Shown here: positions 1 to 64,000 of the stretch, piece after piece
How positions within the stretch are numbered: position 1 is the first letter of the stretch
How the letters are laid out: every line of letters begins with the position of its first letter
Assembly (NCBI RefSeq): GCF_009914755.1
Contig: NC_060934.1
DNA: 64,000 nt
Direction: 5' to 3' (one strand)
From: the human T2T-CHM13v2.0 reference genome, Homo sapiens
Translations under genes and position numbers: made by a program
The notes under the pieces: model-generated
What the model was told of the DNA's origin: nothing
Seen by the model: only the letters and a program-made list of their open reading frames with translations
The model's database searches: none

Positions 1-1818
1 GAGATTTCTTAGTTCATATATCAAGAAGTCTTGAAGTTGGGTGTTTCCAGAATTGGTAAAAACAGCAGCTCATAGAATTTTGAGTATTCCATGAGCTGCT
101 CATTACAGTTCTTTCCTCTTTCTGCTCTGCCATCTTCAGGATATTGGTTCTTCCCCTCATAGTAATAAGATGGCTGTGGCATTTCCAAACATCCAAAAAA
201 AGGGAAGGATTTAAGGAGGTGAAGTCGGGTCAAAAATAAAATATATATACATATATACATTGCTTAGAACGTTAAACTATTAGAGTATTTCCCTTCCAAA
301 GAGGGATGTTTGGAAAAAACTCTGAAGGAGAGGAGGAATTAGTTGGGATGCCAATTTCCTCTCCACTGCTGGACATGAGATGGAGAGGCTGAGGGACAGG
401 ATCTATAGGCAGCTTCTAAGAGCGAACTTCACATAGGAAGGGATCTGAGAACACGTTGCCAGGGGCTTGAGAAGGTTACTGAGTGAGTTATTGGGAGTCT
501 TAATAAAATAAACTAGATATTAGGTCCATTCATTAATTAGTTCCAGTTTCTCCTTGAAATGAGTAAAAACTAGAAGGCTTCTCTCCACAGTGTTGTGCCC
601 CTTCACTCATTTTTTTTTGAGGAGAAGGGGGTCTCTGTTAACATCTAGCCTAAAGTATACAACTGCCTGGGGGGCAGGGTTAGGAATCTCTTCACTACCC
701 TGATTCTTGATTCCTGGCTCTACCCTGTCTGTCCCTTTTCTTTGACCAGATCTTTCTCTTCCCTGAACGTTTTCTTCTTTCCCTGGACAGGCAGCCTCCT
801 TTGTGTGTATTCAGAGGCAGTGATGACTTGCTGTCCAGGCAGCTCCCTCCTGCACACAGAATGCTCAGGGTCACTGAACCACTGCTTCTCTTTTGAAAGT
901 AGAGCTAGCTGCCACTTTCACGTGGCCTCCGCAGTGTCTCCACCTACACCCCTGTGCTCCCCTGCCACACTGATGGCTCAAGACAAGGCTGGCAAACCCT
1001 CCCAGAAACATCTCTGGCCCAGAAAGCCTCTCTCTCCCTCCCTCTCTCATGAGGCACAGCCAAGCCAAGCGCTCATGTTGAGCCAGTGGGCCAGCCACAG
1101 AGCAAAAGAGGGTTTATTTTCAGTCCCCTCTCTCTGGGTCAGAACCAGAGGGCATGCTGAATGCCCCCTGCTTACTTGGTGAGGGTGCCCCGCCTGAGTC
1201 AGTGCTCTCAGCTGGCAGTGCAATGCTTGTAGAAGTAGGAGGAAACAGTTCTCACTGGGAAGAAGCAAGGGCAAGAACCCAAGTGCCTCACCTCGAAAGG
1301 AGGCCCTGTTCCCTGGAGTCAGGGTGAACTGCAAAGCTTTGGCTGAGACCTGGGATTTGAGATACCACAAACCCTGCTGAACACAGTGTCTGTTCAGCAA
1401 ACTAACCAGCATTCCCTACAGCCTAGGGCAGACAATAGTATAGAAGTCTGGAAAAAAACAAAAACAGAATTTGAGAACCTTGGACCACTCCTGTCCCTGT
1501 AGCTCAGTCATCAAAGCAGAAGTCTGGCTTTGCTCTATTAAGATTGGAAATGTACACTACCAAACACTCAGTCCACTGTTGAGCCCCAGTGCTGGAAGGG
1601 AGGAAGGCCTTTCTTCTGTGTTAATTGCGTAGAGGCTACAGGGGTTAGCCTGGACTAAAGGCATCCTTGTCTTTTGAGCTATTCACCTCAGTAGAAAAGG
1701 ATCTAAGGGAAGATCACTGTAGTTTAGTTCTGTTGACCTGTGCACCTACCCCTTGGAAATGTCTGCTGGTATTTCTAATTCCACAGGTCATCAGATGCCT
1801 GCTTGATAATATATAAAC

Positions 1819-1824
1819 AATAAA
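1819..1824 (+). terminator. Proximal poly(A) signal AATAAA of the SCD 3' UTR
   Basis: AATAAA followed by a U-rich/GU-rich tract (cttcttcctattgtaatcgtgtg), ~1.2 kb upstream of the distal signal. SCD is known to produce two mRNAs by alternative polyadenylation. Confidence 0.65.
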
Positions 1825-2524
1825 AACAACTTTCACTTCTTCCTATTGTAATCGTGTGCCATGGATCTGATCTGTACCATGACCCTACATAAGGCTGGAT
1901 GGCACCTCAGGCTGAGGGCCCCAATGTATGTGTGGCTGTGGGTGTGGGTGGGAGTGTGTCTGCTGAGTAAGGAACACGATTTTCAAGATTCTAAAGCTCA
2001 ATTCAAGTGACACATTAATGATAAACTCAGATCTGATCAAGAGTCCGGATTTCTAACAGTCCTTGCTTTGGGGGGTGTGCTGACAACTTAGCTCAGGTGC
2101 CTTACATCTTTTCTAATCACAGTGTTGCATATGAGCCTGCCCTCACTCCCTCTGCAGAATCCCTTTGCACCTGAGACCCTACTGAAGTGGCTGGTAGAAA
2201 AAGGGGCCTGAGTGGAGGATTATCAGTATCACGATTTGCAGGATTCCCTTCTGGGCTTCATTCTGGAAACTTTTGTTAGGGCTGCTTTTCTTAAGTGCCC
2301 ACATTTGATGGAGGGTGGAAATAATTTGAATGTATTTGATTTATAAGTTTTTTTTTTTTTTTTGGGTTAAAAGATGGTTGTAGCATTTAAAATGGAAAAT
2401 TTTCTCCTTGGTTTGCTAGTATCTTGGGTGTATTCTCTGTAAGTGTAGCTCAAATAGGTCATCATGAAAGGTTAAAAAAGCGAGGTGGCCATGTTATGCT
2501 GGTGGTTAAGGCCAGGGCCTCTCC

Positions 2525-2680
2525 AACCACTGTGCCACTGACTTGCTGTGTGACCCTGGGCAAGTCACTTAACTATAAGGTGCCTCAGTTTTCCTTCTGT
2601 TAAAATGGGGATAATAATACTGACCTACCTCAAAGGGCAGTTTTGAGGCATGACTAATGCTTTTTAGAAAGCATTTTGGG
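2525..2680 (+). mobile_element. MIR SINE within the SCD 3' UTR
   Basis: MIR core: gctgtgtgaccctgggcaagtcacttaac...gcctcagttttcc...aaaatggggataataatac...ctacctca. Confidence 0.85.
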
Positions 2681-3034
2681 ATCCTTCAGCACAGGAATTC
2701 TCAAGACCTGAGTATTTTTTATAATAGGAATGTCCACCATGAACTTGATACGTCCGTGTGTCCCAGATGCTGTCATTAGTCTATATGGTTCTCCAAGAAA
2801 CTGAATGAATCCATTGGAGAAGCGGTGGATAACTAGCCAGACAAAATTTGAGAATACATAAACAACGCATTGCCACGGAAACATACAGAGGATGCCTTTT
2901 CTGTGATTGGGTGGGATTTTTTCCCTTTTTATGTGGGATATAGTAGTTACTTGTGACAAGAATAATTTTGGAATAATTTCTATTAATATCAACTCTGAAG
3001 CTAATTGTACTAATCTGAGATTGTGTTTGTTCAT

Positions 3035-3095
3035 AATAAAAGTGAAGTGAATCTGATTGCACTGGGTCTGGGAGTTTCTTTTGGCTGTGATTCAA
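3035..3095 (+). terminator. Distal poly(A) signal, cleavage region and GU-rich downstream element
   Basis: AATAAA 3035-3040, CA dinucleotides ~20 nt downstream, then gggagtttcttttggctgtgattc. Confidence 0.85.
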
Positions 3096-3495
3096 AGTCT
3101 TGGGATTTGTCTCTGGCTCATATCTATGTCTGTACCTTTAAGAGTATAAAAGAAGTAGAAGTTACAATGGTTGACTCATACCCCATTAACCTGCCCTGCT
3201 GTCCTAAAGGTAACTTTAGGTTAAACTCTGGGACGCAGGAAGCCAGGAGTCTGCTGCCATTAAATCAAACACATTAACACCAGCTGGCAACTTGGCCCTG
3301 GGGAAGTGCCAGGGTTCTCGGGTGTGTCACGTGGTCGGTCACATAGACCTAAGATAAAGACACTGGGAGAGGAAAAGACCAGCAGGAGAAGCGCTCCCTG
3401 GGAAAGCAGTTTTTTGCTCTTGCCCAGGCTGGAGTGCAATGGTGTGATCTGGGCTCACTGCAAATTCTGCCTCTTGGATTCAAGCATTCTCCTGA

Positions 3496-3753
<258 letters not shown>

Positions 3754-4659
3754 TAGGGAATAAAATGGCTTCTTGAGAATGCTGATATGCACAGCAGAAG
3801 GAAGAAAGGAAAACCAATCCAAGGAACGGCTTGTATGTTCCTGGAGCAGAGGGCTTCATGCTCACAGGTGCACAAAGTGGAAACGGTTTTGGTTTTTGGT
3901 TTTTCCTTTTAGCTTTTAATACTTTTAAAATTATTTTTCTTGAAACCGGGTCTTCCTCTGTTGCCCAGGCTGGAGTGCAGTGGTGTGATTGCAGCTCACT
4001 GTAGCCTCAAACTCCTGGGCATAAGTGATCCTTCTGCCTCAGCCTCCGAGTAGCTGAGACTACAGGCATGCATCATCACGCCTGGCTAATTTTTTTTAGT
4101 TTTATTTTTGAAGAGGCCGGTCTCACTATGTTGGTCAGGGTGGTCTCAAACTCCTGGGCTCAAGCGATCCTCCCAAAGTGCTCGGATTACAGGCATGAGC
4201 CACCACACCCAGCCTAGCTTTTACTATATTTTATCTGATAATCCTTTTATGGAAAAAAGAAGGGCAGACTCTTTTACAGTTTGAAGAAGCTCCATATTCC
4301 ATCAGGAGCCATCTTGAGCAATACCTGGGTTTCTAAGAGCTCCCCAGAGCCAGTTCTCCAGCTCACCTTGCTTTCTAATCTAAGGTTGCCCTCACCTTGG
4401 ACAAGAAGCACGAGTCCCTCAGAGTAATTCAGAGTATCCAAACTCAAAAGTCTATGTACATGGAGGCCTTGCTAGACCTTAATGGTGACATTTTCATCAA
4501 TATCCGGTTTTCTGCCATGAGTCCCTATCCCTCTTTTTCTTAACATATTCAAGCCAGAATATTTTTTCAGCCATTCTGTAACTGCACAGTTTCTTCCAAG
4601 TCTCTACTTTGTCTCCCATTAACTAGGATCCAATATATTTATGTATTTATTTATTTTAA

Positions 4660-5208
<549 letters not shown>

Positions 5209-5664
5209 TGATTAAACACACCTCCATGCTTCCTCCAGGAATCTGTATTTTGCATATCTGTTATTTCATCTGGGGCTGTTTTCTTATTATTAGCTGCAAA
5301 AGTTCCAAAGAGGAAGAAGAAAAAAGATATATCAGAGAGGTGGAAAAGAGTTGATCAACATGGTCAACTGAATTCAAGACAGAGAAGGAACATGTGATGA
5401 GCTTACCTGAAAGGGTGATTTGTAGAGTAAGAGCTCTTAGGGGGACAAAGTAATGAACCCTGATTTTGATATGTTTCATATGGGAAGGTATAAGGAAGTT
5501 AAGGTTCTGTTTAGGAATCAAGATTAACCGTGGGGCAAAAGGACAAAAAATAGATTAAGGTAATAATGGAGAACAGCATAGAAATGAAATTCCCAATGCC
5601 CAAATGGCCACCAGTTTTTTCACGTTTCCCTAGAAGAACCAAGATAGTTCCTAAAGATGTCTGC

Positions 5665-8085
<2,421 letters not shown>

Positions 8086-8236
8086 TATATTTTAAAAAAC
8101 CCTCTTAATGTTTTACCACTAGTTGTAGCTGAGACACAAACCCAAATATATTAAGTACTGATGAAAATAAATTTTTTGATTAAAGGAAGTGCTCCATATT
8201 CTCTCTCTCTCTCTTTTTTTTTTTTTTTTGAGATAG

Positions 8237-8521
<285 letters not shown>

Positions 8522-9932
8522 TAATTATGCAGTGATGTAGTCTCTAGTCTCAAACTTCAAAGGGACAAAGACTAGCCACATGAGAAAAGGCAAGCTGCTA
8601 TAAACTGGAGTATAATATGACAATTTGGCTGTACCAAGTTACTTGGAAAAATCGAGATACCATGTTCTACATTTAGTTAAAGGGGTTTAGGCAACTGCAT
8701 AAACACAGACCTAACTTCCTTTTGAGTGGGAAATTAAAGTTCTGAGTCCATCAGACTTGTGGATACAATCATAATAACAATAACAATATTTACTAGAGCT
8801 GGGCACTGTACTGAATGCTTGGCAGTGTGTTATCGCACCACATCCGAAGCAGGTGTTATTGTTACCTGGATTTTACTGATGAGGTAACTGAGTTCACTTG
8901 GAGAAAAAGCTGTGAGAAAATGTGTAATGTTGCTATGATCTGGTTCCAGACCTATGGTCTTAACTACTGGCTCTACTGGGTGTGGAGCAGATGACAAACT
9001 AGATATGTCGTAATCTGTCATATGTCCAACTGTATGCCTGGCAATATTCAGTTATACTCAGAGGCAAAGCCTGGTGATGTGACCCTCCTCCCTGGGTGGC
9101 AGTGGCAGGGAGCTTAAGTTTTGCACAAACAGCAGATGCATCCACTGTTCCGGAAGAACCCAGCTCACTCCACCTCCTGACCCGTCTTAACATTCAGTCA
9201 CACCTGGGTTTTAAGCTTTCCTCTCAAACCATAGATACGTACCCAACATTTCCTGTCTACTTTTCCTAAACTACACTTCACCCTCCTATAAGATTGTGAG
9301 CTCCTCAAAAGCATCTTCCTCTTTCAGAAATGTCTCCCTGCCCCTAAACAGTCAGCACTGGAAATGACAGAATGAGCTCATGTCTTGCTCTAAATTCTGT
9401 CACTGCTACAAACTGTGTGAAATGTCACAGGGAGTAGGAGTCATATTTTGTGACCTGTAGTTAACTTTCCGTGCTGCAGGCAAAGCGCTGATTCTTGTAC
9501 ACTGACTTTGGAACAAATGCCACAGGCCCTAATTGCAGGCTCCAAGGAGTTGAGATTCCATACTGGGGTTGCTGGAGGCAGAAGCCTTCCCACTTTCAGG
9601 ACCCGGACCTGCCCTTCCCCCACGCGGTCCCGCCCAGCCAGCTACACCCTGGCCACAGAGCGCTCACAAAGGCTCAGTGTGTGTATGCCGGGCTGACTCA
9701 CAGTGGTTCTGGGCCCAGGCGAGGACCTTCTCAGAGGGGCGGAAGGGGCCCTCTCCCTCCTGGCCATTTTCCATGGGGAGCAGTCAGTAACCAGGACCAT
9801 GCCAGACTTCAAAAAACAGAGAGGAAAGTGGAAGTGAAAGGCAGCAGAGGACTCAGAATTGCTGTTTCTTATTTCTTTCTTAGAGAATTATGGACAGCAG
9901 GAAGGACTCACCTTTTAGTCTGTCAGTTTGTT

Positions 9933-9935
<3 letters not shown>

Positions 9936-9967
<32 letters not shown>
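9936..9967. repeat. (GA)n microsatellite
   Basis: Directly visible gagaga run. Confidence 0.95.
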
Positions 9968-11080
<1,113 letters not shown>

Positions 11081-11319
11081 TCACCCTCTTCTTAACGTGT
11101 ACCCATTTGTCCCTTTCCTCTTTCCTACTTTTTACAAAGCCAGTTCCCCACAGACTTCTCTTTCCCCTGGAGTAGAGGGTGGGAGAAGTTGCATCTCTAG
11201 TAGAAAGACTATCCAAGCCTCCATTCTTACCTTTTCCGCAAATAGAATACGGTGACCAGGAGGAGGAGAGGACAGGCTGCCACCTCCCTGTGGTCACTAA
11301 GGTACACCCACTACAGCCA

Positions 11320-11830
11320 TTAACGCGACTCCGTAAAACTACCCTCCTAGCGACCTCCAACGCCTCGGTCCTCACCCAGAACATCACATTAAACTTTTCA
11401 ACAGTCACAGATAGGAAGGGGCTCGGTGTGGAAGGTGCCAGCTCTGGCTCAGCCCTGCGGGTGAGTGTTTAACTTTCAGCCCAGCTTAAGATCTCCGAAG
11501 ACACCCATCGCCTCGTCCTGCCCAGTCCCCTCCGCTAAAGGGCCGGCCTGCCCGGGCCTGGCTGGCAGCTGACATGAATGGAGAGGAAGCGCCTCCCTCT
11601 CCACCCACTCTCGCCGGGGTTACTGCCGGTCACAGACCCGGGCCTTCAAGAGCTATTTACACCTACAACAGCCCACCAGCGCCTGACCACGCCGGAGCCA
11701 ATCAGCGGCCCCCAAGCTTGTCTGATTCTGTCTGCTCCAATCAGGAGGCGCGGTCCTTCCAGCCTCTTGCTCCTGTGAATCACAGGTCGGCGGGAGCCTT
11801 TTTTCCTTTTTTTTTTTTCCCGGGGAGTCG
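11320..11830 (+). promoter_or_regulatory. CpG-rich promoter with two NF-Y-type CCAAT boxes (putative OLMALINC promoter)
   Basis: The main non-repeat CpG-rich stretch in the window (~11320-12310). AGCCAATCAG (CCAAT 11698-11702) and TCCAATCAG (CCAAT 11737-11741) lie 39 bp apart with GC-rich flanks. No TATA box is evident. Confidence 0.75.
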
Positions 11831-12359
11831 GCCTCGGGGCTCTGCTCTCCTACCTCAGTCTGCCCTACCCTGGAATGGGGAAAATGCGGACATGCCACTC
11901 AGTCCGGCCGCGAACAGTGCTCCAGAACTCAGAGAGTTTTCCAGACGGGTGGAGATCGCGTTCCCTGCCCGCCGAGGTCCCATCGCTTCCCTGCTGGGAA
12001 GACAAATGAGGCGCTTTAGCCGTCTCCACGGCCAGCCCCTCCCTCATAACCCGAGATTCTTTGTGGGCTCTTAGTCCATAGCTGCCTTTGAGGTGGTGTA
12101 GACCTTGCTAACCAGGACGGCCCAGTAGGCAGAGCTCATTTTTATTCCTGTCTGCAATCGTGCAAAAACGCCTCTTATGGAAAAGCCAGAGCGCCAGGAG
12201 TCAGCAAAACACACTAAAGATTGGGCAGTCACTGGGGAGAACGTGAGTAAAAGCACAGGAACAGCAAAGCGTTCAGGAACGTTCGAGGCTGACGCAACCG
12301 GCGCAGGAAGGTGGTGTGTGGTGGGAGAGTGGGAGGAGACAGTGGAAAGTTTAGACTTG

Positions 12360-12950
12360 CTTCTGTAAGTGATAAGAAGTCATCAGATATTTTCAAGCAG
12401 GAGAGGAAAATAATCTCTCTGTTTCGCAAAGTTAACTCTCATGGCAACAGAGCAGAGTAGCGGGGGGATGGGGGCTGGGAGATGTTGGGAAGCTATTGTT
12501 ACCACTCTGGTGAAGAGTCATGGGACCTCAAAAGCTGGGATAGTCACGGTGGGAATGGAAAGGAAGGGCACAAGCTGAGAGGCATTTGGGAGGAGAATCA
12601 ATAGCACTTTATTGACTGGATGTGTGAGATGAGTGAGGACAGCAATCAGAAGAGGACTTTGAGGTTTCTAGCCTGAGTGGCTGGAAGGACACCACTTCCC
12701 CTACCTGAAATAGGTAGCAAAAAGGAGAGAGAAAGAGAGAAGCAGAGGGATTTTGCAAAGGGAATAGGAGTTCAGTTTTTGACATGTGGCATTTGAATTG
12801 CAAGAAGTACATCCCTGTGGATGTAATACCCAGTAGACAGTTGGGAATTAGGATCTGGTGTCGAGAAGAAAAGTAGAGATGAGATCCAAAGGGTTTATAG
12901 TGGATCGGGAGAGAAATTGATGACCTAAAGAGAAATTATAGAATAAGAAG
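12360..12950 (-). mobile_element. L2 LINE fragment
   Basis: Degenerate L2-type text (gaggtttctagcctgagtggctggaagg..., gagttcagtttttgacatgtggcatttga). Confidence 0.6.
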
Positions 12951-13429
12951 ATTTGGGCAGGGCACGGTGGCTCATGCCTGTAATCCCAGCATTTTGGGAG
13001 ACCAAGGTAGGAGGATTGCTTGAGCCCAGGAGTTTGAGACCAGCCTGGGCAACATGGTGAGACCCCGACTCTACAAAAACTGCAAAAATTAGCCGGGTGT
13101 GGTGACACATACCTGTAATTCCAGCTACTTGGGAGGCTGAGGTGGGGGGATCACCTGAGCCTGGGGAGGTCTAGGCTGCAGTGAGCTGAGATAGTGCCAC
13201 TGCACTCCAACCTGGGCAACATAGCAAGAGCAAGACCCTGTCTCAAAAGTAAAAAAAAAAAAAGAAGATTCAAGTACAGAATCTTGGGAAGGTAGAAAGA
13301 GGACACAGAGGCCAGGTGTGGTGGCTCATGCCTGTGATCCCAGCACTTTGGACGCTGAGGTGGGTGGATCATCTGAGGTCAGGAGTTCAAGACCAGCCTA
13401 GCCAACATGGTGAAACCCTGTTTCTATTA

Positions 13430-13615
<186 letters not shown>

Positions 13616-14021
13616 CTAGCAAAACAGACAAAGAAGTATCAGAAAGATATGAAAAATTAAAAAAAAGCAAACTACGATACTGTAATAGAAATAAGAAAAT
13701 AATTCCAGGAAGAGGAAGCAGGACATTGTTTATGTATGTACAAAACAGTAAGACATTGGTTAAATAAATTATAAAGCATTCATTTGATAGAATACAGCCA
13801 TTAAAATTATGTTGCAAAACTATATAATTGCCATAAAGAGATGTTCAATGCATCTTTTTTCCCCCAGTGCATCTTAGAAACACTCAGGTTAAAAAATAGT
13901 ATATATGCTGGGCACGGTGGCTCACGTCTGTAATCCTAGCACTTTGGGAGGCTGAGGCAGGTGGATCACGAGGTCAGGAGTTTGAGACCACCCTGGCCAA
14001 TGTAGTGAAACCCTGTCTCTA

Positions 14022-14913
<892 letters not shown>

Positions 14914-14989
14914 TTAGGATGAGGGAACTGTTCTATATGTTTGTTGAGGTAATGTATACACAGCTCTGTACAATTATCCAAAATCCTCA

Positions 14990-15451
14990 TAAGGGAGGAG
15001 ACCACCCCTCATATTGTCTTATGCCCAATTTCTGCCTCCAAAGAAAGAAGAAGTAAAAACTTAAAGACAGAAATGAAATCCACAGGCAGACAGCCCGGCG
15101 CCACACCCTGGGCCTGGTAGTTAAAGATCGACCCCTGACCTAATCAGTTATGTTATCTCTAAATTACAGTCATTGTGTGGAAAAGCACTGTGAAAATCCC
15201 TGTCCTGTTCTGTTCTGTTCTAATTACCAGTGCATGCAGCCCCCAGTCACATACCCCTTGCTTGCTCAATCGATCAAGACCCTTTCACGCGGACCCCCTT
15301 AGAGTTGTCAGCCCTTAAGAGGGACAGGAATTGCTTACTCAGGGAGCTCGGTTTTTGAGACGTGAGTCTTGCCGATGCTCCCGGCCAAATAAAGCCCTTC
15401 CTTCTTTAACTCGGTGTCTAAGGGGTTTTGTCTGCGGCTCGTCCTGCTACA
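14990..15451 (+). mobile_element. Solo LTR of the LTR2 (HERV-E/Harlequin) family
   Basis: Begins TAAGGGAGGAGACCACCCCTCATATTGTCTTATGCCC, ends ...gtcctgctaCA, has AATAAA 15388-15393 and a perfect 4-bp TSD CTCA (14986-14989 / 15452-15455). Confidence 0.88.
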
Positions 15452-15505
15452 CTCAAACTAGAATTCCTTAAATTTTTATTTTTTATTTTATTTATTTTTT
15501 TTTAG

Positions 15506-15853
<348 letters not shown>

Positions 15854-15899
15854 TAAATGGCAGACCAGAGCATACTGCCTGGAATATAAGAAGGGCTCA

Positions 15900-16397
<498 letters not shown>

Positions 16398-16954
16398 TTA
16401 TGAGGGACCTTGGTAGCTGACTTAGAATATGACACAAATGAGGAAATAAACCTATTCCTTATTGTCCAGAGGGTTGAATAAAGGAATAAAACTATGTGGG
16501 AATGAGAGCAAGCATGGCTATGGACAGGAAGGCAGCTCAAATAACTTGAGCTGTTCTACAGTGTCTTGGGAGGAATAAGCTGCTTCTCTCACCATATTTG
16601 TTCAACTCGTCCAAGATTCTGTAAACATGTTCCTGAATGGGATGAGATAATGGATTAGATACCTCTTAGGTTCCACCTAGTTTTAAGACTATGATATAAA
16701 GCACATCAAAGCTCTTCAACCAAACATAAGGTAATAGGAGTTATGTTATTTTCAGTCTATGGAATGGATGTCAATCTCATCTCTTTTGATTGTCAAGCTA
16801 GTTCCCATTTCTTCATGGTTTTGATCAAATCTGTTTAAGCTGTCTTTATGATCTGGACTAGGTGAGCTTAAAGTGATCATACCTGGCTGATAAATACTAA
16901 TTGCATTTCTAAGTAGGCCGCTGGTAGAAATTTAATTATTTGGTTTTAATGTGA

Positions 16955-17128
<174 letters not shown>

Positions 17129-17806
17129 TAATTTTTTATTTTTAGTAGAGATAGGGTTTCACCATATTGGCCAGGATGGTCTTGATCTCCTGACCTCGTG
17201 ATCTGCCCACCTTGGCCTCCTGAAGTGCTGGGATTATAGGGGTAAGCCACCATGCCCGGCCCTTAATGTTAGTTCTTATTATACTTCATATCTATATCAT
17301 TCATTTTGCATACTATGGTACAATAGAGAAACCATTAGGCTAGGAGTCAGTGTGACCCAGTTTCAAGTACTGGTTCTACTACTTAATAGATGTATGGCTT
17401 TGGGGAAAGGCATTTATGCAGAGGTTTTCGATGTGTAGTCCATGGACCCCTGAGCGTACCCCAAATAATTTTCAGGGTATCCATAAGACCAAAATGATGT
17501 TCATGGTGATATTAAGCCTTATTTGCCTTTTTTCACCATCACATTGACATTTCTTCTGATGGTGGGAAATTCTTTGCACCTTGATAGGAATCACGGTAGT
17601 AGCACCAAACTGTACCAGTGGGCATTACATTCCTCACTGCCCTGCACTTGGAGGGGAATTCAGTCCCCCAGGCTGGAATGCAATGATCTCGGCTCACTGC
17701 AACCTCTGCCTCCTGGGTTCAAGCGATTCTCCTGCCTCAACTTCCCAAGTAACTAGGATTACAGGTGCCTGCCACCACGCCTGGCTAATTTTTGTATTTT
17801 TAGTAG

Positions 17807-17923
<117 letters not shown>

Positions 17924-19194
17924 TGATAAAATAAAAATTATTAATTTATTAAATTTTGATCCTTAAGAGCACCTTTTAAAAATTCTGTGGCATGAAATGG
18001 GAAGTAGGAAGTACTTATAAAGTACTTCTGCTATATGTCAAAGAACAGTGGTTGTCTTGAGGGAAAACATTAGTGTGATCATTATAGTTGTGAGCTGAAT
18101 TAACCCCTTTATTCATGTAATATCCTTTTTGTTTGAAAGAATGACTGACAAACTGGTTGTTCAGACTTCGGTATTTTGCAGCTTCAAGAACATTAATAAA
18201 GTAAAATTGTTACTTCAAAGTAACAACTTGCAATATTTGTTCCAATGATAAAATTTGAGCTTTTGGCAGTGGCTCATGCCTATAATCCCAGCACTTAGGG
18301 AGGCTGAGGCGGGAGGAGCACTTGAGCTCAGGAGTTTGAGACCAGCCTGGGCAGTCTCTCCAAAAAGAAAAAAAAAATTAGCCAGGCATGGTGGCATGCA
18401 CCAGCTGAGGTGGAAGGAGCACTTGAGCCTGGGAGGCCAAGGCTGCAGTGAGCCATGATTGTACCACTGCACTCCAGCCCAGGCAACAGAGCAAGATCTT
18501 GTCAAAAAAAAGAAAAAAGAAAAGAAAAAATAGCTTTCAAGCAAAACTCAGAATTGTGGTGATCTTGCATGTGGTACTAAGCTTGACAGCTTCCTAATAA
18601 TTAAAAACTCTTCTGATGCTATCAGTGGTGATGTTCAAAAATGTCAATTTTTAAATATTATAGAATAAAATGAGCCAACATTTTAGAAGATTTGCATAAC
18701 TCAGTGAACCAATACTTTTCAAATGACCAAAACATAATGTTACAAAATCATGCATGGATAAAAGGTGCATTGAAAATGCAAATGAGGCCAGGTGTGGTGG
18801 CTCATGCCTCTAATCCCAGCATTTTGGGAGGCAGAGGCTGGAGGATCACTTGAGGCCAGGCATTTGAGACCAGCCTGGCCAACATAGCAAGATCCTATCT
18901 CTAAAAATAATAAGAGTAAGAGAATTAGCCAGGCATGGTGGCATGCGCGTGAAGTCTTAGCTACTTGGGAGGCTACGGTGGGAGGATGGCTTGAGCTTAG
19001 GAGTTTGAGGTTACAGGAAGCTATGATTGTGCCACTGCCCTCCAGCCTGGGTGATGGAGTAAGACCATGTTTCAAAAACAAAACAAAAAAAAAAGAAATG
19101 CAAGTTAGACCAATGAAGTATAATGTAATGAAATACAAAAAATTCATTGCTATGGTTTCAAATTCCCAGTGCAATTAACCTTTAAGATACTACG

Positions 19195-19580
19195 TGTCAG
19201 GCCTCTGAGCCCAAACTAAGCCATCATATCCCCTGTGACCTGCATGTATACATACAGATGGCCTGAAGCAACTGAAGATCCACAAAAGAAGTGAAAATAG
19301 CCTTAACTGATGACATTCCACCATTGAGATTTGTTCCTGCCCCACCCTAACTGATACGATATATTCTCCCCCGCCCTTAAGAAGGTACTTTGTGATATTC
19401 TCCCTGCCCTTGAGAATGTACTTTGTACGCCTATCCCAAACCTATAAGAACTAATGATAATCCCACCACCCTTTGTTGACTCCTTTTTAGACTCAGCCCG
19501 CCTGCACCCAGGTGAAATATACAGCCTTGTTGCTCACACAAAGCCTGTTTGGTGGTTTCTTCACACGGATGCATGTGACA
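19195..19580 (+). mobile_element. HERV-H 5' LTR (LTR7 family)
   Basis: TG...CA ends, TATA-like cctataag at 19441, two copies of the U3 repeat, and the poly(A) hexamer altered to AATATA (19516-19521). Confidence 0.95.
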
Positions 19581-20156
19581 TTTGGTGCTGAAGACCCAGG
19601 ACAGGAGGACTCCTTTGGGAGACCAGTGCCCTGTTGTCGCCCTCACTCCGTGAGGAGATCCACCTATGATCTCAGGTCCTCAGACCAACCAGCCCAAGGA
19701 ACATCTTGCCAATTTCAAATCGGGTAAGTGGTCTTTTCACTCTTCTCCAGCCTTTCTTGCTACCCTTCAATCTTCCTCTCTCACTACCCTTCAATCTCCC
19801 TGTCCTTCCAATTCCCGTTCTTTTTCCTCTCTAGTAGAGATAAGGAGACACATTTTATCTGTGGACCCAAAACTCCAGCGTCAGTCATGGACTCGGGAAG
19901 ACAGTCTTCCCTTGGTGTTTAATCACTGTGGGGACGCCTGCCTGATTATTCACCCACACTCCATTGGTGTCTGATCACCACGGGGATGCCTGCCTTGGTC
20001 ATTCACCCACATTCCCTTGGTGACAAGTCAATTGCGGGGACACCTGCTTTGGCTGCTCACCCACATTGCAGCCCAGGGCTGCTCAATGCCCCCCGCTGCC
20101 CCACCCGCCTTCTCCGTGCCTCTACCCTCTCTTTTCTCGGGTTTACCTCCTTCACT

Positions 20157-22480
20157 ATGGGCAACCTTCCACCCTCCATTCCTCCTTCTTCTCCCTTAGC
20201 CTGTGTTCTCAAAAACTTAAAACCTCTTCAACTCACACCTGACCTAAAACCTAAGTGTCTTATTTTCTTCTGCAACACCGCTTGGCCCCAATACAAACTC
20301 GACAATGATTCCAAATAGCCAGAAAACGGCACTTTCGAGTTCTCCATCCTACAAGTTCTAGATAATTCTTGTCATAAAATGGGCAAATGGTCTGAGGTGC
20401 CTGACGTCCAGGCATTCTTTTACACATTGGTCCCTCCCTAGTCTCTGCTCCCAATGTGACTCATCCCAAATCTTTCTTCTTTCTCTCCTTTCTGTTCCTT
20501 CGGTCTCCACCCCAAGTTCCGAGTCCTCTGAATCCTTCTTTTCTATGGACTCATCTGACCTCCCCCCTTCTCCCCAGGCTGCTCCTCGCCAGGCTGAGCC
20601 AGGTCCCAATTCTCACTTAGCCTCTGCTCCCCCACCCTATAATCCTTTTATCACCTCCCCTCCTCACACCTGGTCCAGCTTACAGTTTCGTTCCTCGACT
20701 AGCTCTCCCCGATCTGCCCAACAATTTCCTGTTAAAGAGATGGCTGACTATCCTGACTTCATCAGAGCAGGCTGGTGCCTGGCCTTCCTGGAATGAGTGG
20801 GTGTTCTGACAGGCCCCCAGTTTGTCCCATCTGCACCGCCAAGAGGTCTCCGGGTGGCCAGAGGAGCAAAGTTGCCTTCCAAGTGCCTGTTGGTGCCTGG
20901 GAGAACACAGCAGGAGTGTCGTGCGGCCCACAGCGCAGCGCATGGTGATTCTAGGCGCTGAACAACTCCCCTTGACCCTTGGGCCTGCATCTGACTCCCG
21001 GCTGCAGAATCAGAAGCTGAGTCCAGGCAACCGCTCGGCCACTCCCGGTCACTCCTCTCTGGACACCCAGTTACTAAAGTCAGCAAAGAAGATGCGGTAA
21101 TCACCGCCTGATCTCCACATGGTGAACACAACACTCTCACTAACACCTCCTTGACCAGTCAGTCTTCAGCACTGGGGGTGGACAGGCAGGTTTTCTGTGT
21201 TTACCAGAATCGCACAGGCTAAGCACAAACATGGAACCAGAGTTCCAGGTGAGGAAACCTCACTCGCAGAAGCCCAGGCTGCACCCCACCAGGTGATGCA
21301 GTGCGCCTAGGCTGTGGGTGCTAGGAGCCAAGTGCTAGGGACTCGTCATGAGTGGGAATCCCCACGTTCCTGTCACTGCTGTCAAACAGAAGGTAAACAG
21401 TCTTACGAATGTAATTCCTTAGGAAGACTTGTACAAACTTTTATTAGGATATCTATTTATTTAATACTGAACTTTGGCCTACTTTGTGATAAGACTATAA
21501 ACAAATTGAGGAAATCACTATTTCTCACTTCTGTATTTCTCAAAAAATAATTTTGTTACAGAGTTTAATATACTGTGTACTACTGATCTTCTATTGTGAA
21601 AGCAAAGCATTTCATCAAAACAAAGTATTTTAAATTATGAGTGAAAATTGTGTATGTTAATTTTGCAGCTGTAATATTAATCAAACTTTGTGTAATTCTA
21701 ATCACAAAATGATGTGCCTTAAATGCCCCTCCAGCTGTGGGTTGGCAGTGTCCAGACAGGGACCCTGAAATCCTGAATGACTGCTAGACCAATTCTATTA
21801 AAAACATTTCAAGGCAAAAAAAAAAAAAAAAGAGGTGGCTGGAGCTGAAGGCGTAGTCAAGGTTAATGCTCCTTTTTCTTCATCTGACCTCTCCCAATCA
21901 GTTAGCGTTTAGGCTGTTTTTCATCAAATATAAAAACCCAGCCCAGTTCATGGCCCATTTGGCAACAACCCTTAGATGCTTTACCGCCCTAGACCCAGAG
22001 GGGCCAGAAGGCCGTCTTATTCTCAATATGCATTTTATTACCCAACCCGCTCCGGACATTAGAAAAAGCTCCAAAAATTAGATTCCAGCCCTCAAACCCC
22101 ACAACAGGACTTAATTAACCTCACCTTCAAGGTGTACAGTAATAGAGTAGAGGCAACATATTTCTGAGTTGCAATTACTTGCCTCCACTGTGAGAGAAAC
22201 CCCAGCCACATCTCCAGCACACAAGAACTTCAAAACACCTGAATCGCAGCGGCCAGGTGTTCCTCCAGGACCGCCTCCCCCAGGGTCTTTCTTCAAGTGC
22301 TGGAAATCTGGTCACTGGGCCAAGGAATGCCTGCAGCCTGGGATTCCTCCTGAGCCATGTCCCATCTGTGCCAGACCCTACTGGAAATCAGACTGTCCAA
22401 CTCACCCAGGAGCCACTCCCAGAGCTGCTGGAACTCTGGCCCAAGACTCTCTGACTCCTTCCCAGATGTTCTCGGCTTAG
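20157..22480 (+). pseudogene. HERV-H gag remnant (matrix N-terminus, degenerate NC zinc knuckles), interrupted by a retrocopy
   Basis: ATG 20157: MGNLPPSIPPSSPLACVLKNLKPL...FFCNTAWPQYKL then stop. ORF 22169-22480 contains [13 protein letters not shown] and [13 protein letters not shown]. Confidence 0.9.
20747..21828 (+). pseudogene. 5'-truncated processed retrocopy (3' end of a cellular poly(A)+ RNA) inserted into HERV-H gag
   Basis: Non-retroviral 1.08 kb segment with an AU-rich end, ATTAAA 21797-21802, poly(A) 21816-21831 and a 13-bp TSD aaagagatggctg (20734-20746) / aaagaggtggctg (21829-21841) at a TT|AAAG L1-endonuclease-type site. Confidence 0.92.
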
Positions 22481-22539
22481 CGGCTGAAAACTGATGCTGC
22501 CCAATCGCCTCAGAAGCCTCTTGGACCATCACAGATGCT

Positions 22540-25712
<3,173 letters not shown>

Positions 25713-25745
25713 CTCTAATCCTTCTTTAACAAACAACTGCTGGCT

Positions 25746-26130
25746 TTGCATTTCTCTTTCCTCCAAAATCACCAAGGCCTCGACTTACTCACTGCTAAAA
25801 AAAGAGGACCCTGTATATTTTTAAACGAAGAGTGTTGTTTTTACCTAAATCAATCTGGCCTGGTATATGACAACATAAAAAAACTCAAGGATAGACCCCA
25901 AAAATTCGCCAACCAAGCAAATAATTATGCTGAACCCCCTTGGGCACTCCCTAATTGGATGTCCTGGGTCCTTCCAATTCTTAGTCCTTTAATACCTATT
26001 TTTCTCTTTCTCTTATTCGGACCTTGTGTCTTCCTTCTGTTTAGTTTCTCAATTCATACAAAACTGCATCCAGGCCATCAACAATCATTCTATACGACAA
26101 ATACTCCTTCTAACAAGCCCACAATATCAC
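25746..26130 (+). pseudogene. HERV-H env transmembrane-subunit remnant
   Basis: LQNHQGLDLLTAKKRGPCIFLNEECCFYLNQSG (immunosuppressive-domain-like motif plus CX6CC), then hydrophobic WVLPILSPLIPIFLFLLFGPC. SU is largely deleted. Confidence 0.88.
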
Positions 26131-26321
26131 CCCTTATCCCCAAATCTTTCTTCAGTTTAATCTCTCCTACTCTAGGTTCCCATGCCGCCCCTAATCCCAC
26201 TCAAAGCAGCCCCGAGAAACATCGCCCATTATCTCTCCATACCACCCCCAAAAATTTTCGCTGCCTCAACACTTCACCACTATTTTGTTTTGTTTTTCAT
26301 ACTAATATAAGAAGATAGGAG

Positions 26322-26676
26322 TGTCAGGCCTCTGAGTCCAAGCTAAGCCATCAAATCCCCTGTGACCTGCACGTGTACATCCAGATGACCTGAAGCAACT
26401 GAAGATCCACAAAAGAAGTGAAAGTAGCCTTAACTGATGACATTCCACCATTGTGATTTGTTCCTGCCCCACGCTAACTGATACCATATATTCTTCCCCC
26501 GCCCTTGAGAATGTACTTTGTACACCTATCCCAAACCTATAAGAACTAATGATAATCCTACCACCCTTTGCTGACTCTCTTTTTGGACTCAGCCCGCCTG
26601 CACCCAGGTGAAATAAACAGCCCTGTTGCTCACACAAAGCCTGTTTGGTGGTCTCTTCACAAGGACGTGCGTGACA
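26322..26676 (+). mobile_element. HERV-H 3' LTR (LTR7 family) with intact AATAAA
   Basis: TGTCAGGCC...GTGACA, AATAAA 26612-26617, single copy of the U3 repeat. Confidence 0.95.
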
Positions 26677-26726
26677 CTACACTTGTTGAGTTTTAGTGTA
26701 GTATCAAAGAAGAATATCCACAATTA

Positions 26727-27013
<287 letters not shown>

Positions 27014-27441
27014 CTATCTCAAAAAGAAAAAAAAAAAATCCTCCTCCCTTTTCCAACTACATATTTGAATGAGATTAGATTTTCTTCATCTATTTCAACC
27101 AAACAACATATGGCAATAGATATGAGAATCCAGCTGTCTTCTATTAAGTCAGACATTAATGAGATTAGTAAAAATGTAGAATGACTCTCATCTCACTAAA
27201 TATTTGTTTGCTTTGGAAAATAGTTATTTTCCTTTAAAAAACTGTTATAATAGTAATAGGTTTTTATTGTTATTTTATCTGTTTTTTTTTTTTTGGAGAC
27301 ATCTCTTTCTGTTGCTCAGGCTTGAATGGAGTGGCCTGAACACAAATCACTGAAGCCTCAACTTCCCAGGCCCCAGCAATCCTCCCGCCTCAGCCTCCCA
27401 AGTAGCTGGGATCACAGGTGTGTGCCACCAAGCCTGGCTAA

Positions 27442-27669
<228 letters not shown>

Positions 27670-27710
27670 TAAAGAAGCCATTGTTTCAAGGTCACAAAGA
27701 TTTACACTTA

Positions 27711-28233
<523 letters not shown>

Positions 28234-28821
28234 TCATAGGGCAGCTATGAAGTAAAAAGAGGTGGTATAAATGAAAGACATAATAAAGCACTATTGAAAT
28301 GTAAGTGATCATCACTGCTATTATTTTTATGTATATGTTGTCTGTCCAACCTGTTCAAAGATCCTTGGGTTTTTCCTTTTGTTCTACTGCCACAGCCCCT
28401 TCCTCATACTAGACACATAGCAGATCCTCAGTAAATATTTATTTGTGAACTGATAGATGCACTCAGTCTTGCCTGTGTTGTCAGAAGTAAAAAGAGAAGT
28501 ATTTACATTTTGGTAGTCACTCCCTAGCCACTTCCTGCTCTCAACTCCTTAAGCCTAAAAAACTAATAAAAATAAAAATAAAAATAAAAAAACAACTTGT
28601 TAAGTTTGTAGTCAGCCAAGACTCATAGCCTTTTTCACTTGAACTGTTAAGCTAAGTCTTCCTTATCCTATGTTGGTGAAATTAATATTTTGAACATAAG
28701 CATGGGACTTTAAATGTATCCCTGGTTGGCCAGGTGCAGTTCATCACGCCTGTGATTGCAGCCCTTTGGGAGGCCAAGGCAGGTAGATCATGAGGTCAGG
28801 AGATCGAGACCATCCTGGCTA

Positions 28822-29085
<264 letters not shown>

Positions 29086-30029
29086 TTATTTGTTAATTCT
29101 AACTTTGGAACCTATTGAGAGCTTTATGAATCCCAATTCAGTCTTCCAAGATATTAAATATCTCTTCTAGCTTTATTTAGTGGAAAATAGCATAAGCATG
29201 CCTTCTTTATCACAGATAAGAGGGTTGTCTAGGTCAGAGACAAGGACAAAGTGAAACGTTTTGTTTTGAACTAATCTGAAATGAGACATTCTTCTCCCTT
29301 GAGTACTATGCAGTGAGTGGATGAGCACGCCTGGTTTACCAAGGTCATTCCATCTTTGTTCCCCAAACAGTTCCTTATTTATGTCATGGACCAGCCTTAG
29401 AATCAGAGCCAGTAGAATAGCCAGTGAAGGAAAAGGAAAAATATTGTAGAATTTGTTAGGTAAAGGTAATATTCTTCACCAAAAAAAAAAAAAAGCACAG
29501 CTAATAGTACCTCTGCCTTTTATCCTCAGTGAAGGCAAGAGAGTGAGGTGAAAGGGTAACAACATAGTTTGTTACCCAAGTGTTAAAAAACTTGGCAAGT
29601 GTGAGTGCTACCAAAGGCAGATGGACCCCAAGGCCATTCTAGCAATGAACGGAGGAAAACCTCAAGAAAGGAGCAGAAGGTGTGTTTAGAATCATGGGTT
29701 TTGGAATCAAGATGTTCAGTGGAATGTAAGGAAGAAGAAACACATTAGGATTGAGTCAGTCTGGTTTTGGTATTTGTAATTTCAGTAGAAAAATCTTTAA
29801 CTTGCCTAGAGAGAAGTAATCTAGTGTTAATGGGCTGCTGACTCGGGCTTCTAACAAGAGCCTGACAGGGCAGATCCAGACTCAACCAATGTCTCCCTTC
29901 TGCTCTTGTCAGCACCCTTGTTTGAGTGCGGGGCTGGGGGAAGATTGGTGGGATATCACATAAGACAATGTCAGAGAAATAGATTGGGGGTGGGGGCCTC
30001 CCATGGGCTCTGTTCACTTGGAAAAGTCT

Positions 30030-33990
<3,961 letters not shown>

Positions 33991-34590
33991 CCCTTTACTG
34001 TTATTTTACTATAGTTTGGGGAGGGAGCAAATGCATGTGTTCAAAATGTCTTCTTTATCCTGAATCTCTCTCTCAGAACCTATTTATCCTGCACATATTT
34101 ACTGGGTGCCTCATCAGGGTAGGTACTATTCAAATATTTGGATACATTAGGGAACAGAATAGAATATCCTTACACTTGTGGGGTTTACATTCTAGTGTGT
34201 GTACGCACAACAGAGGAACAGATTATAAAAATTAAATCTAAGTATGTAGATTAAAAAAAAATTTTTTTTGAAACAGTCTTTCTCTGTCGCCCAGGGTGGA
34301 GTACAGTGGTACAATCTTGGTTCACTGCAACCTCTGCCTCCCGGGTTCAAGGGATTCAAGTGATTCTTGTGCCTCAGCCTCCTGAGTAGCTGGGACTGCA
34401 GGCATGCACCACCACACCCAGCTAATTTTTGTAGTTTTAATAGAGATGGGGTTTTGCCATGTTGCTCAGGCTGGCCTTGAACTCCTGGCCTCAAGTGATC
34501 CACCTGCCTCAGCCTCCTAAAGTGCTGGAATTAAGGCGTGAGCCACTGCGCACGGCCCAATATGTAGATTATATAGTAAGTATTAGATAG

Positions 34591-34956
<366 letters not shown>

Positions 34957-35103
34957 TAATTTCAGTACTTTGGGAGGCTGATGTTGAAGGACTGCTTGAG
35001 GCCAGGAGTTAGGGACCAGCCTGAGTAACATAGCAAGACTCCATCTCTATTATAAAAAAACAGAAAGAGAGAGAGAAATGGTACAGCAGGAAATGCTGAA
35101 TCA

Positions 35104-35655
<552 letters not shown>

Positions 35656-35658
35656 TCA

Positions 35659-36056
<398 letters not shown>

Positions 36057-36114
36057 TGAGTAGCTGGGACTACAGGCGCATGCCACCACACCTGGTGAAT
36101 TTTTTCTTTTTTAA

Positions 36115-36470
<356 letters not shown>

Positions 36471-36652
36471 TAGCCAGGATGGTCTCCATCTCCTGTCCTC
36501 GTGATCCGCCCGCCTCGGCCTCTCAAAGTGCTGGGATTACAGGCGTGAGCCACCGCGCCCAGCCTTTTAAACAGTCTTTTTATATGTAGTGTAAATACTT
36601 TGTTGCATTGATGAATCTGTTGAACATTATACATCTTTATAAATTTTTTTTT

Positions 36653-36745
36653 AAAGCCAGTCAAATTTAGCGGTGAGGGTTTGTATACCACTTTAATGAC
36701 ACTAATGTTAATAAGTTCTGATAACCTACTACAATGGAACCAGCC
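36653..36745 (-). pseudogene. Y RNA (RNY4/hY4) processed pseudogene
   Basis: Reverse complement GGCTGGTTCCATTGTAGTAGGTTATCAGAACTTATTAACATTAGTGTCATTAAAGTGGTATACAAACCCTCACCGCTAAATTTGACTGGCTTT closely matches hY4. A-tail at 36644-36652 and TSD-like tctttataaa / tctttttaaa. Confidence 0.92.
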
Positions 36746-37241
36746 TCTTTTTAAAATAATAATTTTTTAAATTTTTTGTAGAGTCGGGTTTCACTTTGTT
36801 GCCCAGGCTGGTCTCAAACTGCTGGCTTCAAGCGATCCTCTTGCATTGGTCTTCTTCCTAGATTTCAAACAAATTTAATTAAATTTGTCCTTCTAACTTG
36901 TCTAATGTGAGTACTAGGTGAATTGTGAATATATAGAATCTACTTTCTTTTTATATTTTTAAATTTTTCTTTAGTTTTTATACTTTTTCATTCATTTATT
37001 TAATTTTTTTATTTCTAGTTTATTTATGACACTTGTTAAAGAATTGCCTTCTCTCCAGTTTGATAGATTGAGAGATTCAGACCAAGGGCCTCTTGCCCTC
37101 TTTCTGCCTCTTCACTACCAGACTAATTTGGGTGAGGGAGTCAGGGGAAAGTGCAAGCCTGGAACCTTCTATGTTAATAATATTATTTTTGCATACTATG
37201 TATATAATAGGAAAGACCCATATACCCTCCACCCAGTTTAA

Positions 37242-37683
<442 letters not shown>

Positions 37684-37972
37684 TGAGACACTGTCTCACT
37701 CTGTGGCCCAGTCTGAAGTGCAGTGGCACTATCTCAGCTCACTACAACCTCTGCCTCCCAAGTTCAAGTAATTGTCATGCCTCAGCCTCCCAAGTAGCTG
37801 AGACTACAGGTGCGTGCCACCGCACCTGGCTAATTTTTGTATTTTTTGGTAGAGATGGGGTTTCACCATGTTTGGCCAGGCTGGTCTCAAATTCTTGACC
37901 TCAAGTGATCCGCCCGCCTCAGCCTCTCAAAGTGTTGAGATTACAGGCGTGAGCCAACGGGCCTGGCCTTTA

Positions 37973-38245
<273 letters not shown>

Positions 38246-41200
38246 TCAGGAAGCTGAGGCAAGAGAATTGCTTGAACCTGGGAGGCGGAGGTTTCAGTGA
38301 GCCGAGATCGCACCACTGCACTCCAGCCTGGGTAACAGAGCCAGACTCTGTCTCAAAAAAAAAAAAAAAAAAAAGAAAAAGAGGGATTCTCCTGCAGTCT
38401 TGGGTTTTTTTTTCTTCACTCAATATTATACTTATATATTTACCCACATTGATATATGTATCTCTAGTTATTCATCTGTTCTGTTCATGGACATTGAATT
38501 TATTTCTAGCTTTTTGCTATAAATATTTTGTATCTGTCTCCTTTGTATACATGTGCAAGAAACTCCCCAGAATTGAAATTTCTGGGCCACAGGATATGAG
38601 CATTAGACTTTATTAGATACTGATAAATAGTTCTCCAAAATGGTTGTGCCAACTTAACAGTCTCATCAGCAGTGTATGAGTTTCTACTCCTCCACTTCTT
38701 TACCAGCGCTTGATATTATCAGACCTACTTTCCAACCTACTTTTGTAGCTTTAATTCCTTTTCTGCATGAATCTTTGATTCCAGCCATATTGTAGTACTT
38801 GCTCCCCCTTGAACATTCTATAATTGATTCCCCTACTCCCTCAAGTATTTATTGAGTAGCTATACACGTCAGAAGCCCTGCTAAGTGCTAGGAAAACAAA
38901 GATGAAAGTACACAGTTCTTGCCCTAAAGGAGTTTATAATTTCTTGGAGTGACAGGCAAACAACCGTTATGATATATTAATAACTGTTCCAATGAAGGTG
39001 CTTACCAACTACAGAAAGCAAGAAGGCAGAAGGAATCTATCTCCATTTGGAACAGCTAAGGAAAAAGGGGAGAGGGTCAGAGAAGACTTCACAGAGGAGG
39101 AAGTTTGACCATGTTTTCCCCCATATAGTTACCTCTGCCTGGATGATCCTTCCCTCTGCTTTTGCCCTATTCGTGCCAGCTCAAAGGCTGGCTCCCTACA
39201 TACTGTCCCAATCACTCCAGGAAAGTACTTTGCACTTTTCTTATATCGTGTCTTACATAATATCCTGGATATTTATACATGCATATCTTACTTCCTCTAC
39301 TAAATTATAACCTTAATGGAAGATGTTGCCCTCTTATATGCCTGTATATCTCCCATAAAGGCCAGGCATGGTGGCTCACACCTATAATCCCAGCACTTTG
39401 GGAGACTGAGGTGGGAGGATCACTTGAGGCCAGGGGTCAGAGACCAGCCTGGGAAACATAATGAGATACCCATCTCGACAAAAAATTTAAAAATTAGCCA
39501 GATGTGGTGGTGTGCGGCTGTAGTCCTAGCTATTCAGGAGGTTGAGGCAGGAGGATCGCCTGAGCCCAAGGGCTCAAGGATGCAGTAAGCTATGACCACA
39601 GTGCTGCACTCCAGCCTGGGCAATAGACCAAGACTCTGTCTCTAAAAATTAAATTAAATTAAATTAAAACAAAACAATAAGCCAGGTGCACTGGCTCATA
39701 CCTGTAATCCCAGCACTTGGGAGGCCGAGGCAGACGGATCACCTGAGTCAGGAGTTTGCGACCAACCTAGCCAACATGGTGAAACCCCGTCTCTACTAAA
39801 AACACAAAAATTGGCTGGGCGTTGTGGTGTGCGCCTGTAATCCCAGCTACTCAGGAAGCTGAGGCGGGAGAATCACTTGAACTCATGAGGCAGAAGTTGC
39901 AGTGAGCCTAGGTCATGCCACTGCACTCCAGCCTGGGCAACAGAGTGAGACTCCATCTCAAAAAATAAAAATAGAAACAATATCTCCCATACAGCTTAGA
40001 ATACTGATGACACACAGTGTGTATTCATTCAGTAATTACTTGTAGAATGAAAGATGAAAACAAACAAGGGAGGGCTACATCATTGGTTCCCATTCTCCCA
40101 GATGCTTGACCCTTCAAACATTTTAAGCAATTGCTAATTTGGGCTGCTATTTACTATTGCCAATGTAACAGGAAGACTTTAAGAAAACAACTCTTTTAAA
40201 AGTCATCTATGCTATTCATCTGGCACAAGAAAACATGTTATGTAACATTATAAAATCTAGTCAATAGGCCGGGCGTGTTGGCTCATGCTTGTAATCCCAG
40301 CACTTTGGGAAGCCAAGGCGGGCATATTACTTAAGGTCAGGAGTTCAAGATCAGCCTGGCCAACATAGAGAAACCCCGTCTCTAATAAAAATACAAAAAT
40401 TAGCTGGACGTGATGGCATGCACCTGTAGTCCAAGCTACGGGGGAGGCTAAGGCAGGAGAATCGCTTGAACCCAGGAGGCAGAGGTTTGCAGTGAGCCCA
40501 GATCGCGCCACTGCATTCCAGCCTGGGCCACAGAGTGAGACTCCATCACACACACACAAATACAAATACAAATACACACACACACACACAATTTAGTCAA
40601 TCTTGAGGGCTTGCTCTAGTATTTCTGTTTCCTGCTTCTTTAACAGACTCTACATTCCCATTTTAAAAGATCTTGCCAACATTAATTAATTAGCACTCTA
40701 TCATCAGCAGAAGGTAAAATATTGCATATTTATCTGGTATATAGAGGAAAGAGGTAGGAAGCAATTGAGGACTTGGAAGCTGGTAGTTCATACACTCCTT
40801 CTATAATGAGTCTTCTCCTTTCTAACAGCAGAGGTTAATAAAATGCTATCTGATTTGAGCTTTATTTTTTGAGGCAGGGTCTTACTCTGCTTACTCTGTT
40901 GCCTGGGCTAGAGTGTGTGACCATGGCTCACTGCAGTCTCGACCTCCTGGGCTCAAGCGATCCTCTCCATCCTCCTGGCTCAGCTTCCCAAAAAGCTGGG
41001 CTGCATGCCAGTTTGCCAGGCTAATTAAAAAAAATTTTTTTCTGTAGAGATGGGATATCCCTGTGTTGCCCAGACTGGTCTTGAACTCCTGGGCTCAAGC
41101 AATCCTCATGCCCTGGCCTCCCGAAGTGCTGGGATTACAGGTGTGAGCCACTGTACCTGACCTGTTTTGAGCTTTTTAACATAAACAATGTCTTAATTTT

Positions 41201-41553
41201 AAAAAAGATTTTAGTAAATGAGCTCAAGTTACTTATCAGAGTTACAGGAAAAGTGTCATAGGCTTTACTTAGACTTTGGGAGTACGGTTGAGAGCACAGA
41301 AGCTGATCCAGGGAGTTAGCAGTTGACACAGCAATTTAATTAATACTTTGTATTGAATGCCTGCTACATGTCAGACAATTTTCTAAACTGAGCTCCCACC
41401 CCATACGGAAATGGAGTTGGATTCTGCTCCAGGCCTGAAGGAAACAGGGTTTTTTTCATAGACTTTTATACATATCTACTTAATGACATTATCTATATCA
41501 GAAAACTATGTAAAGTTAGGTGAAAATATTTTCTTTCTTTTTTTTTTTTGTGA

Positions 41554-41712
<159 letters not shown>

Positions 41713-42162
41713 TAGTGGAGACAGGGTTTTGCCACATTGGCCAGGCTAGTCTCAAACTCCTAACCTCAAGTGATTCACCCACCTTGGCCTCCCAAAGTGC
41801 CAGGATTACAGGCGTGAGCCACCATGCCCGGCCAATCCCTTGTGTTTAAAGCTAGCCTGCAACCTTCCCAGATTTAAAGTCGGCAAAGAGACCAGACACC
41901 AAGGACATCCCTTAGACTCTTTGTTGCCACCTGGTCACACCAGTGACCTAAACAATATCTCATCTGTGGAAGCTGGGTTTGGACTAAAAATCTAACAGGT
42001 GTACCTGAGAAGCCCTCACAAAGAGGTGCAATAGCAAATAGTGATCTCTCATTAAGGAAAAAAGAGACAAGCATTTGCGTATCCTAGTAACAATCATTTG
42101 ATTTCCTTCAGGAGAGAAATTCCATTTTCATCTAGCCTTGGGATTCAGATGAAGGATTCTAG

Positions 42163-42429
<267 letters not shown>

Positions 42430-43272
42430 TGAACTCCCAGCCTCAAGTGATTAGCCCACCTCAGCCTCCCAAAGTGCTGGGATTACAGATGTGAGCCACT
42501 GCACCCGGCCACAACTGCAATTTAAAAAATTTTCCTTAAACATTTCACAGGAAAGCTCTTTTTGCAAGGATTTAATTACCACAAGGATCAGGAGGAAATG
42601 CACAGGAATTTACTCATTTTACTCTCAGGTTGAGGACCACTATACACTATCTATGAATGTGTTTACAAACTTCAAGATGAGGATGATACCTTCCTCAGTT
42701 ACTGGAATTCTATGAAGAAAGCGAACCAATTCATGGACACTTTATTCAATGAGGGACTTTATAAAGATGTCGGGTGGGATAAGGAGGATAGTGAGTCTCC
42801 CCAGCCAGGTAGCCAGGTGTAGGCTCTGAGACTCAGTAGTGACAGGCTGGTGCAGGCCAGGGGCAGGGGCAGAGTGACAGCTTATAGAAGACTAAATGGC
42901 ATCTGCCTCTGTTCCCGCCAGTAGCTCTTCCTTTTCATTTTGTGAGACAGAAACTTCTCTGTCAGAGCTCTGTGACTTCATCCCACTCCACCCTCTGTTT
43001 GGGAAGAAATAGACACCAGACCCCTCATAGTCCTGTTCTTGGTGTAACACTCAAGCGCTTGCCTTCAATTATCTTTGGCTTCAGAAATCTATTTCTGGCT
43101 GGGTGCGGTGGCTCACAGCTGTAATCCCAGTACTTTGGGAGGCCAAGGTGGGTGGATCATCTTAGGTCAGGAGTTTGAGACCAGCCTGACCAACATGGTG
43201 AAACCCCGTCTCTACTAAAAATACAAAAATTAGCCAGGCATGGTGGCAGGTGCCTGTAATCCCAGTTACTCA

Positions 43273-43512
<240 letters not shown>

Positions 43513-44432
43513 TCATCTCACTGCTGAGTGTTGGACAGTGGGTGCAGGACAGTGGGTGCGGTGCACCGAGCGTGAGCTGAAGCAGGGCAAGGCATCGCCT
43601 CACCCAGGAAGCGCAAGGGGTCAGGGAATTCCCTTTCCTAGTCAAAGAAAGGGGTGACAGATGGCACCTGGAAAATCGGGTCACACCCACCCTAATACTG
43701 CACTTTTCCAATGGTCTTTGCAGATGGCACACCAGGAGATTATATCCCGCACCTGGCTTGGAGGATCCTATGCCCATGGAGCCTCGCTCATTGGTGGCAC
43801 AGCAGTCTGAGATCAAACTGCAAGGTGGCAGCGAGGCTGGGGGCAGGGCGCCCACCATTGCCGAGGCTTGAGTAGGTAAACAAAGCAGCCGGGAAGCTCG
43901 AACTGGGTGGAGCCCACCCCAGCTCAAGGAGGCCTGCCTGCCTCTGTAGACTCCACCTCTGGGGGCAGGGCATAGCCAAACAAAGGCAGCTGAAACCTCT
44001 GCAGACTTAAATGTCCCTATCTGACAGCTTTGAAGAGAGTAGTGGTTCTCCCAGCACGCAGCTTGAGATCTGAGAATGGACAGACTGCCTCCTCAAGTGG
44101 GTCCCTGACCCACAAGTAGCTTAACTGGGAGGCAACCCCCAGTAGGGGCAGACTGACACCTCACACGGCCAGGCACTCCTCTGAGACAAAACTTCCACAG
44201 GAATGATCAGGCAGCAACATTTGCTGTTCACCAATATCTGCTGTTCTGCAGCCTCCGCTGCTGATACCCAGGCAAACAGGGTCTGGAGTGGACCTCCAGC
44301 AAACTCCAACAGACCTGCAGCTGAGGGTCCTGACTGTTAGAAGGAAAACTAACAAACAGATAGGACATCCACACCAAAACCCCATCTGTACGTCACCATC
44401 ATCAAAGACCAAAGGTAGATAAAATCACAAAG

Positions 44433-45450
44433 ATGGGGAAAAAACAGAGCAGAAAAACTGGAAACTCTAAAAATCAGAGTGCCTCTCCTTCTCCAAAGGA
44501 ATGCAGCTCCTCACCAGCAGTGGAACAAAGCTGGATGGAGAATGACTTTGACGAGTTGAGAGAAGAAGGCTTCAGATGATCAAACTAGTCCGAGCTAAAG
44601 GAGGAAGTTCGAACCCATGGCAAAGAAGTTAAAAACCTTGAAAAAAAATTAGATGAATGGCTAACTAGAATAACCAATGCAGAGAAGTCCCTAAAGGACC
44701 TGATGGAGCTGAAAACCACGGCACAAGAACTATGTGACGAATGCACAAGCCTCAGTAGCCGATTCGATCAACTGGAAGAAAGGGTATCAGTGTTGGAAGA
44801 TCAAATGAATGAAATGAAGTGAGAAGAGAAGTTTAGAGAAAAAAGAATAACAAGAAATGAACAAAGCCTCCAAGAAATATGGGACTATGTGAAAAGACCA
44901 AATCTACATCTGATTGGTGTACCTGAAAGTGACGGGGAGAATGGAACCAAGTTGGAAAACACTCTGCAGGATATTATCCAGGAGAACTTCCCCAATCTAG
45001 CAAGGCAGGCCAACATTCAAATTAAGGAAATACAGAGAACACCACAAAGATACTCCTTGAGAAGAGCAACTCCAAGACACATAATTGTCAGATTCACCAA
45101 AGTTGAAATGAAGGAAAAAATGTTAAGGGCAGCCAGAGAGAAAGGTTGGGTTACCCACAAAGGGAAGCCCATCAGACTAACAGCTGATCTCTTGGCAGAA
45201 ACTCTACAAGCCAGAAGAGAGTGGGGGCCAATATTCAACATTCTTAAAGAAAAGAATTTTCAACCCAGAAATTTCATATCCAGCCAAACTAAGCTTCATA
45301 AGTGAAGGAGAAATAAAATCCTTTACAGACAAGCAAATGCTGAGAGATTTTGTCACCACCAGGCCTGCCCTAAAAGAGCTCCTGAATGAAGCACTAAACA
45401 TGGAAAGGAACAACCGGTACCAGCCACTGCAAAAACATGTCAAATGGTAA
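44433..45450 (+). pseudogene. L1 ORF1 (disrupted)
   Basis: ATGGGGAAAAAACAG (MGKKQ) at 44433, in-frame stops (ttcagaTGAtcaaacTAG ~44577-44588), a frameshift near 45270, and terminal TAA 45448-45450. Confidence 0.92.
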
Positions 45451-45513
45451 AGACCATTGAGGCTAGGAAGAAACTGCATCAACTAACGAGCAAAATAACC
45501 AGCTAACATCATA

Positions 45514-49361
<3,848 letters not shown>

Positions 49362-49864
49362 ACAATGAGAACACATGGACACAGGAAAGGGAACATCACA
49401 CACCCGGGCCTGTTGTGGGGTGGGGGGAGGGGGGAGGGATAGCATTAGGAGAAATACCTAATGTAAATGACGAGTTAATGGGTGCAGCACACCAACATGG
49501 CACATGTATACATATGTAACAAACCTGCATGTTATGCACATGTACCCTAGAACTTAAAGTATAATAATAATAATAATAATAAAGAAATCTCTATTTCTTT
49601 CTCCCCAGCCTGGTAATTAAATGAATAATTCAATAAAAGGAAAATATATTGGTCAAGCTTTTTGTGACGTCAGTAAAAGGCATACTTTCCAACCTTTTGT
49701 ATTCATCCAAACAAAGCTAATGCACTTTTAAAAATCCTATACTTGTTTTTTTTCAGACCATCTCGCTCTGTCGCCCAGGCTGGAGTGCAGTGGTGCAACC
49801 TCGGCTTACTGCAACCTCCGCCTCCTGGGTTCAAGTGACTCTCATGCCTCAGCCTCCTGAGTAG

Positions 49865-50101
<237 letters not shown>

Positions 50102-51108
50102 TAAACCTCAGGCAGACTGAGCTGTGCCACAATTTTAACACTAACTGATGAAGGCAGGATGCTTCTCCTGCTCAGCTGAGCATCCTGTCTCCCAAACTCA
50201 AAAAACTAAAATCCTGGAATCTTAGAACTGGAAGTGACCCTTGTCTTTGTGACTGTCCTTGAGCTCTGCTACCCATGAGTTTTGCCTCCAAAATTGTCCC
50301 TTTTATACGAAGTAGGACTCTGCGCAGCCAGAATTTTTTGTGTTACCTCTTTGTAATCAGATAGGGCACAACTGGCTGAGATTGTTGTCAGTATGTGGGT
50401 GTGGCTGGAAAAAAATACCCTCTGTGACCAATAGTTCTTTCTTCACTGTACACAGCTTTCATACTGTTTCTCATGAATAAAACATATTCACATGACATTT
50501 TGTACTTTTCCTTCGTTATTCAGTTTATGCAGATAGCCATTTCCTTTGGATAGTAAGAGAAGTGTCAGCTCTGTGTGGTAAACGATTGAGAAAAAAAGAG
50601 TCATGAAGAAGCTACAGAACTTGCTTAAGAGCACGTGGTGGGACCCTCTTAGAAATGGGAAGAAAAGGCAGGGAAGAAAAGACCTGAGGTCAGGAGTTCA
50701 AGACCAGCCTGGACAACATGGTGAAACCCTGTCTCTACTAAAAATACAAAAAAAATTCTTTTTTTGGGCGTGGTGGCACGTGCCTGTAACCCCAGCTACT
50801 CGGGAGGCTGAGGTATGAGAATCACTTGAACCCAGGAGGCAGAAGTTACAGTGAGATCGTGCCATTGCACCCCAGCCTAGGCGATGAGTAAACTCCATCT
50901 CAAAAAAGCAAAACAAACCAAAACAAAACAAAAAAAGAAATGGGAAGAAAGCAAAAGTCCTGGCCAGGCATGGTAGGTCACACCTATAATACCAGCACTT
51001 TGAAGGACTGAGGCAGGAGGATCACTTGAGCACAGGAATTCAAGACCAGCCTGGGCAACATAGAGAGAACCCATCTCTAAATACATAAAACTTTTTTTTT
51101 TTTTTTGA

Positions 51109-51323
<215 letters not shown>

Positions 51324-53240
51324 TGATCCTCCTGCCTCGGCCTCCCAAACTGCTGGGATTATAGGTGTGAGCCACCGCACCCAGCCCATAAAACATTTTT
51401 TAAAAACAAAAGCAAGAAAGAAAAAAGCAAAAGTCCTGGACTCTGGGTCTATAAACTAATTTGCTTTCTTCCTAAAAAGTCTGTTTACGTTCCAAGACAG
51501 AAGAAATTCCCAATAGCTTTCTTTTTGTGGAGCAAATAAATGGAAGATGGAAGGAGGGAAGACAGGAGAAAAAGAAAGAAGGGAGGAAAGGAGAGACAGA
51601 ATCAGATTAGTTTCAATTCAGACTTTTCACAAAAATACAAATTTTGGCCAAATTTTGAAAATATCAAGCATCTGCCGAGCGTGGTGGCTCATACCTGTAA
51701 TCCCAGCCCTTTGGGAGGCAGAGGCGGGCTGATCACCTGAGGTCAGGAGTTCAAGACCAGCCTGGGCAACATGGTGAAACCCCATCTCTACTAAAAATAC
51801 AAAAATTAGCTGGGCTGTGGTGGCACGCACCTGTAATCCCAGCTATTCAGGAGGCTGAGGCAGGGGAATCGCTTGAACTCAGGAGGCAAAGGTTGCAGTG
51901 AGCCGAGATCACATCACTGCACTCCAGCCTGGGTGACTCAAGGAGAGCCTGTCTCAAAAAAAAAAAAAAAAAAAGACATGAAAATATGAAGCATCAGTAA
52001 ATTGAACATGATACCTTCGTTTTTGTAGACCAAAGTGAATCACTTGGTAGATCACGCAGCAGTTCTGATCAATCTGGATAGAGTTGAGATAATGACATGC
52101 CCATCCTTAAGTGCGAAAGACACTGATGTCTCATTTAACCAGGTGGTGCCATCTCCAGTCACTGACCTTCTCTAAAGTGACTGCTTGGCACATACTGGTT
52201 GTTTCCATGGCCGAATTATTCCTATGCCAACTTGACTTATGAAATGCTTATGAGAAGTATAACAAATATTGTAAAGGCAGGGCACAGAGGCTCACTCCTG
52301 TAATCCCAGCACTTTGGGAGGCTGAGGTGGGTGGATCACTTGAGGTCAGGAGTTCGAGACCAGCCGGACAAACATGGTGAAACCCCGGCTCTACTGAAAA
52401 TACAAAAAATTAGCTGGGTGTGGTGGTGGGCACCTATAATCCCAGCTACTTGGGAGCAGAGGCAGGAGGATTGCTTGAACCTGGGAGGTGGAGGTCGCAG
52501 TGAGGCAAGATTGTGCCACCGCACTCTAGCCTGGGCGACACAGCGAGGCTCCATCTCAAAAAAAAAAATAAAAAAAATTGTAACAAAAGGCACAGACAGG
52601 TCAAGTGGGCTTTTTAAATTACACCTTCCTAATGTTTCTTTTCATGATGATAAGGTAGAAAACAAAGGTCGCCATGAGGATTTTCAAACCACCATTTGCA
52701 GGAGCACAAAAGAACAAAGATGTGTTTAAATATTAAAAATTTTCAAATCGAGCTAAGAAACAGTTAAATAAAATAAGAGAAAGATATATTCTTTCCCTTT
52801 CCCTTGACACATATGCCTTCATAACCTAGAAGGCTAGATTTGGGTTTAGAATTCTCAAGTTCCTGAGAGTCCCACACCAGAATGTGGTGGTGTGGGACGA
52901 GCTGGCCCCAGCACCAGCCTCCAGACCCCTTCACTCTCTGCCCCAGCTCTGTCCACACCAGGAGAGTTCTGATGCTCATTCATGTGAACTCTGCAGGTCC
53001 CATGTTTAAGTCTCATTCCACAACAATCAAGCAGCCACCCCCTTGGGTCTAGTGAGGTGTGCACAGGGGGTACAATACATCCTTGGGAGGACAGACCCAG
53101 GGAAGAGGTCCACGCAGGCTCTGGAAGTGGATCTGGGGACATTTGGGCAAGATATTTTGGGGTTCCAAGTTCCTAGTCTTTTGTGTGTATGTGTGTGTGT
53201 GTGTGTGTGAGACGGAGTCTTGCTCTGTCACCCAGGCTGA

Positions 53241-53402
<162 letters not shown>

Positions 53403-53519
53403 TAAGCTGGTCTTGAACTGCTGACGTCAGGTGATCCATCCACCTCGGCCTCCCAAAGGGCTGGAATTACAGATGTGAGCCACCACACCTGGCCTCTATT
53501 TGTTAATTTTTAATATCAA

Positions 53520-54190
53520 CTGTAGATGTTATCTTTTTAATATAGACAATCTCAAACTTTAGAGAAGTTGCAAGTACAGTTCAAAGAACCTTATCTTTTT
53601 CTGAACCATTTGAAAGCTAGTTGCCAGTTTAGCCCATCATGTTTGTATTCTTTCTTTCTTTTTATTATTATTTTCTCTCAAAAAGATAGAAACTCACACC
53701 TTTGCATTCTTTAGCGTGTGTTTCCAACAAGCATTCTCCTATATAACCACATTACAACCATAAACTCAGGCCTCGTTCAGTCGTCCCAAGAATGTCCTTT
53801 TTAGCAGAAGAATCCAATCTGGAATCATGCATTGCATACAGTCATCATGTCTCCTTAGTTGCCTTCAATTTAGAACAGTCTTTTCCTGACTTTCACAATC
53901 TTGACATTTCTAGCTTAATGGCCACTTGTTTTTTAGAACATCCCTCAATGTGGGCTTGACTAATGTATCCTCATGATGAGACTCAGCTTACGCATCTTTG
54001 TCAGGACTGTCACCAAGGCACCGATGCTGTGTTCTCACTGCATCCCATCCGGTGGCACGTGATTTATATTTGTCCCATTACTGGGGATAGTAATTTGGTT
54101 CAATTGATTAAGGTGGCGGAGGACGGGTACTTACTAATTATTTGGTGGGGAGATACTTTCCGACTATTGACTATCCTATTCTTCAGCAAA
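53520..54190 (-). mobile_element. L1MC-like 3' end fragment
   Basis: cattctcctatataaccac..., catgcattgcatacagtcatcatgtctccttag..., gtggggagatacttt. Confidence 0.65.
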
Positions 54191-54601
54191 TGGATGTCTC
54201 CTCACAGCACTTGGGATCCAGCCATGCACACCAGCTTCCCCTCCACATGGCTGCTCTCTTTACCCACCCCTGCCTGGTCGCTTCTCCCCTGCTTAGACTC
54301 CAGCACCTGATTTTAAGCACCACTCGTCCCCACAACCACTCCTGTCATGAAGACATCTACCTTGCTTACCATTAGGCTTTTGGATTAAAGTTGTTTATGA
54401 AGGGAAGAAGGGAAGGGCAGAAGAGGGAGGAAAGAGGAGGGCAGGAGAAGCAAGAGGAAAGCAAGAAGGGGAAGGAGTGAAAATGCAGAGGAAGAGAAAG
54501 AACAATATTGATTTACTTTCATAATGGAGAATATGGGAATAATCTGAATTAATGTTAATTCAACATTAGAAAACACTTCTTTTAAATCTGAAAAACAATA
54601 A

Positions 54602-54953
<352 letters not shown>

Positions 54954-55221
54954 TAAAATAAGCTCATACTATGATATCCACTTAATGTGGAAAAACTAAG
55001 AAAGGGATTTCTCTAGTTCATATGGCAAATGACCAGCTGAGCTAGGATAAAAAAAAAATTGTAGGGTGAAATCTGTTACTATCTTGTCTCTACTATCTTT
55101 GCCTGGCTAGTTTCTGCCTTTTGTTTAAAAATTATAGGTAGGATGGGTGCCGTGACTCACACCTATAATCCTGGCACTTTGGGAGGCTGAGGTGGGCAGA
55201 TCACTTGAGCCCATGAGTTCA

Positions 55222-55732
<511 letters not shown>

Positions 55733-57039
55733 TCACACGTGCACAATTTAAAAAGAAAAAAGAAAAATTATGTGTAGAGTTAGTGCTTATATAGCGTGAT
55801 TGAAGGCGACTTTGAGGTTCCAAATACCTGCTGGAAAAAAGCAATTCCCCTACACAGGTTGGGAAGTAAAACACCCCCAAAACCCCACAGTGGTATAGCT
55901 TCCAGTAAGTGTTTAAGTACACACATGGAGCTGGGCTGGAGGCACGAGCTCATATTTCCAGATACTCGGGAGGCTGAGGGGAGAAGATATCTTGAGTCCA
56001 GGAGTTCAAGTCCAGCCTGGGCAACAAAGTGGGAGACCCCATCTCTGAAAACAAAACAAAACAAAACAAACCACATCTATTGCCTGAAAGACAGCAGGCT
56101 TTTAAGATAGAGTCCTTTAAACATCTCCTGGCCAGGCGCGGTGGCTCACACCTGTAATCTCAGCACTTTGGGAGACCAAGGTGGGTGGATCATCTGAGGT
56201 CAGGAGTTCAAGACCAGCCTGGCCAACGTGGTGAAACCCTGTCTCTACTAAAAATACAAAAATTAGATGAGCATGGTGGTGTGTGCCTGTAATTCCAGTT
56301 ACTCAGGAGGCTGAGGCAGGAGAATTGCTTGAACCCCTTTGCAGTGAGCCGAGATCATGCCACTGCACTCCAGCCTGGGGTGACAGAGCAATACAGTAGC
56401 TTAAAAAAAAAAATCTATTGAGAAGGCTGAAGGCTGGGCACAGTGGCTCACACCCATAATCCTAGCACTTTGGGAGGCTGAGGTGGGAAGAACGTTTGAC
56501 CCTTGGAGTTCGAGACCAGCCTGGGTAACGTGGCCAGACCTCATCTTAATCAGCAAGGAAGGAAGGAAGGGAGGGAGGGAGGGAGGGAGGGAGGGAGGGA
56601 GGGAAAGAAGAAAAGAAAGAAAAAGAAAGAAAGAAAGAGAAAGAAAGAAAGAAGAAAGAAAGGAAGGAAGAAAGAAAGGAAGGAAGGAAAGAAGGAAGGA
56701 GGAAGGAAAGAAAGATAGATCTATTGAGGCAGGACATGGTGACTCATGCCTGTAATCTCAGCACTTTGTGAAGCTGAGGCAGGAGGATTGCTTGAGGCCA
56801 GGTGTTCAAGACCAGCCAGGGCAACATAGCGAGACCCTGTCTCTAAAAAACAAAAACTAAAAAAGTTAGTCATGTGTGGTGCTGCATGCCTGTAGCCCCA
56901 GCTACTTGGGAGGCGGGAGCATAACTTAAGCCCAGGAGTTCGAGGTTTCAGTGAGCTGTGAATACATCACTGCACTCCAGCCTGGGTGACAGAGGGAGAT
57001 TCTGTCTCAAAAGAAAAGGAAAGAAAAGAAAAGAAATAT

Positions 57040-57720
57040 CTATTGAATGCCTGCCTTGGGCCAGGTACTGCTAGGGAGATGGCAGTGAACTAGACAATCA
57101 TGGTACCGGTCCTCATAGAGCACCACAGTACAAATATGATGAATGTTACAAAAGCAGAAACCACAGGGGCTAGGAGAGGGTATAATACGGGAAGCTGACC
57201 TGGTAATCTTTTTGGAGACTTGAAGAAAAGAGGAATTAGCTAAGTGAAAAGTCAGTGGGAGAAGAGAGAGGAGGCAGCAGAGTGCTCTAGGCAGAGGGAA
57301 AAGTATACAGTGAGGCCCTAAAAGTAGGGCCTCACAGAAATAGAACTAGGAGAAGGGTGGCTAGCGGTAAGGTAAAGATATAAGCAAGGAGGGACCAGGA
57401 CATAGAGGGCCTCGCAAGCCATGGTAAGAAGTGTAGACTTTATCCCAAGGGCAATAGAAAACCAATGAAGTGTTTTAAGCAGGAAGGTGACACGCAGAAT
57501 TGCATTTTTAAAAGATCACTATGGATCTAGCATGGTAAATAGACTGTGGGGGCAAGGATAGACACAGGGGAGCCAGTTAGGAAGGTATTTCGGTAGTCTA
57601 AGTTGAGATACTGATAGCAGTGAAGTGGAGAGAAGAGGACAATCTGGAGACTTCGGAGTTAGAATTAACAGCACCTGGTGATTCAATGCAGGAGGAGAAA
57701 GCGTCAAAGATGATTCCTTA
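57040..57720 (-). mobile_element. L2 LINE fragment
   Basis: tattgaatgcctgcc...ggtactgctaggg, gccatggtaagaagtgtagactttatcc...caatagaaaaccaatgaagtgttttaagcagg, tgcatttttaaaagatcact. Confidence 0.7.
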
Positions 57721-57901
57721 CCTTTTCCTTGGTAGCGCTTTCAATTATGACTAAGTAGTTATTTGTGCAAGTATTTGTTTAGCTGCCTTCCCCACAAGAT
57801 TATAAACAACCCTAGGACAGGGATTTATCTTGAACATCTTACTTAGGTACATGCTGTAGCAGGGTGTGTGGCACATAGTGGTGTTTAAAAACGATGTGTT
57901 A

Positions 57902-58425
<524 letters not shown>

Positions 58426-58550
58426 TTAAGGCCGGGCATGGTGGCTCATGCCTGTAATCCCAGCACATTGGGAGGCTGAGGTGGGCAGATCACTTGAGGT
58501 CAGGAGTTCAAGACCAGCGTGGTCAACATGGTAAAACCCCGTATCTACTA

Positions 58551-58887
<337 letters not shown>

Positions 58888-59469
58888 TTAAGCGTGGTGG
58901 TGCATGTCTGTAGTCCAAGCTACTAGGGAGGCTAAGGTGGGAGGATGGCTTCAGCCTGGGAGGTGGAGGCTGCAATGAGTCATGATCACACCAGACCCTG
59001 TCTCAAACAAAACAAAACTGTTGGTTACATTGTATTTCTGGTTCTCAGCAACCGGGTTTATGGTGATATCACTCACTGAGTTTGGGACATGGAGAATGAA
59101 GAAGAGGTTTGGGGGATGAGTTTAGTTTTTTTTTTATTTTTATTTTTATTTTTTATTTTTACAGAGTCTCACTCTGTTGCCCAGGCTGGAGTGCAGTGGT
59201 GCAATCTTGGCTCACTGCAACCTCTGACTCCCAGGTTCAGCTACTTGCCTCAGCCTCCCTAGTAGCTGGGATGACAGGCGTGCACCACCACACATGGCTA
59301 ATTTTTTTTTTTTTTTTTTTTGTGAGACTGAGTCTCGCTCTGTTGCCCAGGCTGGAGTGCAGTGGCATGATCTTGGCTCATTGCAACCTCTGCCTCCCGG
59401 GTTTAAGCTTTTTTCAAGCTATTCTCCTGCCTCAGCCTCCCAAGTAGCTGGGATTATAGGCACATGCTA

Positions 59470-60573
<1,104 letters not shown>

Positions 60574-61283
60574 TAATGTGATCCCAGCTCACTGCAGCCT
60601 TGATCTCCTGGGCTCACGTGATTCTCTCACCTTAGTCTCCTGAGTAGCTGGAACCGCAGGCATAAGCCACCATGCCCGGCTAATTTTTTTTGTATTTTTA
60701 GTAGAGATGGGGTTTTGCCATGTTGCCCAGGCTGGTCTCGAACTCCTGGACTCAAGCAATCCACACACCTAGGTCTCTCAAAGTGCTGGGATTACAGGCA
60801 TGAGCCACCATGCTCAGCTTGATTTCATTCTTTTTTATGGCTGGAAATTTCTTTTTCCTTTTTTCCTGAATTGCCACAAAATCATAAGTTCTTTGAAGCC
60901 AAGGATAATGTCTAATTTATATTTGTATTAAAGTGGTTTGTCACAGTGTTAGAAAAGAAAAGGAATTTAGTAAGTACTTGCTGAATGAATGAATTTTAGA
61001 GACAGACTTAAGCGCCCTCTTCTAGATTACAATGATAGATGGAAATGTTAACAGAAATGAGTTCATGGTGTCCAGAAAAAAGTAACTAGAGAAAAGATGG
61101 GTAAAGACTAAGGGAAATGAGTCCAGGCACGGTGGATCACACCTGTAATCCCAGCACTTTGGGAGGCCGAGGCGGGTGGATCACCTGAGGTCGGGAGTTC
61201 AAGGCCGGCCTGGCCAACATGGTACAACCCCGTCTCTACAAAAATTAGCCAGGCATGATGGCGGGTGCCTGTAATCCCAGCTA

Positions 61284-61382
<99 letters not shown>

Positions 61383-62593
61383 TCAAAATAAACAAACAAA
61401 AAAAAGATTAAGGTAAATGAAGACTCATCTTTTTGGAGCTCCAGTCTTGGGTATATTTGAATTTGCCTCTAAGTCCCTTAATCCTCATTATCACAAATGT
61501 CCACTGAGAACAGCGCTTTGTAAGAAACACACACACACAAACATGTTTGTACTTCCCAAAGTGTGTTGAAAGGACAGCTTTCCTATCATCTCTTTATTTC
61601 TTAATCTTTCCTTATTTCTGAACTAACACACCTATTAATAAGAGTCTAGGCCAGGCGCAGCGGCTCATGACTGTAACCTCAGAACTTTGGGAGGCCGAGG
61701 GGGGTGGATCACCTGAGGTCAGGAGTTCGAGACCAGTCTGGCCAACATGGTGAAACCCTGTCTCTACTAAAAATAAAAAAAAAATAGCTGAGCGTGGTGG
61801 TGGGTGCTTGTAATCCCAGCTACTCTGGAGACTGAGGCAGGAGAATCGCTTGAAACCTAGGAAGCGGAGGTTGCAGTGAGCCAAGGTTGTGCCACTACAC
61901 TCCAGCCTGGGCAACAGAGCAAAACTCCACGTTAAAACAAAACAAAAATCTTACATGTACCCTGGAAATATTGTTTTCTGGGTAGAAATTTGGCTTTCTG
62001 TACTCTTGAGCTCAGATTTCTTTTCAAATCAACTTTAACCTCTTCTGAACCAGAAGATATGTAGTAGGAGGGATCACTAGGTGGTGAAAATGCTTTGGAC
62101 ATGGAGAATGCAGGTAGGAGACTCCTTCCCAACTACTTAGACTAGGAAGTTAAGGCCTTTGGGAAGCAAAGGATCTGAGAACTGGCTAGGCAGGCAACGT
62201 ACATGGCATGTGCAGGCTCCTGACTGCAGAACTTTTAGGATTCAAGGTCAATTTGAGACCACAAAGGTCAGAGATGTTGTGAGGGTCTGGTTTTCTGCAC
62301 CAAAGCCTTGGAAAGGCACTTTTCATGCCAACTTTTCCTGATCATTTAATTTTAAAAATGTTGAGAGCAGGGACAGAATCTGTACTTTCATTGCATTTCC
62401 CAAAGATAATCTAGTTAACAATGGGCTAAATGTACAAACAAACCTCCAGCGGTAAATGACACTTTAGGTTAATGTTTAACTTACTAACTCCTAGGAAATG
62501 AAGTGTCACCTTGTATTTTTATCACTGATTTTAAGGTTTAAAGCATTTCACACCAATGTTTTTTTTTTATTTCTTCCAATATCCCTATAACTA

Positions 62594-64000
<1,407 letters not shown>

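What the first reader, a model, noticed from the sequence alone, without database searches (positions are those of the whole stretch)
19451..19521. Two single-base differences turn the 5' LTR from a terminator into an internal exon
Seen by comparing the two LTRs, which are identical at integration. The 5' LTR reads ctcctttttAGactcag (AG 19489-19490, with a pyrimidine tract and branch-point-like ctaat at 19451) where the 3' LTR reads ctctctttttGGactcag. The 5' LTR has AATATA (19516-19521) where the 3' LTR has AATAAA (26612-26617). Inference: gaining an acceptor and losing the poly(A) signal within ~30 bp is what an upstream transcript needs to splice in and read through, so these may be the enabling mutations for the lncRNA.
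Basis: partly seen in the sequence, partly recalled or inferred. Interest (0 to 1): 0.75.

Follow-up and report, generated by a model that had tools for sequence, protein, structure and literature searches.

The report
Retroviral LTR turned lncRNA exon
The middle exon of the human lncRNA OLMALINC is cut out of the upstream LTR of an old HERV-H provirus, and that LTR has gained a splice acceptor and weakened its poly(A) signal since integration; this is a tidy but ordinary case of a mobile element becoming an exon.

Summary
The 5' LTR (19195-19580) has TAG|A at 19488-19491 and AATATA at 19516-19521. The 3' LTR (26322-26676) has TGG and AATAAA.

Both 5' states are derived:
- At 19489, the 29 closest genomic copies read G 20, A 6, T 3. 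At 19520 they read A 27, T 2.
- Genome-wide, 1064 R-region copies have GG and 282 have AG. 1260 have AATAAA and 5 have AATATA.

RefSeq and RT-PCR in Mills 2015 show the acceptor is used.

- The two changes sit among 19 substitutions and five gaps between the LTRs.
- AG occurs in 21% of copies and altered hexamers in 6.4%. The two are not associated (16 joint copies, 18 expected, p=0.68).
- The branch-point-like motif, pyrimidine tract, retroviral donor, exon-3 acceptor and 3' poly(A) signal are all ancestral.
- An older AG lies 6 nt downstream of the new one.
- AAUAUA is weakened (62-fold lower mPSF affinity), not dead.
- The donor 208 nt downstream of the hexamer could suppress an intact signal, as in HIV-1.

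This is a new member of a known kind, of modest interest.

The parts
11807..12242 (+). OLMALINC exon 1 (not retroviral). The donor AAC|GTGAGT follows at 12243-12248.
   Evidence: Hub RefSeq table; sequence.
19190..19194 (+). 5' target-site duplication, CTACG.
   Evidence: It matches CTACA at 26677-26681 at 4 of 5 bases.
19195..19580 (+). 5' LTR (TG...CA, 386 bp) of a HERV-H provirus. Mills 2015 labels it LTR7B.
   Evidence: figure legend read.
19444..19455 (+). TATA-like TATAAGA (19444-19450) and branch-point-like CTAAT (19451-19455). Both are identical in the 3' LTR, so both are ancestral.
   Evidence: Promoter and branch-point roles are inferred, not tested.
19480..19488 (+). Uninterrupted 9-nt pyrimidine tract CTCCTTTTT abutting the acceptor. 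16 of the 19 bases at 19470-19488 are pyrimidines. No AG occurs between 19455 and 19488.
19489..19490 (+). Derived acceptor AG. The sister LTR has GG at 26585-26586.
   Evidence: At 19489, 20 of 29 relatives have G. Genome-wide counts are GG 1064 and AG 282.
19491..19723 (+). OLMALINC exon 2. It consists of the rest of R, U5, the primer-binding region and the leader, up to the retroviral splice donor.
   Evidence: Hub RefSeq table.
19495..19496 (+). Older AG (ACTCAG), present in both LTRs and in relatives. It is a latent acceptor 6 nt downstream of the new one.
19516..19521 (+). Weakened poly(A) hexamer AATATA, derived by A to T at 19520. The site homologous to the 3' cleavage site is about 19536.
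   Evidence: 27 of 29 relatives have A. AATATA occurs in 5 of 1346 copies.
19724..19729 (+). Retroviral leader splice donor GTAAGT. The GT is ancestral. The T at +6 (19729) is probably a CpG-decay improvement of GTAAGC.
   Evidence: 7 of 7 relatives with a leader keep GT, 6 as GTAAGC and 1 as GTAAGT. Genome-wide counts are 24 GTAAGT and 51 GTAAGC.
19581..26321 (+). Degenerate proviral interior forming intron 2. Open stretches with protease, RNase H, integrase and env-TM remnants lie in retroviral order.
   Evidence: RVP 1.7e-07, RNase_H 1.6e-19, rve 1.9e-06 (below Pfam's cut-off), TLV_coat 3e-25.
26309..26321 (+). Polypurine tract next to the 3' LTR. It holds the exon 3 acceptor AAGAAG|ATAGG (AG at 26313-26314), preceded by a T-rich run.
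   Evidence: AAG|A is kept in 7 of 7 relatives that have this region.
26315..26632 (+). OLMALINC exon 3. It consists of the polypurine tract, U3 and R of the 3' LTR, ending at the LTR's own cleavage site.
   Evidence: Hub RefSeq table.
26322..26676 (+). 3' LTR (355 bp). It lacks about 31-33 bp that the 5' LTR has at about 19373-19405, a derived deletion.
   Evidence: All 29 relatives carry the segment.
26612..26617 (+). Intact AATAAA, used to end the lncRNA 15 nt downstream.
   Evidence: hub RefSeq table.

Best explanation
OLMALINC exons 2 and 3 are carved from one HERV-H provirus (LTR7B type) that integrated roughly 22-28 million years ago.

Transcripts start at the conserved non-retroviral promoter of exon 1. 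They then take three steps:
- They splice into the 5' LTR at a TAG|A acceptor made by a post-integration G to A change at 19489.
- They run through the R-region poly(A) site, whose hexamer is now AATATA.
- They leave at the retrovirus's own leader donor (19723|GTAAGT), re-enter at an AG in the polypurine tract, and end at the intact poly(A) signal of the 3' LTR.

Most of the machinery was already there at integration: the branch-point-like motif, the pyrimidine tract, the donor, the second acceptor and the terminator. Only the acceptor AG had to be gained for this exact junction.

The weakened hexamer and a donor +6 C to T change probably raise inclusion. They are not shown to be required.

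Shown: the sequence states, their polarity, and use of the junctions. Inferred: the causal role of each change, and the position of the LTR's transcription start.
For: - The states are at the stated coordinates.
- Polarity from close copies: at 19489 the 29 closest copies read G 20, A 6, T 3. At 19520 they read A 27, T 2. These copies were picked for likeness to the 5' LTR, so that bias works against calling its states derived.
- Polarity genome-wide: GG 1064 against AG 282, and AATAAA 1260 against AATATA 5.
- The junction sits exactly after the AG in NR_026762.1. Mills 2015 reports even RNA-seq coverage of the three exons and Sanger-sequenced RT-PCR.
- The donor GT is kept in 7 of 7 relatives with a leader. 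The exon-3 acceptor is kept in 7 of 7 relatives with a 3' end.
- AAUAUA binds mPSF 62-fold more weakly than AAUAAA, 2,500 against 40 nM (PMC12421377, Table 1 and passages).
- LTR divergence of 5.4% (JC 0.056) gives 22-28 My at 1.0-1.3e-9 per site per year (the rates are recalled). This fits exons 2 and 3 being present in rhesus but not marmoset.
Against: - No experiment or orthologue sequence ties either change to the onset of splicing.
- AG and altered hexamers are common and independent in the family: 21% and 6.4%, with 16 joint copies against 18 expected (p=0.68). The pair is therefore what neutral decay yields in about 1% of copies.
- A first downstream AG (19495-19496) exists in the ancestral state and might have served as acceptor.
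- AAUAUA is still listed as 2.85% of human poly(A) signals.
- A donor about 200 nt downstream can silence an intact retroviral 5' signal.
Confidence: 0.6

Rival explanations
1. Only the acceptor change matters, and the AATATA change is a neutral passenger. The R-region poly(A) site of a 5' LTR is already silenced in context by U1 snRNP at the leader donor about 200 nt downstream. Every LTR-driven HERV-H RNA must likewise read through it.
For: - The hexamer lies 66 nt downstream of the end of the TATA-like box, so by inference it is inside R.
- The donor is 208 nt after the hexamer start. HIV-1's donor is 195 nt downstream and suppresses its 5' site (PMC3694450, background passages).
- Altered hexamers are no commoner with AG (16 of 282) than with GG (70 of 1064).
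- One in about 10 LTRs with seven derived substitutions would hit the hexamer by chance.
Against: - Transcripts coming from 7 kb upstream lack any promoter-proximity effect.
- A strong signal 25 nt after an acceptor could define a short terminal exon.
- The change costs 62-fold in mPSF affinity.
- According to the background read, MLV-type viruses do not rely on the donor.
Confidence: 0.25
2. Neither change was needed. The ancestral LTR could already be spliced into at ACTCAG|CC (19496|19497), using the same branch point and pyrimidine tract. The G to A only moved the junction 6 nt upstream.
For: - ACTCAG is present in both LTRs and in 28 of 29 relatives.
- It is the first AG after the branch-point-like motif in the 3' LTR.
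- A 10-nt pyrimidine run lies 9-18 nt upstream of it.
Against: - Three purines (GGA) separate the tract from that AG.
- No use of that site is annotated in the table I was given.
- According to Mills 2015, rhesus carries the provirus but shows no exon 2 or 3 expression.
Confidence: 0.1
3. Exon 2 is really a first exon driven by the LTR promoter, and its apparent acceptor is a coincidence next to the LTR's start site.
For: 19491 lies about 40 nt after the TATA-like box. Mills 2015 describes a second, two-exon isoform (OLMALINC-003) that lacks exon 1.
Against: - RefSeq joins 12242 to 19491 across a GT...AG intron.
- Mills 2015 reports equal read depth on all three exons and sequenced RT-PCR products of the three-exon form.
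- At 1517 nt, OLMALINC-003 must start upstream of the LTR rather than in it. This is my arithmetic, not stated in the paper.
Confidence: 0.03

Closest known systems
ERV exonization through an acceptor in the 5' LTR and the internal retroviral donor (the mouse ETn mode; van de Lagemaat, Medstrand and Mager 2006, PMC1794541)
   Same: The architecture matches: an upstream transcript splices into the 5' LTR and leaves at a donor in the proviral interior. The paper stresses that the acceptor is the prerequisite, and that either a donor or a poly(A) signal completes the event (passages read).
   Different: In ETn the most frequently predicted acceptor lies downstream of the LTR's poly(A) site. In OLMALINC it lies 25 nt upstream of the hexamer, so the exon has to read through it. 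ETn events are new mutations that damage genes, whereas this is a fixed lncRNA exon.
Alu exonization by single point mutations that create or strengthen a 3' splice site (recalled: Lev-Maor et al. 2003; Sorek et al. 2004)
   Same: A pre-existing pyrimidine tract in a repeat becomes an acceptor through one transition that makes an AG. A second AG a few bases away competes with it.
   Different: The element here is an LTR in sense orientation rather than an antisense Alu. The donor is the virus's own strong site, not a second chance mutation.
HERV-H / LTR7-derived lncRNAs (for example those reviewed in PMC12228294; Kapusta 2013, PMC3636048, seen only in a search listing)
   Same: HERV-H sequence supplies exons, splice sites and the poly(A) site of a primate-specific lncRNA.
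   Different: The review says HERV-H typically gives the 5' end and start site of chimeric transcripts. In OLMALINC the promoter is non-retroviral and the 5' LTR is an internal exon.
[quoted passage not shown]
   Same: The signal is in R, and a strong donor lies about 200 nt downstream (195 nt in HIV-1, 208 nt here).
   Different: Here the hexamer itself is also mutated. U1 dependence is untested for HERV-H. The same background says MLV, a gammaretrovirus like HERV-H, does not depend on its donor.

Membership tests
HERV-H provirus with LTR7B-type LTRs | Two direct LTRs with TG...CA ends flanking an interior | tested here: met
   19195-19580 and 26322-26676. There are 19 substitutions in 350 aligned columns.
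HERV-H provirus with LTR7B-type LTRs | Target-site duplication | tested here: met
   CTACG against CTACA, 4 of 5 bases identical.
HERV-H provirus with LTR7B-type LTRs | Interior with retroviral pol and env remnants in order on the same strand | tested here: met
   RVP, RNase_H, rve (below cut-off) and TLV_coat hits on + strand open stretches.
HERV-H provirus with LTR7B-type LTRs | LTR belongs to a multicopy genomic family | tested here: met
   40 of 40 scored matches at 90-100% identity, out of 2308 first-look candidates. 1346 copies match the R pattern.
HERV-H provirus with LTR7B-type LTRs | Best match to the LTR7B model rather than LTR7, 7C or 7Y | not testable with these tools
   No Dfam or Repbase models are at hand. 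The label comes from the RepeatMasker track described in the Figure 1 legend of Mills 2015.
HERV-H provirus with LTR7B-type LTRs | Primer-binding site for tRNA-His | not tested
   TGGTGC... follows the LTR at 19583. The tRNA-His match is recalled only.
U2-type cassette exon born by point mutation in a repeat | AG acceptor after a pyrimidine tract and GT donor at the annotated exon ends | tested here: met
   CTCCTTTTTAG|A at 19480-19491 and CGG|GTAAGT at 19721-19729, combined with the hub RefSeq table.
U2-type cassette exon born by point mutation in a repeat | The splice-site base is derived relative to the element's ancestral state | tested here: met
   Sister LTR has G. 20 of 29 relatives have G. 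1064 of 1346 genomic copies have GG.
U2-type cassette exon born by point mutation in a repeat | The mutation is causal for inclusion | not testable with these tools
   This needs orthologue sequences with matched RNA data, or a bench test.
Canonical mammalian poly(A) signal in the 5' LTR | AAUAAA or AUUAAA 10-30 nt upstream of the cleavage site | tested here: not met
   AATATA at 19516-19521. The 3' LTR meets the feature: AATAAA at 26612-26617 and transcript end at 26632.
Donor-dependent (HIV-1-type) silencing of a 5' LTR poly(A) site | Signal in R with a strong 5' splice site about 200 nt downstream | tested here: met
   Hexamer starts at 19516 and donor at 19724, 208 nt apart. That the signal lies in R is inferred from the TATA-like box.
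Donor-dependent (HIV-1-type) silencing of a 5' LTR poly(A) site | Cleavage rises when U1 binding is blocked | not testable with these tools
   This is a bench assay.

The most novel reading that the evidence does not exclude
OLMALINC's three-exon form was switched on in the great-ape lineage by two or three datable point changes in a provirus that had sat silent since the catarrhine ancestor. The changes are a non-CpG G to A that made a rare TAG acceptor (3 such copies genome-wide), an A to T that cut poly(A)-factor affinity 62-fold, and a CpG C to T that improved the donor. The hexamer change would be truly required, because transcripts arriving from a promoter 7 kb upstream escape whatever normally silences the 5' signal in LTR-driven RNAs. 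If so, the locus would be a base-by-base, testable account of how a functional, highly expressed brain lncRNA exon was born.
Probability: 0.25. Interest if true: 0.5.

Novelty: new member of a known kind. Interest (0 to 1): 0.35.

Why it matters
OLMALINC is an abundant, primate-specific lncRNA linked to oligodendrocyte maturation and to its neighbour SCD. Most accounts of HERV-H in lncRNAs concern the LTR as promoter. Here the promoter is ancient and non-viral, and the provirus supplies the splice sites of exons 2 and 3 and the terminator.

The locus shows how little was needed. One derived AG sits on top of ready-made retroviral signals, perhaps helped by a weakened poly(A) hexamer and a better donor.

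It also makes a sharp, cheap prediction for primate genomes. Species that express exons 2 and 3 (human, chimpanzee, orangutan) should carry the AG. Rhesus, which has the provirus but no expression, may not.

The wider lesson from the genome-wide counts is that such enabling states are common by neutral decay. At least 282 family copies already carry the AG, and at least 16 carry AG plus an altered hexamer. Raw material for this route is therefore plentiful, and the coincidence by itself is no sign of selection.

Tried and rejected
- **RNA structure hiding the 5' signal, as with the HIV-1 poly(A) hairpin.** 80-nt folds of both R-U5 stretches are no more stable than shuffles (z +0.73 and +1.07). 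Rejected.
- **AATATA inherited from a shared source lineage, which would reverse the polarity.** The five AATATA copies lie in different LTR subfamilies (73% and 70% identity for two of them). They occupy different positions (5' LTR, 3' LTR). They share none of the other changes specific to the OLMALINC 5' LTR, such as 19476 T and 19557 T. Rejected.
- **Association between AG and hexamer loss across the family.** None found (Fisher p=0.68).
- **Clustering of 5'-LTR-derived substitutions.** Four of the seven derived substitutions fall in 19476-19557. I judged this post hoc and not convincing.
- **Formal splice-site scores.** No MaxEnt-type scorer was available. I give base counts only.
- **Literature.** Full-text searches for OLMALINC+HERVH, OLMALINC+LTR7B and LINC00263+HERV found 1, 1 and 3 papers. 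I read only Mills 2015, and only in passages and section 5. It mentions an LTR covering exon 3 only, and nothing about exon 2, splice-site origin or the poly(A) hexamers in the passages I searched.
- **Supplements of Mills 2015.** I listed them but did not read them. Additional file 4 (primate RNA-seq) may bear on the dating. Additional file 2 (Sanger alignments) may bear on the exact junction, but it is not among the listed files.

Full report
**1. Observation.**
- The 5' LTR reads CTCCTTTTTAG|ACTCAG, with AG at 19489-19490.
- CTAAT is at 19451-19455 and AATATA at 19516-19521.
- The 3' LTR reads CTCTCTTTTTGGACTCAG, with GG at 26585-26586, and has AATAAA at 26612-26617.
- The hub's RefSeq table starts exon 2 at 19491, the base after the AG. 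It ends exon 3 at 26632, 15 nt after the 3' hexamer.

**2. Anatomy.**
- The LTRs are 19195-19580 (386 bp) and 26322-26676 (355 bp). Both run TG...CA, and they are flanked by CTACG and CTACA.
- Between them, open stretches on the + strand match retroviral protease, RNase H, integrase (below cut-off) and the C-terminal part of a gammaretrovirus-type env, in that order.
- The Figure 1 legend of Mills et al. 2015 (PMC4302521; passages and section 5 read) labels the repeats LTR7B and HERVH-int. I could not test the subfamily call.
- Exon 1 (11807-12242) is not retroviral and ends AAC|GTGAGT.
- Exon 2 (19491-19723) is the rest of R, U5, the primer-binding region and the leader. It ends at CGG|GTAAGT.
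- Exon 3 (26315-26632) starts at an AG inside the polypurine tract (AAGAAG|ATAGGAG) and runs through U3 and R of the 3' LTR.
- The provirus therefore supplies the splice sites of exons 2 and 3 and the terminator. Exon 1 supplies its own donor.

**3. Differences between the LTRs.**
- A global alignment gives 19 substitutions in 350 aligned columns (5.4%) and five gaps of 33, 2, 2, 1 and 1 nt.
- The JC distance of 0.056 gives 22-28 My at 1.0-1.3e-9 per site per year (the rates are recalled).

**4. Polarity.**
- A DNA search of the window's own genome with the 5' LTR gave 2308 first-look candidates. 40 were scored, and 30 were kept as loci, including the query itself.
- I used the 29 non-self loci, each aligned pairwise to the 5' LTR.
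- At 19489 they read G 20, A 6, T 3. At 19520 they read A 27, T 2.
- Across all 19 substitutions, seven are derived in the 5' LTR, eleven in the 3' LTR, and one is ambiguous.
- These relatives were chosen for likeness to the 5' LTR. That bias works against calling its states derived, so the two calls are robust.
- Exact-pattern counts over the whole genome, free of that bias, agree:

| Acceptor-site state | Any hexamer | AATAAA | AATATA |
|---|---|---|---|
| GG | 1064 | 994 | 3 |
| AG | 282 | 266 | 2 |

- They cover only copies that match the other positions of a 35-nt pattern, so they are lower bounds and leave out more decayed copies.

**5. Mutational path at the acceptor.**
- Family copies mostly read T-run, then CGG, then ACTCAG. 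That is a CpG, and it decays to TGG (240 copies), or to CAG, seen in 6 of the 29 relatives.
- The OLMALINC 5' LTR reads TAG, which is rare: 3 copies genome-wide.
- The 3' LTR reads TGG. The most economical history is therefore integration with TGG, followed by a plain G to A in the 5' LTR plus loss of one T from CTCTC.

**6. Ancestral features.**
- The CTAAT motif and the pyrimidine run are shared by both LTRs and by relatives.
- No AG lies between 19455 and 19488.
- In the ancestral state, the first AG after the branch-point-like motif is ACTCAG (19495-19496 in the 5' LTR). That is a latent acceptor only 6 nt from the new one.
- Of the 29 relatives, seven carry the leader, and all seven keep the GT donor. 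Seven others carry the 3' end, and all seven keep AAG|A in the polypurine tract. The other 15 matched neither probe.
- Six of the seven leaders read GTAAGC, and OLMALINC reads GTAAGT. Genome-wide, 24 comparable leaders have GTAAGT, all followed by G, and 51 have GTAAGC. This is a third derived change, CpG decay at 19729, that brings the donor closer to the U1 consensus.

**7. Chance.**
- AG occurs in 21.0% of the 1346 copies. A hexamer other than AATAAA occurs in 6.4%.
- Both occur in 16 copies, against 18.0 expected (Fisher p=0.68). For AATATA alone, 2 are observed against 1.05 expected.
- With seven derived substitutions in 386 bp, the chance that at least one hits the hexamer is about 10%.
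- The pairing is what neutral decay gives. That does not argue against an enabling role, but it is no evidence of selection.

**8. The poly(A) change.**
- Huang, Chu and Tong 2025 (PMC12421377; abstract, Table 1 and passages read) give a Kd of 40 nM for AAUAAA and 2,500 nM for AAUAUA, a 62-fold loss. They list AAUAUA as 2.85% of human signals. The site is weakened, not abolished.
- The hexamer lies 66 nt downstream of the end of the TATA-like box. By inference it is in R, and every LTR-driven HERV-H RNA must read through it.
- The background of Schrom et al. 2013 (PMC3694450; abstract and background passages read) summarises the HIV-1 case. HIV-1's 5' site is silenced by U1 snRNP at the major donor, 195 nt downstream. 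Here the donor is 208 nt after the hexamer start.
- The same text notes that MLV does not use this route, so the analogy is open.
- RNA folds of the two R-U5 stretches are no better than shuffles.
- Mills 2015 also describes a 1517-nt two-exon isoform that shares the exon 2-3 junction. By my arithmetic its first exon would start upstream of the LTR and read through all of it. That fits a poorly used 5' site, whatever the cause.

**9. Use of the acceptor.** NR_026762.1 joins 12242 to 19491. Mills 2015 reports this as the main isoform, with equal read depth on each exon and with RT-PCR products confirmed by Sanger sequencing.

**10. Mechanism and rivals.**
- My best reading (0.6) is that the G to A gave the acceptor needed for this junction. 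The weakened hexamer and the improved donor probably raise inclusion, on top of ready-made retroviral signals.
- Rival 1 (0.25): the hexamer change is a passenger.
- Rival 2 (0.1): the ACTCAG site would have sufficed.
- Rival 3 (0.03): exon 2 is LTR-promoted.

**11. Comparison with known systems.**
- Splicing into a 5' LTR and out at the internal donor is a described mode of ERV exonization (van de Lagemaat et al. 2006, PMC1794541; passages read). That paper stresses the acceptor as the key requirement.
- A 2025 review (PMC12228294; passages read) says HERV-H usually forms the 5' end of chimeric RNAs. An internal-exon role is therefore the less usual one.
- Acceptor birth by one transition in a repeat is the Alu-exon pattern (recalled, not read).

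**12. Novelty and score.**
- No paper found by three full-text searches links OLMALINC or LINC00263 to these LTR changes.
- I rate this a new member of a known kind, interest 0.35.

**13. Limits.**
- No primate orthologues, expression data, splice-site scorer or repeat-model library were available.
- The supplements of Mills 2015 were listed but not read.

Noticed in passing
G000 C10:32167520, C10:100147162, C10:101265489 (this window, 19489-19523), C10:104407572; C3:75527767: Four of the five genomic LTR copies with AATATA in this R pattern lie on chromosome 10, three of them within 4.3 Mb. The post-hoc chance is about 3e-4. They belong to different LTR subfamilies and share no other variants specific to the OLMALINC 5' LTR. 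A common origin or a long conversion tract is therefore not supported. Unexplained.
   Followed up: partly
L021 / L023 (G000 C10:32162708-32167847, minus strand): A second provirus of the same LTR type shows the same asymmetry. Its 5' LTR has AATATA and its 3' LTR has AATAAA. In that provirus it is the 3' LTR that carries CAG at the acceptor-homologous site.
   Followed up: partly
window 19373-19405 against 26500/26501: The 3' LTR lacks about 31-33 bp, one unit of an old, already diverged tandem duplication in U3. The 5' LTR and all 29 relatives have it. The deletion is therefore derived, and it shortens OLMALINC exon 3.
   Followed up: yes
window 19729: The exon 2 donor reads GTAAGT, where 6 of 7 related leaders read GTAAGC. 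Genome-wide counts are 24 against 51, and the T state is always followed by G, as CpG decay predicts.
   Followed up: yes
window 26309-26321: The exon 3 acceptor AG (26313-26314) sits inside the retroviral polypurine tract, behind a T-rich run. It is kept in 7 of 7 relatives that have this region. The plus-strand primer site thus doubles as a 3' splice site.
   Followed up: partly
G000 C10:104407515-104409573 (L033/L034): Two LTRs of another LTR7-like subfamily lie only about 1.2 kb apart in the same orientation, forming a heavily deleted element. The downstream LTR carries the only other AG plus AATATA combination in the genome.
   Followed up: partly
window 19000-19095: An Alu-like sequence with an A-rich tail ends about 100 bp upstream of the 5' LTR, inside intron 1. 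I did not examine it further.
   Followed up: no

What the first reader, a model, noticed from the sequence alone, without database searches (positions are those of the whole stretch)
20734..21841. L1-mediated retrocopy of an unrelated RNA 3' end inserted inside HERV-H gag
Seen: 1.08 kb of non-viral sequence, GC-rich then AU-rich (e.g. tatttatttaa ~21454), with ATTAAA, poly(A) and a 13-bp TSD (one mismatch) at a TT|AAAG site; removing it restores contiguous HERV-H text. It has no credible ORF, so the parent is a 3' UTR or lncRNA end. Inference: the host transcript would share ~1 kb with a gene elsewhere, allowing shared miRNA/RBP sites and cross-mapping of probes or siRNAs. I have an unverified recollection that OLMALINC shares homology with the X-linked FIRRE locus; treat that only as a candidate parent.
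Basis: partly seen in the sequence, partly recalled or inferred. Interest (0 to 1): 0.7.

Follow-up and report, generated by a model that had tools for sequence, protein, structure and literature searches.

The report
SLC9A3 3'UTR retrocopy inside HERV-H
A 1.07-kb piece copied by LINE-1 machinery from the tail end of a chromosome 5 transcript, almost certainly the 3' untranslated region of the sodium/hydrogen exchanger gene SLC9A3, sits inside an old retrovirus in an intron of the lncRNA OLMALINC; it is a real but ordinary genomic fossil.

Summary
Window 20747-21816 is non-viral sequence. It ends in ATTAAA, then 14 nt, then a 16-A run. It is flanked by a 13-bp target-site duplication (12 of 13 identical) at a CTTT|AA nick site.

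The genome holds only one other copy, at chr5:465319-466376 on the minus strand (963 of 1052 aligned bases identical). That copy has no A-tail; a U/GU-rich stretch follows the same CA. It lies on the coding strand, 3,993 nt downstream of the stop codon of the NHE3 gene (SLC9A3). The insert is therefore a 5'-truncated LINE-1-mediated retrocopy of the distal quarter of that 3' UTR, not of FIRRE.

In 35 of 38 other HERV-H copies scored, the two flanks abut exactly, with a single copy of the 13-mer. None carries the insert, so it arrived after integration and was not transduced.

Its divergence (K2P 0.091) is about the same as that between the provirus LTRs (0.075), so it is old, probably from an early catarrhine.

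The insert lies in the intron of NR_026762.1 and of OLMALINC-003, so mature OLMALINC does not carry it. No function is indicated.

The parts
19195..19580 (+). 5' LTR of the host HERV-H provirus. It starts TGTCAGGCC and ends GTGACA. RefSeq OLMALINC exon 2 starts inside it at 19491.
   Evidence: Mills 2015 (PMC4302521, passages read) names LTR7B and HERVH-int at this locus.
20362..20746 (+). HERV-H gag-region frame upstream of the insert. It contains PPPY and runs on into the insert, where it stops at 20796.
   Evidence: It has no Pfam hit. As part of query 1-497 it matches 38 other HERV-H loci at 82-91% identity.
20734..20746 (+). 5' copy of the target-site duplication, AAAGAGATGGCTG. The A at position 7 differs from the other copy and from 4 of 4 other HERV-H copies read.
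20747..21816 (+). Body of the retrocopy. It is colinear with chr5:466376-465319 (minus strand), the distal ~1.06 kb of the inferred SLC9A3 3' UTR. The first 4 nt (20747-20750) are ambiguous.
   Evidence: 963 of 1052 aligned bases identical, 6 indels, K2P 0.091.
21797..21802 (+). ATTAAA poly(A) signal carried over from the parent, 14 nt before the CA cleavage site.
   Evidence: The same hexamer sits at L003 1333-1338 on the minus strand.
21816..21831 (+). Run of 16 A. The first A may be templated and the last three may belong to the TSD, so the untemplated tail is 12-15 nt.
   Evidence: At this point the parent continues TTTTGGGTGCAAACTTTGTTT instead.
21829..21841 (+). 3' copy of the target-site duplication, AAAGAGGTGGCTG.
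21857..22078 (+). Capsid-like (Gag_p30) remnant of HERV-H gag, downstream of the insert. The frame that continues from the TSD has three stops within 110 codons.
   Evidence: PF02093, E 1.1e-5, 25.5 bits, below the 27.4-bit cut-off. for the stops.
22292..22330 (+). CCHC zinc-knuckle remnant (nucleocapsid).
   Evidence: PF00098, E 0.003, 18 bits, below the 20.8-bit cut-off.
22495..23043 (+). Retroviral aspartyl protease remnant. With the two parts above it fixes the order gag, insert, capsid, nucleocapsid, protease.
   Evidence: PF00077, 31.9 bits, above the 20.7-bit cut-off.
26322..26676 (+). 3' LTR of the provirus. RefSeq exon 3 (26315-26632) begins 7 nt upstream of it and ends about 20 nt after the LTR's AATAAA.
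   Evidence: 329 of 354 aligned bases identical to the 5' LTR, K2P 0.075.

Best explanation
A transcript from the minus strand of chr5p15.33 was polyadenylated at the ATTAAA site at chr5:465319 (T2T coordinates). It was most likely the long 3'-UTR form of SLC9A3 (NHE3) mRNA.

LINE-1 machinery captured this RNA in the germline of an early catarrhine primate. The L1 endonuclease nicked the bottom strand of a resident HERV-H provirus at 5'-CTCTTT|AACAGG-3', in gag just upstream of the capsid region. The T-rich end primed on the poly(A) tail. Reverse transcription stopped after about 1.07 kb (5' truncation). Second-strand cleavage 13 bp away produced the TSD.

The result is a dead, non-coding, sense-oriented copy of the last quarter of that 3' UTR. 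The provirus later supplied exons 2 and 3 of OLMALINC from its two LTRs. The whole proviral interior, insert included, is spliced out as intron 2.

What is shown:
- the anatomy of the insert;
- the unique parent locus;
- the direction of copying;
- post-integration timing.

What is inferred:
- that the parent RNA was SLC9A3 mRNA rather than another RNA from the same strand;
- the age;
- the lack of function.
For: Anatomy and parent:
- Poly(A), ATTAAA, a 13-bp TSD and the nick site were read directly.
- A genome-wide search with the insert gave 2 of 2 candidates: the window itself and chr5:465320-466376(-) at 90% identity.
- Homology to chr5 stops exactly at ...TTCAAGGCA. There the copy has A16, and the parent has a U/GU-rich downstream stretch and no A-tail. 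Upstream of 20747 the chr5 sequence does not match HERV-H. Copying therefore ran from chr5 to chr10, from a minus-strand RNA.

Gene identity:
- Five Na_H_Exchanger exon matches lie in order on the chr5 minus strand at 476806-485881.
- One of these exons is 95 of 96 residues identical to PDB 7x2u, 'Sodium/hydrogen exchanger 3'.
- A 90-aa frame ending ...PESTHM* stops at L003 5312. STHM as the NHE3 C-terminus is my recollection.
- The cleavage site lies 3,993 nt downstream of that stop on the same strand.
- Only one other canonical hexamer lies between them, at L003 2790.
- Older NHE3 retrocopies at chr10:50.87 Mb and chr22:21.06 Mb carry the 3' UTR to about 1.9 kb past the stop. The UTR is therefore long.

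Insertion after integration:
- 35 of 38 other HERV-H loci have the exact empty site.
- 4 of 4 copies read base by base show the empty site.

Age:
- Insert versus parent: K2P 0.091, non-CpG JC 0.063.
- LTR versus LTR: K2P 0.075, non-CpG JC 0.052.
- Mills 2015 (PMC4302521, passages) finds the LTR-derived exons in rhesus but not in marmoset.

Decay and intronic position:
- 17 of 33 parent CpGs are TG/CA in the copy, against 8 of 19 the other way.
- Intronic position: hub gene table.
Against: - No splice junction is covered, so 'processed' cannot be shown by intron loss.
- Nothing here bridges the roughly 1.0 kb between the last UTR base seen in the older retrocopies (L003 about 3389) and the start of the copied segment (L003 2376). 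No transcript annotation for chr5 was available. That the RefSeq SLC9A3 model ends at this site is my recollection only.
- A PDB sequence search with the C-terminal 90-aa frame found nothing, so the last exon is assigned by position, strand and the recalled STHM ending.
- The insert-parent divergence is nominally larger than the LTR-LTR divergence, although the insert must be the younger. The two estimates overlap: 25 differences in 354 sites for the LTRs gives about +/-0.027.
- The genome search scores only the best candidates and can miss strongly diverged copies.
Confidence: 0.8

Rival explanations
1. The mechanism is the same, but the parent RNA was not SLC9A3 mRNA. It was an independent or read-through minus-strand transcript, such as an unannotated lncRNA or a downstream-of-gene transcript, that uses the same poly(A) site.
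For: The copy covers only the last 1.06 kb. The stretch from L003 3389 to 2376 is not linked to the coding exons by any result here. A canonical ATTAAA at L003 2790 on the minus strand could end most SLC9A3 mRNAs upstream of the copied segment.
Against: The segment is on the same strand and only 4 kb from the NHE3 stop codon. Only one intervening canonical hexamer was found. As I recall it, current RefSeq extends SLC9A3 to about this site, but I could not check that.
Confidence: 0.12
2. The L1-mediated insertion happened in a progenitor HERV-H provirus. The present locus is a daughter copy that inherited it through HERV-H's own replication, so the insert predates this integration.
For: The insert-parent divergence (K2P 0.091) is not smaller than the LTR-LTR divergence (0.075).
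Against: The insert occurs nowhere else in the genome (2 of 2 candidates). None of the 38 other HERV-H loci scored has it. A sense-oriented ATTAAA plus A-tract in gag would tend to end genomic RNA early. The two divergence estimates overlap statistically.
Confidence: 0.03
3. The segment moved at the DNA level, by segmental duplication, gene conversion or a repair patch, and no RNA was involved.
For: No intron loss can be shown.
Against: The copy ends exactly at the parent's cleavage site and continues with 16 A that the parent lacks. It is flanked by a 13-bp duplication of target sequence at an L1-type nick site.
Confidence: 0.01
4. The insert is an exapted functional part of the OLMALINC/HERV-H transcription unit. 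It might act as an intronic poly(A) site that truncates transcripts, or as 1 kb of shared 3'-UTR sequence that binds the same miRNAs or RBPs as SLC9A3. This reading can coexist with the mechanism above.
For: The insert is in sense orientation and keeps an intact ATTAAA. The distal 456 nt are more similar to the parent than the proximal part is: 95.3% against 88.8%, and non-CpG differences of 3.9% against 7.9%.
Against: - The parent's downstream U/GU-rich element was not copied.
- Both characterised isoforms splice the insert out.
- The higher similarity of the distal part is equally explained by constraint on the parent alone.
- CpG loss is about twice as frequent in the copy.
- There was no Rfam family match in 19000-27000.
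Confidence: 0.06

Closest known systems
LINE-1-mediated processed pseudogenes and 5'-truncated retrocopies made by target-primed reverse transcription acting in trans on cellular mRNAs (general knowledge, recalled)
   Same: It has a poly(A) tail at the parent's cleavage site, a 13-bp TSD, a TTT|AA-type nick site and 5' truncation. There is a single parent locus with no tail and no TSD.
   Different: It contains only 3'-UTR sequence: no coding part and no exon junction. Protein-based pseudogene finders therefore cannot see it, and intron loss cannot be shown.
Older NHE3 (SLC9A3) retrocopies at chr10:50.87/50.99 Mb and chr22:21.06 Mb. I recall the names SLC9A3P1-P4; they come from no call here.
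   Same: They have the same parent gene.
   Different: Those copies carry coding sequence plus the proximal 3' UTR at 69-82% identity and lack the distal segment. The copy studied here is younger (91.5% identity), carries only the distal segment, and lies at chr10:101.27 Mb.
Alu insertion in the HERV-H copy at chr1:94.418 Mb
   Same: It is another L1-driven insertion whose TSD starts at the homologous TT|AAAA position of gag.
   Different: Its cargo is an Alu rather than an mRNA end, and it is an independent event at a different locus.
Retroviral transduction of host sequence (capture into the viral genome)
   Same: Host-derived sequence sits inside a provirus.
   Different: A transduced sequence would have no internal TSD and would be shared by sibling proviruses. 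Here a TSD of viral sequence flanks the insert, and 0 of 38 other copies carry it.

Membership tests
L1-mediated retrocopy (processed pseudogene class) | A 3' poly(A) tract that starts at the parent's polyadenylation site and is absent from the parent locus. | tested here: met
   A16 at 21816-31 follows ATTAAA, 14 nt and CA. At the same point the parent continues TTTTGGGTG....
L1-mediated retrocopy (processed pseudogene class) | A target-site duplication of about 7-20 bp flanks the insert, and the target is single-copy at empty sites. | tested here: met
   The 13-bp TSD is 12 of 13 identical. 35 of 38 paralogous HERV-H loci have the exact empty site, as do 4 of 4 read base by base.
L1-mediated retrocopy (processed pseudogene class) | An L1 endonuclease-type nick site (consensus bottom strand 5'-TTTT|AA-3', recalled). 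| tested here: met
   The bottom strand reads 5'-CTCTTT|AACAGG-3', which matches 5 of the 6 consensus positions.
L1-mediated retrocopy (processed pseudogene class) | Loss of the parent's introns. | tested here: inconclusive
   The copy is colinear with 1.06 kb of genomic chr5 sequence. It lies within what would be one terminal exon, so no junction is sampled.
SLC9A3 (NHE3) 3' UTR as the parent | Same strand as the NHE3 coding exons and downstream of them. | tested here: met
   PF00999 exon matches lie on the chr5 minus strand at 476806-485881. One exon is 95 of 96 identical to PDB 7x2u NHE3. The terminal frame stops at L003 5312, and the parent segment lies at L003 2376-1319 on the same strand.
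SLC9A3 (NHE3) 3' UTR as the parent | An mRNA that runs continuously from the stop codon to the distal poly(A) site. | not testable with these tools
   No transcript annotation or cDNA for chr5 was available. Older retrocopies bridge only the first ~1.9 kb. The RefSeq end of the gene is recalled, not checked.
HERV-H provirus (host element) | Paired LTRs and an internal gag, protease order, with many genomic paralogues. | tested here: met
   The LTRs at 19195-19580 and 26322-26676 are 92.9% identical. Gag_p30 and CCHC matches fall below their cut-offs and RVP is above its cut-off, all in the expected order. The flanks gave 1130 first-look candidates. Mills 2015 names LTR7B and HERVH-int here.
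Retroviral transduction | The insert is shared by sibling proviruses and has no internal TSD. | tested here: not met
   0 of 38 other HERV-H loci carry it, it is unique in the genome apart from the parent, and a TSD is present.
   One search found 2 places only, on chr10 and chr5, and none on C23.

The most novel reading that the evidence does not exclude
The sense-oriented insert is not inert. Its intact ATTAAA and A-tract might act as an intronic poly(A) site for OLMALINC or LTR-driven HERV-H transcripts. Unspliced RNAs would then end in about 1 kb of SLC9A3-type 3' UTR.

If the long EXOC3 3'-UTR isoform exists, that sequence would also be antisense to the EXOC3 mRNA tail. This would link a primate-specific lncRNA locus to two chr5 genes through shared or complementary RNA sequence.
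Probability: 0.05. Interest if true: 0.4.

Novelty: new member of a known kind. Interest (0 to 1): 0.12.

Why it matters
The value is mainly practical.
- The insert is a UTR-only retrocopy that protein-based pseudogene annotation cannot detect.
- It explains 1.07 kb of apparently unique sequence inside a HERV-H.
- It gives a dated marker for the history of the OLMALINC locus: the event came after the provirus and probably before the ape/Old World monkey split.
- It flags a place where oligo-dT internal priming on the A16 run could create false 3' ends.
- It also flags probes or reads for the distal SLC9A3 3' UTR that could cross-match. There are 8 exact runs of 30-48 nt.

It does not change what is known about L1 retrotransposition, HERV-H or OLMALINC function.

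Tried and rejected
- Repeat finder with a 7-nt seed. It did not report the TSD, which is split 6+6 by the mismatch. The TSD was confirmed by direct reading instead.
- PDB sequence search with the 90-aa terminal frame of the chr5 gene: 0 hits. I then used a transmembrane exon, which identified NHE3.
- FIRRE or chrX as the parent: no match.
- Coding potential of the insert and the parent, on both strands: 0 of 4 ORFs hit Pfam.
- Structured-RNA families: 0 Rfam matches at gathering score in 19000-27000.
- Using older NHE3 retrocopies to prove that the 3' UTR is continuous to the distal site. They reach only about 1.9 kb past the stop, and no clear tail was seen. The chr12 locus gave no match to this UTR.

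Literature searches:
- 'SLC9A3P1': 0 papers.
- 'OLMALINC' + 'SLC9A3': 2 papers. From their titles and abstract openings both are diabetes methylation papers; I did not open them.
- 'SLC9A3' + 'processed pseudogene': 7 papers. I opened one, and it only lists SLC9A3 among parents of polymorphic retrocopies.
- 'NM_004174' + 'UTR': 2 papers, 1 listed, unrelated by its title.
- 'HERVH' + 'retrocopy': 3 papers, none about this locus judging by title and abstract opening.
- One search was rejected for term syntax.

None of these searches turned up a description of this insert.
Full report
**The sequence**

Reading window 20400-22200 shows HERV-H-like text up to ...CCTGTTAAAGAGATGGCTG (20746). Then come 1,070 bases of different character, ending in ...CAATTCTATTAAAAACATTTCAAGGCA. 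Sixteen A follow (21816-21831), and HERV-H-like text resumes with GAGGTGGCTGGAGCTGAAGG.

The 13-mer AAAGAGATGGCTG (20734-20746) recurs as AAAGAGGTGGCTG (21829-21841), with one mismatch. The repeat finder with a 7-nt seed did not report this pair, because the mismatch splits it 6+6.

The insert is 57.3% GC in 20747-21359 and 33.3% GC in 21360-21815.

It has no convincing ORF:
- The longest ATG ORFs wholly inside it on the + strand are 51-52 aa.
- An 83-aa gag-frame ORF (20545-20796) runs about 50 nt into it.
- On the - strand the longest are 80-87 aa.
- 0 of 4 stop-to-stop frames from the copy and the parent hit Pfam.
- No Rfam family reaches its gathering score in 19000-27000.

**Is the flanking text one interrupted HERV-H?**

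I searched the window's own genome with 20250-22340. Of 1130 first-look candidates the tool scored 40: the window, one chr5 locus and 38 HERV-H loci.

In every one of the 38, the left flank (query 1-497) and the right flank (query 1580-2091) both match. The two matches overlap by the 13-mer.
- In 35 of 38 the geometry is exactly that of an empty site with a single 13-mer.
- One is off by 1 bp and one has a 23-bp deletion.
- One has 317 extra bases, which are an Alu.

Four of four copies read base by base show ...CTTAAAGAGGTGGCTGGAGCT... uninterrupted. They carry G at the position where the two TSD copies differ, so the 5' TSD copy is the one that changed.

Downstream of the insert lie:
- a Gag_p30 remnant (25.5 bits, below the 27.4-bit cut-off);
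- a CCHC knuckle (18 bits, below the 20.8-bit cut-off);
- a retroviral protease (31.9 bits, above its cut-off).

Upstream is a frame that contains PPPY. The insert therefore sits in gag, just before the capsid-like part. The frame that continues from the TSD has three stops in 110 codons.

**Where the insert came from**

A whole-genome search with 20747-21815 gave two candidates, and both were scored. They are the window itself and chr5:465320-466376 on the minus strand (90% identity, query 5-1069).

The pairwise alignment shows that homology ends at the same ...ATTAAAAACATTTCAAGGCA. After it, the chr10 copy has the A-run, and chr5 continues TTTTGGGTGCAAACTTTGTTT, a U/GU-rich stretch typical of sequence downstream of a cleavage site. 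Upstream of the copy's 5' end, chr5 continues with unrelated unique sequence.

So chr5 is the source, the RNA came from its minus strand, and the copy is 5'-truncated.

The bottom-strand nick site, 5'-CTCTTT|AACAGG-3', fits the L1 endonuclease preference (consensus recalled). An independent Alu in the chr1:94.418 Mb HERV-H copy has a TSD that starts at the homologous TT|AAAA. This supports the site being a good L1 target.

**Which gene**

Pfam Na_H_Exchanger matches lie in exon order on the chr5 minus strand at 485881-476806 (5 of the 35 genome-wide matches). One of these exons is 95 of 96 residues identical to PDB 7x2u, 'Sodium/hydrogen exchanger 3'. NHE1 chains score far lower.

A 90-aa frame ending ...PESTHM* stops at L003 5312, which is chr5:469312. 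STHM as the NHE3 C-terminus is my recollection. A PDB search with this frame found nothing.

The cleavage site at chr5:465319 lies 3,993 nt downstream of that stop on the same strand. Only one other canonical hexamer lies in between, at L003 2790. The copy therefore corresponds to the last ~1,058-1,062 nt of a ~4-kb SLC9A3 3' UTR.

Older NHE3 retrocopies at chr10:50.87 Mb and chr22:21.06 Mb carry UTR sequence up to about 1.9 kb past the stop. This shows the UTR is long, but it does not bridge the last kilobase before the copied segment. That gap, and the lack of chr5 transcript annotation here, is why I keep 12% on an independent same-strand RNA as the parent.

**Age**

| Comparison | Identical / aligned | K2P | Non-CpG JC |
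|---|---|---|---|
| Copy vs parent | 963 / 1052 (68 transitions, 21 transversions, 6 indels) | 0.091 | 0.063 |
| 5' LTR (19195-19580) vs 3' LTR (26322-26676) | 329 / 354 | 0.075 | 0.052 |

With 1.0-2.2e-9 substitutions per site per year these give 21-46 My for the copy and 17-37 My for the LTRs. The LTR estimate rests on 25 differences, so the two overlap.

Mills et al. 2015 (PMC4302521, passages read) report homology to exons 2 and 3 in rhesus but not in marmoset. Both exons are LTR-derived. The insertion therefore followed provirus integration closely, in an early catarrhine.

CpG loss runs about two to one against the copy: 17 of 33 parent CpGs are TG/CA in the copy, against 8 of 19 the other way. 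The distal AU-rich 446 aligned sites are 95.3% identical, against 88.8% for the proximal 606. Constraint on the parent alone is enough to explain this.

**Consequence for OLMALINC**

RefSeq exon 2 (19491-19723) begins at an acceptor inside the 5' LTR and ends at CGG|gtaagt. Exon 3 (26315-26632) begins 7 nt before the 3' LTR and ends about 20 nt after the LTR's AATAAA. The insert is therefore in intron 2.

The primers published for OLMALINC-003 map to 12099 and 26466 and give a 1.1-kb product. That isoform also skips the provirus interior.

The mature, characterised OLMALINC RNAs thus do not share sequence with SLC9A3. Only pre-RNA or unannotated isoforms could. Cross-matching is limited: the longest exact runs are 48, 47 and 45 nt, eight runs are 30 nt or longer, and none reaches 50.

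**Verdict**

This is a genuine, cleanly delimited, old, 5'-truncated L1-mediated retrocopy of the distal SLC9A3 3' UTR, nested in HERV-H gag. It is mechanistically textbook and shows no sign of function.

My literature searches found no description of it. These cover open-access full text only, and retrogene browser tracks could not be consulted.

Noticed in passing
L012 (chr1:94418601-94419300, minus strand): Another HERV-H copy carries an Alu whose TSD (about 18 bp, AAAAAGGTGGCTGGAGCT-like) starts at the homologous TT|AAAA position of gag. This is an independent L1-driven hit at the same nick site.
   Followed up: partly
L003 1672-1693 (+ strand; chr5:465672-465693) and L011 2975-3163, 3527-3532: EXOC3 (Sec6 exons on the chr5 + strand) has its last coding frame ending at chr5:462163, with an ATTAAA about 370 nt later. 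The next + strand hexamers (ATTAAA, AATAAA) lie inside the segment that was retrocopied. A long EXOC3 3'-UTR isoform would therefore overlap the SLC9A3 3' UTR tail-to-tail, and the chr10 copy would be antisense to it. No transcript data were available to check this.
   Followed up: partly
window 21450-21460: The ARE-like TATTTATTTAA is specific to the copy. The parent lacks 4 bp (TATT) here and has a single ATTTA.
   Followed up: yes
window 19491, 19723, 26315, 26632: OLMALINC exons 2 and 3 are built from the provirus. The exon 2 acceptor lies inside the 5' LTR, and its donor lies at CGG|gtaagt after the primer-binding-site region. The exon 3 acceptor lies 7 nt before the 3' LTR, and polyadenylation occurs at the LTR's own AATAAA.
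   Followed up: partly
window 19190-19194 and 26677-26681: The provirus itself is flanked by CTACG and CTACA, a probable 5-bp integration TSD with one mismatch.
   Followed up: no
chr10:50875812-50876781, chr10:50999754-50999960, chr22:21061636-21062760, chr12:98428778-98429551: These are intron-less Na_H_Exchanger matches with internal stops. The chr10:50.87 Mb and chr22 loci match the SLC9A3 last exon or 3' UTR at 69-82% identity, so they are older NHE3 retrocopies. The chr12 locus did not match this UTR and may derive from another NHE gene.
   Followed up: partly
L011 ~3600-4340 (chr5:462.6-463.3 kb) and L003 ~4850-5300 (chr5:468.85-469.3 kb): Two tandem-repeat blocks show up as periodic ORFs. 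One has a period of about 46 bp and lies downstream of the EXOC3 stop. The other is GC-rich, has a period of about 100 bp, and lies at the start of the SLC9A3 3' UTR.
   Followed up: no
window 14137-14606: A tandem array with a period of about 10 bp (31 or more overlapping copies of a 172-nt reference) lies in OLMALINC intron 1.
   Followed up: no
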